Part shown: positions 1 through 64,000 of the stretch, piece after piece
Numbering within the stretch: the stretch's first letter is position 1
Layout: each line of letters opens with the position of its first letter
From: a virus
DNA length: 64,000 nucleotides
IMG/VR virus record: IMGVR_UViG_3300032291_002550
Coordinates: 96,436 to 160,435 of that record
Strand: one strand, 5' to 3'
The notes under the pieces: generated by a model
Databases searched by the model: none
What the model saw: only the letters and a program-made list of their open reading frames with translations
What the model was told of the DNA's origin: nothing
Translations under genes and position numbers: made by a program

Positions 1-29
1 ACTTACAGGTTCGAATCCTGTCCTGACTA
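1..29 (+). ncRNA. 3' end of tRNA-like intercistronic element (AGTCAGG..CCTGACT family), truncated by window start
   Basis: T-arm ACAGG-TTCGAAT-CCTGT followed by CCTGACT-A, identical to the 3' ends at 10021-10045 and 16414-16438. Confidence 0.75.
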
Positions 30-50
30 CAAAAAAAAGTAACATTTCGG

Positions 51-86
51 TTGTTTATTTGAAAGAAATATCTTATCTTTAAGTAT
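51..86 (+). promoter_or_regulatory. Early promoter, T(T/A)G-N20-TA(TC/TA)TTTA family (representative of 21 copies)
   Basis: Same fixed-spacing motif starts at 51, 380, 1794, 3598, 4989, 7371, 8876, 11333, 14378, 18126, 18315, 19921, 20017, 21483, 23064, 23151, 26655, 29888, 32536, 33972 and 35366, always just upstream of a gene or RNA; resembles Bacteroidota -33 TTG / -7 TAnnTTTG. Confidence 0.8.
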
Positions 87-106
87 AATAATAAAATAAA
101 AAGAAT

Positions 107-322
107 ATGGCAACTAGAAAAAAATCATTTTACATTGGCGAAAGATTTAATCCACAATTAAGTAAACCTTATTATAAAGCATATGGCCAATTAAGTAAAA
201 CCGAAGCAAAAGAAAAAGCAAATCCTATATATGGATCAATGTATTTAACTTGTTTCGAAACGGAATCAGAATATACAATTGCATTGGATAAAATAAAAGC
301 CGACGGCTTTAGTATTCGTTAG
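107..322 (+). CDS. hypothetical phage protein
   Basis: 71-aa ORF directly after a promoter motif. Confidence 0.7.
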   Translation: MATRKKSFYIGERFNPQLSKPYYKAYGQLSKTEAKEKANPIYGSMYLTCFETESEYTIALDKIKADGFSIR

Positions 323-434
323 TTAAATAATTCAAAAATCCTAATTAAATTTTATTAATTTATATTTTTAAAATTTAATTAGGAATTTTGAAAGTAATAT
401 CTTATCTTTAAGTATAATAATAATAAAAAGAAAT

Positions 435-1253
435 ATGACACAAACATTAGAATTAACCTCGGCAGAATTAAAATTAATTGAAAACAAAAGAAAGCAAGAT
501 GCTTTAGAACAAGAAGCAGCAAAATTAAGAAAAGAAGCTAAGATTCAAAAAGAATCAATTGAAATTCAGAATTCAATTCTTAAAGAACAAAAAGAAGCTA
601 ATTTGCAAGTCGCAGCAGCAACGGAATATTATAATGGATTAGTAAAGCTTGATCCTAAATATAAGTTGGAAGTTACGGAGCGCGAATTAAAAAAAGAAAT
701 TAAAGATTATTCAGGCCCAGAAGCTATAGTCATAAAAAGTTTTAATTATACAATTAAGAACGCCCGAATCATATTATCTGATTCTCCTTATTATATAACA
801 GTTGAAAAGCATATTGTATATACTGGTATGAGTTTCCGCGGAACAGATAAAGGATATAAAATGGAATTAAATGGTGGAGGATTTTATAGTGAAAGAAAAG
901 TATCAAATCCAAAAACTATTAATGATAAGATAGTAAATAAAAGACAAGCAGAAATTAATGCAAAAATTGCGGAGCAAAAGAAAGCATCTGGTTTAGATAC
1001 AGCATATAATAACCTAGTAAATAAATACCCTGGAGCAACAATAATCAAATCAACAGAATGGGAAAGAAATTTATATGATAGAAAAGTCTCAGGAGAAACT
1101 ATTAATATTATTACCATTACATTACCCAATACCATTTCAATTAAATATAAAGTATATTCAGATGGTTCATTAGGAAGAAAAGAAATAAGATATCCTTTTA
1201 AAAATAATTTTGATTTATTAGACACATTAAATAATATAATCATACCTCAATAG
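435..1253 (+). CDS. hypothetical protein with N-terminal coiled coil
   Basis: 272-aa ORF after promoter at 380. Confidence 0.75.
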   Translation: MTQTLELTSAELKLIENKRKQDALEQEAAKLRKEAKIQKESIEIQNSILKEQKEANLQVAAATEYYNGLVKLDPKYKLEVTERELKKEIKDYSGPEAIVIKSFNYTIKNARIILSDSPYYITVEKHIVYTGMSFRGTDKGYKMELNGGGFYSERKVSNPKTINDKIVNKRQAEINAKIAEQKKASGLDTAYNNLVNKYPGATIIKSTEWERNLYDRKVSGETINIITITLPNTISIKYKVYSDGSLGRKEIRYPFKNNFDLLDTLNNIIIPQ

Positions 1254-1371
1254 AAATTCTTTTTTTATTATATATAAGAGTAAGGGTAGTGTGTAAAAGC
1301 ATTATCCTTCTTTACTGTTACTTCATTCATGAATGAACGATCTATATATCATATAGCACAACTTTAATGCA

Positions 1372-1462
1372 TGGGGGGTCAAATGGGGTCACCCGGCGGT
1401 TGGTTATGGGGAGCCCGGGGGTTTAGGGGAGCCCTAATAAGGGGGTGGTTAGGGTGGGTGGT
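1372..1462. other. G-tract-rich non-coding island (G-quadruplex-prone)
   Basis: Many runs of 3-6 G on the + strand in an otherwise very AT-rich genome. Confidence 0.6.
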
Positions 1463-1534
1463 TAAACCGGTTGTCACCGCACGGATAACTTTTTCGTCTA
1501 TATAGACCGCGGTTTGTGAAGTTTAGGGCAAGCC

Positions 1535-1640
1535 CTAACAAATCATTCAAGTACCTATCACATAAATCTAACAAATCATTCAAGTACCTATCAAATAAAT
1601 CAAGAATCAAGTAATTACCTATCACATAAATCAAGAATCA
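1535..1640 (+). repeat. 33-bp tandem direct repeat (2 copies plus a degenerate third), iteron-like
   Basis: CTAACAAATCATTCAAGTACCTATCA(C/A)ATAAAT at 1535-1567 and 1568-1600; TACCTATCACATAAATCAAGAATCA recurs to ~1640. Confidence 0.8.
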
Positions 1641-1843
1641 TTTACACACGCACGGGATACACATACACACATAATACACATATACCACAAAGAACTTCGT
1701 TCCTACAAATACCGAATACTACTACGGGTGCGCAGCGGTTAAAATTTTATACAATTGATTTTCAATGCTTTATATAATAATAAAAGAATTTGGTTGATAA
1801 ATTGAATTGTTTTCCTTATCTTTAAGTATAATAAGAAGATAAT

Positions 1844-2230
1844 ATGAAACAAAACGATAGTAAATACCATCAATTATATTTAGGTTTAAAAGATGCAGAT
1901 GACTATTTTCCTAAAGAATCTAGAAAAGAAATGTTATCCTTAATTAAGGAGTTATACAAAGAAAATCAAGATTTGTTAAATGAAGATGATGATAAAGGAA
2001 AATATGGTATAAGATATAAAACCATTGGAGAACTTTCGAAATGGTCTGATACAGGATATCAATTTTTTAGAAGTAAATCTAAAAGAGATGATGTATATGA
2101 TGATTGGATTAATGGAAGGTATTGGGATAAAATATTCGAAACTGAATTGCAATATCGAACCCCTTCGCCGAATGTACATGAGATTGTAAAAATATTTAAA
2201 GAAAGCGGTAATGTATATGATGAAAAATAA
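1844..2230 (+). CDS. hypothetical protein
   Basis: 128-aa ORF after promoter at 1794. Confidence 0.7.
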   Translation: MKQNDSKYHQLYLGLKDADDYFPKESRKEMLSLIKELYKENQDLLNEDDDKGKYGIRYKTIGELSKWSDTGYQFFRSKSKRDDVYDDWINGRYWDKIFETELQYRTPSPNVHEIVKIFKESGNVYDEK

Positions 2231-3086
2231 AAATATGAAAATAGGAGATAAAGTAAGATTTACAAATCCGGGTAGTTACTCAGCCCCTACAGGTTCAACA
2301 GCAAGAATAGTTAGAATTGAATCGCCAATGATTTACATAGAATGGATTGATAAAGGAGATAGTGGTCAAAGCAATGGACGTTATCTCTCAAAAGATTTTG
2401 AAGTAATCGAAGAAGAGTTAGAAGTATTACCTGAAAAATGGGCTATTAAAACTACAAGTGACACTAGGAAAATTATCAATGATTTTATGATTTCAAAAGG
2501 TTACGATACTGTATGGGAGTCTGATTATGTTGCTCATTACCCTTTCACTGTGGGTGGTGGTTCAGCTTTTGTTTCTGTTAGCGGCGGTTATACAGAAATA
2601 TCATTCGAAAATTTTGAAAAATTAGTATTAAACAAAGAAATAAAAACAACAACAAAAACAAAACCCATTATGTCAAAACAAAAATTAACAGTATCAATTA
2701 CGGAAGTATTAGAAATTCATAAAATTGCTTGTACTACTTGGAAAGAAACAATTGCTAAGTATTTAACAAGAGTAGATTCAGACCAAAATATTACTTTTAC
2801 TCAAGAAGAAGTAGATGCGATGTTTAAAGCAGCTACCTCAAGTCAATTACCGAAATTAGAAGATATATTTGGTGCTCAACATAAAGAACCTACATTAGAA
2901 GATATGGCTGATGGTAATCCATTATTTGCCATGCCTGGAGAATTTATTGAAGGAGCTGCTATGATTGAGGTAAGAATATCTAGCGAATATAAAGATAAAG
3001 CGTTTTGGTTAAATCATAATTATATCTGGGAAATTAAAAAAGATAGTAGAGGGACGTTAGTTTTAATTCCGACACCTAAAAACTAA
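2211..3086 (+). CDS. hypothetical protein (N-terminal SH3/KOW-like segment)
   Basis: 291-aa ORF; MKIGDKVRF start. Confidence 0.7.
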   Translation: MYMMKNKNMKIGDKVRFTNPGSYSAPTGSTARIVRIESPMIYIEWIDKGDSGQSNGRYLSKDFEVIEEELEVLPEKWAIKTTSDTRKIINDFMISKGYDTVWESDYVAHYPFTVGGGSAFVSVSGGYTEISFENFEKLVLNKEIKTTTKTKPIMSKQKLTVSITEVLEIHKIACTTWKETIAKYLTRVDSDQNITFTQEEVDAMFKAATSSQLPKLEDIFGAQHKEPTLEDMADGNPLFAMPGEFIEGAAMIEVRISSEYKDKAFWLNHNYIWEIKKDSRGTLVLIPTPKN

Positions 3087-3400
3087 TGAATATGAGTCAT
3101 AAGTGGTATATAGGGCAACCAATAGTAGCGATAAAAAATAGCAAATGTGGTAGAATTAAAAAAGGCCAAGAATTTACAATAAAAGGTCTAATGGGGTCTA
3201 TTTGTAAATGCGGTGATGTATTAATTGATATTGGGTTACGCAGCGATCATGATGGTTGGGGATGTTTTACCTGTAATACTTTTAGGTATAGTAATAATAA
3301 TTATTGGAAAAAAGAAAGATTATTTGCGCCAATGGATATAGATATTTCAGAGCTAACTGATATTTTAAAAGAACCAATTAACGAATTTATAGAAAGATAA
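3086..3400 (+). CDS. hypothetical Cys-containing protein
   Basis: 104-aa ORF coupled to the upstream gene. Confidence 0.65.
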   Translation: MNMSHKWYIGQPIVAIKNSKCGRIKKGQEFTIKGLMGSICKCGDVLIDIGLRSDHDGWGCFTCNTFRYSNNNYWKKERLFAPMDIDISELTDILKEPINEFIER

Positions 3401-3402
3401 TC

Positions 3403-3588
3403 ATGGAACTAGTAAATAAAGCCTTTAAAATATTCAAAAAAATGCAAAAGTTGGACGATTCTGACTTTGAGTCGCAGGTCGAATGTCAATCCGGTATTTT
3501 TAAATTAATGTTGGGTATGACAGACGAAGAAATAAAGTTGTACAACAATAAATGTGACGATTTTCTTAAAGAATCTAAAAAAAGATAA
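3403..3588 (+). CDS. hypothetical protein
   Basis: 61-aa ORF in operon. Confidence 0.6.
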   Translation: MELVNKAFKIFKKMQKLDDSDFESQVECQSGIFKLMLGMTDEEIKLYNNKCDDFLKESKKR

Positions 3589-3669
3589 AAAAAAAGGTTG
3601 GAAATATGAATTGTTTTCCTTATCTTTAAGTATAATAAAAGGAAATAATATTAAAAAAAAAGAAAAGTT

Positions 3670-4869
3670 ATGAAAGAAGAAATTATTGTAATTGTAAGCG
3701 TTAAAGAATTCGAAGCTATTGATACTAATGGTGTTAATCATTGGGATTCTATTCCTGTATTAGTAAGACAAAGAGCAATTGATGGTATGGGTGGTAAAAG
3801 CTCTATTGTATTCAATCCTAATTGTGAAGAATGGCAGCGTATAGAAGTTAGTAAGATACAAGAAAAGATTGAAAAAATTACGACATCTTTAATGGCGACA
3901 GATTCTAAACCAAAAGCTCCGAAAGTTACTAGAGAAGTAAAAAAGGCTGATTTGGATGAAGCTACAAAAGACGTAATTAATTTTGTTCATACTGCTCCAG
4001 AATTTAAGCCTAGCGATTTAATTATGGCTGATGTTAAATGGAAATATCTTATTCGTAATATTATGAGAGGTCAAAATATTATGATGGTGGGCGATTCGGG
4101 TATGGGTAAGACAGTTGCTGCTATGGCAGCTGCTAGGTCATTAGAACGTCCATTATATATTATTGGAATGGGTTCGACTCAAGATCCAAGATCTACCTTA
4201 ATTGGTAATACGCAGTTTAATAAAGAAAATGGTACGTTTTTTGCGGAGAGTAGATTTGTAAATGCTATTCAAGAAGAAAATGCCGTTATTGTTTTAGATG
4301 AGTTATCTCGTGCTAATGGTGAAGCTTGGAATATTTTAATGCCTGTGTTAGACCCTAATCAAAGATGTTTGCAATTAGATGAAAAGCCGGGCAGTCCTAT
4401 TGTTAAAGTGCATCCTACGGTATCCTTTATTGCTACGGCAAATATTGGATTCCAATATACTTCGACTCGTGTAATGGATAGAGCGATGCTCGATCGTTTT
4501 ACGACAATTGAAATGGATCTTTTAAATAAAGATCAAGAATTACATTTATTATCTTTAAAAGTTCCTGAAGTAAGTAAGACGGACTTAAAATCTATTACGG
4601 ATATTACTTCTGATATCAGAACAGAATTAAAATCTGACGTGCCGAGAATATCGACTCAAATTAGTACAAGGGCCGCTATTGAGATTGCTGCTTTATTAAG
4701 AGATGGATTTACTTTAGTAGAAGCTTCAGAAATAGCAATTTATCCTTTTTATTCTGAAGAAGGTGGTGCTCAAAGTGAGCGCGTTTATATTAAGCAATTA
4801 GTTCAAAAGTATATTAAAGACGAATCCGTTCCGGATAGTTTAGTAAATAATGCTTCAAATACGTTTTAA
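3670..4869 (+). CDS. MoxR/CbbQ/CobS-like AAA+ ATPase
   Basis: Walker A GDSGMGKT, Walker B IVLDELSR, ATAN sensor, DRAMLDRF arginine finger. Confidence 0.9.
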   Translation: MKEEIIVIVSVKEFEAIDTNGVNHWDSIPVLVRQRAIDGMGGKSSIVFNPNCEEWQRIEVSKIQEKIEKITTSLMATDSKPKAPKVTREVKKADLDEATKDVINFVHTAPEFKPSDLIMADVKWKYLIRNIMRGQNIMMVGDSGMGKTVAAMAAARSLERPLYIIGMGSTQDPRSTLIGNTQFNKENGTFFAESRFVNAIQEENAVIVLDELSRANGEAWNILMPVLDPNQRCLQLDEKPGSPIVKVHPTVSFIATANIGFQYTSTRVMDRAMLDRFTTIEMDLLNKDQELHLLSLKVPEVSKTDLKSITDITSDIRTELKSDVPRISTQISTRAAIEIAALLRDGFTLVEASEIAIYPFYSEEGGAQSERVYIKQLVQKYIKDESVPDSLVNNASNTF

Positions 4870-5041
4870 AATTCTTTTCTTTTTTTATTATAGTAGAAAG
4901 GGTTATCTTTTATAAAGGTAGCCTAAACTACTGTAAATTAATACATTATAAGTAATTGATAATCAACCAGAAAAAGATTATATAATATTAGGATAATTGA
5001 AATGTTTTCCTTATCTTTAAGTATAATAAAAGGAAATATAT

Positions 5042-7195
5042 ATGGCAAAAGTAGAAAGTTTAAATAAAAGTTCAAGTTTCTGGCTAAATTCCGATTCTTT
5101 TAATGTGGAAGGTAGTACCTCGGGCATTACTAAAAAATTAAAATTATTAGCATATAAAAGAGCTATCTCTAATTTCGTAAAAATCTTAACTCAAAAAGAC
5201 GGATATGAAATAAAATTTAGTACCGGAAATGATTCTTATACAGATGGTAAAACGGTTGTTATTAGTTCAAAGTTAGATGAAAAAAACTTTGACTTGACCG
5301 TAGGATTGGCATTACATGAAGCATCTCATTTGTTATTAACAGATTTTAATGTTATTAAAGATAAAAGAAACACGTATGATGCTGTAACAAAAGAACATGG
5401 CGTATTAGGATTAGAAATGCGTTATGATGTATTACATTCTATTTTTAATATTGTCGAGGATAGATATATTGATAGTTTTGTATATTCTACAGCCCCGGGC
5501 TATAGAGGATATTATCAAACGTTATATGATTTTTATTTTCGTACACCGGCTATTACAAAATTACTTAAATCTCCTAAAAAACGTACGGAGACTGTAGATA
5601 ATTATATTTCGCAACTTTTAAATATAATTGGCTTAGAATTTGACGAAAAATGTTTAATAGGTATGCCAGATATCGTTAAGGAATTTGATTTACCCAATAT
5701 TAAAAGATTAGTTACTACAATGGATAGATTACAGGTCGCGGCAAATATTTATGCAATTATTCTTAAGAATGTAAATGCAGCAATAAACGCCGGCGTAGTA
5801 GATGATGAAGATTCTAAAAAACCTAGTACCCCAAAAGCTCCTAGCGTCAGCAATGAATCTTCTAATGATAAAACTCCTAAGAGTGATGATAAAGATGATA
5901 AAGATGATATAGATTTTGATGATGAAGATAAAGAGTCTGAAGAAGAAATTAAAGAAGACGACAAAGAATCTGAAGAAGAATCTGAGGAAGACGATAAAGA
6001 ATCTGAAGAAGAAATTGAAGAAGAAATTGAAGAGCCTGAAACGGATGAAGAAAAGACTCATAATGATGATAAAAATGAAGATAATGTAATACAACCTTCG
6101 ATGATATCAAATGAGCCTCCATTAACTAAAGAAGAAGAAGACGCGGCAGAAGCGTTATTAGATGTAGCTAAATCAGTAGTAGATGGTAAAGTAGATAAAG
6201 GTAAGCCTGCGGCTAAAAATCTAAATGATCAAATTGATATGTTAGATAAATCAGATGCAGAACTTCATAGAACAGAGTATGATATTTATCGCGGCGCTCA
6301 AAAAATTAAAACTGCTTCTATGAATACATTAATGGTAAAGAACTTAACAAAAGAAGCCGCGCTTAACGGATTATTTACTAATTTGCTTAATAATTACAGA
6401 TCTGTAAGTATAGGAGAAGAAGTTCAAAAAGGTATTATATTAGGTAACCTTTTAGCTAAAAGGATGCAAATTCGTAATGAAGAAAAAAGTACGATAACAA
6501 ATAGATTAAATAGTGGAAAGATATTTAATAGACATATTGCAATGTTAGGCGCGGATGTTGAAAATATATTTTATAAAATAAAGACGGATAAATTTAAAAC
6601 TTCCGTAATACATATTTCAATTGATGCTTCCGGAAGTATGGATGGTACAAGATTTTATAATTGTATAATGACATCTACCGCAATTGCAAAAGCTTGTACA
6701 TATTTAAGAGGTGTTAATTGTATTATTTCTTTTAGAAGTGTAAATGACGGGCTTCCGATGATGGCTGTTGGGTATAATTCTAAGAAAGATCATTTTTCTA
6801 AGATTATAGATTTATTTCCGCATCTAGCAGCAAATTCATCTACTCCAGAAGGATTATGTTATGATGTTTATAAAAAGTTTATTTCTGAAGAAGATGGAAA
6901 TAATGTAGATAAGTATGTAATAAATTTGTCTGACGGAGAACCTTCCTTTGGAAATGATTATCAATATGAGACAGCTTTTAATCATACTAAAAAAGTTTGG
7001 AATGAAATACTTAAAACAGGAGTAGTTGGATTAAGTTATTTTATATCTGAATACGAACATAATATGGATACATTTCGATATATGTATGGCAAAAATGCTA
7101 AATCTATAGATACTAATAATATCGTGCAATTAGCAAGTACAATTAACGAAATGTTAATGTCTAATAGTGCAGTTATGAGTATTCTAAGCGAATAA
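5042..7195 (+). CDS. CobT-like partner: HExxH domain + acidic linker + vWA domain
   Basis: ALHEASH motif, D/E-rich linker, MIDAS DASGS, T-P-E and SDG motifs; adjacent to the MoxR ATPase. Confidence 0.85.
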   Translation: MAKVESLNKSSSFWLNSDSFNVEGSTSGITKKLKLLAYKRAISNFVKILTQKDGYEIKFSTGNDSYTDGKTVVISSKLDEKNFDLTVGLALHEASHLLLTDFNVIKDKRNTYDAVTKEHGVLGLEMRYDVLHSIFNIVEDRYIDSFVYSTAPGYRGYYQTLYDFYFRTPAITKLLKSPKKRTETVDNYISQLLNIIGLEFDEKCLIGMPDIVKEFDLPNIKRLVTTMDRLQVAANIYAIILKNVNAAINAGVVDDEDSKKPSTPKAPSVSNESSNDKTPKSDDKDDKDDIDFDDEDKESEEEIKEDDKESEEESEEDDKESEEEIEEEIEEPETDEEKTHNDDKNEDNVIQPSMISNEPPLTKEEEDAAEALLDVAKSVVDGKVDKGKPAAKNLNDQIDMLDKSDAELHRTEYDIYRGAQKIKTASMNTLMVKNLTKEAALNGLFTNLLNNYRSVSIGEEVQKGIILGNLLAKRMQIRNEEKSTITNRLNSGKIFNRHIAMLGADVENIFYKIKTDKFKTSVIHISIDASGSMDGTRFYNCIMTSTAIAKACTYLRGVNCIISFRSVNDGLPMMAVGYNSKKDHFSKIIDLFPHLAANSSTPEGLCYDVYKKFISEEDGNNVDKYVINLSDGEPSFGNDYQYETAFNHTKKVWNEILKTGVVGLSYFISEYEHNMDTFRYMYGKNAKSIDTNNIVQLASTINEMLMSNSAVMSILSE

Positions 7196-7226
7196 TTAGG
7201 CATTAAGGCAGATTTTAGGGGCTAAT

Positions 7227-7250
7227 AAGGGAGATCTTCGGGTCTCCTTT
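7227..7250 (+). terminator. intrinsic terminator-like hairpin
   Basis: AAGGGAGATC-TTCG-GGTCTCCTTT after the vWA gene. Confidence 0.65.
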
Positions 7251-7420
7251 ATACTAATATGACCCTAATATAAAAGCGCGTATATGAGCGTTTAAAACAC
7301 TTTCTAAAGCATTAATAATCAATAAATTATAACTAGTTGATTATTAATTAGAAAAAATTATAGAAATGATTAGGAAATATGAAATGTATTCCTTATCTTT
7401 AAGTATAATAAAAAGAAATA

Positions 7421-8137
7421 ATGAAAAACATACACGTATTACCAACAGATAAACCAAGTAGGTTGCATACTTACAAAGGAGTATTAAATCTTGCAACAGG
7501 TGAATTTGTTGCTCCTACTATTGTTAAAAATGATTTAATTAACCTAAATATTTACATCACTTCTGATGAAGAAATTAAAGAAGGAAATTATGTAGTTGTT
7601 AGTTGTTCAGAAGTTAATATTGAAGAAGTAAGAATTGTTACAGGATATTATAATGAACAATTTTTATTTGATGATAAAAGTCAAATACATATGGATTATT
7701 GTAAAAAAATCATCCTAACAACGGACCAAAACTTAATCAAAGATGGTGTACAATCCATTGATGACGAGTTCTTAGAATGGTTTATAAATAATCCAAGTTG
7801 TGAGTTTGTTGAAGTTGAAAATGAAATGGTTGCTTCAAAACTTTCTAGTATCGAAAGATGGGATTATGAATACAAAATCATCATTCCAGACTTGTGGGGT
7901 GAAGTATTCAATTGGTTATCACAAGAAGAACCTAAACGAGAAACACTTGAGGAAGCTAAACAAAGAATTTTAGATTCCAATTACCTATCATTAAATGATG
8001 CAGACATTTTTAAAATGGGCGCTGAATGGCAGCGTAAACAAATATTAGATTTTCTATACTCAGAAATAACAGAACGAAGAGATTATTCAGCATCTAAAAT
8101 GTGTGAAAAGGTTGTGGAATTTATTGAACAATTTTAA
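7421..8137 (+). CDS. hypothetical phage protein
   Basis: 238-aa ORF after promoter at 7371. Confidence 0.75.
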   Translation: MKNIHVLPTDKPSRLHTYKGVLNLATGEFVAPTIVKNDLINLNIYITSDEEIKEGNYVVVSCSEVNIEEVRIVTGYYNEQFLFDDKSQIHMDYCKKIILTTDQNLIKDGVQSIDDEFLEWFINNPSCEFVEVENEMVASKLSSIERWDYEYKIIIPDLWGEVFNWLSQEEPKRETLEEAKQRILDSNYLSLNDADIFKMGAEWQRKQILDFLYSEITERRDYSASKMCEKVVEFIEQF

Positions 8138-8148
8138 AAAGAAATAGC

Positions 8149-8856
8149 ATGAAAATAAAATTAGAATTAAGTCAAAATATATTTTTTACATCCGACACGC
8201 ATTACAACCACAAAAACATTTGTCGCGGGGTAAGTAATTGGAAAGATATAAATGGTAATGTACCTATTAATCAAACTCGTAATTTTCAATCTCTAGAAGA
8301 GATGAATGATAGTATTGTTAATGCTATTAATAGTAAAGTAAGAGAAGATGATATTTTGTTCCATTTAGGTGACTTTTCTTTTGGTGGATTTGAAAATATC
8401 GAGGAGTTTAGGAGCAGAATTGTATGTAAAAATATACATTTAATATTAGGCAATCATGATCACCATATTGAACGTAATAAAGATAATATACAAAGATTAT
8501 TTAGTTCTGTAAATCAATGTCTAAGATTAAGTGTTTCTATTTATCCTGGTACGACATTATATAACGGCAATCATGATTTTATATTATCACATTATCCAAT
8601 TGCAAGTTGGCACAACATGAATGATGGTGTAATGCATTTGCACGGGCATGTTCATTTACCAGCACATTTAAAAATACATGAAGGTAAAGCAATGGACGTT
8701 GGTTGTGATGGTAACAATATGGTACCGTATTCAATAAACAATATTATATCTTTGTTAAATAAAAGACCTATAAAATGTTTAACATTACCTCAAGATCATC
8801 ACGAAGAAAGAATTGAAGGTAATGGAGGAAATAAAAAAGGAAGTTCAAGTTTTTAA
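8149..8856 (+). CDS. calcineurin-like metallophosphoesterase
   Basis: SDTH, LGD, GNHD and HGHVH motifs. Confidence 0.9.
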   Translation: MKIKLELSQNIFFTSDTHYNHKNICRGVSNWKDINGNVPINQTRNFQSLEEMNDSIVNAINSKVREDDILFHLGDFSFGGFENIEEFRSRIVCKNIHLILGNHDHHIERNKDNIQRLFSSVNQCLRLSVSIYPGTTLYNGNHDFILSHYPIASWHNMNDGVMHLHGHVHLPAHLKIHEGKAMDVGCDGNNMVPYSINNIISLLNKRPIKCLTLPQDHHEERIEGNGGNKKGSSSF

Positions 8857-8925
8857 TTAAAAGTAAACATTTCGGTTGGAAATATGAAATGTTTTCCTTA
8901 TCTTTATGTATAAGTAAGAGATAAT

Positions 8926-9123
8926 ATGAGATTTATAAACGAAAAGGTACTTAGAGATGCATATTTTAACAATACAATGAAGCGTAAAACAAAATTTTTG
9001 TGGTTGCCAGTAACGATTGATGGAGAAACTAGATGGTTAGAGACTGCTATAATTGATTATAAAGTATTCAAAAAAGTAGGTGTATTTGATGTATATTTTT
9101 TTGGGAACCTTATTGTTTTATAA
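8926..9123 (+). CDS. hypothetical protein
   Basis: 65-aa ORF after promoter at 8876. Confidence 0.6.
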   Translation: MRFINEKVLRDAYFNNTMKRKTKFLWLPVTIDGETRWLETAIIDYKVFKKVGVFDVYFFGNLIVL

Positions 9124-9137
9124 ATAAATAAAAGTAT

Positions 9138-9338
9138 ATGAAACAGTTAACAGAACAACAAATTGAACAGTATAAAAGATTAGCAATACAAGAAACATCA
9201 ATCGAATCTTGCGGCGATGAATGGAATCCTTATGAAATAAGCGGTGGTAACTTTGATGATGCTTATTACGTAGGTTATAAAGATGCTGATATTGAAAATG
9301 CCCGTTTCATTTTACATTTATTTGAAATAGAATATTAA
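9138..9338 (+). CDS. hypothetical protein
   Basis: 66-aa ORF in operon. Confidence 0.6.
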   Translation: MKQLTEQQIEQYKRLAIQETSIESCGDEWNPYEISGGNFDDAYYVGYKDADIENARFILHLFEIEY

Positions 9339-9340
9339 AC

Positions 9341-9601
9341 ATGTTTATAGAAAGATTTTTCAACCCGCAATTGCAAAATTCAAATGAATTTGTATTTTAT
9401 AATACAAAGAAAGCATTGGAACATTGCATATTAAATTATTCATGTATACGGCATTATTCTTTTAGAGGCGATCAATATATTAAATATAATGGTAAAAGTT
9501 TAATTTGGAATGATGGCAGTATAGTTGATAAAAGAAAATTGCCTAAAAATGATGGTTGGGGCAAATATTATTCAGAAATATATAATCATCAATCATTTTA
9601 A
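9341..9601 (+). CDS. hypothetical protein
   Basis: 86-aa ORF in operon. Confidence 0.6.
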   Translation: MFIERFFNPQLQNSNEFVFYNTKKALEHCILNYSCIRHYSFRGDQYIKYNGKSLIWNDGSIVDKRKLPKNDGWGKYYSEIYNHQSF

Positions 9602-9607
9602 TAAAAT

Positions 9608-9681
9608 AGTCAGGTAATTCAATTGGATAGAAAGCCTATGCAGCGCAGCGGAAAATGTGGGTTCGAATCCCGCCCTGACTA
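9608..9681 (+). ncRNA. tRNA-like element (AGTCAGG/CCTGACT family), no canonical anticodon arm
   Basis: Acceptor AGTCAGG/CCTGACT-A, D-loop-like AATTGGATA, T-arm GTGGG-TTCGAAT-CCCGC. Confidence 0.75.
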
Positions 9682-9918
9682 CTATAACCTGTACCCTTGA
9701 AAAACTCGTATTATTCAAAAAGGTGTCATATTCAGAATTGGCCCACCTACTAAAGTAGGTGGCAGTATTAGGAGTACATTTTGATAGATAAGCAGGTTTA
9801 CACCGAAATAAAAGGGTATTAGAATATGGTGTAAAAAAAATATAACCCAGTTTCAGAAGAAACTACATTGACTGAAAAGTTTAACTGAGTAAGCAGAACC
9901 TCTTTTTGGGTTATAGAT

Positions 9919-10045
9919 AGTTAGGTGGTACAATTGGTAGCCATTAGTGTGGGATGAATATATACTCTGTCAAATCAATAACGTAATTGGTCAAATCCTA
10001 CTACGGGTGTATATAGCTAAACAGGTTCGAATCCTGTCCTGACTA
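9919..10045 (+). ncRNA. tRNA-like element with expanded central domain
   Basis: AGTTAGG/CCTGACT-A acceptor, D-loop AATTGGTA, perfect T-arm, ~75-nt insert containing a TATATAC/GTGTATATA stem. Confidence 0.75.
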
Positions 10046-10063
10046 CAAAATATTTTTAATAAA

Positions 10064-10384
10064 ATGAAAGAACAAATATTAACATTAGTTAAACACCCCA
10101 AATTCAATAATAATGGATTTAAGGGTTTATTTGAGAAGGAATGGAAACATAACTCAAAAGAAGATTTAAGGTGGTTGTTCTATCTAACAGAATTACAACA
10201 ATGGTTAAGGGATACTAAGGGTATTGAAGTTGAAATATACTCACTTAACTCATTAAGTTATGGTAAGATGTATGGTTGTTTGATTAATATTGAGGGTGAA
10301 AAAACTATTAGGTTAAATGATAGATTACTATACCTAACTATGTTAGAAGAAGGGTTATGTGAAGGATTAAAATTAATAAAGTAA
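10064..10384 (+). CDS. hypothetical phage protein
   Basis: 106-aa ORF (LQQWLRD motif). Confidence 0.7.
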   Translation: MKEQILTLVKHPKFNNNGFKGLFEKEWKHNSKEDLRWLFYLTELQQWLRDTKGIEVEIYSLNSLSYGKMYGCLINIEGEKTIRLNDRLLYLTMLEEGLCEGLKLIK

Positions 10385-10386
10385 AT

Positions 10387-10602
10387 ATGAAGCATTCGGA
10401 ATTAACAAAATCCATTTTAGAAAGTAATGGGATTACAAGTGAAAAGGAAAAGGATTTCTTCAAGGAATTGAGGGTATCACTTAGATTGGATTATGATATC
10501 CCAGCCCCTGAAGTAAGGAAATTAAATGATAATCAGGTTATTGAGAAATGGTATGAAATCCATTCAAAACCTGAGAATAGTATTGGGGGTAGTGTTGTTT
10601 AA
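10387..10602 (+). CDS. hypothetical protein
   Basis: 71-aa ORF. Confidence 0.6.
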   Translation: MKHSELTKSILESNGITSEKEKDFFKELRVSLRLDYDIPAPEVRKLNDNQVIEKWYEIHSKPENSIGGSVV

Positions 10603-10608
10603 AAAAAT

Positions 10609-10736
10609 AGTTAGGTGGTGTAATTGGTAATCACACCTTGCAAGTGAGTAATAGGGTAAGTGAGTCAATAGCACTGCTCGGCTTGATAGCCTCACGACAG
10701 GGAAACAAATTGCAGGTTCGAATCCTGTCCTGACTA
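10609..10736 (+). ncRNA. tRNA-like element with expanded central domain
   Basis: AGTTAGG/CCTGACT-A, D-arm GTG-TAATTGGTAAT-CAC, T-arm GCAGG-TTCGAAT-CCTGT, unrelated ~75-nt insert. Confidence 0.75.
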
Positions 10737-10754
10737 CTAAATAAATAAAATAAT

Positions 10755-11330
10755 ATGAGAAATGAAGGTTCAGATTGGTGCATTAAACAACATGTAAATA
10801 CCAATCATTTTTATGATACATACTTACCATATCAGTTCCATTTACAAATGGTTGCGCAAGTATATGAAGATTTTAAACATCTTTTACCTAAAGACTTAAT
10901 AGTAACAGAAGAATCATATGGCCATGGTAGTTATGAAAAAGTAGATATTACGCATCAAGTAGTTAATATGGCTTGTTGGGGACATGATTTAATCGAAGAT
11001 ACCAGAACGTCTTATAATGACGTCTACAATAAGTTAGGAGTATATGTTGCAAATATTGTTTATGCCGTTTCTAATGAAAAAGGTAAGACCCGAGCCGAGC
11101 GCGCTAACGACAAATATTATGAAGGTATTAGAGAAACGCCGGGTGCTGTATTTGTTAAATTATGTGACAGAATAGCAAATGTTCAATATTCAAAAATGAC
11201 TAAGTCAAGAATGTTTGAAATGTATAAAAAAGAAAATGATAAATTTATGCTTTGTTTAGGTCGTGTATATCAAAATGATGGCCCTTACGAAGAAATGTAT
11301 CAATATTTAATTAATTTATTTAATGATTAA
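10755..11330 (+). CDS. HD-domain hydrolase, SpoT/Mesh1-like (small alarmone hydrolase-like)
   Basis: PYxxH, HDLIEDT and VKLCDRIAN motifs. Confidence 0.75.
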   Translation: MRNEGSDWCIKQHVNTNHFYDTYLPYQFHLQMVAQVYEDFKHLLPKDLIVTEESYGHGSYEKVDITHQVVNMACWGHDLIEDTRTSYNDVYNKLGVYVANIVYAVSNEKGKTRAERANDKYYEGIRETPGAVFVKLCDRIANVQYSKMTKSRMFEMYKKENDKFMLCLGRVYQNDGPYEEMYQYLINLFND

Positions 11331-11387
11331 ATTAGGAAATATGAAATGTTTTCCTTATATTTAAGTATAATTAAAAAGAATAATAAC

Positions 11388-12272
11388 ATGAAAGTATTAA
11401 ATTTAGTATATCCTGAAAAATCGGATATAAAATTCAAAATATCAAAGTTTCCCGATGGGCAACAATCAATTACATTAGATATGGTTGAGGCAGATTTGCC
11501 AGATAAAATTACAGTAAGCATTGCTAGTAGATTTAATTCATTTTTAGATTTGGAACTTATCATTGCTGCAAATCAAGCGTTAAGAGAATTTTCTTATGTT
11601 GAAAATGTTAAATTGAATATACCTTATTTCCTAGGTGCGAGATCAGATCGTAAATTCGGAGATGGTACGAGTAACTATCTTAAAACAGTAATTTGTCCTA
11701 TCATTAATGCTCAGAAATTTTTAAGAGTAACCGTGTTAGATCCTCATTCAGATGTGTTAGAAGCATGCTTGGATAATTATCACAAACATAATAACTATCG
11801 TTTAGTTAAAGATGCTTTAACAGCAATTGATAATAAAAATGATGCTCAAGAAAGAATTTGCTTAGTAAGTCCAGATGCAGGTGCTTATAAAAAGATCTTT
11901 GACGTTGCTAAAGAATTTGGTATTAATAATATCATTACTGCAAATAAAGTTAGAGATATTAAAACGGGTCAAATTATTAGAACCGAGGTCCCAACTTTAG
12001 AGATGCATGAAGATCTTAAATACGTTATCATTGATGATATTTGTGATGGTGGTAGAACATTTGTTGAATTAGCAAAAGCAATGAAAAAACAAAGACCAAC
12101 TGCTAAAATTTATTTAGTTGTGACGCATGGTATTTTTAGTTCAGGATATGCACAATTAGGTGAATATTTCGAACAAATTTATTGTACCAATTCAATAAAA
12201 GATATTGGAGAAACTGAATATCATTGTCTTGAAAACATACCAACAAAAGTTAAACAAACAAACATATTTTAA
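11388..12272 (+). CDS. prs: ribose-phosphate pyrophosphokinase-like protein (candidate ADPR-PP synthetase, Adps)
   Basis: FPDGQ, PYFLGARSDR, DPHS, SPDAGA, IIDDICDGGRTF and THGIFS motifs; start moved to ATG 11388 downstream of the promoter. Confidence 0.88.
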   Translation: MKVLNLVYPEKSDIKFKISKFPDGQQSITLDMVEADLPDKITVSIASRFNSFLDLELIIAANQALREFSYVENVKLNIPYFLGARSDRKFGDGTSNYLKTVICPIINAQKFLRVTVLDPHSDVLEACLDNYHKHNNYRLVKDALTAIDNKNDAQERICLVSPDAGAYKKIFDVAKEFGINNIITANKVRDIKTGQIIRTEVPTLEMHEDLKYVIIDDICDGGRTFVELAKAMKKQRPTAKIYLVVTHGIFSSGYAQLGEYFEQIYCTNSIKDIGETEYHCLENIPTKVKQTNIF

Positions 12273-12273
12273 A

Positions 12274-12792
12274 ATGAGTTATCAAGAAATAGAAGGCGAT
12301 TTAATCAAATTAGCCAGAGAAGCTAAATTTGACGTAATAGTACATGGTTGCAATTGTCTTAGTACAATGGGCGCCGGAATTGCGCCGCAAATGGCAAATG
12401 CTTTTGGTTGTGATAAATTTGAAATGGAGAGATGGGGGCCGACAATTGAGAAATTAGGTTGTATCGATTATGAAACTGTTGTTCTTGGAGAAAAGACGAT
12501 ATGGTCTTTAAGTGACTACAAAAACAATCGTAATGAACCAGAATTAACTGTTGTCAATGCATATACGCAATATAAGTATGGTTCGAACCACAAAGATGGC
12601 ATTGCAAACCCATTTGACTATGAAGCATTCACGATATGTATGCGAAAAATGAACCATATCTTCAAAGGCAAGCATATTGGCATGCCAAAGATTGGCGCTG
12701 GATTAGCTGGAGGAGATTGGAATAGAATTAAGGACATTATCCAAGCAGAATTAAAAGATATGCAAATATCAGTAATAATTTATAAACCATAA
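12274..12792 (+). CDS. macro domain protein (ADP-ribose binding/hydrolase)
   Basis: GDL, HGCNC..MGAGIA and PKIGAGLAGGDW motifs; start at ATG 12274. Confidence 0.88.
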   Translation: MSYQEIEGDLIKLAREAKFDVIVHGCNCLSTMGAGIAPQMANAFGCDKFEMERWGPTIEKLGCIDYETVVLGEKTIWSLSDYKNNRNEPELTVVNAYTQYKYGSNHKDGIANPFDYEAFTICMRKMNHIFKGKHIGMPKIGAGLAGGDWNRIKDIIQAELKDMQISVIIYKP

Positions 12793-12811
12793 GAAATAAA
12801 ATATTTTAAAT

Positions 12812-12997
12812 ATGACCTTAAAGGAAAGTTTAAAAGTAAAAGAAACGGACATTTATGGATGTAGCAGTTGTAAAATTACCTCCGAGACGAAAGGCAGAAT
12901 GTGCCCTTGTCCACGTGGTAGTTGTGATGCTGAAATTATAGGACAAAAAATAATAATAACAGAAATTAAATCGTATTCAAATGGAAATAAGAAATAA
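12812..12997 (+). CDS. small Cys-rich hypothetical protein
   Basis: CSSC...CPCPRGSC. Confidence 0.55.
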   Translation: MTLKESLKVKETDIYGCSSCKITSETKGRMCPCPRGSCDAEIIGQKIIITEIKSYSNGNKK

Positions 12998-13048
12998 AAA
13001 TGGCAATACAATATTCGAAATGGATGATGTGTTAATATTACTTTTAGC

Positions 13049-13258
13049 ATGCGTTATAGCATTTTGTATAGTGGGGCATTGTTAAAAATAAACTATCAAG
13101 AAATGAAAATATTTAAAGACATATTAGCACCGGCATATTTAGGATTTGCACTATCATATTTTGCAAACATATCATGGGACAATTCGAAATTTTATGCTAT
13201 CATTATCCCATTCTATTTTCTTGTAAAAATATCTAATTTTAATAAAGACGAAGAATAA
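13049..13258 (+). CDS. small membrane protein (start may be ~13103)
   Basis: Two hydrophobic segments; overlaps the next start codon. Confidence 0.5.
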   Translation: MRYSILYSGALLKINYQEMKIFKDILAPAYLGFALSYFANISWDNSKFYAIIIPFYFLVKISNFNKDEE

Positions 13259-13686
13259 TGAATAAATTACAAAAATACATCGATCGCTTAACGAGAGAAT
13301 GGAAGCAGCATAAAAATATCATCATTGCTGTTGATTTTGATGATACAATTAGTCCTTGGGGACTAAACACAACACAAGAATGTAATTGGGTTGTCGAAAA
13401 ATTAAAAACATATCAACAACAAGGAGCTTATATTGTAATATTTACTGCTTGTAATTCTGATAGATTTGAAGATATTAGCAATTTCTGTAGTCAGAATGAT
13501 TTAATGATTTCAAGTATTAATAAAAATGCTTTTGAATTGCCTTATGGTAATAACGGAAAGATATATGCTAATGTATTTTTAGATGATAGAGCTGGGTTAT
13601 TTGAAACCATTGAAATATTAGATGGTGCTTTATGTAATATGAAGGCTCATGGAAATGAAATACAACATATAGGAGAAATTGCATAA
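13258..13686 (+). CDS. HAD-superfamily phosphatase-like protein
   Basis: IAVDFDDTI motif I, FTAC, K..A..FLDDR. Confidence 0.75.
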   Translation: MNKLQKYIDRLTREWKQHKNIIIAVDFDDTISPWGLNTTQECNWVVEKLKTYQQQGAYIVIFTACNSDRFEDISNFCSQNDLMISSINKNAFELPYGNNGKIYANVFLDDRAGLFETIEILDGALCNMKAHGNEIQHIGEIA

Positions 13687-13883
13687 TGAATATATTAACA
13701 GCAGAAGAATTTTTAAAACAAGAAGGTTGGTATAATGAAGAATGTTCTGTTAATTATTTAATGATTAAATTTGCTAAAATGCACGTAAAAGCTGCTTTAG
13801 AAAAGGGAGCTAAAAGTTATATAATGTATGAAAGCGATAGAGAAAAAATAAGAAATTCTTACCCTTTAGAAAATATAAAATAA
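13686..13883 (+). CDS. hypothetical protein
   Basis: 65-aa ORF coupled on both sides. Confidence 0.6.
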   Translation: MNILTAEEFLKQEGWYNEECSVNYLMIKFAKMHVKAALEKGAKSYIMYESDREKIRNSYPLENIK

Positions 13884-14350
13884 TGAATAACGTATTTACA
13901 CCACCAATGAACATATCTCTAAGAGATAGAAGAAAACATTCAATATTCCTAGCCGGTTCCATAGATATGGGAGCATCAGAAGATTGGCAAACTTATGTGA
14001 TTGATAAAATTAAATATAAAAAAGCACATAATTGGTTTAATCCTAGAAGGTTAGATTGGGATAGTTCTTGGATTCAAGAATTAGAGAATCCTCAATTTAA
14101 TCAACAAGTTAAATGGGAGATAAATGCTCTAAAAAAAGCTGATATAATTGTTATGAACTTTACAAGTGGGTCCATTTCGCCCATATCGTTACTTGAATTA
14201 GGAATGTTTGCACATACAGGTAAAATGCTCGTTTGTTGTCCAAAAGAATTTTGGAGAAAAGGAAACGTAGATATTATATGTGAAGAATATGACATACCTT
14301 TATTCGAAGATTTAGATAGTTTATTATCTAGATTAGAACAAATAATATAA
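13883..14350 (+). CDS. nucleoside 2-deoxyribosyltransferase-like protein
   Basis: IFLAGSI, NPRR, WE..AL..AD and SPISLLELG motifs. Confidence 0.8.
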   Translation: MNNVFTPPMNISLRDRRKHSIFLAGSIDMGASEDWQTYVIDKIKYKKAHNWFNPRRLDWDSSWIQELENPQFNQQVKWEINALKKADIIVMNFTSGSISPISLLELGMFAHTGKMLVCCPKEFWRKGNVDIICEEYDIPLFEDLDSLLSRLEQII

Positions 14351-14430
14351 TTTTTAAAAAAATAATTAAAAAAAAGGTTGGAAATATGAAATGTTTTCCT
14401 TATCTTTAAGTATATTAATAAATAAATAAT

Positions 14431-16305
14431 ATGAGTTTTAAAATAAATAGTTTATATCTTACAGACGGATATAAGGTTGGTCACAAGAAAATGTTAGCTA
14501 AAGGTACAACAAAGCTATACGGAACATGGATTCCTAGAAGTACTAAACATGCCCCTAAGGGTGTTACGAAAATTGTATCATTCGGTCAACAATTGGTTTG
14601 GAAATGGTTACATGATGAATTTGAAGAAAATTTCTTTTTTACGGAACAGAAAAAATTAATGAACTTTTCTGACCCGGCCAGAACAAATCAAAAAAGTGAA
14701 TTAAAAGCTAAAGCGCTTCAATTCACAAAAGATATGTCCCTATACTTAGGTATGGAGTATGACGGTAAACATTTCGAAGAATTGTGGGACTTAGGTTACT
14801 TACCTATTAAAGTAAAAGCATTACCTGAAGGTATTGAAACAGGAACTAATATTCCTCATATGACCTTTATAAATACAGTTGATGGGTTTGCTTGGTTAAC
14901 ATTATATCTTGAAACTGTAGTTAGTTCATTAGCTTGGAAACCAAGTACAGCAGCAACTATTGCTAAATTGTATAGAAGACAAGCTGAAGAATGGGTAGCT
15001 AAAACAGACCCAAGTAATATGTGGTTAGTTGATTTTATGTGTCATGATTTCTCTGCTAGAGGATTAGACCCGATGAGTCAATACCTAATTGGTTTAGGTC
15101 ATGCTACATCATTTAAAGGTAGTGATACATTACCTGTTATTCCTGCTGCTAGATATTTTTATGGAGTTAAAGAAGATGAAATGCCTATCTATAGTGTTAA
15201 TGCGTCAGAACATTCAGTATCAACTACAAAGATTTTTACAGTAGGTGAACAACAAATGATTGCTGATTGGTTAAAGGATTTTGATAAAGGTATTTTATCA
15301 ATAGTAGCTGATACATTTGATTTATGGAAACTAATTACAGAATATTTACCAGCTAATAAAGAAGCTATTATGGCTCGTGATGGTAAATTAGTAATTCGCC
15401 CTGACTCTGGAGATCCTGTTGATATTATTTGCGGATTAAATATTCCCGAATATGATAGTTTAGTTGATGCCGAGGAATCATTTAGAGATGAGTTGTATAA
15501 TAACCAAGTGCATGGAGAAGATATGTTTTCAATTGATGAAACGCGACTGGTAAAAGTTGAAGATAAATATTATAAATTAACAGCAGATGTTGATTGGAAC
15601 AGATATGATAAACAATACTATTTTATTGAATGTATTAGTTTTGGCGTTATAGAAGTAGAATCAACGCCAGCCTTTAAAGGCGTAATAGAATTACTTTGGG
15701 ATATATTTGGCGGGACAATTAACGAACAAGGATTCAAAGTTTTAGATCCACATATCGGAGCCATTTATGGTGACAGTATTACACCAGAACGTCAAGTTCA
15801 AATATATGAAAGATTAGCTGCTAAAGGATTTGCATCGACTAATATTGTATTAGGTGTAGGTAGTTTTACTTATCAATATAATACAAGAGATACATTAGGA
15901 TTTGCTGCTAAAGGCGCTTGGTTTGAGGTTGAGGATAGAATTGTATTTTTTGCTGCTAAAGGCGCTTGGTTTGAGGTTGAGGATAGAATTGTATTTACTA
16001 ATAAAAATGGTAATCTTGACGAAGAATTTGTAAAAACTGCTTATAATATTTATAAAGATCCAATTACAGATGATGGTACAAAGAAATCATTAAAAGGTTT
16101 ATTACAAGTAGAAGAAGTTAACACTTATAAAGGTGGTGATAAAGTAAAAACAGATTATATAGTATTACAAGAATGTACCCCTGAAGAAGAAAATAAAGGA
16201 ATGCTTCAAGTAATTTATGAAGATGGTAAATTCTTTAATCAAGTTACTCTAAATGAAATTAGAGAAAGATTACAAAGTGCTATAACAATAGCTATAGGAA
16301 AATAA
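14431..16305 (+). CDS. nadV: nicotinamide phosphoribosyltransferase-like protein (candidate Namat)
   Basis: TDGYK..H, HDFSARG, SEHS, IRPDSGDP, IYGDSIT and K.P.TD.G.KKSLKG motifs. Confidence 0.9.
   Translation: MSFKINSLYLTDGYKVGHKKMLAKGTTKLYGTWIPRSTKHAPKGVTKIVSFGQQLVWKWLHDEFEENFFFTEQKKLMNFSDPARTNQKSELKAKALQFTKDMSLYLGMEYDGKHFEELWDLGYLPIKVKALPEGIETGTNIPHMTFINTVDGFAWLTLYLETVVSSLAWKPSTAATIAKLYRRQAEEWVAKTDPSNMWLVDFMCHDFSARGLDPMSQYLIGLGHATSFKGSDTLPVIPAARYFYGVKEDEMPIYSVNASEHSVSTTKIFTVGEQQMIADWLKDFDKGILSIVADTFDLWKLITEYLPANKEAIMARDGKLVIRPDSGDPVDIICGLNIPEYDSLVDAEESFRDELYNNQVHGEDMFSIDETRLVKVEDKYYKLTADVDWNRYDKQYYFIECISFGVIEVESTPAFKGVIELLWDIFGGTINEQGFKVLDPHIGAIYGDSITPERQVQIYERLAAKGFASTNIVLGVGSFTYQYNTRDTLGFAAKGAWFEVEDRIVFFAAKGAWFEVEDRIVFTNKNGNLDEEFVKTAYNIYKDPITDDGTKKSLKGLLQVEEVNTYKGGDKVKTDYIVLQECTPEEENKGMLQVIYEDGKFFNQVTLNEIRERLQSAITIAIGK
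15901..15996 (+). repeat. perfect 48-bp in-frame tandem duplication
   Basis: TTTGCTGCTAAAGGCGCTTGGTTTGAGGTTGAGGATAGAATTGTATTT x2 (FAAKGAWFEVEDRIVF x2). Confidence 0.95.
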
Positions 16306-16313
16306 TAAGGGTT

Positions 16314-16438
16314 AGTCAGGTGGCGGAATGGTAGACGCTACCCAGATAACAGCCGAAAGGTGGGGATTAATCAGAATAGTTATTCTGAAATGCACTAACG
16401 AAACAGATTAATTACAGGTTCGAATCCTGTCCTGACTA
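16314..16438 (+). ncRNA. tRNA-like element with expanded central domain
   Basis: AGTCAGG/CCTGACT-A, Leu-like D-arm GCG-GAATGGTAGA-CGC, perfect T-arm, insert with CC-GAAA-GG and TCAGAATA/TATTCTGA hairpins. Confidence 0.8.
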
Positions 16439-16455
16439 CTAATAATATAACAAAT

Positions 16456-17592
16456 ATGGAAAATTTAAATAGTGTGTGTTTTGTAGCACGAATTGATGAA
16501 ATAAAAGAAATTGCTGGAGCCGATAATATTGTTCAGGCCGTTGTCGGCGGTTGGAACTGTATTATACAAAAAGGTCAGTATACCGAAGGTGGATTAGTAA
16601 TCGTAGCAACTACGGATGCCGTAATTCCTCAAGAATTATCAGATGAGATGAACGTAACTAATTATTTACGTAAAGGTAACCGTGTTCGTACCGTTAAGTT
16701 ACGAGGCGTATATTCTGAATGCTTAATTATACCATTAAAATATATTCCTAAGGGTAATATTAATGCGTATACCGAAGGTAAAGATATGATGGAGGTAATG
16801 AATATCTTTAAATATGAACCGCCCGTTAAGCAAATTCAATTAGCGTCAGGTAAAAAGATTCGTTACCAAGATAATCCTAACTTCCATGTTTACTACAAAT
16901 TTCCAAACTTAAAAAATGTTAAAGGGATGTTTACGGAAGAAGATGATGTTCAAATTACTCGTAAACTTCACGGAACTAATGCTCGTTATGGTATTGTATT
17001 AAAAAATAAATTATCATTATGGGATAAAGTAAAGAAGTTTCTTTATCTTGCAGATGAATGGGTTGATTATGAATATGTAGTCGGGTCACATAACGTAGAA
17101 AAAGGTAGCGATTCTCAAGGATTTTATGATACAAATGTTTGGTATGAAATAGCAAATAAGTATCAAATTAAAGAAAAGTTGTGGCAATTTGTTAAGGAAA
17201 ATTATAGCCCTGAAGAATTAGGTTCAGGATTATCTATGTACGGTGAAATTTATGGAGCTGGTATTCAAAAGAACTATGATTATGGGTTAAAAAATATTGA
17301 GTTTGCAATATTCGATGTTACTAAAAATGGTACGTATTGGCCAACATTTTATACCGAAGTATTTGCATCTGCAGGAATTGAATTACCTCACGTGCCTATA
17401 CTATATGATGGACCATGGTCTCAAGAAATTCAAGACAAATATACGTTTAATAACTTTATTGAAGGTACTAAAGTTCCGCACGAAGGTATTGTAATTAAAC
17501 ATGTAAGTGGCGAAAGAAATAAAGTAGCTAAAGTAATTAATCCGGATTACTTAATTTACGGAGAAAAACATAACGTAGGAGATAGTCATTAA
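16456..17592 (+). CDS. ATP-dependent RNA ligase (DRB0094/Rnl5-like, N-terminal OB fold)
   Basis: ADNI..A.V.GW, KLRGVYSE, motif I KLHGTN, GEIYG, FD, EGIVIK, K.INPDY. Confidence 0.88.
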   Translation: MENLNSVCFVARIDEIKEIAGADNIVQAVVGGWNCIIQKGQYTEGGLVIVATTDAVIPQELSDEMNVTNYLRKGNRVRTVKLRGVYSECLIIPLKYIPKGNINAYTEGKDMMEVMNIFKYEPPVKQIQLASGKKIRYQDNPNFHVYYKFPNLKNVKGMFTEEDDVQITRKLHGTNARYGIVLKNKLSLWDKVKKFLYLADEWVDYEYVVGSHNVEKGSDSQGFYDTNVWYEIANKYQIKEKLWQFVKENYSPEELGSGLSMYGEIYGAGIQKNYDYGLKNIEFAIFDVTKNGTYWPTFYTEVFASAGIELPHVPILYDGPWSQEIQDKYTFNNFIEGTKVPHEGIVIKHVSGERNKVAKVINPDYLIYGEKHNVGDSH

Positions 17593-17594
17593 AA

Positions 17595-18137
17595 ATGATC
17601 AATCAAATATTTGTTAATGTAAGCGACATGCACTTATATATTAAAGTGCCAAACCATTTATGGTATACTGCAACTCATTATACGCATGTACCAAGTACAG
17701 ACCCAGAATATCCATATTTCAATGATGAATATCGTTATGGATGGATGGATGTCGTTTATTTAACAGACCCTATAATAGATCCAACAGGGGTAATGAGAAG
17801 CCCTGAATGGATTTATGTTTTAGTGAATAAATCAATGCCGGGAATGGTAAAGATTGGATTAACAACAACATCTGTTGATCAACGCGTTAAAGAAATAAAC
17901 AGTGCTACTGGAGTACCTACTCCTTGGATAGATGTTTATAAATTTAAATGTTATGGGTCTAGATATCTAGAAAAGGAAATACATCAATATTTAGCAAGCC
18001 ATCGAGTGTCTACAAATAGAGAAATGTTTGCCGTAACTACAATGCATGCTCAAGAAGTAATTGAGAAGCTAGGTGACCCATATACAAGTTTTTTATATGT
18101 AGATCAAAAAAATCTTGAAATAGATTTGGAAAATTGA
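17595..18137 (+). CDS. GIY-YIG/T5orf172-like protein
   Basis: WIYVL..KIGLT...R..E, TGVPTP, E..IH and REMF motifs. Confidence 0.8.
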   Translation: MINQIFVNVSDMHLYIKVPNHLWYTATHYTHVPSTDPEYPYFNDEYRYGWMDVVYLTDPIIDPTGVMRSPEWIYVLVNKSMPGMVKIGLTTTSVDQRVKEINSATGVPTPWIDVYKFKCYGSRYLEKEIHQYLASHRVSTNREMFAVTTMHAQEVIEKLGDPYTSFLYVDQKNLEIDLEN

Positions 18138-18161
18138 AAAGTATTCTTTATCTTTAAGTAT

Positions 18162-18302
18162 ATGAAATCAGGTCAATATGTGTATTTAAATAACTATCGA
18201 TATTTGTTTCTAGGATATATTGATTATAAAAGAACTAGATGTATACTAGCAGATAGACATGGTAACAAATGTGAAATGTGGATAGATAAAATAAAAAATT
18301 AA
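18162..18302 (+). CDS. 46-aa hypothetical protein (not in ORF track), likely leaderless
   Basis: ATG immediately follows promoter 18126-18161; open frame MKSGQYVYLNNYRY...KIKN. Confidence 0.6.
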   Translation: MKSGQYVYLNNYRYLFLGYIDYKRTRCILADRHGNKCEMWIDKIKN

Positions 18303-18350
18303 AAATAAAAAGTCTAGGAAAATTGAAAAGTATTCTTTATCTTTAAGTAT

Positions 18351-18572
18351 ATGAAAATAATTAGATATTGCAGTGAATGTAATGAGCTTATTCCAGAAGG
18401 AAGATTAAAAGCTAAGCCAGATGCAAAAACTTGTATTAAACATAGTAATACAATAAGATATTCTGGCAGAATGGTTGTTCATCATAAAACGGGTAATGAA
18501 ATTGAAATTTATAAAGACCCGAATACAGCAAAAGAAATGTTCAGATTAGATATAACAAAAGGAAGAAAATAA
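18351..18572 (+). CDS. DksA/TraR-type zinc-finger protein
   Basis: CSEC.E.IPEGRL.A.P.AKTCIKH. Confidence 0.7.
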   Translation: MKIIRYCSECNELIPEGRLKAKPDAKTCIKHSNTIRYSGRMVVHHKTGNEIEIYKDPNTAKEMFRLDITKGRK

Positions 18573-18574
18573 TT

Positions 18575-18907
18575 ATGGAAAATAAAAACAAAAATCAAAA
18601 CGGCAAGAAGCCTAACAAAACTAATTACTCGCGTATTGAGACATTACCGGGACAATTCCCGACTAATGCAGAAGGTCGTATTATGAGTAATATCGCATAT
18701 GGATATAAAGCTAGCGATTATTCATGGGAGAAGCTTTTCAAGAAGACTCCGGAAGAGCGCGCTAAAGCAAAGAAAGAAATTTCTAAGTATAAGAGCTTAA
18801 TGGCTGCATATTACGGGGCAGATTGGAGAAGCAGAAAGGGCGAAAAGGCAGTTATTAATGTGCCAATTAAAGTTAATAAGCAAACAATGTTATTTGAATT
18901 AATCTAA
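18575..18907 (+). CDS. hypothetical basic protein
   Basis: 110-aa ORF. Confidence 0.65.
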   Translation: MENKNKNQNGKKPNKTNYSRIETLPGQFPTNAEGRIMSNIAYGYKASDYSWEKLFKKTPEERAKAKKEISKYKSLMAAYYGADWRSRKGEKAVINVPIKVNKQTMLFELI

Positions 18908-18917
18908 TAAAAAATAT

Positions 18918-19193
18918 ATGTACTATACAGCAAGAGTAGTTGTCGAGTTTGAAACAGACAACGGTAAAATAAAAAAGGTAAGCGAAACTTATTTAGTAGA
19001 AGCTTCATCAGTAACCCATGCGGAATCAATTGTTCATAGAGAATTTTCTAAAGAACAAAGAGACTTTGAAGTTAAATCTGTAACTCAATCTAGATATTTA
19101 GATGTGTTTTTTGAAGATGCGACAAAGAATAGTAATAGAGTTGCAATTGATTCGCAAGATCGTAAACGTTCAGACGAATGGCCGGAAGAGTAA
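18918..19193 (+). CDS. DUF4494-like protein
   Basis: G..KKVSETYLVEA.S.T.AE pattern, which I recall from the Bacteroidota DUF4494 family. Confidence 0.65.
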   Translation: MYYTARVVVEFETDNGKIKKVSETYLVEASSVTHAESIVHREFSKEQRDFEVKSVTQSRYLDVFFEDATKNSNRVAIDSQDRKRSDEWPEE

Positions 19194-19483
19194 GAAAAAA
19201 CCATTACAAACTCGGACAAACAATTGTATTTATTTGGTCTGGCAAAAGACGTATGGGTGTAATTGAAGAACGCAGGCCAAAAAATAAAAAAATATTCTAT
19301 AACGTACGCGGCGATGATGGTAAGCTTTATGAAGGAATGTACGTTGATGATTCAGAAGTAGCAGCAATTCTTTCTTATGAAACTAGAATTGTTAATGAAT
19401 CAATGGAAAAGAAAAAATTATCTAAAACCGAACCGGAACTAGAAGAATTCGAAAGTTTAGATGATAATTTTGAAGATAACTAA
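19178..19483 (+). CDS. hypothetical protein (SH3-like N-terminus, acidic tail)
   Basis: 101-aa ORF. Confidence 0.6.
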   Translation: MAGRVRKNHYKLGQTIVFIWSGKRRMGVIEERRPKNKKIFYNVRGDDGKLYEGMYVDDSEVAAILSYETRIVNESMEKKKLSKTEPELEEFESLDDNFEDN

Positions 19484-19499
19484 TAATTATCTTTAATAT

Positions 19500-19857
19500 G
19501 GGGGTGAATGGATTTGACAGGAGTGGTCAGCCAATTAACGATTATGCGATGGGTGATATCTTACATCTAAATGAATATCAAAAACAAACGCAAACAAAAA
19601 CATCATTAGCCAAGATTCTAGGAATTTCGCTAATCAAGTAGAAGCAAAGATCATTTCTTTAGTTAGAAACGAATACGTAGCAATTGCAGCTTAGTAATAA
19701 GCAAAGAGTTTAATCAAACTTAAAATGATTTGGTGGTAGTTGACCTTAATCGGTTAGCCCGTTTGAAGCATTACAAATTAAAAGAAATGCAAATCAAGCA
19801 TATTAAAGTCGTTAGTAAGCAGCTAGCTGGACCGGGGTTCGAAACCCCGCACCTCCA
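19500..19857 (+). ncRNA. ssrA: tmRNA
   Basis: 5' GGGGGTG pairs with 3' CACCTCC-A (G3:U alanine identity), GGATTTGAC motif, T-arm CGGGG-TTCGAAA-CCCCG, internal tag ORF 19590-19694 ending YVAIAA*. Confidence 0.92.
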
Positions 19858-19920
19858 CTTAGGTCCTTTTTTGAAATTGGGCAAAAATAAAAAATCTTTT
19901 AAAAAAAAATAAAAAAAGAT

Positions 19921-20090
19921 TAGGAAATTTAAAATGTTTTTCTTATATTTAAGTATATTAAAAAATAAGAAATAAGTAAGAAAATAAAAAAATCTTTAAA
20001 AAAATAAAAAAAAAGGTTGTTTATTTGAAATATTTATCTTATATTTAAGTATATTAGAAATTAAGAAAATAAGATTCGTTCTTTGAAAAT
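19921..20090 (+). promoter_or_regulatory. tandem promoters plus boxA-like site upstream of the giant ncRNA
   Basis: Motif copies at 19921 and 20017; GTTCTTTGAAAAT at 20078-20090. Confidence 0.65.
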
Positions 20091-20970
20091 ATTATTATCC
20101 ATTTAATCATCTCCTTGAAAGCTTCGGTTGGATTGGAGAGGGTTAATAAATGATAATCGGTGGCATATAATCGTTAAATAAACTACGAAAGTAGTATAAA
20201 GTGAATTGGTTTGACTGAACCAGTTTGCGGTTCCGAAAGGAGCTTAAGTATGCAAGTGAGATATCATTAAACCTTTAGTATCGAGGGTAACACTATAGAG
20301 AATGTGGTTTAGTGACTAGCCTATGTGGGTAGGTTAGTTGAGTTCGGAAGAACAATAAAAATAACTCATAGAATATTTGCAAAAAATATACTTATCCAAG
20401 TATATTATTGCGTTATTCAATATAAGAGAAATCTTAAAACCGAAAGGTATGTAGATGTACAGGTGGTGCTGTTATTTACCTTATTTATAATCTACCAAGG
20501 TTATTTATTCGAAGAATTCTTAAAATATGAGGATGGGGACATCCTAGAGAGTAGTTAAGTATCTGCCCTGACAAAATTAGGGTTGGCTTATTGACAGGCC
20601 ACTACTTTCAATCATCCACAAGTCACAAACTTATTTGCATTATGATTGCAAAATCTAAAAATAAATAAGCAAAAGTGCTTGTCAGCTACGGACGAAAGAT
20701 GCCTACATAGTAATGAGTTGTTCATTGCCACTAAAGGTCGCAAGCCAATAGTGATTTTACGGAAAAGTTTATAGTCCCGCAAGGATTAATCAGGTCGGCA
20801 GATTTGAATAGATAGAGTAAATAGAGAGTAGTCCAAATAAATGTAGCTTAAAGAGTGGTTCACTTAAATAACCGGCATTGCTAGAATAGATTTCAAAAGA
20901 ATCTGGACAAATTGGGAAAACAAAATAATCCAATAAAAGATTTAGCATTTAAAGGTATAGTCTCAGCCTT
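20091..20970 (+). ncRNA. giant structured ncRNA, GOLLD-like (boundaries approximate)
   Basis: ~880 nt with no credible ORF and many tetraloop hairpins (ACTAC-GAAA-GTAGT, TCC-GAAA-GGA, ACC-GAAA-GGT, TCC-GCAA-GGA, AGC-TTCG-GTT); own promoters; ends just before a tRNA. Confidence 0.65.
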
Positions 20971-20991
20971 ATTTAAAATAAAATATTAGAT

Positions 20992-21063
20992 TGCGGGTCG
21001 GAGAAATGGTAACTCATTGGGCTCATAACCCAAAGATCGCTGGTTCGATTCCAGCACCCGCAA
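20992..21063 (+). tRNA. tRNA-Met initiator (CAT)
   Basis: Cloverleaf; TTGGG-CTCATAA-CCCAA anticodon arm. Confidence 0.9.
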
Positions 21064-21116
21064 CAAATTTAACATTTCTGGAGTGAAAACTTAACCAGAG
21101 GCATATTTATTAATAT

Positions 21117-21239
21117 ATGAAATCGAATAACATACATACATTATCTATTAAAGGGTTTAGTAACCCCGTTAACGGCCAAGCTTATTGGACGCTAATGAAT
21201 GATGTTGAATGTGTACATAATCGAGGAATTCGTATATAA
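21117..21239 (+). CDS. 40-aa small ORF preceding a terminator
   Basis: MKSNNIHTLSIKGFSNPVNGQAYWTLMNDVECVHNRGIRI*. Confidence 0.35.
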   Translation: MKSNNIHTLSIKGFSNPVNGQAYWTLMNDVECVHNRGIRI

Positions 21240-21278
21240 AAAAGAAAATAAAATTAACTTTTTTACATATTAATATTT

Positions 21279-21308
21279 AAACCTCGGACATAAAATCCGG
21301 GGTTTTTT
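21279..21308 (+). terminator. intrinsic terminator
   Basis: AAACCTCGGA-loop-TCCGGGGTTT followed by a T run. Confidence 0.75.
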
Positions 21309-21533
21309 ATTGTATATGGGGGTTAAAGTTAATCGTATACGAGCTTTAATTAGTATTTAGATATAATATACCTAAATAAATTATAAGCGCTTATATGAGC
21401 CTTTAAAATGCTTTATATAAGTAATTGATTTATAATAAGATATAAAGTATTGAAAATCAATTAGAAAAAATAAAAAAAAGATTAGGAAATTTGAAATATT
21501 TTTCTTATCTTTATGTATAGGAAATTAATTAAT

Positions 21534-21606
21534 GGGGTAGTAGCAAAAATGGTTTATGCGCTGGTCTGAAAAACCAGAGATATTGGATCGATACCAATCT
21601 ACCTCA
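21534..21606 (+). tRNA. tRNA-Phe (GAA)
   Basis: CTGGT-CTGAAAA-ACCAG; acceptor GGGGTAG/CTACCTC. Confidence 0.85.
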
Positions 21607-21617
21607 CAAAAAAATAT

Positions 21618-21689
21618 ACGGCGCAGCATTAGGATGCAGCAGGTCTCCAAAACCTCGCACAGAGATGGGTTCGATGCCCTCGCGCCGTG
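21618..21689 (+). tRNA. atypical tRNA-Trp (CCA)
   Basis: AGGT-CTCCAAA-ACCT; ACGGCGC/GCGCCGT; short D-arm and bulged T-stem. Confidence 0.55.
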
Positions 21690-21693
21690 CAAA

Positions 21694-21766
21694 GATAACA
21701 TAGTAAGTAAGATAGTTACTTCGTTTTTGGATATGATAAAATACTATCTTCAATAATCTTGTTATT
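21694..21766 (+). ncRNA. minimal Y-RNA-like element (TAGTAA..GTTACTTCG family)
   Basis: ATAACA/TGTTAT and AAGATAGT/ACTATCTT stems; shares TAGTAA, GTTACTTCG and CAATAATCT with the elements downstream of Ro60. Confidence 0.6.
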
Positions 21767-21770
21767 AATT

Positions 21771-21842
21771 TGGGATATAGCTCAGAGGTAGAGCGCTGAC
21801 CTGTTAAGTCAGATGTCGAGATTTCGAAATTCTCTATCCCAG
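21771..21842 (+). tRNA. tRNA-Asn (GTT)
   Basis: CTGAC-CTGTTAA-GTCAG cloverleaf. Confidence 0.88.
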
Positions 21843-21853
21843 CAAATAAATAA

Positions 21854-21925
21854 GGGACGACGCCCAGGGTTGGTCAGACGGTCTGTAAAACCGAACTGCA
21901 TAGTGCTCGAGTCACTTCCGTCCCA
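21854..21925 (+). tRNA. atypical tRNA-Tyr (GTA)
   Basis: CGGT-CTGTAAA-ACCG; GGGACG/CGTCCC; non-canonical D-arm and T-loop. Confidence 0.5.
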
Positions 21926-22014
21926 CAAAATTAAAATAAAATGAAACGAAAACCTTAAAGGTATGAGTTGCATCAAGGATGAGCTTATACGTAAAATTGA
22001 ATTAAATACAATAT

Positions 22015-22089
22015 GCGCTTGTAGCTCAGCTGGATAGATGCACTCGGCTTTTAACCGAGGGGTCGTTGGTTCGAACCCAACCAGGCGCA
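22015..22089 (+). tRNA. tRNA-Lys (TTT)
   Basis: CTCGG-CTTTTAA-CCGAG. Confidence 0.9.
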
Positions 22090-22098
22090 CTAAGTAAT

Positions 22099-22171
22099 AC
22101 TCTTGTAGCTTAATTGGTAGAGTACCTGACTCTTAATCAGGGGGTTAAAGGTTCAAGTCCTTTCGGGAGTA
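22099..22171 (+). tRNA. tRNA-Lys (CTT)
   Basis: CCTGA-CTCTTAA-TCAGG. Confidence 0.9.
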
Positions 22172-22207
22172 CAAATTTTAATTGTTATTTGACATATTGT
22201 AATAAAC

Positions 22208-22281
22208 AGGATCATGGTTGAATGGTTTACAATGCCGGCTTGTCACGCCGTGTGGTGCGGGTTCGAATCCCGTTGGTCCTG
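22208..22281 (+). tRNA. tRNA-Asp (GTC)
   Basis: CGGC-TTGTCAC-GCCG. Confidence 0.85.
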
Positions 22282-22291
22282 CAAAATAAAT

Positions 22292-22364
22292 AGCGTAGTA
22301 GCCTAATGGTTGAGGTACTTCATTTGGGATGAAGACGATGTCGGTTCGAGTCCGGTCTACGCTA
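22292..22364 (+). tRNA. tRNA-Pro (TGG)
   Basis: CTTCA-TTTGGGA-TGAAG. Confidence 0.88.
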
Positions 22365-22369
22365 CACAT

Positions 22370-22487
22370 GGGGGAGACGCAAAACAAAACATGTTTAAGC
22401 ATTCTCTAGAAATAGTAGTAAATAAACATCTACATCGCAATTAAATCGGAAATTAATCAGTGCCCTTAAGAAAGGCCTCCCCCACCA
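22370..22487 (+). ncRNA. unknown RNA with tRNA-type acceptor stem and encoded ACCA end
   Basis: GGGGGAG/CTCCCCC-ACCA; interior is not a cloverleaf. Confidence 0.55.
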
Positions 22488-22533
22488 TATTAAACTAATT
22501 AGGCGAAGTTTTGAAAATTTAGGTAGCCTCCAT

Positions 22534-22605
22534 GCGGGTATAGCACAATGGTCAGTGCTCGGGTCTTCCAAACCTGAGATCTCAGTTCGAGTCTGAGTAT
22601 CCGCT
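22534..22605 (+). tRNA. tRNA-Gly (TCC)
   Basis: CGGGT-CTTCCAA-ACCTG. Confidence 0.88.
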
Positions 22606-22705
22606 CGCTTTCATGAATAAGTTAGCAGCATAAACAATTGACGGAATGCTGTAAGTCTTAATGACTTTGGAGACGCGAAGTACAGTAACGTCTCCTAAAT
22701 TTTTT

Positions 22706-22779
22706 GGGTCATTGGTGAAGTTGGCGATCACAGGAGTTTTGCAAACTTCAGTCTCGAGTTCGAAGCTCGAATGTATCCA
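22706..22779 (+). tRNA. tRNA-Ala (TGC), bulged acceptor stem
   Basis: GGAGT-TTTGCAA-ACTTC; G3:U pair retained. Confidence 0.7.
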
Positions 22780-22845
22780 CGATAGTGTTAAGGTGTACAC
22801 AAAAAAACACTATTCCTCGAACTAATCGGAAGGTTAGTAAGATGA

Positions 22846-22918
22846 AGTCATAAAGTAATTAATGGTAATTATTCCGGACGGCCTTCGGAGGGTGTTGGTT
22901 CAATTCCAGCTATGACTG
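22846..22918 (+). tRNA. tRNA-like, undetermined (non-canonical anticodon loop)
   Basis: AGTCATA/TATGACT, intact T-arm; loop ACGGCCT lacks U33. Confidence 0.5.
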
Positions 22919-22926
22919 CAAAAAAT

Positions 22927-23000
22927 GCCGAGTTGGTAGAGTTGGTTTCTTACGGAGCTCTCATAAGGCTTAGACAACAGTTCGAATCTGTTACTCGGTA
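22927..23000 (+). tRNA. tRNA-Met/Ile2 (CAT)
   Basis: GAGCT-CTCATAA-GGCTT. Confidence 0.8.
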
Positions 23001-23063
23001 CAATATTCATTATTAAGTAATTATATTATATTAATAATCAATGAAATAATTTTAAAAAAAGAT

Positions 23064-23186
23064 TAGGAAATTTGAAATATTTTTCTTATCTTTATGTATA
23101 GGAATTAAGAAATAAGATAATAAAATCTTTAAAAATAAATAAAAAAAAGGTTGTTTATTTGAAATATTTTTCTTATCTTTATGTAT
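23064..23186 (+). promoter_or_regulatory. tandem promoters driving the second tRNA block
   Basis: Motif copies at 23064 and 23151, same arrangement as 19921/20017. Confidence 0.7.
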
Positions 23187-23207
23187 AGAAAAAATTATTA
23201 ATTAAAT

Positions 23208-23279
23208 TCTCTCTTCGTCTAATTGGCAGGACAAATGGTTTTGAGCCATTGAATCGAGGTTCGAACCCTTGGGAGAGAA
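23208..23279 (+). tRNA. tRNA-Gln (TTG)
   Basis: AATGG-TTTTGAG-CCATT. Confidence 0.88.
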
Positions 23280-23288
23280 CATTATATT

Positions 23289-23362
23289 GGACCTTTAGCT
23301 CAATTGGTTGGAGCAGCTCGCTCATAACGAGAAGGTTATAAGTTCGAGTCTTATATGGTCCA
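23289..23362 (+). tRNA. tRNA-Ile2/Met (CAT)
   Basis: CTCG-CTCATAA-CGAG; GGACCTT acceptor. Confidence 0.85.
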
Positions 23363-23368
23363 CAAATA

Positions 23369-23537
23369 ACGGCATTGTCTTTGGGACAAATATAGTTTCA
23401 ATTATTATTAATATAAGTAATAAATTAGCTACTTATGAAAGTATTAATTATAGTGAATAGGGAAGTAGATGTATCTTAAGAAGGCATTGATGACCTGATA
23501 AAGTATATCAGTTGGGTTCGAAACCTAAAATGCTGTC
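23369..23537 (+). ncRNA. 169-nt tRNA-like RNA with a large insert replacing the anticodon arm
   Basis: ACGGCATT/AATGCTGT acceptor, TGTC-TTTGG-GACA D-like arm, TTGGG-TTCGAAA-CCTAA T-arm. Confidence 0.55.
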
Positions 23538-23549
23538 AATAAAATAAAT

Positions 23550-23623
23550 GTTCCGTCGGACAAATTGGTTAAGTCGCCTCCCTTTCAAGGAGGAGATTGC
23601 GAGTTCAAATCTCGTACGGAATA
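23550..23623 (+). tRNA. tRNA-Glu (TTC)
   Basis: CCTCC-CTTTCAA-GGAGG. Confidence 0.9.
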
Positions 23624-23693
23624 CTATGATTAGGACACTGCAATGTCTATTTCAGAGCCAATAAAGTTTTCTTGCAGGTTAACTTAGTTGGTC

Positions 23694-23767
23694 GAAGCGT
23701 TGTTCTAGTCTGGTTCAAGGCACTCCCGTGGAAGGGTGAGACATAGGTTCGAATCCTATACGCTTTA
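23694..23767 (+). tRNA. tRNA-like, undetermined (8-nt anticodon loop)
   Basis: GAAGCGT/ACGCTTT, perfect T-arm, CACTC-CCGTGGAA-GGGTG. Confidence 0.5.
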
Positions 23768-23776
23768 CAAAAATAT

Positions 23777-23849
23777 GTCGATGTGGATGAATGGTTTAGT
23801 CACCAACCTGATAAGTTGGTCAATGTGAGTTCAAATCTCACCATCGATA
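23777..23849 (+). tRNA. tRNA-Ile (GAT)
   Basis: CCAAC-CTGATAA-GTTGG. Confidence 0.88.
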
Positions 23850-23855
23850 CAATAA

Positions 23856-23929
23856 GCCTGATACGCACGAATGGTGGTGCACCTGATTTGTAACCAGGAA
23901 TAGAGTCGGTTCGATTCCGGCATTAGGCT
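23856..23929 (+). tRNA. tRNA-Thr (TGT)
   Basis: CCTG(A)-TTTGTAA-(C)CAGG. Confidence 0.8.
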
Positions 23930-24056
23930 CAATATCGCCTTTACTAAGGAAATGCCGGTACAGTCCGTGCTATGTTAGGTAATTCTTTTGAACGTGAAAA
24001 AGAAGGAGATTAACATTGGTTGAGAATAAGACATAATGGTCTCACTTGACCGCCAC

Positions 24057-24132
24057 AGTCGCTTCGCTTAGTTGGTTTTAAAGCGCCACTCTTACAAAGT
24101 GGAGATCATTGGTTCGAATCCAATAGTGACTA
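24057..24132 (+). tRNA. tRNA-Val (TAC)
   Basis: CCACT-CTTACAA-AGTGG. Confidence 0.88.
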
Positions 24133-24143
24133 CAAAAAATAAT

Positions 24144-24227
24144 GGAGAGTGTCCGGCTGGCGCGAGGAACTTGTCTTGAAAACAAGCGGGTGTAAAAGCT
24201 TCCGGGGTTCGAGTCCCTGACTCTCCG
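24144..24227 (+). tRNA. tRNA-Ser (TGA)
   Basis: CTTGT-CTTGAAA-ACAAG, long variable arm. Confidence 0.88.
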
Positions 24228-24274
24228 CAATATGAAAAAAGTAAATGACTTCTATTAGGTAATCCTAATAGAAT

Positions 24275-24499
24275 ATGTCAAAAAATAGAAACAGAGCAAA
24301 ACTGAACAAAGCACAAAACGGTAATGAATATCGTAAAATTATGTTGAATATAGAATATCCAATATATTGGGATGAAGGATTATTATTTTATCCACAATAT
24401 AAAAGAGGATTCAAAAATTCAAATAGAAGTATATTACGTTACCAAATGAGAAAATACCGAACTTGGAAACATAATAGATTAAACCAATGGAAAGAATAG
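24275..24499 (+). CDS. small basic hypothetical protein
   Basis: 74-aa Arg/Lys-rich ORF inside the tRNA array. Confidence 0.6.
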   Translation: MSKNRNRAKLNKAQNGNEYRKIMLNIEYPIYWDEGLLFYPQYKRGFKNSNRSILRYQMRKYRTWKHNRLNQWKE

Positions 24500-24684
24500 C
24501 AGATGCACAAATAACTTTAATAAGAGAAACTCTTATAGGTAAAAAAATTAAAGTACGTGGAGTTATAGGCATTTGTGAATACTTTGGTTATAATGATTGG
24601 TTTCCTAACTGGAAGTTACAAGTAACAATTGGTAGAATGCCAATTCCTTATTTGGAACTTTCTGATATAGAGTTGGTAGATTAA
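24487..24684 (+). CDS. hypothetical protein
   Basis: 65-aa ORF. Confidence 0.55.
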   Translation: MERIADAQITLIRETLIGKKIKVRGVIGICEYFGYNDWFPNWKLQVTIGRMPIPYLELSDIELVD

Positions 24685-24692
24685 TATTTATC

Positions 24693-24765
24693 GGGCGTGT
24701 GTCTGAGTGGTTTAAGTGCCGGTCTGCAAAATCGTGCTACATTGGTTCAAATCCAATCGCGCCCT
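24693..24765 (+). tRNA. tRNA-Cys (GCA)
   Basis: CGGT-CTGCAAA-ATCG. Confidence 0.85.
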
Positions 24766-24873
24766 CAATTTAAATGAAAATAAAGAGTAAATTAACTATA
24801 AGGCATTAGGGTAGTTAATAGAACATAAACCTTTACTAGTAAGTCAGAGCTCTGATAATACCTATACCGCAAT

Positions 24874-24964
24874 GGAGAAGTAATGTCATAATTGGTATTG
24901 CAGCTGTTTGCTAAACAGTTCATCGTCGAAAGAGGGTGTGTAGGTTCGAGTCCTATCTTCTCCG
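24874..24964 (+). tRNA. tRNA-Ser (GCT)
   Basis: GCTGT-TTGCTAA-ACAGT, long variable arm. Confidence 0.85.
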
Positions 24965-25006
24965 CAAAAAAATTAAGAATCGTCAATTAAAAATTGTACT
25001 AAGTTT

Positions 25007-26653
25007 ATGTCAAAGTTCAGAAACGCAAAGTTAGCATCTACAGTAGGTGCATTGCAACCAAAATCAAATTTAGTAGCAGCAGCTGCAATACCAGCTCCTA
25101 ATACTACAAACATTCAAGGTCACAAAGCTTATACTCAAGATAAGTGGCTTAGGTTATTAACCATGCTTAATACTTTAAAATTAGAAAATCAATTTTATCG
25201 TAACGAAAGCAAAACAGCATTAGAGTTAAAATCATTAATTACCGATTGTGCTCATTCCGACCCATATTTTACAGCGCAATGTATTGTATATTCTCGTTGT
25301 ATGGGAGAAGGTATGCGTTCAATCAATCATTTAGCAGCTGTTTACTTAGCTCCATACCTTGCTGGCCAAGATTGGGGTAAAAGATTCTATGCTTCATGGA
25401 ATAAGAAAGATTTAAAAGGCGGAACGGTATTTCGTCCGGATGATATTTCTGAAATGGTTGCAGCATATAGCGCATTAAATATTAATCCTGAGACTAATAA
25501 ACCATTTGCGATTACAAATGCAATGAAGAAAGGATTTAAGTCTGCAATTGAGTCTATGGATTCATATAGTGTTCTTAAATATAAGAGTTCGTTGTTAGAT
25601 ATTATTAATCTTGTTCACCCTAATCCAGCAGAATCTAAAGCATTCGTTAGATATGGAGATAAGAAAGTTTCAGTATTTGAAGCTGTCATGAAAGGATATA
25701 ATGTATCAGCTGATACTTGGGAAGTAGCTCAATCAGATGCCGGGCAAATAGTTGCAAAGGCTGTTAAAGAAGGAAAGCTTTCAAAAGAAGATGCAGAAGT
25801 AGTTTTACGTGAAGCAAAGGCTGAAAATTGGGAGTCAATGTTAGTTGATGGTAAATTAGGTATTTTAGCTGCATTACGTAATATACGTAGTATTTTATTA
25901 GCTAAATCTAATTCGAATACAATTGACTTACTTTGCAAATTAATATCAGACCCTGAAGCTATACGTAAAGGTAAAATAATGCCTTTCCAAATAGATATGG
26001 CAAATGAAGTATTATTAGCAGAATTTAGCGATTCTAATGCTCGTAAAATTTCAACAGCCCTTTTAAAGGGTTATGAATTAGCATTACCGAATTTAGCTGA
26101 ACTATTATCGGGAGATACATTAGTAATGGTAGATTTTTCTGGTTCTATGTCTTCAATTGTTACAGACCCGACTCGTAAGATGCGTTATAAAAGCTCAGCA
26201 ATGACTAAGGCTGCATTAATTGCTGCTACAATTGCTAAAGCAACTAACGGAGATATAATTCGTTTTGGTTCTAGTGCTGAATATGTAAATTACAATCCTA
26301 ATTTAGATGTATTTACATTAGCTAATTCGATTAAGAAAGAAATGGGTGGTACATCATTGTCTATGGCATGGAATTGCGCAAAAAACTCTAAAAAGAAATA
26401 TACAAGAGTATTTATTCTTTCAGATAATGAATGTAATGTAGGCTCTACATATAAATTTTATTCAGAGTACGTTGAAAGCGTTGGCGACCCATATGTATAT
26501 TCGGTAGATTTAGCTGCTTATGGTACAAATTGCATTGCAGGTCCAAAAGTTCGTTATTACTACGGGTTTGGGTATTCTATGTTTGATGATATTGCATCTA
26601 ATGAATTTAATGCAAATTATCACTTAGAAAAAGTAAAGAAAATTCAAATTTAA
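25007..26653 (+). CDS. rsr: Ro60/Rsr-like TROVE + vWA RNA-binding protein
   Basis: TROVE features (N..G..AY, FY, R..G.MRS, HP.P, TWE, ALRNIR, PFQ) and C-terminal vWA DFSGSM...GGT...SDNE. Confidence 0.88.
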   Translation: MSKFRNAKLASTVGALQPKSNLVAAAAIPAPNTTNIQGHKAYTQDKWLRLLTMLNTLKLENQFYRNESKTALELKSLITDCAHSDPYFTAQCIVYSRCMGEGMRSINHLAAVYLAPYLAGQDWGKRFYASWNKKDLKGGTVFRPDDISEMVAAYSALNINPETNKPFAITNAMKKGFKSAIESMDSYSVLKYKSSLLDIINLVHPNPAESKAFVRYGDKKVSVFEAVMKGYNVSADTWEVAQSDAGQIVAKAVKEGKLSKEDAEVVLREAKAENWESMLVDGKLGILAALRNIRSILLAKSNSNTIDLLCKLISDPEAIRKGKIMPFQIDMANEVLLAEFSDSNARKISTALLKGYELALPNLAELLSGDTLVMVDFSGSMSSIVTDPTRKMRYKSSAMTKAALIAATIAKATNGDIIRFGSSAEYVNYNPNLDVFTLANSIKKEMGGTSLSMAWNCAKNSKKKYTRVFILSDNECNVGSTYKFYSEYVESVGDPYVYSVDLAAYGTNCIAGPKVRYYYGFGYSMFDDIASNEFNANYHLEKVKKIQI

Positions 26654-26750
26654 TTTGGAATTTTAAAATATTTATATTATATTTAAGTATAGGTTAGGAG
26701 GTAATCCTAACTTATATTTAAAAATAAATCGTTCTTTTAAATAAAAATAT

Positions 26751-26899
26751 TAGTAAGATAGTAATGTTGTAAGTTACTTCGCATATTGGTTCGATTCCAA
26801 TATTTTCCGCCAACAATTGGAAAATTAGACAAACGGTTAAGTCAAAACTCTTATAAAGTTTCATAGAAAAACACACTTACTCAAATAATCTTCTTACTT
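26751..26899 (+). ncRNA. Y-RNA-like element carrying a circularly permuted tRNA (anticodon TAT)
   Basis: Outer stems AGTAAGA/TCTTACT and GTAAGT/ACTTAC enclose, in order: T-arm (26785-26801), ATTTTCC-GCCA, linker, GGAAAAT, D-arm, AAACT-CTTATAA-AGTTT. Confidence 0.75.
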
Positions 26900-26906
26900 A
26901 AAATAT

Positions 26907-27038
26907 TTACTAGTAGTAATAGGTAATCGTTACTTCGAAAATTAGCTCAGTTGGTTGAGCGTTTATATGCTAAATAAAAGGTCGTTGGTTCAACTCCAAC
27001 ATTTTCAATCAAATCACGATCCTAACTTTCTCTAGTAA
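26907..27038 (+). ncRNA. Y-RNA-like element carrying an in-order tRNA-like domain (anticodon GCT)
   Basis: TTACTAG/CTAGTAA and ATCGT/ACGAT stems with GTTACTTCG enclose a GAAAAT...ATTTTC cloverleaf at 26937-27006. Confidence 0.72.
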
Positions 27039-27042
27039 TAAT

Positions 27043-27128
27043 GCTCCTATGGCGTAATTGGTAGCCGCGCTGGGTTTAAGCCTCAGCGGTCAGTAATGGC
27101 CGTTTCAGTTCGAATCTGAATAGGAGCA
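27043..27128 (+). tRNA. tRNA-Leu (TAA)
   Basis: CTGGG-TTTAAGC-CTCAG, long variable arm. Confidence 0.88.
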
Positions 27129-27211
27129 CGAAGAAATAATAATCTTCCTATATGGCATTCGGTCCATTAAGCCGAAGAACTTATTTGACGTCTCGGAAAG
27201 ACGAGAAATAT

Positions 27212-27283
27212 TGCCAGATGGAGTAATGGTAACTCATTTATATTTATATAAAAGACTATTAGGTTCAATTCCTAATCTGCGCA
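27212..27283 (+). tRNA. pseudo/decoy tRNA with an all-AT anticodon arm
   Basis: fMet-like D-arm GAGTAATGGTAACTC and a T-arm, but TTTAT-ATTTAT-ATAAA has a 6-nt loop. Confidence 0.5.
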
Positions 27284-27285
27284 AC

Positions 27286-27495
27286 GATGAGTAAGAGATA
27301 CTCAGCAGTCTAATCAAAGACTCATTTAATCTATGGTCGGTACTAAAGAGGACATCGTTAACGCCTCTTTCGTGGGAATAAAGCCGGAAGATCATCCTTG
27401 CTCCCAGTAATGGTTGACGTTTTCACGGTGTAAGAACCACAGGGTTACAAATAGGAAACCGGAAATATCTACTTACTTATAATCTCAGAGTAAGG
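27286..27495 (+). ncRNA. unknown ~210-nt structured RNA
   Basis: GAGTA/TACTC, AAAGAGG/CCTCTTT and CTTACT/AGTAAG hairpins; terminal loop TATAATCTCAG matches the 3' loop of the giant RNA. Confidence 0.5.
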
Positions 27496-27501
27496 AATTA
27501 T

Positions 27502-27588
27502 GCCCCGGTGTTGGAATGGTAGTCATACCTGCCTTAGAAGCAGGCGCGAAATAATAGTAGCGTGAGAGTTCGAGTCTCTCCTGGGGTA
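27502..27588 (+). tRNA. tRNA-Leu (TAG)
   Basis: CCTGC-CTTAGAA-GCAGG. Confidence 0.88.
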
Positions 27589-27709
27589 CAACTTATAAAT
27601 ACCATATCGGGTTAAAGAATAAGAGGGAGCCTGCGACTATGTATCGAAAGATAAATTAGACAAAACTTTACCCTTCGCGCTAGGTTGGCAGTGGTGAGCC
27701 TAGCAAATT

Positions 27710-27782
27710 AGTTCTATGGTGCAATGGATTAGCATACGCCCCTTCTAAGGGCTTGATATAGGTTCGAATCCTATTAGGACTA
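27710..27782 (+). tRNA. tRNA-Arg (TCT)
   Basis: GCCC-CTTCTAA-GGGC. Confidence 0.88.
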
Positions 27783-27909
27783 CTAACCAATGCATGCGGC
27801 TACCTTTGGGGTTATATAGAAAGTGAAGTAAAGTAACAAGTAATATAATTACGGGCAAGCGGGGTAACGCCTATTGAGTATAGTTTGACAGTTGGAAAGA
27901 CAACAAATT

Positions 27910-27982
27910 GCTTTCTTAGCTCAATGGATTAGAGTACTCGGCTACGGACCGAGAGATAGGAGTTCGAATCTCTTAGAGAGCA
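27910..27982 (+). tRNA. tRNA-Arg (ACG)
   Basis: CTCGG-CTACGGA-CCGAG. Confidence 0.9.
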
Positions 27983-28076
27983 CGAAGCGGCGTTGACCTG
28001 TCTGCAGCCGCAATGCTTAGGGTAACCTAAGGGCGCTTAATAGTAGAGGGTGACAAACTGGGAGAGACCCGTACAT

Positions 28077-28151
28077 GGTGTTTATAGTGTTAGCGGTTAG
28101 CACGTATGTTTGTGGTACATGAAGCGATCGGTTCGAATCCGACTAAATACC
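28077..28151 (+). tRNA. tRNA-His (GTG)
   Basis: TATGT-TTGTGGT-ACATG; G-1:C73. Confidence 0.88.
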
Positions 28152-28184
28152 CTACGACAATAATTATAAGAAAGGAGAAAGGTT

Positions 28185-28655
28185 ATGAACCTACAATTTA
28201 AATCTTTAAGTACTCATGAAAACGTTACTGATATATTAGTATATATTAATAATATATTACGTTTGAAGCCAGACACTAAACTATATGTCGGTACTGATTC
28301 GCAAAATGGTAAACGTGCTACGGTATATGCTACAGTTGTTGTTATGCATTTTAATGAAAATGATTCTGGTAAAGGTGCGCATGTATTATTTGCAAAGGAA
28401 ATCTTACCTAAGATTAGAGATAAATATACTAGATTATGGGGCGAGGTAGAACGTTCAGTTGAAGTGTCAAATTTATTAAGAGATGGAGGATTATCTATTA
28501 AAAATATTGACTTAGATTTTAACGAAGACCCAAAATACCAATCAAATACGATATTACGTTCAGCAGTTGGTTATGTAGAAGCATCTGGGTATAAAGCTAG
28601 ATGGAAGCCACATGATGCTTATAGTGTACGTATTGCAGATCAAATTTGTAAATAA
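28185..28655 (+). CDS. RNase H-like YkuK (DUF458) family protein
   Basis: LYVGTDSQ, RL..EV..S, D.N and KP.AYS..AD motifs. Confidence 0.8.
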   Translation: MNLQFKSLSTHENVTDILVYINNILRLKPDTKLYVGTDSQNGKRATVYATVVVMHFNENDSGKGAHVLFAKEILPKIRDKYTRLWGEVERSVEVSNLLRDGGLSIKNIDLDFNEDPKYQSNTILRSAVGYVEASGYKARWKPHDAYSVRIADQICK

Positions 28656-28950
28656 TATGTTAAAAAAATTTTTAAGTTTATTTAAATCAAAACAAACTAT
28701 ACCGGATGATATATTAAGTCCTTTTTTAGAAATTTATCAATTAAAAGAATCGGTACCGGAGTTTAAGAATTTTTTAAAAACATTTATGTTATATAATAGC
28801 AATAACAATGAAAATTATGCTATTAAACATGAATATGTTATGGACTTTTTCTCAGGTAAAAAATGTCGTAGTAAAATACCTGAAAATGGTTACTTTAAAT
28901 ATAATACAACAAAAGAACTAGTAGATCTTATTTGTTGGATGAAAAATTAA
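28612..28950 (+). CDS. hypothetical protein (start probably 28657)
   Basis: ORF in operon. Confidence 0.55.
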   Translation: MMLIVYVLQIKFVNNMLKKFLSLFKSKQTIPDDILSPFLEIYQLKESVPEFKNFLKTFMLYNSNNNENYAIKHEYVMDFFSGKKCRSKIPENGYFKYNTTKELVDLICWMKN

Positions 28951-28951
28951 T

Positions 28952-29140
28952 ATGGAAGAAAATAATATTTTATATGATTATGTATTATGGAATAATACGT
29001 ATGAAGGTATGTGGTATGCTATTAAGCGCGAACATATAACAGCATATTTTGCTGGTGGAGATTATCGTGAATCAATTCCTTCCGGAGGAGTTCTTCAAGA
29101 TGATGATTTAGATAGTTTAATAAGCCTCATATTTGAATAA
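28952..29140 (+). CDS. hypothetical protein
   Basis: 62-aa ORF. Confidence 0.6.
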   Translation: MEENNILYDYVLWNNTYEGMWYAIKREHITAYFAGGDYRESIPSGGVLQDDDLDSLISLIFE

Positions 29141-29153
29141 CTAAAAAAATAAT

Positions 29154-29180
29154 AAAGCTCGATTTATTTCGGGCTTTTTT
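29154..29180 (+). terminator. intrinsic terminator
   Basis: AAAGCTCGA-loop-TCGGGCTTTTTT. Confidence 0.75.
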
Positions 29181-29203
29181 ACTGTTTAAACATACGTTGT
29201 TAG

Positions 29204-29215
29204 ATAATTATATTA
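29204..29215 (+). promoter_or_regulatory. putative late promoter ATA(A/T)TTAT(A/T)(T/A)TA (representative)
   Basis: Copies start 13-33 bp before late-gene starts at 29204, 37847, 39334, 44127, 47996, 49939, 56073, 58784 and 61247. Confidence 0.5.
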
Positions 29216-29232
29216 AATTTATTTAACAATAT

Positions 29233-29823
29233 ATGGCATACACAAAAGAACAAATCGAAGCCGCAATTAAATCAAAAGGTTATGTTTGGTTTGAAGGAGC
29301 AAAAGATTATGATTTAAACATCGTAGGAATTAGAAATTCTGCGACAGGTAACAAAGTTACTAACGTTTTTGATGATACTATGACAGTATCTTACAAAGTT
29401 AATGGTCAATGGGTATTTAAACAATGGCCTTGCACAACCGACCCGGGCACAAAAGGAGTAAAAGAATTTCATAATGCAAATGGAGTTGCTCGTTTAGTAG
29501 AAGGACAATATAGAGGTTCACATACCATTGGATTACATCAAGGTAAATATGAAGCTTTAAAACAAGCTAAACCAGTTAAAGTATATAGAGATGCTAACAA
29601 AGACATGACTTATGATGAAAGTAAAACTGAAACGGGTGTTTTTGGAATTAATATTCATAAAGCTGGCGCTGACTCTACATATGTTGAGAATTGGTCAGAA
29701 GGTTGTCAAGTATTTAAAAAATCAGCTGATTTCGATTCATTTATGGTAATTGCAAAAGAAGCTGCAAAAATACATGGTTCTTCTTTTACTTATACATTAA
29801 TTGAAAGCGCAGATATTAAGTAA
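29233..29823 (+). CDS. putative endolysin / L,D-peptidase-like cell wall enzyme
   Basis: GINIH..G.....WSEGCQV, a YkuD-like His/Cys motif; own late-type promoter. Confidence 0.6.
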   Translation: MAYTKEQIEAAIKSKGYVWFEGAKDYDLNIVGIRNSATGNKVTNVFDDTMTVSYKVNGQWVFKQWPCTTDPGTKGVKEFHNANGVARLVEGQYRGSHTIGLHQGKYEALKQAKPVKVYRDANKDMTYDESKTETGVFGINIHKAGADSTYVENWSEGCQVFKKSADFDSFMVIAKEAAKIHGSSFTYTLIESADIK

Positions 29824-29849
29824 ATTAACTTAAACTAATTGATAATCAG

Positions 29850-29877
29850 ACAGCGACCTAAAAAATCGCTGTTTTTT
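29850..29877 (+). terminator. intrinsic terminator
   Basis: ACAGCGA-loop-TCGCTGTTTTTT. Confidence 0.75.
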
Positions 29878-29921
29878 ATCTTTTTATTAGGAAATTTGAA
29901 ATATTTTTATTATCTTTAGGT

Positions 29922-30188
29922 ATGTTAGATATATTATATTTTTCTGCACCGTGGTGTGGTCCTTGCAGAGCAATGAAACCTGCAATTGATAAATTTGAAG
30001 AAGCTTTAGATACTACTAAAGCAAAACTTAAAAGAGTTAATGTTGATGAAGATGCTGATTTAGTATCATTATACAATGTACATGCAGTGCCTACATTTAT
30101 ATTTGTTAAAGATTCTAATAAAGTAGAATCATTTACAGGCGTTATAGCTATTAATAAACTTCAAGATACCGTAGAAAAATGGAGCTAA
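29922..30188 (+). CDS. trxA: thioredoxin
   Basis: WCGPC active site, VPT. Confidence 0.92.
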   Translation: MLDILYFSAPWCGPCRAMKPAIDKFEEALDTTKAKLKRVNVDEDADLVSLYNVHAVPTFIFVKDSNKVESFTGVIAINKLQDTVEKWS

Positions 30189-30691
30189 CACTTATACCTA
30201 AAGAAGATATTCAATCAAGAATCGAGACTTTAGCAAATGAAATTAACAAAGACTATTCAAGTAATAATTCTGTTGTGTGTGTGTGCGTACTACGTGGCGC
30301 TTTTTTGTTCTTTTCTGATTTAGTCAGAAAACTTAACCTAGATGTTGATATTGAATTTATTCAAGCTTCGAGTTATGAAAATGGAACTGAGAATCAAGGA
30401 TTAACAATTAAATCTAAATTAAGTTATAACGTAAAAGATAAGACAGTATTTTTAATAGATGATATTGTAGACTCTGGTAATACTTTAAATCAATTATCTA
30501 TTATCTTTAAAGATTTAGGCGCTAGAGATGTTAAAACAGTAGCATTAGTTTGCAGGCCTCAAAGTCAAACATTAGTAGATTATTATGGATTTGTAATTGG
30601 AGATGAATGGATTTATGGGTATGGATTAGATTTACAAGGCAAAAAAAGAACTTTATTAGATATTAAATATATAGAACAAAACATTGACTAA
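30179..30691 (+). CDS. hpt: hypoxanthine phosphoribosyltransferase
   Basis: VLRGAFLFFSDL, SSY, IDDIVDSGNTL, GYGLD. Confidence 0.92.
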   Translation: MELTLIPKEDIQSRIETLANEINKDYSSNNSVVCVCVLRGAFLFFSDLVRKLNLDVDIEFIQASSYENGTENQGLTIKSKLSYNVKDKTVFLIDDIVDSGNTLNQLSIIFKDLGARDVKTVALVCRPQSQTLVDYYGFVIGDEWIYGYGLDLQGKKRTLLDIKYIEQNID

Positions 30692-30965
30692 TATGGATAA
30701 CGAAAGAATAAAAAAGATTATTTTAGAGATATATTCTGGACAAATAAATATGCAAGATGCAATTGATTTAGTTACAGAATATATGTCTGAAACAAAAGGA
30801 ACTGTAAATCAAACATTATTACATTTTTTGTGTAATCAAACAAACCCAGTTTCGATACAAATGTTACAGCGCGCTGTGGAAGTTTCTAAAGAGTATTTTG
30901 AAAATACAAGAGTTATAATAACAAGAGTACTAAAAGCAGATGGTACTTTTATCTATGCTTTTTAA
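30684..30965 (+). CDS. hypothetical protein
   Basis: 93-aa ORF. Confidence 0.6.
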   Translation: MTNMDNERIKKIILEIYSGQINMQDAIDLVTEYMSETKGTVNQTLLHFLCNQTNPVSIQMLQRAVEVSKEYFENTRVIITRVLKADGTFIYAF

Positions 30966-31870
30966 TGATTGGATATCATATATACTATCAAAAAAATAAT
31001 GAAATAAGTTTTGTAGAAATATCTTCGCAATTTGCATCTGCATTGTTTTGGAAAAAGCATTTTGGTCCAATTCGTCTATATTGTAATTCTAAATTTTTAG
31101 AAACAATATCATTATATAAATTAGATTTATTATATGACGAAATAAATGTAGATATATTAGATAATATTACATACGACTCAAAAATACTTTCGAAGTATTG
31201 GAGTATACCTAAACTTTATGCTGCAAATGAAATTTCTAAATTAGAACCTACATATTGTATATTAGACACTGATTTATGGATTACAAATTATTTTGAGTGG
31301 GATATTTCAAAAGATTTTTTGGCATTTCATTACGAAAAATTTGACTTAAAAAATAAAAATAATCCTTATCTTATACCTTCTGCATTTATAGATGATTATG
31401 AAGAAAAAGATTGGGACTTTATGGCAATGAATTGCGCGTTTATGTATATTAATAACCAACAAATGATATTTGATTGGTTTGAATATGCAGATGCTGTTAT
31501 AAAGTTAAATAAAACAGTAAAAACAAAAAATAAAAAAGATGTATATACGTTGTTTATAGAACAGCGCGCTATTACATATATTTGTGAAAAGTTAAAATTA
31601 GATTATGGGACATTTATATCTAATATATTCATATCCGGGTTAGATTCTGATAAAGAATTATGGAATCCTAAATTAAATCTTTTAGATAAGCCGCAAAAAT
31701 ATATTAAGCATATATGGGGACTTAAAAAGTTTTATGATTCATTAACTCTTCATTTATTAGAAGTAATATATAATGATATACATTCGGAATTTGGATTTCT
31801 AGAAATAGATTTTCCAGAACTTTATATAAAACGATTAACAATTATTCAAAATGAAACTAGTATTAATTAG
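30965..31870 (+). CDS. glycosyltransferase-like protein (GT-A, DxD)
   Basis: W..PKL, ILDTDL, N.AF and EQ motifs. Confidence 0.55.
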   Translation: MIGYHIYYQKNNEISFVEISSQFASALFWKKHFGPIRLYCNSKFLETISLYKLDLLYDEINVDILDNITYDSKILSKYWSIPKLYAANEISKLEPTYCILDTDLWITNYFEWDISKDFLAFHYEKFDLKNKNNPYLIPSAFIDDYEEKDWDFMAMNCAFMYINNQQMIFDWFEYADAVIKLNKTVKTKNKKDVYTLFIEQRAITYICEKLKLDYGTFISNIFISGLDSDKELWNPKLNLLDKPQKYIKHIWGLKKFYDSLTLHLLEVIYNDIHSEFGFLEIDFPELYIKRLTIIQNETSIN

Positions 31871-32519
31871 CGATACGCATACAATGCATGAAGATTTAGT
31901 ATTACCTCAAGGTGATATTTTAATTCATTCAGGAGATTTTACTGGAAGGGGTAAGCCTCATGAGGTAGAGGAGTTCTTTGGTTGGTTAGAACGTCAATCT
32001 AAAAACTTTAAACATATTGTTTTTATTTCTGGTAATCATGAACTATCTTTTGATTATAAAAGTACTTGGGTTGTAGATGCAATAAAATCTTTACCAACAA
32101 ATGTACATTACTTAGAAGATTCTGAAATTATTATTGATGATATTAAATTTTATGGGTCTCCTTGGCAACCAGAATTTTTTGATTGGGCATTTAATTTACC
32201 TCGCGGCAAAAAATTAGAAGAAAAATGGGAAATGATTCCTAATGATACCGACGTACTTATTACTCATGGACCTCCAATGTATATATTAGATTATACTTTA
32301 AGAGATATGATCAATGTAGGATGTTTAGCTTTATATAATAAAGTAATACAAATTAAACCAAAACTACATGTATTTGGGCATATTCATGAAGGTTATGGAA
32401 TAAAGGAACAAGATGGCACTATGTTTGTAAATGCGAGTAGTGCGACAGCTCGATACGAGTTAATAAATAAACCTATTGAAATTAAATATGATAAAGAAAA
32501 AGGTATAGAATTTTTATAA
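31851..32519 (+). CDS. metallophosphoesterase (MPPED-like)
   Basis: SDTH, HSGD, GNHE, THGPP, FGHIHE. Confidence 0.9.
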   Translation: MKLVLISDTHTMHEDLVLPQGDILIHSGDFTGRGKPHEVEEFFGWLERQSKNFKHIVFISGNHELSFDYKSTWVVDAIKSLPTNVHYLEDSEIIIDDIKFYGSPWQPEFFDWAFNLPRGKKLEEKWEMIPNDTDVLITHGPPMYILDYTLRDMINVGCLALYNKVIQIKPKLHVFGHIHEGYGIKEQDGTMFVNASSATARYELINKPIEIKYDKEKGIEFL

Positions 32520-32580
32520 TTTTATACCTTTTTTCTTGTTTAATTGAAAAGTGCATAATATATTTAAATAAAAAATAAAA

Positions 32581-32853
32581 ATGATGAGAACATATAAAAC
32601 AGTTGAGACTGATGTCGATGTAGAAATAGAATTAGAAGATGTAATTGATTTTATTTCAGATAGTGCAGGAAAAAGAGATTTACAAGAAATTTATGAAGCA
32701 GTTTGTGATGAATTGGGCATAACACAATCATCGGTTAATTCGAATATTGAATCAACGCAACGTTATGAAGATTTAATGGAAGCAGTTACTAATGCAGTTA
32801 ATCGTTGTGTAGATTTAAGAGTAATGACTGATATTATTAATTCATTAAAATAG
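32581..32853 (+). CDS. hypothetical protein
   Basis: 90-aa ORF after promoter 32536. Confidence 0.65.
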   Translation: MMRTYKTVETDVDVEIELEDVIDFISDSAGKRDLQEIYEAVCDELGITQSSVNSNIESTQRYEDLMEAVTNAVNRCVDLRVMTDIINSLK

Positions 32854-32854
32854 T

Positions 32855-33196
32855 ATGAAGTTAGAAACAGTTAAAAAGCGCGTAAAAAAATATTATCCAG
32901 AATCAAAAGCTTTTAAAGAATTAGGATTATATTACATAGGAATTCCTGATTCAATGGATGATACTATTATAAATTTATTTGATGAATATTTTATTCAATC
33001 TACACAAACAGAAGAAGAAGCATGGAATAAAGCTTTACTTTGTTGTAAAACTACTCAAAATTTTAATAGAACGCATCCGGACCGTATTGATGAATTGACC
33101 GAGGCTAAGATGTCGCGTTTAAAATCGCGCGCAAATAAAATACATTCGACAAGGGCTCAAAATAAACTAAAGTCAAAGATATTTATTAATGACTAA
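32855..33196 (+). CDS. hypothetical protein
   Basis: 113-aa ORF. Confidence 0.65.
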   Translation: MKLETVKKRVKKYYPESKAFKELGLYYIGIPDSMDDTIINLFDEYFIQSTQTEEEAWNKALLCCKTTQNFNRTHPDRIDELTEAKMSRLKSRANKIHSTRAQNKLKSKIFIND

Positions 33197-33207
33197 TTGA
33201 ATTAATA

Positions 33208-33483
33208 ATGGCAATAGATTTATCGGTAGTATTTAATGATTTAAACATTAAAACTAAAATGGGCGAATCTTATACTAAATTAGCACCTAATGGTCATAAT
33301 TTAAAAAGTGCTGTACTAGATAAACTATATAATTTGCAAGCACATTTAGAAAATTTAAATGATACTATAAATGTAGCCACGGTAGATACTATAATCGAGT
33401 ATATAGAAGTACATGATAAGTCATTATCAGAAGATACAAAGCAATTACTTAACCATATATCACAAAAAACTAATTTTAAATGA
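33208..33483 (+). CDS. hypothetical protein
   Basis: 91-aa ORF. Confidence 0.6.
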   Translation: MAIDLSVVFNDLNIKTKMGESYTKLAPNGHNLKSAVLDKLYNLQAHLENLNDTINVATVDTIIEYIEVHDKSLSEDTKQLLNHISQKTNFK

Positions 33484-33938
33484 CAGCGCCATCGTACGTA
33501 TATGACAATATTGTTTTGAATGAATTAGATTATAAATTCTTTCAAAGCTTACCGGTAAGAGAAAAGCTTGTTTTTTTATATGATCTTTGTTTAGAAGTAG
33601 AAAATCATAATGAGGAGCTAGAAGATGAGTATGAAGATACCGAAGAAGAAGATGGTAAGATATTACCTAATAAACTTTTAAAATTTTTTGAACAAGCTTC
33701 ATGTGATCAAAACTACGTTCATATATTAATATTACCTGATATATTAGTTATTTCCGGAAATTTAACAACGACATTAAGTTCTACTAAAAACTATTTGTTT
33801 AATGAAGGTTATATTTTTACATCAGATACAGATTCATATCAACTTTTAAATAATGAAGTAAAACAACTTCAAACATATTTTAAATATGTAGAAGTATATA
33901 AATTACTTTCTATCATATATCCTACCAGTTTAAATTAA
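33480..33938 (+). CDS. hypothetical protein
   Basis: 152-aa ORF. Confidence 0.65.
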   Translation: MTAPSYVYDNIVLNELDYKFFQSLPVREKLVFLYDLCLEVENHNEELEDEYEDTEEEDGKILPNKLLKFFEQASCDQNYVHILILPDILVISGNLTTTLSSTKNYLFNEGYIFTSDTDSYQLLNNEVKQLQTYFKYVEVYKLLSIIYPTSLN

Positions 33939-33959
33939 GCCCATAATTGGGCTTTTTTT
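33937..33959 (+). terminator. intrinsic terminator
   Basis: AAGCCCA-TAAT-TGGGCTTTTTTT. Confidence 0.75.
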
Positions 33960-34006
33960 ATGTAAAAAAATTAGGTTTTTTGAATTGTTTTCCTTATCTT
34001 TATGAT

Positions 34007-34927
34007 ATGATAAGAAACTTAGGATATGCATGTATTAATACTACTTTACAACAAAGTAAAATTACTACTAATCGAGGTATGAAACAAGCTACGTTTAAGG
34101 CAAAAGGCCTACCGTACGTGTCTGAATTAGCTTTAAAAAATGTAATAGATTTAGAAAAAGTTATTCATTGGAATGAAGCTAATAAAATTAAATTTTTTCG
34201 TATTAGTAGCGACATTTTTCCATGGTGTAGTGAGTATGAGTTTAGCCAATTACCGGACTTTGCACAAATTAAAGCAATTATGGAGCGTATAGGTAAATAT
34301 ATAGATGCTCATAACCACCGAATATCTGCTCATCCTGGCCCGTTTAACTTATTAGCATCTCCTAATGAAGCTGTAGTTAAAAAGACTCTTATAGAGCTTG
34401 AAAACCACTCCAAAGTTTTTGATTTATTAGGTCTATCACATACACCATATAACAAAATTAATATACATATAGGTGCTACGTACAATAATAAAGAAGTTGC
34501 TGTGCAGACATGGGTGAAGAATGTACAAAGATTAAGTACAAGTGCTCGAGCTCGTTTAACGGTAGAAAATGATGATAAGGCATCGATGTTCTCTGTAAAA
34601 GATTTATACGATATGGTATACACCAAATGTGGCGTTCCTATTGTTTTTGATTATCATCATCATACATTTTGTACAGGTGGATTGACTACAGAAGAAGCTC
34701 TTAAATTAGCATGTAGTACATGGCCGGCGGATATTTATCCAGCAACGCATTATTCTGAAAGTAAGTCATTACATTTAAACGATTCGAAAATTAAGCTTCA
34801 AGCTCATAGCGACTTAATCAATGGTCCTATAGATTGTTATGGTATGAATATCGATGTTATGATTGAAGCAAAGTCAAAAGAGTTAGCTTTATTAGGATTT
34901 AGAAAAAAATATTTTAATGAAGATTAG
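34007..34927 (+). CDS. uvsE: UV damage endonuclease UvsE/UVDE
   Basis: LGYACIN, FRISSD, HPGPF, ENDDK, DYHHH, HYSES, HSD, MIEAKSKE; start moved to the ATG after the promoter. Confidence 0.92.
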   Translation: MIRNLGYACINTTLQQSKITTNRGMKQATFKAKGLPYVSELALKNVIDLEKVIHWNEANKIKFFRISSDIFPWCSEYEFSQLPDFAQIKAIMERIGKYIDAHNHRISAHPGPFNLLASPNEAVVKKTLIELENHSKVFDLLGLSHTPYNKINIHIGATYNNKEVAVQTWVKNVQRLSTSARARLTVENDDKASMFSVKDLYDMVYTKCGVPIVFDYHHHTFCTGGLTTEEALKLACSTWPADIYPATHYSESKSLHLNDSKIKLQAHSDLINGPIDCYGMNIDVMIEAKSKELALLGFRKKYFNED

Positions 34928-35051
34928 GAAATATGATAAAATTTAATTATAATAATAGTGGGATAAAATAAGAAATGGAACCACACCATATATATATTAT
35001 TAATAAATAAATTAATTATATAATTATAATATATAATAATATAAATCAGTC

Positions 35052-35240
35052 ATGAGATACAAAGTACAAACACAAACAAAACTGGAAGCAGTTAACAATC
35101 AACTATTATCAATCATAAAAGGATTAGATACTCACACATTATCTGCTGAACAAGTTGCAACTGAAATTCAACATGTTAGAAGTAAGATAGAAAATATTAA
35201 TTCTTTAATTGAACTTGAACCGTTAGATTATGGGTATTAG
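35052..35240 (+). CDS. hypothetical protein
   Basis: 62-aa ORF. Confidence 0.55.
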   Translation: MRYKVQTQTKLEAVNNQLLSIIKGLDTHTLSAEQVATEIQHVRSKIENINSLIELEPLDYGY

Positions 35241-35399
35241 ACGTTTTTAAGGGGCGTAGTTAAAAGATCTTTTAAAAGTAATAAAAGAATACCACAATTA
35301 ATTTTAGTTTATTTAAATCAATTAAAAACGATAAATCTTCATTGTTATATACAGTGGAGATTTATTTGTTTATATAAGAACTTTTCTTTATATTTAGTT

Positions 35400-36062
35400 A
35401 TGAGACCTAAAAAAACAAACAAAAATATTTATGGCGAGGCCACAAATACTTCAAATTCAGAAAATTTTCTGGATGAGTCAATATCAGTTTATGAATATGA
35501 TATAAATTCTGCAGAATATTTGTTTAAACAAATAGAATATGGATTTAATATTAATCAAGAAATTATTTATTTACATGGACCGATAAAAGATGGAGAAACA
35601 TTATACAATATAATGACTGCCATTAACATGTTTTTATATTATCGTTCAGAAGAAGATAAAGATAAACCTATAACTATTTCATTAAATTCTCCGGGCGGAG
35701 ACATATATGAAATGAATGGAATTATAGATTATATCAATTCATTACCTTTCAAAGTAAATATAGTTTGTCGAGGGCAAGCAATTTCAGCTGGGGCATGGAT
35801 TTTAGCATGTAGTACTGGTATCAGAGCAATGAGTAAAAATTCTACAATGATGTTACATGAAGGAAGTTATGAAATGCAAGATAAATTCCATAACATGAAA
35901 TCATCGATAAGCTATTTTGATCATTTAGAAGTTATAGGCTATAACATGTTAGCTGAAAAAACAGGAATCGAATCTAGTTTCTGGAAAGAAAAGTGTAAAT
36001 TAGATTGGTATTTAACCGCAGAAGAAGCATTAAAATTAAAATTAATAGATAAAATAATATAA
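35400..36062 (+). CDS. clpP: ClpP-family protease subunit
   Basis: LNSPGG, G.AISAG (Ser), MLHE (His), D.YLTAEEAL...LIDKI. Confidence 0.88.
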   Translation: MRPKKTNKNIYGEATNTSNSENFLDESISVYEYDINSAEYLFKQIEYGFNINQEIIYLHGPIKDGETLYNIMTAINMFLYYRSEEDKDKPITISLNSPGGDIYEMNGIIDYINSLPFKVNIVCRGQAISAGAWILACSTGIRAMSKNSTMMLHEGSYEMQDKFHNMKSSISYFDHLEVIGYNMLAEKTGIESSFWKEKCKLDWYLTAEEALKLKLIDKII

Positions 36063-36064
36063 GT

Positions 36065-36820
36065 ATGAAATTTACAGAAGAAGAATTATTAAAAAATTGG
36101 GATACGTTCATTAACCTTATTAAAGAACATATTTCAGAACCAAGAAGAACTTCATTAATTAAAATGTATGAAGAATTCCAAGAAGATTTAATGTTAGCTC
36201 CAGCATCGGGAAATGATAACTATCATAACTGTTTTATCGGAGGTTATATCGACCACGTAATACGCGTTGTTAATTGCTCGATAAAATTATATGAAGTATG
36301 GGGAGAATTAGGTGCAGAGGTTAATGGATTTACGAAAGAAGAATTAATTTTTGCTGCAATAAATCATGATTTAGGAAAAGCAGGTGATATAAAACAACCT
36401 TATTATATTCCGAATCCTTCGGATTGGCATAGAAAAAATCAAGGAGCTTTATATGAATTAAATGATAAACTTCATTTTATGAAAGTTCCAGATAGAAGTT
36501 TATTTACATTACAAAAGTTCAATATTCCTGTATCGGAAAATGAGTATTTAGGAATTAAATTACATGATGGAATGTATTCAGACGCTAATAAAGGTTATTA
36601 TATGGCATTTAAACCAGAATTTGGATTAAAGTCTAATCTTACATTAATTTTGCATCATGCAGATCATTTAGCTTCTAGAATTGAACATGGTCATAAAGAA
36701 CCTAAAAATACTGCTATACCAATTACAGTTGTTAAATCAACAAAGCCATCTATTGCAGACACATTAAATTCTAGTGCGACATCTGTAGATGATCTATTTA
36801 GTGACTTTTTTAAGAAATAA
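36065..36820 (+). CDS. HD-domain protein
   Basis: APAS...YH...GG..DH, HDLGK, HDG and HHAD motifs. Confidence 0.85.
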   Translation: MKFTEEELLKNWDTFINLIKEHISEPRRTSLIKMYEEFQEDLMLAPASGNDNYHNCFIGGYIDHVIRVVNCSIKLYEVWGELGAEVNGFTKEELIFAAINHDLGKAGDIKQPYYIPNPSDWHRKNQGALYELNDKLHFMKVPDRSLFTLQKFNIPVSENEYLGIKLHDGMYSDANKGYYMAFKPEFGLKSNLTLILHHADHLASRIEHGHKEPKNTAIPITVVKSTKPSIADTLNSSATSVDDLFSDFFKK

Positions 36821-36823
36821 AAT

Positions 36824-37126
36824 ATGATATATACATTGTTAATTATAGTAATTATAGCATTATGCTATGTAATATATAATTTACTTAATAAAGTTGAAGC
36901 ATATGAAGAACGTGTTTTAAGAAAAACAGAAGATATTGAATTATTATTATCAAGATTTCAGGAAATTTCTAATAAAATGAAAGAAATTGATAATAAACAA
37001 ATATTCGAATCTGATGATGAAGTTGGAGTTACTTTTGAGATGTTAAAAAATCTTATACAAGATAACTCAGTTTTACTAGACTATTATATAAAAGAAGATG
37101 ACAGAAGCAGCAACGGTAGTAGATAA
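36824..37126 (+). CDS. membrane-anchored coiled-coil protein
   Basis: N-terminal hydrophobic helix. Confidence 0.65.
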   Translation: MIYTLLIIVIIALCYVIYNLLNKVEAYEERVLRKTEDIELLLSRFQEISNKMKEIDNKQIFESDDEVGVTFEMLKNLIQDNSVLLDYYIKEDDRSSNGSR

Positions 37127-37850
37127 AAAGCAATACTTTACTCAAGAAACAGAAGATGCAATTTGCAGATATATTCAATCTACAGATTATGCAGAAAAAA
37201 GCAGAATTTATAATGCTAGTATTAAAAAGCCATTTGAAAAAATAGTAGAGAATTGGATTTTTAAATTGCAAGCTTGGAAATATACAGAATCATATGTAGA
37301 ATTATCTAATGATACTATTACATTTCTTTGTGAACGATTAAGTAAATACGTACATGCTAATGGTAAAGCATTTTCATATTTTTCTGTTATTGCGAGAAAT
37401 TATCTTATTTTATTTATTAAAAAGAAGCATCAAAAAATAAAAAATAACGTAGATACCGAAAATATTGATATCGAACGTAATTTAATAAATGAAGAAGCTT
37501 ATAAGGAATTTGTAGAAGAAACATATGATTTTGTTGAAGAATTTATAAAATATATAGATTCAAATTTACCTATTTTATTTGAGTCTCAAAAAGAAATGTC
37601 AGTTGCTGATTCGGTATTAGAATTATTTAGGACCCGCGATAATATAGAAAACTTTAATAAAAAAGCATTGTATATTTTAATACGAGAACGTACGGGATTA
37701 AAAACTCAAATTATAACTAAAACAGTAAATGATATTAAGGTATTATATGAACTTTTATATAAGAATTTTAGACTACATGATGGCATAAGATTAGACCCTT
37801 ATAAGGTTCAAGAATTAATTCGAATGCAAAAGATTAAGTCTAAGAGATAA
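37098..37850 (+). CDS. T4 gp55-like late sigma factor
   Basis: N-terminal YF..E, KIVEN and KAFSYFSVIARNYLI region-2-like segment; precedes the structural genes. Confidence 0.6.
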   Translation: MTEAATVVDKKQYFTQETEDAICRYIQSTDYAEKSRIYNASIKKPFEKIVENWIFKLQAWKYTESYVELSNDTITFLCERLSKYVHANGKAFSYFSVIARNYLILFIKKKHQKIKNNVDTENIDIERNLINEEAYKEFVEETYDFVEEFIKYIDSNLPILFESQKEMSVADSVLELFRTRDNIENFNKKALYILIRERTGLKTQIITKTVNDIKVLYELLYKNFRLHDGIRLDPYKVQELIRMQKIKSKR

Positions 37851-37867
37851 TTATTTAAAAGATAATT

Positions 37868-38257
37868 ATGCCAACTATAAATGATTCCATATACGGGAAG
37901 ACGTCTTTAGCAGATGTATTTAAAGAAATACATGTAAACCAAAAAGAAAAAAATAAACAAATAGATAATTTAATACAGCAGTTATCTCCATTAGTAAAAA
38001 GTATTAATGATGCTGCTGTAGTAGTACCACTAATAAAAGAATATTTAGACGTGGGTGTTAAGAACGACGAGCAGTTAATTAAAATGACTTCCGTCGTTCA
38101 ACGACTGTTAGCGTCTGAAGCAAAACAAAAAGCCGACTCTGGTATTAGTGATTGGCAATTATCCCCAGATGAATTAAAACAAATACAAAGTGATTTAAAA
38201 GATATTAACCAAATTAATAAAGATATTGAAGAATCATTAGTTAAACCTATTAAATAA
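37868..38257 (+). CDS. hypothetical protein
   Basis: 129-aa ORF. Confidence 0.7.
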   Translation: MPTINDSIYGKTSLADVFKEIHVNQKEKNKQIDNLIQQLSPLVKSINDAAVVVPLIKEYLDVGVKNDEQLIKMTSVVQRLLASEAKQKADSGISDWQLSPDELKQIQSDLKDINQINKDIEESLVKPIK

Positions 38258-39306
38258 TGTTACAATCCGCGGAAGTAATAGAAGTTTTTTTAAAAGATAA
38301 TATTGAAAATTATTATACTATACGATTTAAGTTCTTAAATCGTCCGGGTAACAACGATGAAAATACAAATACTGCAGTACCTTTAAATGCTCATATTAAA
38401 TCAATACCAGTACCGGGAGAAATAGTATTAATAGTAACAGCAGCTTCTGCATTTGCAGGTAATTTTAGATTAAATGAAGGCACATTTTATTATATGAATG
38501 ATGTTAACATACAATCGAGTATTAATTATAATGGTGTACCTACATCAGGTAAAGTACCAATATCAAATACTACAAGTTACCAAAATGCTTCATATGGGGT
38601 TGTAAGTTCGCCTAATCAATCTCAACCGGAAAGAGTAAAGAAAACATTTAAACCATTGGATGGTCAAAATTCTTTACAATTATTTGAAGGTGATGTTGTC
38701 ATGGAAGGAAGAAGTGGCAATTCAGTAAGATTAAGTTCTACAGTTAATGGATTAACAGGCATTACTAAACAACCTACATGGACATCAGGAAACCCTGGGG
38801 ATCCAATAATGATTCTATCTAATACAAAAAAGAATAGCTCAACAAAAGGATTTAGAATTGAAGATATTAATAAAGATGATTCATCTATTTATTTAACATC
38901 AACTCAAAGAATACCATTAAAATTAGCAGGGCCTACAACAGTAACTAATATTAATATAGGAACATTTTCACAAGATTTATCTGGGAAGCAAATAATAATG
39001 AGCTCGGATAGAATTGTATTAAATGCAAAAGAAAAAGAATTAGCCCTTTCATCTAAAAATGGAATATCAATCACTAGTAAGGGCGATATTGTATTAGAAT
39101 CTTCAAATGCAATTACATTAAATGCGCCGACAATTAATCTAGGTTATCCTACAATATACTCTGGTGTTAATGCTGAACCATTAGATAATATTTTAAATGC
39201 AATTATAACCGCTGTTAACGCCAATCCGGTTGCGCCGGGAGCAGCAGCACCTGCGCAAATCTTACTTAATTTAGGTCTTCATAGATCTACAACAGTAAAA
39301 CTTTAA
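38257..39306 (+). CDS. baseplate hub/spike (gp5/VgrG-like) protein
   Basis: P.PGE.V OB-like segment, EGD...EGR.GNS.R and beta-repeat C-terminus; lies in the baseplate cluster. Confidence 0.55.
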   Translation: MLQSAEVIEVFLKDNIENYYTIRFKFLNRPGNNDENTNTAVPLNAHIKSIPVPGEIVLIVTAASAFAGNFRLNEGTFYYMNDVNIQSSINYNGVPTSGKVPISNTTSYQNASYGVVSSPNQSQPERVKKTFKPLDGQNSLQLFEGDVVMEGRSGNSVRLSSTVNGLTGITKQPTWTSGNPGDPIMILSNTKKNSSTKGFRIEDINKDDSSIYLTSTQRIPLKLAGPTTVTNINIGTFSQDLSGKQIIMSSDRIVLNAKEKELALSSKNGISITSKGDIVLESSNAITLNAPTINLGYPTIYSGVNAEPLDNILNAIITAVNANPVAPGAAAPAQILLNLGLHRSTTVKL

Positions 39307-39355
39307 AAAATATTGTATCTTTTATTGACTTAGATAATTATATTAAAGAGTCAAT

Positions 39356-39877
39356 ATGGACAGTAATAAATTTTTTAAACAACTAAGACAAATCATTAGA
39401 GAAGAAGTAGAAATGGCAGTTCATAAAGAAATGAACATTCTCTACGAAAGTCTAGATAAAGTATCTAAAAGAACATCTACAAATCAAAGAATTGTAAGCG
39501 AAGCGCCTATAACTTCAGCGCCTGTATTTAAAAAAGCAAATATAAGAAAACCGACAACTACATTTTCTAACAATCCTCTTATTAATGATATTTTAAATGA
39601 AACTGCTAACAGTGGATTTTCGAACAAAGACTTTCATGGTATTTTAGAAGAAGATTATAACCCAACTCAGTTAGGACATAATGATTTTGAAGAGTGGCCT
39701 ACCATGAGAAATATGTCTAATATAGGGATGAGTTCTACACCAAGTGCTGCAACAGTAGCTCCGAGAACAGATATTGACGGCAGACCAGTAACGGAATTAG
39801 CACCGGAAGTTGAACAAGCATTAACAAGAGATTATTCTGCGTTAATGAAAGCAATTAATAAGAAAAAAGGAGCTTAA
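39356..39877 (+). CDS. hypothetical virion-associated protein
   Basis: 173-aa ORF in the structural block. Confidence 0.65.
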   Translation: MDSNKFFKQLRQIIREEVEMAVHKEMNILYESLDKVSKRTSTNQRIVSEAPITSAPVFKKANIRKPTTTFSNNPLINDILNETANSGFSNKDFHGILEEDYNPTQLGHNDFEEWPTMRNMSNIGMSSTPSAATVAPRTDIDGRPVTELAPEVEQALTRDYSALMKAINKKKGA

Positions 39878-39880
39878 TAA

Positions 39881-40336
39881 ATGGCTAGAATATTAAGTAA
39901 AATACCTGTAATTGATACTCAACCAGATGTAGCAGTAGGAATTCTACTTCCATTGAATAATGCTTCGAAAGGAGTATTTCAATCATCATACAGTACTCAA
40001 GAACAAGCAGTATCTAATCTAAAAAATCTTTTATTAACAAGTAAAGGAGAGCGCAGATATTTGCCAAATTTCGGAACAGGTATTATGAACTTATTATTTG
40101 ATCCAAATACAACAGAAATAGGAGAAAATTTAAAAGATGAAATTTCTTCTGCTATTTCTTTTTGGATGCCATATATTATAATAAACAATATTGATATAAA
40201 ACAAAAAATAGATTCATTAGGCCCAGAAGCTGAACATGGATTATTAATTAGTCTTAATTTTCAAGTTACGAATAACGGGGCAAATCAAACTATAATTATC
40301 GATATTAATCAATCAGGAACAATAGCTATACTATAA
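39881..40336 (+). CDS. baseplate wedge protein gp25/GPW family
   Basis: NLKNLLLTSKGER...P.FGT.I..LLFD...WMP. Confidence 0.88.
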   Translation: MARILSKIPVIDTQPDVAVGILLPLNNASKGVFQSSYSTQEQAVSNLKNLLLTSKGERRYLPNFGTGIMNLLFDPNTTEIGENLKDEISSAISFWMPYIIINNIDIKQKIDSLGPEAEHGLLISLNFQVTNNGANQTIIIDINQSGTIAIL

Positions 40337-42207
40337 TGTCAAATAATACAAAAAAAGATATAAAGTATATTAATAAGGACTTTAGTAATTTTAGACAATC
40401 TCTAATAGAGTTTGCAAAAAGTTACTTCCCAAATACATATAATGATTTTAATGAAACATCGCCAGGTATGATGTTTATTGAAATGGCTGCATATGTAGGA
40501 GATGTTCTTTCTTATTATACAGATAATCAATTAAAAGAAAGTTTATTATCATATTCTCAAGAAAGATCAAACTTATTACAGTTAGCTCAAGAGCGTGGAT
40601 ATAAACCAAAAAATTCTGTACCAGCAACTGCAAATCTAGATGTATTTCAGTTATTACCGGCAATACAATCTGGGTCTACATACTATCCTGATTGGAATTA
40701 TGCTTTATCGATAAATCAAGAAATGATTATTAAAGCTACAAATTCAAATGTACAATTTAGAACAATTGAACCTGTAGTTTTTACTTCTGCATCTATTACT
40801 AATACCGGTGGAGATTCTTTATCAGTATATCAAGTAGATTCTAGCAATAATCCGATTTATTACTTACTAAAAAAACAAGTAAAGGCTGTTGCCGGAACAA
40901 TTGTAACTCAAACATTTACTTTTGGCGCGCCAAAAAGATATGATAAAATTATTTTAAATGATACTAATATAATCGAAGTTTTAGATATTATAGATTCTGA
41001 TGGAAATACGTGGTATGAAGTTCCTTATTTAGCTCAAGATACTATTTTTGATGAAGTTAAGAATGATCAATATGCAAATGTAAATTATACATCATCTAAT
41101 GGTGTAGCGCCATACTTATTAAAACTTAAAAAAGTATCTAGAAGATTTGAAACAAGAGTTAATGGAGATAATACAATTACAATTCAATTTGGAGCTGGAG
41201 TATCTACATCAGCTGATGAAGAATTAATACCTAATCCAGATTTAGTTGGAAGTTCGTTATATTCTCCGAATATTGACTATTCAATTGACCCTAGTAATTT
41301 CTTGTACTCTAAAACATATGGTTTAGCACCTGCAAATACTACATTAACAGTAAGATATACAACAGGTGGTGGAATTGAATCAAATGTTCAAGCAGATACA
41401 TTAACTACTATTGCTGGTGTTACATTTGATTCTGATGGCTCTGGTTTAAATCAAGCATTATTTACAAGAATAAAAAATTCGGTAGCTGTAAATAATCCAA
41501 TACCAGCAGTAGGCGGAAAGAGCTTAGAAAGTATTGATGAAATTAGATTTAATGCAATTGCAAATTTTGCTTCTCAAAATAGAGCAGTAACAGTTGAAGA
41601 TTATATTGTAAGAGTATATGCAATGCCGCAAAGATTTGGAGCAGCAGCAAAAGCATACATTTTACAATCTAAAGATAAGGTAACTGATAAAGGTGTTGTA
41701 ACATCTAATCAATTAGCAATGGATTTATATGTATTAGGGTATGATTTAAATAAAAATTTAACGCCATTAAATTTAATCGTTAAATCTAATTTATCTACGT
41801 ATTTAGAACAGTATAGAATGATTACAGATGCTATTAATATTAAAGACGCATATATTGTAAATATTGGTCTTGATTTTAGTATCGTAGTATTACCTGGATA
41901 TAACAGTAATGAAGTATTATTAAAATGTATTTCTAAATTAAAGGATATTTTTGATATTAATAAATGGCAAATTAATCAGCCTATCGTATTATCAAAATTA
42001 TATGCAGAATTAGATAGAGTTGATGGGGTTCAAACAGTGTCAAATATTACGATTAGTAATTTAACTGGCAATGATATAGGATATTCAAATAATAAGTATG
42101 ATATTTTAGCTGCTACGAAAAATGGCGTAATTTATCCTTCATTCGATCCATGTATTTTTGAAATTAAATATCCAAATAAAGATATTAAAGGTAGAGTAAC
42201 TAGTTAA
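40336..42207 (+). CDS. baseplate wedge subunit (gp6/baseplate J-like)
   Basis: DF...R..L, AYVGDVLSYY.D, QFG.G, GG...ES.DEIR, QNRAVT.EDY. Confidence 0.85.
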   Translation: MSNNTKKDIKYINKDFSNFRQSLIEFAKSYFPNTYNDFNETSPGMMFIEMAAYVGDVLSYYTDNQLKESLLSYSQERSNLLQLAQERGYKPKNSVPATANLDVFQLLPAIQSGSTYYPDWNYALSINQEMIIKATNSNVQFRTIEPVVFTSASITNTGGDSLSVYQVDSSNNPIYYLLKKQVKAVAGTIVTQTFTFGAPKRYDKIILNDTNIIEVLDIIDSDGNTWYEVPYLAQDTIFDEVKNDQYANVNYTSSNGVAPYLLKLKKVSRRFETRVNGDNTITIQFGAGVSTSADEELIPNPDLVGSSLYSPNIDYSIDPSNFLYSKTYGLAPANTTLTVRYTTGGGIESNVQADTLTTIAGVTFDSDGSGLNQALFTRIKNSVAVNNPIPAVGGKSLESIDEIRFNAIANFASQNRAVTVEDYIVRVYAMPQRFGAAAKAYILQSKDKVTDKGVVTSNQLAMDLYVLGYDLNKNLTPLNLIVKSNLSTYLEQYRMITDAINIKDAYIVNIGLDFSIVVLPGYNSNEVLLKCISKLKDIFDINKWQINQPIVLSKLYAELDRVDGVQTVSNITISNLTGNDIGYSNNKYDILAATKNGVIYPSFDPCIFEIKYPNKDIKGRVTS

Positions 42208-42218
42208 ATAATTAAATA

Positions 42219-43298
42219 ATGATTTATCATTTATATTCAGATCAAGACGCAACAATATACGAAAAAGAACCAACATTAAATGCTGGTTTAGATGAAGTAT
42301 TGGAGTTAGAAAAAGTTGTTACTAGTACTAATATTATTGAAGTATCTAGAATCTTAATAAACTTTAATGCTAGCCAATCGATTGCTAGTTTAAGAAACCA
42401 AGGATTAATTTCTACCGGTAGTTTAGTTTCTACATTAAAATTATATAGTTTAGAAGCAATCGATGCACCAGTAGATTATACTGTTGCTTGTTACCCAATA
42501 TCTCAATCATGGACTAGAGGAACAGGAAAAGTAAGTTATATACCATTTTTAACTGATGGTGTTTCTTGGGAATATGCAACAGAATCAACAAAATGGGTAA
42601 CAGGTTCATTTGCTGCTGGAGTAACAGGTTCATATTTAGTAAATAAAATGGGAGGAAATTGGTATACAGTATCAGAATCTAAACAAACATTTACATATTC
42701 TCCTTTAAGACAAGATCTTAATTTAAACGTATCCAATATTGTAAATTCTTGGTTAAGTGGTTCTATTAAAGAACAAGGATTTATAATTAAAGTATCTGGT
42801 TCATTAGAATATGATACTCAAACTTACGGACCTATTCAGTTTTTTAGTAATGAAACAAATACAGTATATCCTCCTAGATTAGAATTAGCATGGGATGATT
42901 CTTTATTTGTAACAGGTTCATTACCTGCATTATCAACTGATAGATATACTATTATAACTAAAAATCTTAATAAGCAATATGACCAAAATTCAATTGATAT
43001 ATTAAGATTGATATCTAGACCATTATTTCCTGTAAGAACATTTGCAACGGGAAGTGCATATAATATCGTACAATATCTTCCGCAAACTACATATTATGGT
43101 GTAGAAGATTATTACACGGGAGAATCTTTAGTTTCTTTTAGTGATTATACTAAAGTAAGCTGTGATAGTATAGGCAATTATTTTAAATTTAATTTTAATA
43201 TACTTCAAAAAAATAGATTTTATAGATTTATTTATAAAGTAAATAATAGTGGCTTAATAAAATATTTTAAAGCCGATGAAGTTTTTAGTGTAATATAA
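42219..43298 (+). CDS. virion structural protein (DNRLRE-like)
   Basis: DATIYE....N.G.DE.LE...SRILI, W..GTG, FFS.ET.TVYPPRL. Confidence 0.55.
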   Translation: MIYHLYSDQDATIYEKEPTLNAGLDEVLELEKVVTSTNIIEVSRILINFNASQSIASLRNQGLISTGSLVSTLKLYSLEAIDAPVDYTVACYPISQSWTRGTGKVSYIPFLTDGVSWEYATESTKWVTGSFAAGVTGSYLVNKMGGNWYTVSESKQTFTYSPLRQDLNLNVSNIVNSWLSGSIKEQGFIIKVSGSLEYDTQTYGPIQFFSNETNTVYPPRLELAWDDSLFVTGSLPALSTDRYTIITKNLNKQYDQNSIDILRLISRPLFPVRTFATGSAYNIVQYLPQTTYYGVEDYYTGESLVSFSDYTKVSCDSIGNYFKFNFNILQKNRFYRFIYKVNNSGLIKYFKADEVFSVI

Positions 43299-43299
43299 T

Positions 43300-44130
43300 A
43301 TGGCAAGAAATAGTTTAGGACAGTTTATAGTCCAGGAAAGTGGTAGCAGTATTGTTAGTATTAAATGTGATGAATTATATATCACAAAAACTCAGTATGA
43401 TCTTTTTTTATTAGATAATAAAGAGTTTACAGAATTAACTCCTACAATTGATAAAGATGCATTAATTAATTCATTAACAAATCAAATTAATGGATTAAAT
43501 AATACGATTAGTGTATTATCTACAGATGTAAAGGGCGGGTTATTAGTTTCTGTAACCGAGCCTCAATATGCTTACCCAGTAATTCAACTAAATTCTATTA
43601 CATACAATAATCAAAAAATATACGAAAGTATAGGATTTAATGATGATAGTACGTCTCCTAATTTTAATAGTAAACAATCAAACGGATTAAAATTCTGGAG
43701 TATACCTAATAAAGCAGCTACAGTATATCAAAATGCAAATTCTAAAGGTGTTTATGATTTAAAATCATATATTAAATTTAGATTTAGATATATCGGAACA
43801 ACTCCTATTGCTAATGTAACATCAATGGAAACTAAAATACAATTTTGGAAGTTAACTAACGGCAATTCTAATTCTATAGGAGGAGGTGTAACTCTTAATC
43901 GACAATTGACAGGTCTAGATGGTAATATTAAAACGACATACTCACAAGGCGATGTTACGAGCACATATGAAATTTCATTAAATGACCCTGATATTGATCT
44001 AGGAGGAAACACGGATATAATATATCTCCCAGTTAGATATAGTTTATTTCAAGGAACATCAGATATCGGGGCTAATAATTTTATAATGGAAATCTTGCCA
44101 AATTCTACATTCTCTATGTTACCTCAATAA
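43300..44130 (+). CDS. putative structural protein
   Basis: 276-aa S/T/N-rich ORF in the tail block. Confidence 0.6.
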   Translation: MARNSLGQFIVQESGSSIVSIKCDELYITKTQYDLFLLDNKEFTELTPTIDKDALINSLTNQINGLNNTISVLSTDVKGGLLVSVTEPQYAYPVIQLNSITYNNQKIYESIGFNDDSTSPNFNSKQSNGLKFWSIPNKAATVYQNANSKGVYDLKSYIKFRFRYIGTTPIANVTSMETKIQFWKLTNGNSNSIGGGVTLNRQLTGLDGNIKTTYSQGDVTSTYEISLNDPDIDLGGNTDIIYLPVRYSLFQGTSDIGANNFIMEILPNSTFSMLPQ

Positions 44131-44139
44131 TTATATTAA

Positions 44140-47100
44140 ATGCTTATAGATACTTTACTTCAAACAGAACAACTAATTTACGATCCTGGGTTTAATAATA
44201 CTGATTTATTAATAACGGGCCAAGTAAAAACTAAAACACCTACTGCGCAATCTAGCAAATATGAAGTAAATATATATTCTTTTAATGGTATATTACTTGA
44301 TAGCTATATAAATGATGTACGTACGCCATTTAGATTAACTTCGACAGGTTCATTTTTAGATATTAATTTATCTAAGTATTTTGATCAATCTAATTTAAAT
44401 TCTGGAAAATACTACTATATAGTTAATTCTTATAATCAATTCGGATTAAATGAATTAGTAGTAGAAGAAATTTCTGCAACAAGAACAGAAATCAGACTTT
44501 TAAGAGTAAAACAAAAGAATCAATTTCTAGAAAGCAGGGAATTACAGGCAGGTTTAGCACCACAAGAAGACCCTACTAGTATATTAATACTCGATGATCA
44601 GTTAAATTCATCACAAACTGCACCGGAAGTTATACTTACTGACTTCGATAAAAATTTAGTTTATCAAAATATAAAGCCATATCAATTTAGAAATTTATTT
44701 TTAAATTTTGGTCAGAATAGATTATTTAGAATTATTAATATCGAAATTGGAAAATCACCGTCTTTCGAAATATTAGTAAAATTATACGAACCTTTACCGA
44801 TTGATATTGATGTTACGCAAATTTGTGAAATTGATGAAGTTTATTTTAGTTACGGGGATGTAGCAGAATATATTCAAAATGTAGAAATTATAGACCCTAC
44901 AATACAAATTCAAGGTCCTAATTTTAACATTGATGTCGACTTTTATAAAAACTCAACTACTGGGTTCCAAACATGGAATGATTTATTAGATGTAAATTTA
45001 TCTACATCACAACAAATTATTGATTCATATTTTGGAGAATCGTTGCAAGGTATTAAGTTAAATATTGATTATAGTAAACCAGAACAATTTGTATTTTATA
45101 GTTCTGCAGAAGAAAGATTTAATAACTTTTATTATAAGATACAGTTAATAGAAGATTATAATAAACAATTAACTACTCTTAACAATATTAGTCAGTCTAT
45201 AAAGACCGCAAATATTATTGACGTTACTAAAAAACGTAGTAAAATAATCACTGGGTTTGATGACTTTGAAAAGTATTTATATTTCGGTACCGAATCTGGT
45301 AGTTTATATACATTTTATACCGGAAGTATTGCTACTTGGCCAAAAACGACAACAGGTTCTTTAAATTGGTTAGAATCATATAATTATTGGGTTGATAATT
45401 ATTCTAATGGCGCATTAAATACTAATATTGGATATAACTTACAAAGCACTACATCTACAATTGTTAAGACGTATGCGGAAGATACAATAGCAATATTACG
45501 TGAATATGATAAGAATAATATCAGTTCTTTATTAAAAACAATACCTGCTAGTATTTTATTAGACGATAATAATTCAGAATATTTTATATTTGTGAATATG
45601 ATAGGTCATCATTTTGACATTATCTATACATATATTAATCATTTAAGCTCGATACATTCTCGAGAAGAACATCCGTTGGACGGTATTAGTAAAGAATTAT
45701 TAACTGATGTAGCTCAATCATTTGGGTGGAATTTAGTTAATTCTAAAAAGAAAGATAGTCTTTGGCAATATGTAACTGGCTTAGATTCTAACGGAAATTA
45801 TCTTCAAACGGGAAGTTTAACACCTACAATATCCACAGAACAATATACTTTAGAAATTTGGAATCGTATTGTAAATAACTTACCTTATTTATTAAAAACA
45901 AAAGGAACAAAACGTTCTATTCAAGCATTGATGTCTTGTTATGGAATTCCTTCTACTGTTATTAATATTAAAGAATTTGGAGGTCCTACAAAAAATAATA
46001 TACAACCGGATTGGCAAATAGATAAGTTTATTTATTCTTTAGAATTTGGAAATAATACAGGGTCTATAACAATTCCTTGGGATACATTAACAACGACAAA
46101 TAGAACACCAGATACAATTCAGTTTAGATTTAAACCGGATTCTAGTGTTGTATTATATCCTCGTACATTATTAAGAACAGATAACTCAGGTGATCCGTAT
46201 TTTTATATAACATATGATCAACCTAGTAATTATAATTCTAAAGAAGGTCAATTAACATATTATTTACTTCAACCGGATTTAACATATGTAAGTGCATCTC
46301 TTAATAACATACCAATGTTTAACGGAGATTGGACGTCTGTAAATATTCAACGAACTTATTTACCGACATCATCAACTTCAATTGTAGCTGCTTTTAAAAC
46401 TAGCGTAGCTAGTAGCGGTGGCACGTTAGAAGCAGAAAGCTGTTTAACATCTACAATAAGTAATTTAATAACTTCAGATTCGGCATCATCATTTACAATC
46501 GGCGCTGTTGTTAAGAATTATGATAATATAATTTATAATAAATCTAGCTCCGTAAATGGGTCTAATTTGTACTATAATTTAACCTCGAATATCATAATAG
46601 GGTCTGCTAGTTATAGCACTTCTAATAAAGCATTTGATGGTAATTTAAATGAATTTAGATATTGGTCTTATCTATTAAATAATGATTCGATGGCTCAGTA
46701 TTCTAAGAATCCATTATTTTATGGTGGTAATGCAGATCAAGATGCGTACGATTATTTAAGTTTTAGATTACCATTATCTTATTTAATAACTACAACAGGA
46801 AGTTATCCGTCAGTACATCCTAATCAAAGTATTTCGAGCTTTACAAGCGCAGCGTCAGCAGCAACTTTTAACGGCTTTCAAGATGGAGATTTAGGTGGAG
46901 AAGATTATACAACATATGTAGTTACTCCTAGTTTAGGAGCTGATAATTTATATTCTACAAAAATAAGAGTAGTATCAAATTCTTTAACTAGTTCATTAAG
47001 TCTAGATAATACCTCAGAGATTCCTACATCTGAACAAACTCCGAAAGATACTAACGTAGTAGGTATTTATTTATCTCCGCAAGATATGATAGATTCTGAT

Positions 47101-47979
47101 ATTTACAATCAGTTAGGATATTTTGATATTGATGATTATATCGGAGATCCGGCAGATCAAAATTTATCTTATTATATTGATTTAAGAACGATACAGTATC
47201 AATATTGGAAAAAGTATAAAGATAAAAATAATATGCCGGTATTATTAAAATTATTATCGGTATATGATTATTCATTCTTTGATCAATTAAAACAATTATT
47301 ACCGGCTAGAGTTTCTTTAGATAATAGTATTAAGATTAGACCAAATGTATTAGAACGTAGCAAAATTACTATTTTAGATGATGTAGTTGCCGTAACTCCG
47401 ATGTATGAGGATACAATTAACGTTAATAATAATATTAATCTTACGGGAGAATATCCTGTTTATAGTGCAAGTATTGATTATACGGAGCAATTAGAAAAAG
47501 CAGGATTATATAACTATAGTTCTAGTAAATATATATCAGGCTCTGGAGTAGTAAATATGATGGTAAGATTTGAATCGACAGGTTCAACGATAATTCAAAA
47601 TACATTATCATTAACTAGACAAGTATTTTATCCAATATATAGTACAGAAATAAGTGCTAGTATTGGAAGATATAACTCTAGCAGTTATTATAAAGCTGCA
47701 GAGGTTCAAGATTATAATTATGCATTAGCAGCATTTAGAAAAAGATCGTTTGAAGGAACAAAAATATCTGCACCGGGATATAATATTAACAGTATAGATT
47801 TGCCTGATAATTCTCCGGTAATATCTATAAAAATAGTTAATCCTGGCACGGTAAGAAATAATCCATCTAAACCAGTATTAGTATTACCGAATCAGCCGGG
47901 CAATATTTCAGTAACAAATCCAAATTCTAATGTTAGAAATAGTATAGGATATTCTTCACAAGGATTTAATATTGGATAA
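44140..47979 (+). CDS. large baseplate/tail protein with LamG-like domain
   Basis: 1279 aa; LLKTKGTKRSI..L..CYG and FDGNLNEFRYW. Confidence 0.7.
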   Translation: MLIDTLLQTEQLIYDPGFNNTDLLITGQVKTKTPTAQSSKYEVNIYSFNGILLDSYINDVRTPFRLTSTGSFLDINLSKYFDQSNLNSGKYYYIVNSYNQFGLNELVVEEISATRTEIRLLRVKQKNQFLESRELQAGLAPQEDPTSILILDDQLNSSQTAPEVILTDFDKNLVYQNIKPYQFRNLFLNFGQNRLFRIINIEIGKSPSFEILVKLYEPLPIDIDVTQICEIDEVYFSYGDVAEYIQNVEIIDPTIQIQGPNFNIDVDFYKNSTTGFQTWNDLLDVNLSTSQQIIDSYFGESLQGIKLNIDYSKPEQFVFYSSAEERFNNFYYKIQLIEDYNKQLTTLNNISQSIKTANIIDVTKKRSKIITGFDDFEKYLYFGTESGSLYTFYTGSIATWPKTTTGSLNWLESYNYWVDNYSNGALNTNIGYNLQSTTSTIVKTYAEDTIAILREYDKNNISSLLKTIPASILLDDNNSEYFIFVNMIGHHFDIIYTYINHLSSIHSREEHPLDGISKELLTDVAQSFGWNLVNSKKKDSLWQYVTGLDSNGNYLQTGSLTPTISTEQYTLEIWNRIVNNLPYLLKTKGTKRSIQALMSCYGIPSTVINIKEFGGPTKNNIQPDWQIDKFIYSLEFGNNTGSITIPWDTLTTTNRTPDTIQFRFKPDSSVVLYPRTLLRTDNSGDPYFYITYDQPSNYNSKEGQLTYYLLQPDLTYVSASLNNIPMFNGDWTSVNIQRTYLPTSSTSIVAAFKTSVASSGGTLEAESCLTSTISNLITSDSASSFTIGAVVKNYDNIIYNKSSSVNGSNLYYNLTSNIIIGSASYSTSNKAFDGNLNEFRYWSYLLNNDSMAQYSKNPLFYGGNADQDAYDYLSFRLPLSYLITTTGSYPSVHPNQSISSFTSAASAATFNGFQDGDLGGEDYTTYVVTPSLGADNLYSTKIRVVSNSLTSSLSLDNTSEIPTSEQTPKDTNVVGIYLSPQDMIDSDIYNQLGYFDIDDYIGDPADQNLSYYIDLRTIQYQYWKKYKDKNNMPVLLKLLSVYDYSFFDQLKQLLPARVSLDNSIKIRPNVLERSKITILDDVVAVTPMYEDTINVNNNINLTGEYPVYSASIDYTEQLEKAGLYNYSSSKYISGSGVVNMMVRFESTGSTIIQNTLSLTRQVFYPIYSTEISASIGRYNSSSYYKAAEVQDYNYALAAFRKRSFEGTKISAPGYNINSIDLPDNSPVISIKIVNPGTVRNNPSKPVLVLPNQPGNISVTNPNSNVRNSIGYSSQGFNIG

Positions 47980-48028
47980 AAAATAGTCTTAACATATAAT
48001 TATTTTAAAATAAGAAGATATACATATT

Positions 48029-48754
48029 ATGGGATATTTAAATAATGCAAGCGTAACTGTAGACGCTATATTAACTACAAAAGGCCGTGAATTACTTTCA
48101 AAGGGAAGTACGAATGGGTTAAATATTAAATACTTTGCTCTAGGGGATGATGAAGTAGATTATGATTTATGGAATCCATCACATCCATTAGGAAGTGATT
48201 ATTACGGTATTATTATAGAAAATATGCCTGTATTAGAAGCATCACCTATTCCAGAACAAAATTTAAAAAGTAAATTAATTACTTTACCAAAAAGCACGAC
48301 AAGATTAACTACTATAAATCCAATAACGATACCGACAGGTACATTTACGATTAATTTAAGCACTGGAGGTTCGGGAGCATTTCCATTTTATCAAAATCAA
48401 GGAGCTAATGGAATTGAAGCGCAAATTAGCTTATCCGATGGCAGTACTGGTAATAGTAATCTAGGATATACTATATATTATGATTCGAGATATATTAATA
48501 TTACTCCGCAAATATCGGCTAATTTTAGCAATTTAGGTCAAATACTTGGCGGAACTAATTCGCAGACAACATCTATAGGAGATTCTGGTGTAGCTCTTAG
48601 CAGTATAATTTCTACAAATAAATTTAGAATAAATGTAATACCATCAGCAGTATACACAGATTTTAATGGTAATGCAACGACATTAAATATATTTGTTCAA
48701 GGAAATGAATTAGGAGGTAAAATAACAGTACCAGTACCTATCGGAGTAAGATAA
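48029..48754 (+). CDS. putative baseplate/tail structural protein
   Basis: VDAILT.KGRELL...FALGDDEVDY. Confidence 0.6.
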   Translation: MGYLNNASVTVDAILTTKGRELLSKGSTNGLNIKYFALGDDEVDYDLWNPSHPLGSDYYGIIIENMPVLEASPIPEQNLKSKLITLPKSTTRLTTINPITIPTGTFTINLSTGGSGAFPFYQNQGANGIEAQISLSDGSTGNSNLGYTIYYDSRYINITPQISANFSNLGQILGGTNSQTTSIGDSGVALSSIISTNKFRINVIPSAVYTDFNGNATTLNIFVQGNELGGKITVPVPIGVR

Positions 48755-48776
48755 TATAATACCTTAAAAAATAAAA

Positions 48777-49871
48777 ATGACAACATTTACAGAATTACAA
48801 ACGCCAAGAGATATAGTAACTAATTTAAATCAAATAGTTACATCACCATTATGGGCAAATAATGTAGGTACATTAACTACATACTATACTAGTTCATTAA
48901 TGACTTCTACACAAAAACAATATTATTATAATGTTGTTAGTGATACAAGTACTAGTGCAAGTGGGCAGTTTGCAGTTACATACGGAAATAGATTAGGAAG
49001 CGGCAGTTATTCCGGCGGAGGTTCATTAAATGACTCTCCTACAAGAGCTATTTATTCGCAATATAAAAATATTTTATTAGATTCTACAGATACTCAATTT
49101 ACATTTTACGGCGGAGTAAATTCTGATAGTATTTATGTAATTGCAGTCGACAGAGTAAGATTAAAAGAAAGATTAAATGCTGGTACGTGGCAATTAAATT
49201 TAGCAGAGTTAAACGGTAGAGGCTTTGCTAATGCAGCATATACTGGAAGTAATGTAGCCGTTTCTAGTTCAAATAAAATAATTAGTTTAATTGATGATAG
49301 TTTATCATCTACAACGAATAGTGCGACTAACGGAGGTAGAATATATAATATAGTATCAGGGTCAGTGAATAATGGTATTTTTGGAGGTACAGTAAATTCA
49401 GCATCTGCATATGGTTTAGTTTATCCTGATTTAGGATTATTAGTATTAAATGGCAATATGTTAAATTCGCAACTTTCATTTAATACTGTTACGGCATCAT
49501 ATACAGTGACAGGTTCGTCAGCAGTGCCAGGTGGAGATAATGCATGGAAATTATATACATCAATTTCAGGTGCAGCTGCGATTAGTGCTGCAAATGGATT
49601 TACAGCAAGAAATCAAGAATCAATTAAATCTCAAATTGTATTTGTAAGAGCATATAATGGAGAATACAATTTTTCAAATAATCCAACTTTTGTAACAGGG
49701 TCAGATAATACATTGTCACAAACTACGATGTATAATAACCCGCAAGTATATATTACATCTATTGGATTATATGATACTCAATATAATTTAGTAGCAGTTG
49801 CAAAATTAAGCAAACCATTACTTAAATCTTTTGATAGAGAAATTTTAGTGAAGGTAAAAATTGACTTTTAA
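48777..49871 (+). CDS. putative tail structural protein
   Basis: C-terminal YITSIGLYD...LVAVAKL shared with the next gene. Confidence 0.6.
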   Translation: MTTFTELQTPRDIVTNLNQIVTSPLWANNVGTLTTYYTSSLMTSTQKQYYYNVVSDTSTSASGQFAVTYGNRLGSGSYSGGGSLNDSPTRAIYSQYKNILLDSTDTQFTFYGGVNSDSIYVIAVDRVRLKERLNAGTWQLNLAELNGRGFANAAYTGSNVAVSSSNKIISLIDDSLSSTTNSATNGGRIYNIVSGSVNNGIFGGTVNSASAYGLVYPDLGLLVLNGNMLNSQLSFNTVTASYTVTGSSAVPGGDNAWKLYTSISGAAAISAANGFTARNQESIKSQIVFVRAYNGEYNFSNNPTFVTGSDNTLSQTTMYNNPQVYITSIGLYDTQYNLVAVAKLSKPLLKSFDREILVKVKIDF

Positions 49872-49892
49872 AATATTAAGAAAGAAATTAAG

Positions 49893-49917
49893 AAAGCTCC
49901 TTTGTTGGGGCTTTTTT
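49893..49917 (+). terminator. intrinsic terminator
   Basis: AAAGCTCC-loop-GGGGCTTTTTT. Confidence 0.7.
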
Positions 49918-49963
49918 ACTGAATATATTATCTTATCGATATTTATAATAAAGGTAAAAGTTA

Positions 49964-51493
49964 ATGACAGATTATAAAACATTCAGTACTATACAAGATT
50001 CAAATGTAGCTACATATACTGCACATAAAAACTGGAGCTTTACATCTCAATCTTTTACTGATTCAAAATTTAAATATTTAAGAGGTATTTACTCAGATAA
50101 ATATGTAACAATAAGTGCATCATCTGCTGCAGGAGAGCTTCAAAATTCCGACGGCAGTTATATGAAAAATACGTATATAGGTATTAATCATTTATATTAT
50201 TCTTCATATCTAAACTTTGGATATATTAGTTATCCTATAGGAACTTTTACGAGAAATTTAAATAAAGAATTAATAACATATTCTGTTCCGAGAATTAAAG
50301 TTGGCGATGAAATAAAACCTGGTAGTGTATCTTTAACAGTAACTGGGAAAGCTAATGAAACAATTACTTTACAAGATAATGGAAATTATGAATTAATAGA
50401 TGCTAGAATTAATACATCTAGCTTCACGTCTGACTCTTTAATTTACTTAGGATTTAATAACGGATTTAAATCTGATTATACTCCGGAAAGTTATTCTTCT
50501 AAAGATATAAATTATACTACAGGTATTTCTAGCAATACTTATACTCATGGATATCAAGCTAATTTTAATGGGACTTCTTCATACATTCAAGTAAATGATG
50601 ATTTAGATAATTGGTTTAATACTTTTGATAATGATTTTGCAATATCATTTTGGATCTTTCCTCAAGATACTATATCAACAAATCAATCCGTAATATCTAA
50701 AAAGTGGCTTAATGGAACATTACTTAAATCATATCCATTCGATATAACATATAATGGTGTAACATCTACTCTTATATTTACAAGAACAGATATTAATAGT
50801 ACATCAACTATAACAATGCCTTTAGATCCTATTATCAATTCAAACAAACCCGGGTTTATTATATTTCAAAAAGTAGGAACCCATCTAGACGTAACACTTC
50901 AAGTCACTGAAGGTGGGTTATCTTCATTTGACACTGTAACTGATATAACTACCGAAAAAGTATCAAACAAAAGTAGTATATATTTAGGAGCAGCAAATAA
51001 TTTAGGTTTAACACCATTTAGTGGAAGTTTAGATGAAGTAAGATTTTTTAATCGTGCATTAACTCAAAATGAAATAACATCATTATCTTCATTATATGAT
51101 ATAGATTATTCAGCATTACAAACTAATAAAGTTGGTAATATATTTTATGACCAAGGGATGATAATTTATTCTCCTTATCAAAATGAATTAGTCTCAGCAT
51201 CATTTACAAAAGATTTTACTTTATCATATAAAAGTAGCTTAGATATAGAACAATTAAAATATTATATCAATGTTCCTATGAACGATTTTAATACAAGTAC
51301 TAATCCTTCATTATATGATATAACAGGTTCTTTAGCTTCATTCGCAACAGGATCTGATTTTAATCCATATATAACAACAATTGGATTATATGATACAAAT
51401 TATAATTTAGTAGCAGTTGCAAAATTAGGAGCACCAATACCAAAAAGAAATGATATCGATCTAAACTTTGAAGTTAGATTTGATAGATCATAA
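49964..51493 (+). CDS. LamG-domain tail structural protein
   Basis: FAISFWI, FSGSLDEVRFFNRALT; paralogous C-terminus. Confidence 0.7.
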   Translation: MTDYKTFSTIQDSNVATYTAHKNWSFTSQSFTDSKFKYLRGIYSDKYVTISASSAAGELQNSDGSYMKNTYIGINHLYYSSYLNFGYISYPIGTFTRNLNKELITYSVPRIKVGDEIKPGSVSLTVTGKANETITLQDNGNYELIDARINTSSFTSDSLIYLGFNNGFKSDYTPESYSSKDINYTTGISSNTYTHGYQANFNGTSSYIQVNDDLDNWFNTFDNDFAISFWIFPQDTISTNQSVISKKWLNGTLLKSYPFDITYNGVTSTLIFTRTDINSTSTITMPLDPIINSNKPGFIIFQKVGTHLDVTLQVTEGGLSSFDTVTDITTEKVSNKSSIYLGAANNLGLTPFSGSLDEVRFFNRALTQNEITSLSSLYDIDYSALQTNKVGNIFYDQGMIIYSPYQNELVSASFTKDFTLSYKSSLDIEQLKYYINVPMNDFNTSTNPSLYDITGSLASFATGSDFNPYITTIGLYDTNYNLVAVAKLGAPIPKRNDIDLNFEVRFDRS

Positions 51494-51509
51494 AAATAAA
51501 ATATAAGTT

Positions 51510-51926
51510 ATGGCAAAAAAGAAATTTTCAATTAGAGCATTAGCTCGCAAACATGGATATCGTTCTGGACTAGAAGATAAGATATCAGAACAACTTAAGT
51601 TCACAGGAAAAACTTGGAGTTACGAATCTGAAAAATTAAAGTATACTATCCCGGAGAGAGTTGCAACATATACACCTGATTTTATCTTAATTAAGAAAGA
51701 TGGAAGTAAAATGTATATAGAAACTAAAGGCAGATTTACTGCTATTGATAGAAAGAAGCATCTATTAGTAAAGAGTAGTAACCCAGAATTAGATATACGT
51801 CTTTTATTTCAAACACCAAATAATAAGATAACTAAAAACTCTAAAACTACATACGCAGATTGGGCGAATAAAAATGGATATCTTTGGGCAGCAAAAGAAA
51901 TTCCTGTTGAATGGCTAGAAGAATAA
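51510..51926 (+). CDS. T7 endonuclease I-like Holliday junction resolvase
   Basis: YRSGLE, YTPDF, IETKGRF...DR.KH, TTYADW. Confidence 0.9.
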   Translation: MAKKKFSIRALARKHGYRSGLEDKISEQLKFTGKTWSYESEKLKYTIPERVATYTPDFILIKKDGSKMYIETKGRFTAIDRKKHLLVKSSNPELDIRLLFQTPNNKITKNSKTTYADWANKNGYLWAAKEIPVEWLEE

Positions 51927-51950
51927 GAAATTTTTATTATATTATCTTAA

Positions 51951-52898
51951 ATGGATAATACTAAATTAATTTCTTCTTTAGAATCGGTTCTTGGTCGTGG
52001 TAAGAAAACGTCCGGTGGAAATGTAGCATTTTACTGCCCGTTTTGTAATCATCATAAAAGAAAATTAGAAGTTCAATTAATAACTACTAATAAAGGCGAG
52101 AATCATTGGCATTGTTGGACATGTAACAAAGCCGGAAAAAAGCTAAAAAATTTATATAAACAACTTAATACTAGTTATGATAAAATTGTAGAGTTAAATA
52201 AAGCTCTAGGTGTTATTACTAAAGACATTAACAGTTTATTTATAGAACATTCGAATTATACATCGACACATTTATCACTCCCGGCAGAATATAAATCTTT
52301 TTTGGAAGCAGAAAATACCCCTGATTATAGGAATGCTTTAAAATATTTAAGAGAAGATCGTGGGTTTACAAATTTTGATATTATAAAATATCATCTAGGA
52401 TTTTGCGAAACGGGTCAGTATAGACATAAAATTATTATTCCTAGTTATAATTTATCAGGCAGTTTAAATTTCTTTGTTGGCAGGGATTTCTATGGTTCTA
52501 ATTTTAAACATAAAAATCCAAATGTAAGTAAAGAAATAATTGGGTTTGAATTATATGTAAATTGGAATTTACCTGTAGTATTAGTTGAAGGCGCAATTGA
52601 TGCAATGACAATTAAAAGAAATACCATTCCATTATTCGGGAAAACAATTCCAGATGAACTTAGAAAACGATTAATAGAAAAAAAAGTAAAAGAAATTTAT
52701 ATTTGTTTAGATAAAGATGCTCAAAAACAAGCATTAAATGTAGCAAGTGAATTTATGGATGAAGGTATGACAGTTTATTTTGTAGACCTTCATGAAAAAG
52801 ATCCAAATGAAATTGGATTTGAACGAATGATTAAAATTATTAAAGAAACAAAGCCGTTAACATTTGCGGAGTTAATAAAATATAAATTAAATATATGA
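51951..52898 (+). CDS. dnaG: DNA primase (zinc finger + TOPRIM)
   Basis: CPFC...HCWTC, VEG.IDA, LDKDA, KDPNE. Confidence 0.88.
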   Translation: MDNTKLISSLESVLGRGKKTSGGNVAFYCPFCNHHKRKLEVQLITTNKGENHWHCWTCNKAGKKLKNLYKQLNTSYDKIVELNKALGVITKDINSLFIEHSNYTSTHLSLPAEYKSFLEAENTPDYRNALKYLREDRGFTNFDIIKYHLGFCETGQYRHKIIIPSYNLSGSLNFFVGRDFYGSNFKHKNPNVSKEIIGFELYVNWNLPVVLVEGAIDAMTIKRNTIPLFGKTIPDELRKRLIEKKVKEIYICLDKDAQKQALNVASEFMDEGMTVYFVDLHEKDPNEIGFERMIKIIKETKPLTFAELIKYKLNI

Positions 52899-55800
52899 TT
52901 AAAATTCATAAAATAAATAATAAAATAAGTAATATTCAATATATTATTCATATTGCAGATATTCATATTCGTTTACAAAAACGACATGAAGAATATCGTA
53001 CAGTATTTTCTAGATTATATGAATATTGTAAAAATTTTAAATCTAATAATCCAAATACAATTATATATGTAGCCGGAGATATTGCTCATTCTAAGACAGA
53101 TATGTCACCTGAGCAAATAAACATGATTCAAGATTTTTTTAGATCATTAGCAGATATCACAGATACAATCGTAATTACTGGTAATCATGATATGAATCTA
53201 AATAATAAAACTAGATTAGATGCCCTAGAGCCTATTATTAATGCTCTTAATCATCCTAACTTATTTTATTTAAAAAATACCGGTGTTTATGAATTAGGTA
53301 ATGTTTATTTTAATGTAATGGGTGTATCTGATAAGCCAATATCATTTATTAAAGGCATAGATATACCAAATGATAAAATTAAAATTGCTCTTCATCATGG
53401 CGCAGTGAATCAAGCTTCGACAGCAGTTGGATTTCAATTAACAAATGATCATGTAAATACAGAAACATTTGCAAATCATACAATTACATTATTAGGAGAT
53501 ATACATAAATTTCAATATCTAAACTCAGATAAAACTATTGCTTATGCTTCTAGTCTTATTCAACAAAATTTTGGGGAAACTTTAGACTTTCATGGATTGA
53601 TGATATGGGATGTTAATACCGCACAGTCTAAATTTATAGAAGTAGAAAATGATTATGGATATGTTACTTTAGAAGTTAGTAATGGTATAATAACGACATA
53701 CCCAGCAAAATTTCCAAAAAAGCCTAGAATCAAATTAAAGATTCAAAATACGACATCTTCTCAAATAAAAACAATTGTAGCAGATTTAAAATCTAAATAT
53801 AATGTTCAAGATATAGTAACGCAGAAAGTAAAAGATTTTCATAAAGATAATTCTAATACAACAAAAATATCTTTAGGTAATGTTAGGGATGTTGAATATC
53901 AAAATACAATATTAACAGATTATTTAACAAATCGTTTAGATATTGATGAAGATGAAATTTTAGATGGTGTGCGACATATTAACAGAATAATTAATTCTAA
54001 ATTACAAAGTGCAGACATTCCTAAGAATATAACATATAATCTTATGAAGTTTGAATTTTCAAACATGTTTAGTTATGGAGAAAATAATATTATAGATTTT
54101 AGTCAAATGAATGGAATTTATGGATTATTTGCTTCTAACAGAAGTGGTAAAAGTTCATTATTAGATTCATTATTATATTGTATTTTTGATAAATCTACGA
54201 AAACAGATAAAGCAGCATATGTTTTAAATAATAAAAAAGATTCATTTTCTTGTAAATTAGAAATTGAAATTAACAATAAAAAATATTTTATTGAGCGGTC
54301 TGGAGCAAAACAAAAATCAGGTCATGTTAGAGTAACTGTTAGCTTTTATACATTAGATGATGCAGGTCAAATTATTTCATTAAATGGTCAAGAACGTGAT
54401 GAAACAAATGCTATTATCAGAACATATTTAGGAACATATAAAGACTTTATTTTAACTTCAGTAATTGCTCAAAATAATAATACTGGATTTATTGAAATGA
54501 CTCAAAAAGAACGTAAAGATTTATTGTCACAGTTTTTAGATATTAATATTTTTGATGATTTACAAAAAATAGCATCTGAAGAAATTAAAGATGTACATGC
54601 TCTTTTAAAGGACTTACAAAAACAAGATTTTAGTAGTAGAATTTCTGATGCAGAAAAAGTTATAAAAGAAAATGAAATATCTCATAAAGAATTAGACATT
54701 AAACGTATAACATTAGAAAATTGTATTACGAAGCATGAATCTGCATTATTAGATATTGCTTCAAAAATTATACCTTTAACAGATGTAAGTTATGACTTAA
54801 ATAAATTACAAAATAATTTAGAATTAGCAACATCAAAATCTGAGAAACTTTTATCTGAAATATTATCAATATCTAATGAAATTAGCAATTTAGACGAACG
54901 TATAAGCACGTTAACGGATAAACTAAATACATTTAATATGGATGAAATTGATAGCTCTTTAAATCAATTAAAATTGTATAACGAGCAACATAAAAAACTG
55001 TTATCTGATTTAAAAGTTAAACAAGTACATCATTCTCATATTCTAGATAAAATGAAAAAATTAGAAGATCTAGAATATGATCAAAATTGTTCATTTTGTA
55101 TGAATAATATATTTGTAAAAGATGCAATTCAAACTAAAGAAACTTTATCTTCTCATGAAAATGAAATTAAGGATTTATTGGAAGGACAAAAATCTCTTGA
55201 AATTTCAATAAATGGGTTAGACCAATATATACTTCAAAATAAAGAAGTTAACAGTATTAAAAGTGAAATTCAAGTTCTTGAAAATAAAAAGTCATCTTTA
55301 GAGTTAAGTTCTAGTCAAAAGAAAGTTGGACATGCAGCCGCAGAAAGTTCAAAGAAAGAATTTGTTGATAGTATTAAAACATATAATGAAAATAAAGATG
55401 CTATAGAGTATAATTTATCATTTACAGAAGAAATTAAACGTACTAAAGAAGAATTAAGTAAAGATAAGACAGAATTAGGATTAATTAATTCTCAAATGTC
55501 CAAATTAATAACTGGTATTGAATTAGAAAAGCAAAATAAAACTAATGCTTTAAATAGTATTGAAAAGCTTAGATCATTAGAACGAGAATATAAGTTTTAT
55601 GAATTATATCTTTCTGCTACAAATCGTAACGGAATTCCATATGATTTAATTTGTAAGGTAATGCCTCAAATTGAAACAGAAATTAATAATGTATTAAACC
55701 AATTAGTAGATTTTAATATCATGCTTCAAACAGATGAAAAAAATATTAATGCATATATTGTTTATGATGATGACAATTATTGGCCATTAGAACTAACATC

Positions 55801-56071
55801 GGGGATGGAAAGATTTGTTAGTTCATTAGCTATAAGAAATGCATTAATCAGTATTACTAATTTACCTAAACCAAATTTTATTGCTATAGATGAAGGTTTT
55901 ACGCAATTAGATTCTGAAAACATGAATCAAGTATATTTATTATTCAATTATCTTAAAACACAATTTGATTTTATGATGATTATTTCTCATATAGATGTTA
56001 TGAGAGATATGGTAGAACATTTTATTGAAATTAAAAAAGAACAAGGATTTTCTAAAGTTTCCATTATGTAA
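52895..56071 (+). CDS. fused SbcD-SbcC (Mre11-Rad50; gp47-gp46) nuclease-ATPase
   Basis: ADIH, AGD, GNHD and GDIH nuclease motifs, then NRSGKSS, CSFC hook, SGME signature, IDEGF and ISH in one frame. Confidence 0.9.
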   Translation: MIKIHKINNKISNIQYIIHIADIHIRLQKRHEEYRTVFSRLYEYCKNFKSNNPNTIIYVAGDIAHSKTDMSPEQINMIQDFFRSLADITDTIVITGNHDMNLNNKTRLDALEPIINALNHPNLFYLKNTGVYELGNVYFNVMGVSDKPISFIKGIDIPNDKIKIALHHGAVNQASTAVGFQLTNDHVNTETFANHTITLLGDIHKFQYLNSDKTIAYASSLIQQNFGETLDFHGLMIWDVNTAQSKFIEVENDYGYVTLEVSNGIITTYPAKFPKKPRIKLKIQNTTSSQIKTIVADLKSKYNVQDIVTQKVKDFHKDNSNTTKISLGNVRDVEYQNTILTDYLTNRLDIDEDEILDGVRHINRIINSKLQSADIPKNITYNLMKFEFSNMFSYGENNIIDFSQMNGIYGLFASNRSGKSSLLDSLLYCIFDKSTKTDKAAYVLNNKKDSFSCKLEIEINNKKYFIERSGAKQKSGHVRVTVSFYTLDDAGQIISLNGQERDETNAIIRTYLGTYKDFILTSVIAQNNNTGFIEMTQKERKDLLSQFLDINIFDDLQKIASEEIKDVHALLKDLQKQDFSSRISDAEKVIKENEISHKELDIKRITLENCITKHESALLDIASKIIPLTDVSYDLNKLQNNLELATSKSEKLLSEILSISNEISNLDERISTLTDKLNTFNMDEIDSSLNQLKLYNEQHKKLLSDLKVKQVHHSHILDKMKKLEDLEYDQNCSFCMNNIFVKDAIQTKETLSSHENEIKDLLEGQKSLEISINGLDQYILQNKEVNSIKSEIQVLENKKSSLELSSSQKKVGHAAAESSKKEFVDSIKTYNENKDAIEYNLSFTEEIKRTKEELSKDKTELGLINSQMSKLITGIELEKQNKTNALNSIEKLRSLEREYKFYELYLSATNRNGIPYDLICKVMPQIETEINNVLNQLVDFNIMLQTDEKNINAYIVYDDDNYWPLELTSGMERFVSSLAIRNALISITNLPKPNFIAIDEGFTQLDSENMNQVYLLFNYLKTQFDFMMIISHIDVMRDMVEHFIEIKKEQGFSKVSIM

Positions 56072-56100
56072 CATAATTATATGTATAGAAATATCATATA

Positions 56101-58782
56101 ATGTACAGAAAAGAACTGTTTTATAGAGGCTTAACTCAACTTCCAGTATATATTGAAGACACTTTACAAAATTCTCCATATTATTTTAATATTGTAGACA
56201 TACCTAAAGTATTCGGTCCTGGAAAAAACTCAATTAGATTTAATTTAAACGAAAATAATCTTGACATTTATAATGATGTAGATGTTGAGATTATTGATTC
56301 GTATGGAAATACCGTATATCATGAAGCACCTGAATACTTTCAAAGTGATGAAGAAAATATTAGAGTATTAACTGTATATCTTTATGGAAATATATCTAAC
56401 GGCCCTTTACAAATAACCTTTGTAGGGCATGCAAAAACAGGGCTAAATGGAGAAGAAATACCTGATGAATTTAAAACTAAGTATAATGTACGTTATACAA
56501 CTATAGTAGATTTTAACCGATTCCAAAAAAATACAAGCAGAATATTATTTGCAACATCTCCGAATATATCTATAACAGAAGCAAGAACAGCATATGTTAG
56601 TAGAAGTTTAAGTCCGATAGATACGATAACAGTTTCTGGAAGTGGAATATATCGTTATCAACAATCATATCCGTTATTAGAATTATCTCCTAGCAATACA
56701 TTTATAAATGATATGCTTAACGGAGTATTAACATTAACAGGCTCATCAATTTTACCCGATTTCAGTGGATATACAACATCTAGTTTTAATATATTTAATT
56801 CTAGAATAACAAACATTTACAATTCACAAGTAGCTATTTTAAGCTCGCCATGGACGGCATCTATACTTGATCAAGGGGCTTCACCTTCATATGGATTAGT
56901 TAATAATGCAAATGTAAATTATACATTAACATATAATCCAACACCAAATTATACTCCTATAAATAATTTTAAATCATTTATAAATTTAAAGATATCTAAT
57001 TTAGAACCAGCATCTGGATACTTAAAATATATAAAATTATACGGAAAGAGTCAAGGAAGTCTAGACCAATATGAATTATTAGGAGAATCATTAACAGAAA
57101 ACTCAGAGCTATTAATTAATAGTGCTTCATATACACAATTTGATAGAAGCAATGTAGGTTATTTTTTAAATACATCTTCGTTCCAAAGCTTTTGGAACTA
57201 TAATAATACATATCTATCCGCTTCATTTAATACATCTAGTTTATTTAATTCATTATACTTAACGCCTTTAGTAGATACTACATTAAATAATGTTTTATTT
57301 ACTAGTAATGTAGATATTAACTTTCAAAAAGGGTCTTCATACAGATTATACTTTAACTATGTAAAGGATACAAACTTTATATTAGAAGTATATATGTCTG
57401 GGTCTGCATTTATAGATAAGGCAGGGAATGGTCAAAGAGTTTTTTATTTAGATTCAACAAACTTCGGTCCTACAAATTTAAACTTTCCTATAGATTTTTT
57501 AGCTTCGCAAACAGGCACTGGCAGATTACAATTTAAAATAATAACGGGCAGTTTTTATATAAGTGATATTTCATTAAAATCTGGTATTGATCAAGGATTT
57601 AATCCTTCAAACTTTAATTCATATTTTCCAATTAACGTAAAAAATCGTAATGACGTATATGATTTTAAAGTAGACTTTATTGATGATAATAATCAAATCA
57701 ATAGTTATGAATTTGATAATACAGGGGCTGTAAATATTCAAGTATCTGGAAGTAATCAATACATAAGTGGTAATGATAATTTATTACCCGGAAGATTAAA
57801 TCTCGGAGAATCTTCTAATAGTGGTATTTCATTAAATGGAAGTACTAACACGATATCTACGCATGGATATCAAAGTGGCAGTGGATGGATATTTTGGTCT
57901 GGAAGTCAATCTATAAGTGGAAGTAATCAACCAGGCTCAGGATTTTATTTTGAAACAGGCGCGCCGTATAATCATTACATAAAAGCAGCAGTCGGTGGTC
58001 AAGTACAAATAAGCGGAAGTATAGCCGGCGCAACGGGAGGTACTACTATCGACACTGGCTCATTTGTAAAGACGGGTTCATTTAATTCATTTACTAGCTC
58101 TATTAACAATATAACTGGCTCATTCGTTACTACTAGTTCATTTAATTCCTATACGTCAAGTGTAAAACCGGCTATCGATAGTATAGCAGATAAAGCTAGT
58201 TTAACAGGAGACAATACTTTTTCTGGAATTAATACATTTACCGGAGGTAGTGATACTAGATCTAGCGTTGTATTTTCTGGTTATAATGAGCGCGGTGGAA
58301 CAGGATATCATGGGTATTATGAAGTAGAAAATACGTACGGCAGCGCAACTAACCCAAAAAAGTTTTTTAGAATAAATGATACCGGTCGATGGGAAGTTAT
58401 AAATAGCGCATATAGCGAAGTTATATTAGGTCTTACGGATGCAGGAGTATTTGATACGCCGGGAGGAGGAACTTCAGACCGCAGAACTAAAAATAATATC
58501 GAATATATTAATAATGATGCATCCTCGATTATTAATCAACTAAGACCGGTTAAGTTTGAATTTAAAAGAAACCCGGGCAAAACAAGACATGGATTTATAG
58601 CTCAAGATATATTAGAAATAAAGCCTGATTTGGTATTAGGAGACGGTGATAAAGAAAATGGGACATATGGCTTAGATTATGATGGAATTTTAGCATTAAC
58701 AGTAAAAGCTTTACAAGAATCTAATAAAAAAATATTTGAATTAGAGACTATGATAAAAGAATTACAAAATAAAATTAAATAA
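56101..58782 (+). CDS. tail fibre/virion protein with C-terminal S74 intramolecular chaperone
   Basis: TSDRRTKNNI...L.PV.F...GFIAQD...P..V...YD......VKALQE. Confidence 0.8.
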   Translation: MYRKELFYRGLTQLPVYIEDTLQNSPYYFNIVDIPKVFGPGKNSIRFNLNENNLDIYNDVDVEIIDSYGNTVYHEAPEYFQSDEENIRVLTVYLYGNISNGPLQITFVGHAKTGLNGEEIPDEFKTKYNVRYTTIVDFNRFQKNTSRILFATSPNISITEARTAYVSRSLSPIDTITVSGSGIYRYQQSYPLLELSPSNTFINDMLNGVLTLTGSSILPDFSGYTTSSFNIFNSRITNIYNSQVAILSSPWTASILDQGASPSYGLVNNANVNYTLTYNPTPNYTPINNFKSFINLKISNLEPASGYLKYIKLYGKSQGSLDQYELLGESLTENSELLINSASYTQFDRSNVGYFLNTSSFQSFWNYNNTYLSASFNTSSLFNSLYLTPLVDTTLNNVLFTSNVDINFQKGSSYRLYFNYVKDTNFILEVYMSGSAFIDKAGNGQRVFYLDSTNFGPTNLNFPIDFLASQTGTGRLQFKIITGSFYISDISLKSGIDQGFNPSNFNSYFPINVKNRNDVYDFKVDFIDDNNQINSYEFDNTGAVNIQVSGSNQYISGNDNLLPGRLNLGESSNSGISLNGSTNTISTHGYQSGSGWIFWSGSQSISGSNQPGSGFYFETGAPYNHYIKAAVGGQVQISGSIAGATGGTTIDTGSFVKTGSFNSFTSSINNITGSFVTTSSFNSYTSSVKPAIDSIADKASLTGDNTFSGINTFTGGSDTRSSVVFSGYNERGGTGYHGYYEVENTYGSATNPKKFFRINDTGRWEVINSAYSEVILGLTDAGVFDTPGGGTSDRRTKNNIEYINNDASSIINQLRPVKFEFKRNPGKTRHGFIAQDILEIKPDLVLGDGDKENGTYGLDYDGILALTVKALQESNKKIFELETMIKELQNKIK

Positions 58783-58796
58783 AATATTTATAATAT

Positions 58797-61250
58797 ATGA
58801 AAAATAAAACTATAGCAATTTATCCTGGAAGATTTCAGCCTTTCGGAAAACATCATGCAGCTGCATTTATGTGGCTTCAAAATAAATTTGGAAAAGAAAA
58901 TACGTATATCGTAACATCAAATAAAGTAGACCCGGAAAAATCTCCTTTTAATTTTACCGAAAAGAAAGCCATTATGGAGCTTTATGGCATTAACCCTTCT
59001 CATATTATTGAAGTAAAGAATCCGTACAGTCCCGCAGAACTATATAGCCAAATTGACCCGGAAACTACATCGGTAGTATTCATGGTTGGAGAAAAAGATA
59101 TGGGAGAAGACCCTAGATTTAAAATAGGTCCTAAAAAAGACAGAAGTCCTAGTTTTTTTCAAAGTTATAAAGGAAATGAAAATAATCTGCAACCATTATC
59201 TAAACATGGATATTTAATTACTGCACCACATATTTCATTAAAAGTGCCTGGGTATGGAGAAATGTCTGGAACAGAAATAAGAAAGGCATTAGGAGATACA
59301 ACAAAATCACGAGAAGAAAAGAAAGAAATATTTCAAGAAATATTTGGTTGGTATTCAGAAAAAATGGCTAACTATATATTTGATAAATTAGAAAATAAAA
59401 TGACTGAAAAATTTAGTAAAGATTGGTGGTTAGATAAACTACTTCAAGAAGATTGCTGGGATGGATATAAACAAATTGGTATGAAGAAAAAAGGAAAGAA
59501 ACAAGTTCCTAATTGTGTACCTATTAATGAGTATGATTTAGTTACATGCGAAATTTGTGGTGAACAAATGAAACAGATAACTCCAAACCATTTAAAATAC
59601 AAACATCAAAGTACTTTAAAGGAATATATAATTTCATACCCAACATCGAAATTATTATCAGATTCTTTAAGAAAAGAATTAAGAGATAAAAACCCCATGA
59701 AGTCATCAAACTCTATAAAAAAAATAGCAGAGACTAAATTACAAAAACATGGCAATCCTAACTATAATAATATTGAGAAACAAAAATCTACAATTAAAGA
59801 ACGATATAATATTAGTAATATTATGCAATTACCGCATAATATTGAAAGAGCTAAAAAGCAACTAGATTTAATTAGAGAAAGAAAATATTTATCTGGAGAA
59901 TGGATACCGGCAGAATTAAAAGAAGGATATATCGGGTATAGAGATGTGGTACGATTATTGACCGAACAGACATTTAAAAAATATTATTATGAAATTAATA
60001 ACTCAGATAAAAGGTCTAAAGAATGGCATTTAGATCATAAATATTCTATTAAAGATGGTTATATGAATGGAATTCCGGCATGGATGTTAGCTATAAAAGA
60101 AAATTTAGAAATTGTGCATCATACAATTAATGAATCTAAAAATTCAAAATCTACAATTGGAATTAATGAATTAATTATACATGCTTTAGAAAGTGCCGGT
60201 GGCAGTTCTATACAATTATTATTGTGCGGAGGTGCAGCCGGTCATATGAAACATCCTTTTGATTTACCCCAAGTAACATCTGGTAAAGATTTAATTAATG
60301 TTTTTGAAGATTCTGCTACGTACTTAACTACAAACCCAGCAGCAATAAAAATTGATGGAGTAAATGCATCAGTTAGATTAGTTATATTAGATGGTCAAAG
60401 ACAGTTTGTTTTAGATAGAGGCTCGATGAAACCTTTAGATGTTAAAGGAATTACAAAAGCAGATTTATTAGATAGATTTGGAGAAGGACATGGATTTATT
60501 CAAACAGGTGGTAAAGTATTAGATATTTTTAATGATTCATTACCTAGCATTCAACAAGAATTAAAAGCATTAGGAATGTGGGATAACCCAAATATAATGT
60601 TTAATGTTGAATATGTTGCTGGAAGTACTAACGTATTATCCTATGCTAAAAACTTTTTAGCTATTCATGGTTTATTAGAATTATTTCAAGCTACGCCAAA
60701 AAGAAGAGAATCAAAGGAAATTCCATATAATAAAAAAGCATTAGAATCTTTAGTAGCAAAAATGAATCCAATTGCAGAGAAATCTGGATTTGAAGTAGTA
60801 CATGAATTCACTACTAGACCATCTAAACCAGCAAATTTAAGTTCAGTATTAAATCAAAAGCATACTATTATCATTAATGGTAAAAAAGAATCTAAATCAT
60901 TAAAACAATGGTTAGATGAAATTCAAACAATACCTAGTGGGCAAAAAGTAACTTTAATAGATGATAAAGCAGTTGGCGCAGTATCTAAAGAAATATTAAT
61001 GAGATTATCAGGAAATAATAATATTAATGAAGTAGTAAAAGATCCTGCAGATTATAAAGCAGCAATTGATGGATATTTTATTTATCTAGCAACAATGTTA
61101 TTAGGAGATGAAGTATTAGAATCAATTACCTCAGATTTAGGAGATAGTAAAGACCAAGAAGGTATCGTAGTAAGAGGATTATATCCAGATGTATTTAAGA
61201 TAACTGGGTCATTTATTATAAAAGGCATGGAAAGTCAATTTAGAAAATAA
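58797..61250 (+). CDS. multidomain protein: cytidylyltransferase-like + CW.GY motif + HNH nuclease + C-terminal ligase-like domain
   Basis: PGRFQPFGKHH; CWDGYKQ...VPNCVP; CEIC..H...H and HLDH..N..N.SK; GGAAGHMKHPFD, KIDG, EGIVVR. Confidence 0.7.
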   Translation: MKNKTIAIYPGRFQPFGKHHAAAFMWLQNKFGKENTYIVTSNKVDPEKSPFNFTEKKAIMELYGINPSHIIEVKNPYSPAELYSQIDPETTSVVFMVGEKDMGEDPRFKIGPKKDRSPSFFQSYKGNENNLQPLSKHGYLITAPHISLKVPGYGEMSGTEIRKALGDTTKSREEKKEIFQEIFGWYSEKMANYIFDKLENKMTEKFSKDWWLDKLLQEDCWDGYKQIGMKKKGKKQVPNCVPINEYDLVTCEICGEQMKQITPNHLKYKHQSTLKEYIISYPTSKLLSDSLRKELRDKNPMKSSNSIKKIAETKLQKHGNPNYNNIEKQKSTIKERYNISNIMQLPHNIERAKKQLDLIRERKYLSGEWIPAELKEGYIGYRDVVRLLTEQTFKKYYYEINNSDKRSKEWHLDHKYSIKDGYMNGIPAWMLAIKENLEIVHHTINESKNSKSTIGINELIIHALESAGGSSIQLLLCGGAAGHMKHPFDLPQVTSGKDLINVFEDSATYLTTNPAAIKIDGVNASVRLVILDGQRQFVLDRGSMKPLDVKGITKADLLDRFGEGHGFIQTGGKVLDIFNDSLPSIQQELKALGMWDNPNIMFNVEYVAGSTNVLSYAKNFLAIHGLLELFQATPKRRESKEIPYNKKALESLVAKMNPIAEKSGFEVVHEFTTRPSKPANLSSVLNQKHTIIINGKKESKSLKQWLDEIQTIPSGQKVTLIDDKAVGAVSKEILMRLSGNNNINEVVKDPADYKAAIDGYFIYLATMLLGDEVLESITSDLGDSKDQEGIVVRGLYPDVFKITGSFIIKGMESQFRK

Positions 61251-61264
61251 TTATATAAAAGGTT

Positions 61265-61873
61265 ATGGCAAAGAAATTACAAAACATTAGAGCGATAAAT
61301 CAAATGCTCTCGGGAACTCATAAGTCTCAAAACAAAACAACAGTTGGTTATCAGTCTAAAGAAGAAGATAGAAATATTGGAGATAAATGGATTGATAATA
61401 ACGGAATTCAATGGGAACAAAAGGACGGTTATAAGGTTAGTTCAGCAAAAGCATTAGAAGCAGTTATGGCAGCAATTAAAGCATTAAAAATGCCTAATAC
61501 ATGCCCTAAATGTAATAATGAAATGAAAGATAATCAGTATAACAAGAAAATGTGGAAAGTTCATAAAATGTGCTTTGATTGTGTTATTGATATGGAACAT
61601 GAACATAGACTTAATGGTACATATGAACAGTATGAAAAGGATTTAATGAGAAAGAATATCGAAGCTTGGTTAATAGATGCAAGAGCGGAAATGAGTGCTA
61701 TTAAAGAGCTTTTAACTAAAGCAGAATTTGTAAACTCAGATGGTACTGTTGAAAAATGGGACACCCCTTGGAAAGGTAAAGAAGAAGAATTAGAAGAATT
61801 ATTAGAAAGAGACTTTCAAAAAGTAAAGGCTCAATTATTAGGAGAACCAATAAATGAAATCATCAATACTTAA
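61265..61873 (+). CDS. hypothetical zinc-binding protein
   Basis: CPKC...CFDC. Confidence 0.7.
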   Translation: MAKKLQNIRAINQMLSGTHKSQNKTTVGYQSKEEDRNIGDKWIDNNGIQWEQKDGYKVSSAKALEAVMAAIKALKMPNTCPKCNNEMKDNQYNKKMWKVHKMCFDCVIDMEHEHRLNGTYEQYEKDLMRKNIEAWLIDARAEMSAIKELLTKAEFVNSDGTVEKWDTPWKGKEEELEELLERDFQKVKAQLLGEPINEIINT

Positions 61874-62183
61874 TATTATTTACTTATTTATTTTTATTAT
61901 AATTTTCTTTTATCTTAAGTATTATATAACAAACTTAAACACAAATGTAAAGGATTTAAAACATGATATTGAATTGAGGGAAGCTCAAAACGATAGCATC
62001 GCGAAAAAATTAGATAGTATCGCAGTTAAAAAAGTAGAAGTAACTAACAGAATTGATAATAGAACAACTACTATTAATAATTTGCAAGAATCATTAAATA
62101 CATTACCTACGTATGATACTAGTCTAACGAATGCAGTAATGTTTTTACATACATTCGGAAATAAACAATTAAATTCACAATGA
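61854..62183 (+). CDS. membrane-anchored coiled-coil protein (possible spanin-like)
   Basis: N-terminal transmembrane helix followed by a coiled coil. Confidence 0.5.
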   Translation: MKSSILNIIYLFIFIIIFFYLKYYITNLNTNVKDLKHDIELREAQNDSIAKKLDSIAVKKVEVTNRIDNRTTTINNLQESLNTLPTYDTSLTNAVMFLHTFGNKQLNSQ

Positions 62184-62554
62184 AAAAAATAATACTTTTT
62201 ATAGTACTATGCCTAGGTTTAGGTATAAATATAAAAGCTCAAGTACCAGATACATGTTTTTCTAGAAGAAAAATTACGAATATATACAATAATATTAGAG
62301 TATTAGAACATAGAGATTCTATTCATACACAATTAATGGAAGAATATAAAAATCAATGCATTGATTTTAAATTAGCATTAAAATTAGATAGTATAACTAT
62401 TGAAGGATATAAAGTTCAAAATGCCAATTTAAATGCAAATGTAAATGATTGGAAACGAGCATACGAAACATCTAAACCAAAATGGTATGAAAAGCCACCG
62501 ATAATGTTATCTTCTGGCGCAATACTAACAATGTTCTTATTTAAATTATTTTAA
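62180..62554 (+). CDS. secreted/membrane protein (possible lysis accessory)
   Basis: Signal peptide, coiled coil, C-terminal hydrophobic helix. Confidence 0.5.
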   Translation: MKKIILFIVLCLGLGINIKAQVPDTCFSRRKITNIYNNIRVLEHRDSIHTQLMEEYKNQCIDFKLALKLDSITIEGYKVQNANLNANVNDWKRAYETSKPKWYEKPPIMLSSGAILTMFLFKLF

Positions 62555-62555
62555 T

Positions 62556-64000
62556 ATGGCTAATGTAAATGAATATCAAAATAAAGTTGTCCAAACTCCA
62601 CAAAATGTAAAGGATATTATAAAGGAGGAATATAAAAAATGTGCAAAGGACCCAGTGTACTTTATGCGTAAATATTGTTATATTCAACATCCTATGAAAG
62701 GCAAAATGCTTTTCGACCTTTATCCATTTCAAGAACAGTGCTTATATGACTTTAGAGATAATGATAGAAATATTATTTTAAAGTCACGTCAGTTAGGTAT
62801 TTCTACTTTATCTGCTGGATATACATTATGGTTAATGGTATTTCATGAAGATAAGAACTGCTTAACTATTGCTACGCGTCAAGAAGTAGCTAGAAACTTA
62901 GTAACTAAGGTAAGAGTTATGTATGATAATTTACCTAGTTGGCTAAAGCAAAATGCTCAATCTACAGAAGATAATAAATTATCATTACGTTTATCAAATG
63001 GTTCTCAAGTAAAAGCATCTTCTACATCAGTTTCTGCAGGTCGTTCTGAAGCAGTATCATTACTTATTATTGATGAGGCTGCATTTATTGATTCTAATAC
63101 AATTGAAGAATTGTGGGGTGGTTTGCAGCAAACAATGGCAACGGGTGGTAAATGTATTATGTTATCTACTCCCAATGGTATGGGTAACTTTTTCCATAGA
63201 ATGTGGCAAAGAGCAGAGGAAGGAGATAATAACTTTCATACTATTAAGTTACATTGGACAGTACATCCAGATAGAAATCAAACATGGAGAGATAAACAAT
63301 CTGCAGAATTAGGAGATAAATTAGCAGCTCAAGAATGTGATTGCGATTTTACTACATCTGGTAATACGGTTATTGACCCGATGATTTTAAAATGGTATTG
63401 GGAAGAATCTGGATTAGTTCATGACCCTATAGAAAAACGAGGATTTGATGGAAATATGTGGGTATGGAAGTATCCTGATATAAATAAGTCATATATGGTT
63501 GTAGCTGACGTTTCTCGTGGGGATGCATCTGATTATTCTTCATTTCATATTATTGACATTGAAACTGTAGAGCAATGTGCTACATATAAAGGAAAGTTAG
63601 ACCCTAGAGATTATGGAAATTTATTAGTAGCTGTAGCGACAGAATATAATGATGCTTTATTAGTAATAGAAAATTCAAATATTGGATGGGCTGCAATTCA
63701 GCCGGCTATTGATAGAGCATATGGAAATTTATTTTATAGTAGTGCAGATTTAGCTGTAGTTGATATTCAACAACAAATGGCGTCTGGATATGATTTAGCT
63801 ACGAAATCTAAAATGACCCCAGGATTTTCTCAAACATCAAAAAATAGACCATTAATTATATCTAAACTAGTAGAATATATGAGAGATAAATCTCCTATTA
63901 TTCATTGTAAACGAACAATTAATGAACTTCAAAATTTTATTTGGAATGGTTCTAGACCAGAAGCTCAATATGGATATAATGATGACTTAGTAATGGCATT
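62556..64000 (+). CDS. terL: terminase large subunit, T4 gp17-like (3' truncated; absent from the ORF track)
   Basis: My translation: KCAKDPVYF...LYPFQ...LKSRQLGIST...LLIIDEAAFI...LSTPNG...ADVSRGD..DYS...DDLVMA. Confidence 0.92.
   Translation, partial: MANVNEYQNKVVQTPQNVKDIIKEEYKKCAKDPVYFMRKYCYIQHPMKGKMLFDLYPFQEQCLYDFRDNDRNIILKSRQLGISTLSAGYTLWLMVFHEDKNCLTIATRQEVARNLVTKVRVMYDNLPSWLKQNAQSTEDNKLSLRLSNGSQVKASSTSVSAGRSEAVSLLIIDEAAFIDSNTIEELWGGLQQTMATGGKCIMLSTPNGMGNFFHRMWQRAEEGDNNFHTIKLHWTVHPDRNQTWRDKQSAELGDKLAAQECDCDFTTSGNTVIDPMILKWYWEESGLVHDPIEKRGFDGNMWVWKYPDINKSYMVVADVSRGDASDYSSFHIIDIETVEQCATYKGKLDPRDYGNLLVAVATEYNDALLVIENSNIGWAAIQPAIDRAYGNLFYSSADLAVVDIQQQMASGYDLATKSKMTPGFSQTSKNRPLIISKLVEYMRDKSPIIHCKRTINELQNFIWNGSRPEAQYGYNDDLVMA

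What the first reader, a model, noticed from the sequence alone, without database searches (positions are those of the whole stretch)
26751..26899. Complete circularly permuted tRNA (with anticodon arm and NCCA) built into a Ro60-linked Y-like RNA
Seen: directly after the Ro60 gene, behind its own promoter (26655), a long closing stem encloses, in permuted order: T-arm (ATTGG-TTCGATT-CCAAT), 3' acceptor strand ATTTTCC + GCCA, a 6-nt linker, 5' acceptor strand GGAAAAT, D-arm, and a perfect anticodon arm AAACT-CTTATAA-AGTTT (TAT, reading Ile AUA). Known: bacterial YrlA Y RNAs bind Ro60/Rsr and mimic tRNA with permuted T/acceptor/D arms; as I recall, their Ro-binding stem occupies the anticodon position. 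Inference: here the permutation point is the variable loop and all tRNA arms are kept. Cutting the linker would give a two-piece tRNA with a free CCA end whose variable arm is the Ro-binding stem. That could be a chargeable Ro-tethered tRNA or a decoy for anticodon nucleases.
Basis: partly seen in the sequence, partly recalled or inferred. Interest (0 to 1): 0.88.

Follow-up and report, generated by a model that had tools for sequence, protein, structure and literature searches.

The report
Phage Y RNA holding a whole permuted tRNA
Just after a freshwater phage's Ro60 gene lies a small RNA gene whose conserved Y-RNA "handle" encloses a complete, back-to-front tRNA with a true anticodon arm; this is an apparently undescribed but widespread phage variant of the known tRNA-mimicking Y RNAs.

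Summary
Window 26752-26898 (+), 98 nt after a TROVE/Ro60 gene, folds as two closing stems around T arm, 7-bp acceptor hairpin (loop GCCA+ACAATT), D arm and a 5-bp/7-nt anticodon arm (UAU).

I found 37 distinct homologues in phage contigs. All four arms covary (99% of cells paired; 24-48% when the partners are slid). The Levitt 15:48 pair switches A:U/G:C in 37/37. ARAGORN calls all 37 re-permuted sequences tRNAs. Every fairly complete record tested also encodes Ro60.

The handle shares GUUACUUC with Ro60-adjacent RNAs of bacteria, so this is a YrlA-type Y RNA. It differs from described YrlA: the Ro handle leaves from the variable-loop position and the anticodon arm is kept.

The bolder reading is weak:
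- Encoded NCCA occurs in only 8/37.
- The anticodon is hypervariable, with A34 in 7 and one stop anticodon, and usually duplicates a canonical phage tRNA.
- RNase P cutting with CCA addition is already published for M. smegmatis YrlA.

Binding, processing and function were not tested.

The parts
25007..26653 (+). Ro60/TROVE protein gene (548 aa)
   Evidence: Pfam TROVE E 1.2e-6, Ro60 vWA 2e-4. Matches Thermus phage phiLo Ro60 structures 9KOP/9L5Y over residues 24-506, E 1.4e-6. Homologues of 37-79% identity in 9 phage contigs.
26691..26713 (+). 9-bp hairpin with 5-nt loop between the Ro60 stop and the RNA gene; possible weak terminator or processing hairpin
   Evidence: Read from the sequence. 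Only a sub-threshold chance Rfam match. Not examined further.
26731..26742 (+). boxA-like box GTTCTTTTAAAT about 10 nt before the RNA
   Evidence: 3 matches in the window against 0.36 expected. A second copy at 20078 precedes the GOLLD RNA. Similar GTTCTTTRAAAA boxes precede the first handle RNA in L001, L002, L003, L008 and L038.
26752..26898 (+). Whole Y-like RNA, from outer-stem start to outer-stem end; true transcript ends unknown
   Evidence: RNAalifold consensus on 37 sequences; MFE fold.
26752..26758 (+). Outer closing stem, 5' strand AGTAAGA (pairs with 26892-26898)
   Evidence: 7 pairs, all with compensatory changes across 37 sequences.
26759..26765 (+). Conserved handle loop TAGTAAT (family consensus GUAGYAA); candidate Ro60 contact
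   Evidence: Conserved column block in A4. Occupies the same place as the G-rich GUGCGNAG-type motif in bacterial Ro60-adjacent RNAs. The role is inferred.
26769..26773 (+). Inner closing stem, 5' strand GTAAG (pairs with 26876-26880)
   Evidence: 5 pairs predicted, 4 of them with compensatory changes.
26773..26781 (+). Handle motif GTTACTTCG, which contains the YUAY conserved in YrlA
   Evidence: Invariant GTTACTTC in the 30-sequence seed. Shared with Ro60-adjacent RNAs of Actinomycetota, Bacteroidota and Bradyrhizobium.
26782..26784 (+). Variable-region remnant CAT; T26784 acts as position 48
   Evidence: 15:48 Levitt pair is A:U in 19 and G:C in 18 of 37 sequences, with none mismatched.
26785..26801 (+). 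T arm ATTGG-TTCGATT-CCAAT
   Evidence: 100% paired, 3 of 5 pairs covary; G53-C61 and the loop TTCGANT are invariant.
26802..26808 (+). 3' acceptor strand ATTTTCC
   Evidence: 7-bp stem, 97.7% paired, all 7 pairs covary.
26809..26812 (+). GCCA (discriminator plus CCA) at the start of the acceptor loop
   Evidence: NCCA in 8 of 37 members against 0.44 expected from loop composition; 7 of the 10 loops of 9 nt or more start with NCCA. A strain variant reads TCCA.
26813..26818 (+). Linker ACAATT; predicted RNase P site between 26818 and 26819
   Evidence: Inference from the 7-bp stem, U(-1), G(+1) and NCCA, and from M. smegmatis YrlA cleavage (Chen 2014). Not tested.
26819..26825 (+). 5' acceptor strand GGAAAAT
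26826..26843 (+). U8-A9 and D arm GAC-AAACGGTTAA-GTC
   Evidence: D stem 100% paired, 2 of 3 pairs covary. U8 in 35/37 and A14 in 37/37. The loop GG is invariant in the seed alignment.
26845..26861 (+). Anticodon arm AAACT-CTTATAA-AGTTT, anticodon TAT at 26852-26854
   Evidence: 100% paired, all 5 pairs covary. Loop: C/U32, U33 in 36/37, A37 in 35/37, A38 in 30/37; positions 34-36 hypervariable at 1.5-1.9 bits.
26862..26875 (+). 3' junction CATAGAAAAACACA (family: A-rich, ending in CAC)
   Evidence: Alignment A4.
26876..26880 (+). Inner closing stem, 3' strand CTTAC
26892..26898 (+). Outer closing stem, 3' strand TCTTACT (family TTCTC box overlaps here)

Best explanation
This is a phage Y RNA of the YrlA lineage. 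A conserved two-stem 'handle' (GUAGYAA loop, GUUACUUCG junction, CAC...UUCUC on the return strand) most likely binds the Ro60 protein encoded just upstream. The handle carries, as its effector module, a complete circularly permuted tRNA.

The handle leaves the tRNA body at the variable-loop position, much like the long variable arm of a class II tRNA. The acceptor/T limb, the elbow and the anticodon limb would therefore all be left exposed.

The module most likely folds into the tRNA L-shape and presents Ro60 to, or competes for, proteins that recognise whole tRNAs. Candidates are RNase P, modification enzymes, repair enzymes and anticodon-directed nucleases.

In the window's RNA, the 7-bp acceptor stem with U(-1), G(+1) and encoded GCCA makes it a likely RNase P substrate. 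Cleavage at 26818|26819 would open it into two pieces held together by the handle, as shown for M. smegmatis YrlA.

Shown here: the architecture, its conservation and covariation, the tRNA tertiary signature, and the genomic linkage to Ro60.
Inferred: Ro60 binding, RNase P cleavage and the tRNA-mimic role.

I rate the structural and family assignment at about 0.9. The whole statement, including Ro60 binding and a mimic or adaptor role, I rate at about 0.7.
For: Architecture and covariation.
- 37 distinct sequences, 20 pairs, 99.2% of cells paired.
- All 5 anticodon-stem and all 7 acceptor-stem pairs covary.

tRNA tertiary signature:
- The Levitt 15:48 pair is A:U in 19 and G:C in 18 of 37 sequences.
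- U8 in 35/37, A14 in 37/37; G18G19 and the T loop are invariant in the seed alignment.
- ARAGORN of 37 re-permuted sequences tRNAs.

Linkage to Ro60:
- The element lies 98 nt after the Ro60 ORF on the same strand.
- Of about 119 viral loci fetched by the RNA motif alone, about half (54) hold a Ro60 homologue in the fetched flank. For complete-permuted-tRNA loci the figure is 25 of 39.
- Of 10 further records, 5 hold Ro60 elsewhere. The 5 that lack it are fragments, 5-32% complete.

Handle homology: GUUACUUC followed by a T arm lies beside Ro60 homologues in 24 bacterial genome loci.

Published precedents:
- Rsr binds YrlA, and M. smegmatis YrlA is cut by RNase P and gains CCA (PMC4201824).
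- The YrlA crystal structure is a tRNA L-shape (10.1101/312249).
- Thermus phage Ro60 binds adjacent phage Y-like RNAs and joins a complex with host PNPase (PMC12135203).

Context: an Rnl-type RNA ligase, a metallophosphoesterase, tmRNA and about 26 tRNAs lie within 12 kb.

Weak expression hint: one metatranscriptome contig spans 26841-27014.
Against: - No experiment or raw-read data shows the transcript, its ends, Ro60 binding or cleavage. The one RNA-library contig could be contaminating DNA.
- The element does not match Rfam YrlA (RF02553) even at E<=10. That model also misses bacterial Ro60-adjacent RNAs, so it is a narrow test.
- The published Ro-binding motif GNCGAAN0-1G is not present as such. 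The handle has GUAGUAA in that place.
- The single-sequence fold is only marginally better than shuffles (z -1.9).
- The 37 sequences were found with a motif and a model built from the family, so the percentage paired is inflated. The slid controls, the MAFFT/RNAalifold run and the offset null test reduce this bias but do not remove it.
Confidence: 0.72

Rival explanations
1. It is a decoy or sensor for anticodon-directed host nucleases or other anticodon readers. The exposed anticodon loop on a Ro60-bound tRNA body draws the attack away from real tRNAs, or reports it. The hypervariable anticodon reflects an arms race. This refines the main explanation rather than excluding it.
For: - The anticodon triplet varies about four times faster per site than the rest of the RNA among close pairs (0.27 against 0.064), while the loop frame C/U32, U33, A37, A38 is kept.
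- Identical anticodon stems carry up to three different anticodons.
- The neighbouring handle RNA (26907-27038) differs between close strains at exactly its anticodon triplet.
- The phage carries an RNA ligase and phosphoesterases typical of tRNA-repair counter-defence.
- A Ro60-like protein of phage Bas63 was reported to counter a defence system (PMC11482910).
Against: - The variability could equally be lack of constraint on three unpaired bases; the acceptor-loop linker varies as freely.
- The sample of close pairs is small (10) and not independent.
- No nuclease or target is identified.
- Anticodons with A34 match few natural bacterial tRNAs, which is odd for a decoy of real tRNAs.
Confidence: 0.2
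2. It is a working permuted tRNA gene. RNase P and 3' trimming free a GCCA end, the two pieces (or a ligated product) are aminoacylated, and the RNA reads AUA (Ile) codons, perhaps while carrying Ro60.
For: - The window's copy has every element needed: a 7-bp acceptor stem, G1-C72, U(-1), encoded GCCA, a full cloverleaf and a UAU anticodon.
- The phage is 29.8% G+C and has no canonical tRNA with anticodon UAU.
- NCCA is enriched in the family, 8 of 37 against 0.44 expected.
- M. smegmatis YrlA acquires a CCA end in vivo.
Against: - NCCA is absent from 29 of 37 members, most of which close the stem with short loops.
- Anticodons are not conserved. They include A34 in 7 members and the stop anticodon TTA.
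- In most large arrays the same anticodon is already on a canonical phage tRNA.
- The phage has three CAU tRNAs, one of which could be tRNA-Ile2.
- The discriminator is G (T in a strain variant), not the A73 used by E. coli IleRS (my own knowledge).
- A handle of about 25 bp plus a 60-kDa protein on the variable arm is unlikely to pass through the ribosome (inference).
Confidence: 0.07
3. The handle is a leader-trailer helix that marks tRNA-like cargo for Ro60-assisted folding, quality control or timed release. The permuted tRNA would be a cargo or by-product rather than an effector.
For: - The same handle brackets very different cargos: none (21694-21766), an ordinary-order tRNA (26907-27038), D/anticodon/T modules without an acceptor stem (L001:4793, L003:4916, L009:7063), and classic T/acceptor/D modules (L001:970, L003:2363).
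- In the ordinary-order type, RNase P and 3' processing would release a normal-looking tRNA from the handle.
Against: - In the permuted type the handle cannot be removed without splitting the tRNA body.
- The cargo-less form shows that the handle has a role of its own.
- Ro60 is known to bind Y RNAs stably, not transiently (PMC4201824).
Confidence: 0.08
4. It is a decaying tandem-tRNA remnant without function.
For: The covariance model also scores junctions of neighbouring tRNAs, for example window 22242-22334 at 40.7 bits. A tRNA-tRNA junction is therefore topologically similar.
Against: - True members score 57-93 bits, and most tandem-tRNA junctions score 31-45, a few up to about 57.
- In junctions the two acceptor strands do not pair.
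- All helices covary across Ro60 proteins only 36-79% identical.
Confidence: 0.02

Closest known systems
YrlA, the tRNA-like Y RNA of bacteria and actinophages (Rfam RF02553; Chen et al. 2014, PMC4201824; Wang et al. 2018, 10.1101/312249)
   Same: - Encoded beside Ro60 on the same strand.
- Order: 5' strand, T arm, closed acceptor-like hairpin, D arm, 3' strand.
- Conserved T and D arms with tRNA tertiary nucleotides, and a covarying Levitt pair.
- A YUAY-containing motif before the T arm; here it is UUAC inside GUUACUUC.
   Different: - In YrlA the Y stem is the anticodon stem, there is no anticodon loop, and a V hairpin often sits before the T arm.
- Here a separate 5-bp/7-nt anticodon arm follows the D arm, no V hairpin exists, and the handle leaves from the variable region.
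- The acceptor stem is strictly 7 bp.
- The element does not reach the Rfam YrlA model even at E<=10.
- The 5' motif is GUAGUAA, not GNCGAAN0-1G.
M. smegmatis YrlA (Chen et al. 2014)
   Same: It has a 7-bp acceptor stem. It is cut by RNase P at the tRNA 5' end position, and the upstream half ends in CCA. Both halves co-precipitate with Rsr.
   Different: - Its CA is added after cleavage, whereas the window's RNA encodes GCCA.
- It has no anticodon arm.
- Cleavage of the phage RNA has not been tested.
D. radiodurans Yrn1 (Chen et al. 2014)
   Same: It was modelled with a T arm and a possible 'anticodon arm' with a 5-bp stem.
   Different: - The order is unpermuted, with the hairpin between the arms at the anticodon position.
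- The loop is 6 nt and the D arm is doubtful.
- The Ro-binding helix is of the animal type.
Thermus phage phiLo Ro60 with Yrl1/Yrl2 (PMC12135203; PDB 9KOP, 9L5Y)
   Same: It is a phage Ro60 that binds Y-like RNAs encoded next to its gene. It is also the closest solved relative of the window's protein.
   Different: Yrl1 and Yrl2 are described as stem-bulge-stem RNAs with a CGAA motif. No tRNA module or anticodon arm is reported for them.
Circularly permuted tRNA genes of Cyanidioschyzon merolae and other algae and archaea, and permuted two-piece tmRNA genes of some bacteria (from my own knowledge; not re-read here)
   Same: The gene order places the 3' acceptor half before the 5' half. An intervening segment between the (N)CCA and the 5' end must be cut.
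   Different: - Those genes yield ordinary tRNAs through a circular intermediate made at a bulge-helix-bulge motif, or a two-piece tmRNA with a tag reading frame.
- Here the closing helix is a conserved Ro60-linked handle, the break lies in the variable region, and neither circularisation nor decoding is indicated.

Membership tests
YrlA-type Y RNA | Encoded within a few kb of a Ro60/TROVE gene, on the same strand | tested here: met
   98 nt downstream on the same strand. 25 of 39 homologous loci hold Ro60 in the fetched flank. 5 of 10 further records hold it elsewhere, and the other 5 are small fragments.
YrlA-type Y RNA | Match to the Rfam YrlA covariance model RF02553 (gathering score 69 bits) | tested here: not met
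   No hit on 26600-26960 at E<=10. The whole-genome search gives only 17.9 bits, at a tRNA junction elsewhere. The model also fails on ten bacterial loci that carry the motif, seven of which show a Ro60 match, and on Gordonia phage Neville, so it is a narrow test.
YrlA-type Y RNA | 5' Ro-binding motif GNCGAAN0-1G | tested here: inconclusive
   Not present as written. A conserved GUAGYAA (TAGTAAT in the window) occupies the equivalent place, about 7 nt before GUUACUUC. Bacterial relatives have GUGCGNAG or GUGCCGUAG there.
YrlA-type Y RNA | Conserved YUAY just before the variable region and T arm | tested here: met
   UUAC within an invariant GUUACUUC.
YrlA-type Y RNA | T arm, closed acceptor-like hairpin and D arm in that order, with tRNA tertiary nucleotides and a covarying 15:48 pair | tested here: met
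YrlA-type Y RNA | Y stem occupies the anticodon-stem position; no anticodon loop | tested here: not met
   A separate, covarying 5-bp/7-nt anticodon arm follows the D arm. The handle joins at the variable region.
YrlA-type Y RNA | Bound by Ro60/Rsr in vivo | not testable with these tools
   Only genomic linkage and published precedents (PMC4201824, PMC12135203) are available.
Functional (decoding) tRNA made from a permuted gene | Complete cloverleaf once the order is restored | tested here: met
   ARAGORN of 37 re-permuted sequences tRNAs. The window's copy is called tRNA-Ile(tat), 76 nt.
Functional (decoding) tRNA made from a permuted gene | Free 5' end and 3' NCCA end after processing | tested here: inconclusive
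   GCCA is encoded in the window, but NCCA occurs in only 8 of 37 members. Processing could not be observed because only contigs, not raw reads, were available.
Functional (decoding) tRNA made from a permuted gene | An anticodon that obeys bacterial decoding rules and fills a need | tested here: not met
   A34 in 7 of 37 members, one TTA stop anticodon, a hypervariable triplet. The same anticodon is usually also on a canonical tRNA nearby. In the window itself, UAU is not duplicated.
Functional (decoding) tRNA made from a permuted gene | Bulge-helix-bulge or other circularisation signal at the transcript ends | not tested
   The closing helices are the conserved Y handle. I made no search for bulge-helix-bulge motifs.

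The most novel reading that the evidence does not exclude
In the NCCA-bearing members, such as this one, RNase P opens the acceptor loop. The result would be a two-piece, full-bodied tRNA with a free CCA end and a real anticodon, carrying Ro60 on its 'variable arm'. That particle would then either be aminoacylated and engage the translation machinery, or serve as an anticodon-specific bait that couples attack by host anticodon nucleases to Ro60-directed RNA decay or repair. Its rapidly changing anticodon would track host defences.
Probability: 0.15. Interest if true: 0.85.

Novelty: new variant of a known kind. Interest (0 to 1): 0.62.

Why it matters
The effector half of bacterial Y RNAs is known to mimic tRNA, but its partner and purpose have stayed unknown since 2014. 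The described forms lack the anticodon loop.

A widespread phage subclass changes the list of candidate partners. It keeps a full tRNA, including a canonical anticodon loop with a fast-changing triplet, and it attaches the Ro60 handle at the one place where tRNAs naturally tolerate a long arm. Partners that read the anticodon limb or the whole L-shape now become plausible, not only those that read the elbow.

The subclass also looks like a living intermediate for the published idea that YrlA arose from a tRNA dimer: T arm and 3' acceptor-CCA of one tRNA, a spacer, then the 5' acceptor, D and anticodon arms of the next.

The phages carry several handle RNAs with different cargos beside one Ro60 gene. 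That gives a compact system for asking what Ro60-Y particles do during infection.

Tried and rejected
- **Rfam.** No family reaches threshold on the element. At E<=10 there is only a partial tRNA hit (15 bits) and chance hits. RF02553 finds nothing on it genome-wide.
- **blastn against GenBank phages.** The RNA region found only a T-arm-sized match in Klebsiella phage tRNAs.
- **Cultured phages.** tblastn found Ro60 homologues at under 32% identity in Vibrio, Gordonia, Arthrobacter, Brevundimonas, Halogranum and crAss-like phages. My model finds no complete permuted tRNA near Ro60 in four of them. There is only a partial form in csAssE-Sib. No tractable isolate was therefore identified.
- **Sequencing runs.** All were held as contigs. 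RNA run X20 laid nothing, X18 laid only on the Ro60 gene, and X19 gave one 174-nt contig. No ends, strand or level can be read from these.
- **Gap filling.** The idea that the permuted tRNA fills a gap in the phage's anticodon set is rejected as a general rule.
- **Promoter at 26655.** It is at chance level.
- **Minus-strand ORF 26718-26876 (52 aa, GTG start).** I treat it as spurious, because the conservation pattern is one of base-pair compensation.
- **Chen 2014 supplement.** The supplementary alignments are not held, so I could not check whether any listed phage YrlA has this wiring. The Annual Review (PMC10870794) is not held either.
Full report
**Setting.**
The window is part of a 196,980-bp phage record with direct terminal repeats and 29.8% G+C. 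The same sequence occurs mainly in freshwater and lake metagenomes. Around the finding lie:
- a tmRNA (19500-19860), a GOLLD RNA (20547-20969) and about 26 tRNA genes;
- an Rnl-type RNA ligase (16456-17592), a NAPRTase, a phosphoribosyltransferase, a YkuK-type RNase H-like protein and a metallophosphoesterase;
- a 548-aa ORF at 25007-26653 that passes Pfam's TROVE threshold. Over residues 24-506 it matches the solved Ro60 of Thermus phage phiLo.

**The observation.**
The coordinates are in the parts list. In 5'-to-3' order the RNA (26752-26898) runs as follows:
1. outer stem
2. TAGTAAT loop
3. inner stem
4. GTTACTTCG
5. three linker bases
6. T arm
7. 3' acceptor strand
8. GCCA
9. ACAATT
10. 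5' acceptor strand
11. UA
12. D arm
13. A
14. anticodon arm, with loop CUUAUAA
15. a 14-nt A-rich junction
16. inner-stem return strand
17. outer-stem return strand

On its own the fold is only a little better than shuffles (z -1.9), so the case rests on comparison.

**Homologues.**
Nine phage contigs encode a Ro60 of 37-79% identity. Several RNAs near each of these genes, mostly downstream, share the handle GUAGYAA-N7-GUUACUUCG ... CAC-N7 ... UUCUC.

From 30 parsed examples I built covariance model R1 (87 positions, 20 pairs). It separates 37 distinct full members (57-93 bits) from most junctions between neighbouring tRNAs, which score 31-45 bits and at most about 57.

On the model-based alignment, 99.2% of cells pair, against 24-48% when the 3' partners are slid by 1-3 columns. 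All five anticodon-stem pairs and all seven acceptor pairs show compensatory changes.

Two checks do not lean on the model:
- RNAalifold on a plain MAFFT alignment of the whole RNAs recovers both closing stems and the T, acceptor and anticodon stems.
- Among 44 elements selected only for motif, T arm, 7-bp acceptor stem and D arm, 31 have a perfect 5-bp/7-nt hairpin exactly one base after the D stem. Other offsets give 0-3, and shuffles give a mean of 0.36.

**tRNA character.**
- U8 is present in 35/37 and A14 in 37/37. G18G19 and the T loop TTCGANT are invariant in the seed alignment.
- The base before the T stem covaries perfectly with D-loop position 15: A:U in 19, G:C in 18. This is the Levitt pair that Chen et al. 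used as evidence for the tRNA fold of YrlA.
- I deleted the handle in silico and restored the normal order. ARAGORN then calls all 37 sequences tRNA genes. The window's copy is called tRNA-Ile(tat).
- The anticodon loop has the canonical frame: C/U32, U33 in 36/37, A37 in 35/37, A38 in 30/37. Positions 34-36 are the most variable columns of the RNA, at 1.5-1.9 bits.
- The anticodons seen are CAT, TGA, TAT, GCA, AAT, AAA, CTT, GTA, TAA, TCC, AGG, AAC, TGT, TTA, AAG and TTT.
- The acceptor stem is 7 bp in the model alignment, 97.7% paired.

**Family assignment.**
The handle is not special to these phages. The same GUUACUUC-plus-T-arm motif occurs in bacterial genomes. In 24 of those loci it lies beside a Ro60 homologue, in Amycolatopsis, Lentzea, Actinomadura, Pontibacter, Flavobacterium, Chitinophaga and others. 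It contains the YUAY that Chen et al. and Wang et al. describe as conserved in YrlA. I therefore place the RNA in the YrlA lineage.

It does not fit the family as described:
- In YrlA the Y stem is the anticodon stem, and the RNA 'lacks the anticodon loop'.
- Here the anticodon arm is a separate hairpin, and the handle emerges between it and the T arm, in the variable region.
- The Rfam YrlA model (RF02553) does not detect the element. That model also misses the bacterial relatives and Gordonia phage Neville, so its silence says little.
- Only 1 of 120 bacterial-genome loci (L230) carries the complete-permuted-tRNA form, against about a third of the viral loci. The variant is thus essentially a phage feature in these samples.

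**Linkage to Ro60.**
- 25 of 39 loci with the complete permuted tRNA (overlapping loci counted) hold a Ro60 homologue within the fetched flank.
- Of ten others, five hold it elsewhere in the record. The five without are fragments estimated at 5-32% complete.
- Binding itself was not tested. The precedents are Rsr-YrlA (PMC4201824) and phiLo Ro60-Yrl1/2 (PMC12135203).

**The CCA and the two-piece idea.**
- NCCA opens the acceptor loop in 8 of 37 members, against 0.44 expected from loop composition.
- It opens 7 of the 10 loops of 9 nt or longer. The other members close the stem with short loops, mostly of 4-6 nt.
- A strain variant in a DNA run changes only the discriminator, G26809T, and keeps CCA.
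- The window's copy has G1-C72, U(-1) and GCCA on a 7-bp stem.
- Chen et al. showed that M. smegmatis YrlA, the one YrlA they tested with a 7-bp stem, is cut by RNase P in vitro and in vivo and carries CCA, and that its two halves co-precipitate with Rsr.
- Cleavage at 26818|26819 is therefore a reasonable prediction for this RNA, but it is not new in kind, and it cannot be a property of the whole family.

**Decoding.**
These points argue against decoding as the family's role:
- the minority status of NCCA;
- A34 anticodons in 7 members;
- a TTA stop anticodon;
- the fact that in most large arrays the same anticodon is also carried by an ordinary phage tRNA (L013, L015, L038, L045, L046, L103).

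In the window UAU is not duplicated, but three CAU tRNAs exist, one of which may be tRNA-Ile2.

**The anticodon.**
Among ten close pairs the triplet differs 0.27 times per site, against 0.064 for the rest of the RNA. One anticodon stem (TCTAA/TTAGA) carries GCA, AAA and CAT in different phages.

The neighbouring handle RNA (26907-27038) holds an ordinary-order tRNA called 'tRNA-Ser(gct)' that lacks a long variable arm. Between close strains it differs at exactly its anticodon (26970-26972 CTA to TGG), in one DNA contig and one RNA-library contig. The L001 homologue carries the same anticodon loop as these variants.

This could mean diversifying selection on what the loop mimics, or simply no constraint. 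I could not tell which.

**Expression.**
All runs were available only as contigs. One metatranscriptome contig (174 nt, depth 5) spans 26841-27014 and so bridges this RNA and the next. That is a weak hint of co-transcription and no more.

A boxA-like GTTCTTTTAAAT lies about 10 nt before the RNA. A second copy lies before the GOLLD RNA. This fits stable-RNA operons.

**Verdict.**
The finding is a real and well-conserved RNA gene. It is a phage YrlA-type Y RNA whose effector module is a whole, circularly permuted tRNA with the handle at the variable-loop position. I found no description of this wiring in the papers I could search.

This scan has already noted other phage Ro60-linked tRNA-shaped RNAs on other genomes. 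None of those notes, nor a look-up by sequence, showed this wiring.

Function is inferred. The most likely role is a Ro60-tethered full tRNA mimic acting as an adaptor or decoy within the phage's tRNA and RNA-repair programme. A chargeable tRNA is a long shot.

Noticed in passing
window 26907-27038: A second handle RNA follows directly. Its cargo is an ordinary-order tRNA (ARAGORN 'tRNA-Ser gct', 26935-27010, no long variable arm), and the GTTACTTC motif abuts its first base. Close strains differ from the window at exactly the anticodon triplet (26970-26972 CTA to TGG) in a DNA contig and an RNA-library contig. The L001 homologue has the same ATGTGGA loop.
   Followed up: partly
window 21694-21766: A third handle RNA with no tRNA cargo (GTAAGTAA...GTTACTTCG, a short loop, then the return strands) sits between tRNA genes, 5 kb upstream of Ro60.
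   Followed up: no
L001:294-5500, L003:2363-5700, L006, L009: Relatives carry up to seven handle RNAs per locus, with at least five cargo types: none; T/acceptor/D (classic YrlA-like); the complete permuted tRNA; D/anticodon/variable/T with the handle in place of the acceptor stem (L001:4793, L003:4916, L009:7063); and a whole tRNA.
   Followed up: partly
window 20078-20089 and 26731-26742: A boxA-like GTTCTTT[G/T]AAA box lies just upstream of the GOLLD RNA region and of the Y RNA cluster (3 matches in the window against 0.36 expected). Similar boxes precede the first handle RNA in several relatives. This suggests rRNA-type antitermination of stable-RNA operons.
   Followed up: partly
window 19500-19860 and 20547-20969: A phage-encoded tmRNA (72.5 bits) and a GOLLD RNA (256 bits, full length) lie side by side at the head of the tRNA array.
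   Followed up: no
window 14431-17592 and 30179-30691; L256 (Gordonia phage Neville): NAPRTase, RNA ligase and a phosphoribosyltransferase accompany Ro60 and the tRNA array. Gordonia phage Neville has the same set (RNA ligase, ribose-phosphate pyrophosphokinase, nicotinamide phosphoribosyltransferase, Ro-like protein, tRNAs), although its Ro60 is only 27% identical.
   Followed up: no
window 22242-22334, 23736-23819: The permuted-tRNA model scores junctions of neighbouring tRNAs (T arm of one, D and anticodon arms of the next) at about 39-41 bits. The topological equivalence fits the published idea that YrlA arose from a tRNA dimer.
   Followed up: partly
L255:9460-9563 (crAss-like phage csAssE-Sib): Upstream of its annotated 'Ro sixty-related protein' lies a handle variant (GAUACUUCGG) with a T arm and a 7-bp acceptor hairpin, but no matching anticodon arm (35 bits).
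   Followed up: no
L153, L141 (Pontibacter, Bradyrhizobium): Some bacterial Ro60-adjacent RNAs with the same GUUACUUC motif carry a short tetraloop-capped hairpin (GCAA or UUCG) right after the D arm, at the place of the phage anticodon arm. This may be a reduced version of it.
   Followed up: no
window 9608-9681, 10609-10736, 16314-16438: Low-scoring Rfam tRNA hits (37-39 bits), two of which are 125-128 nt long. They are tRNA-like elements with oversized inserts outside the main array.
   Followed up: no
window 26809: A DNA run from another freshwater sample has T instead of G at the discriminator position and keeps the CCA that follows.
   Followed up: no
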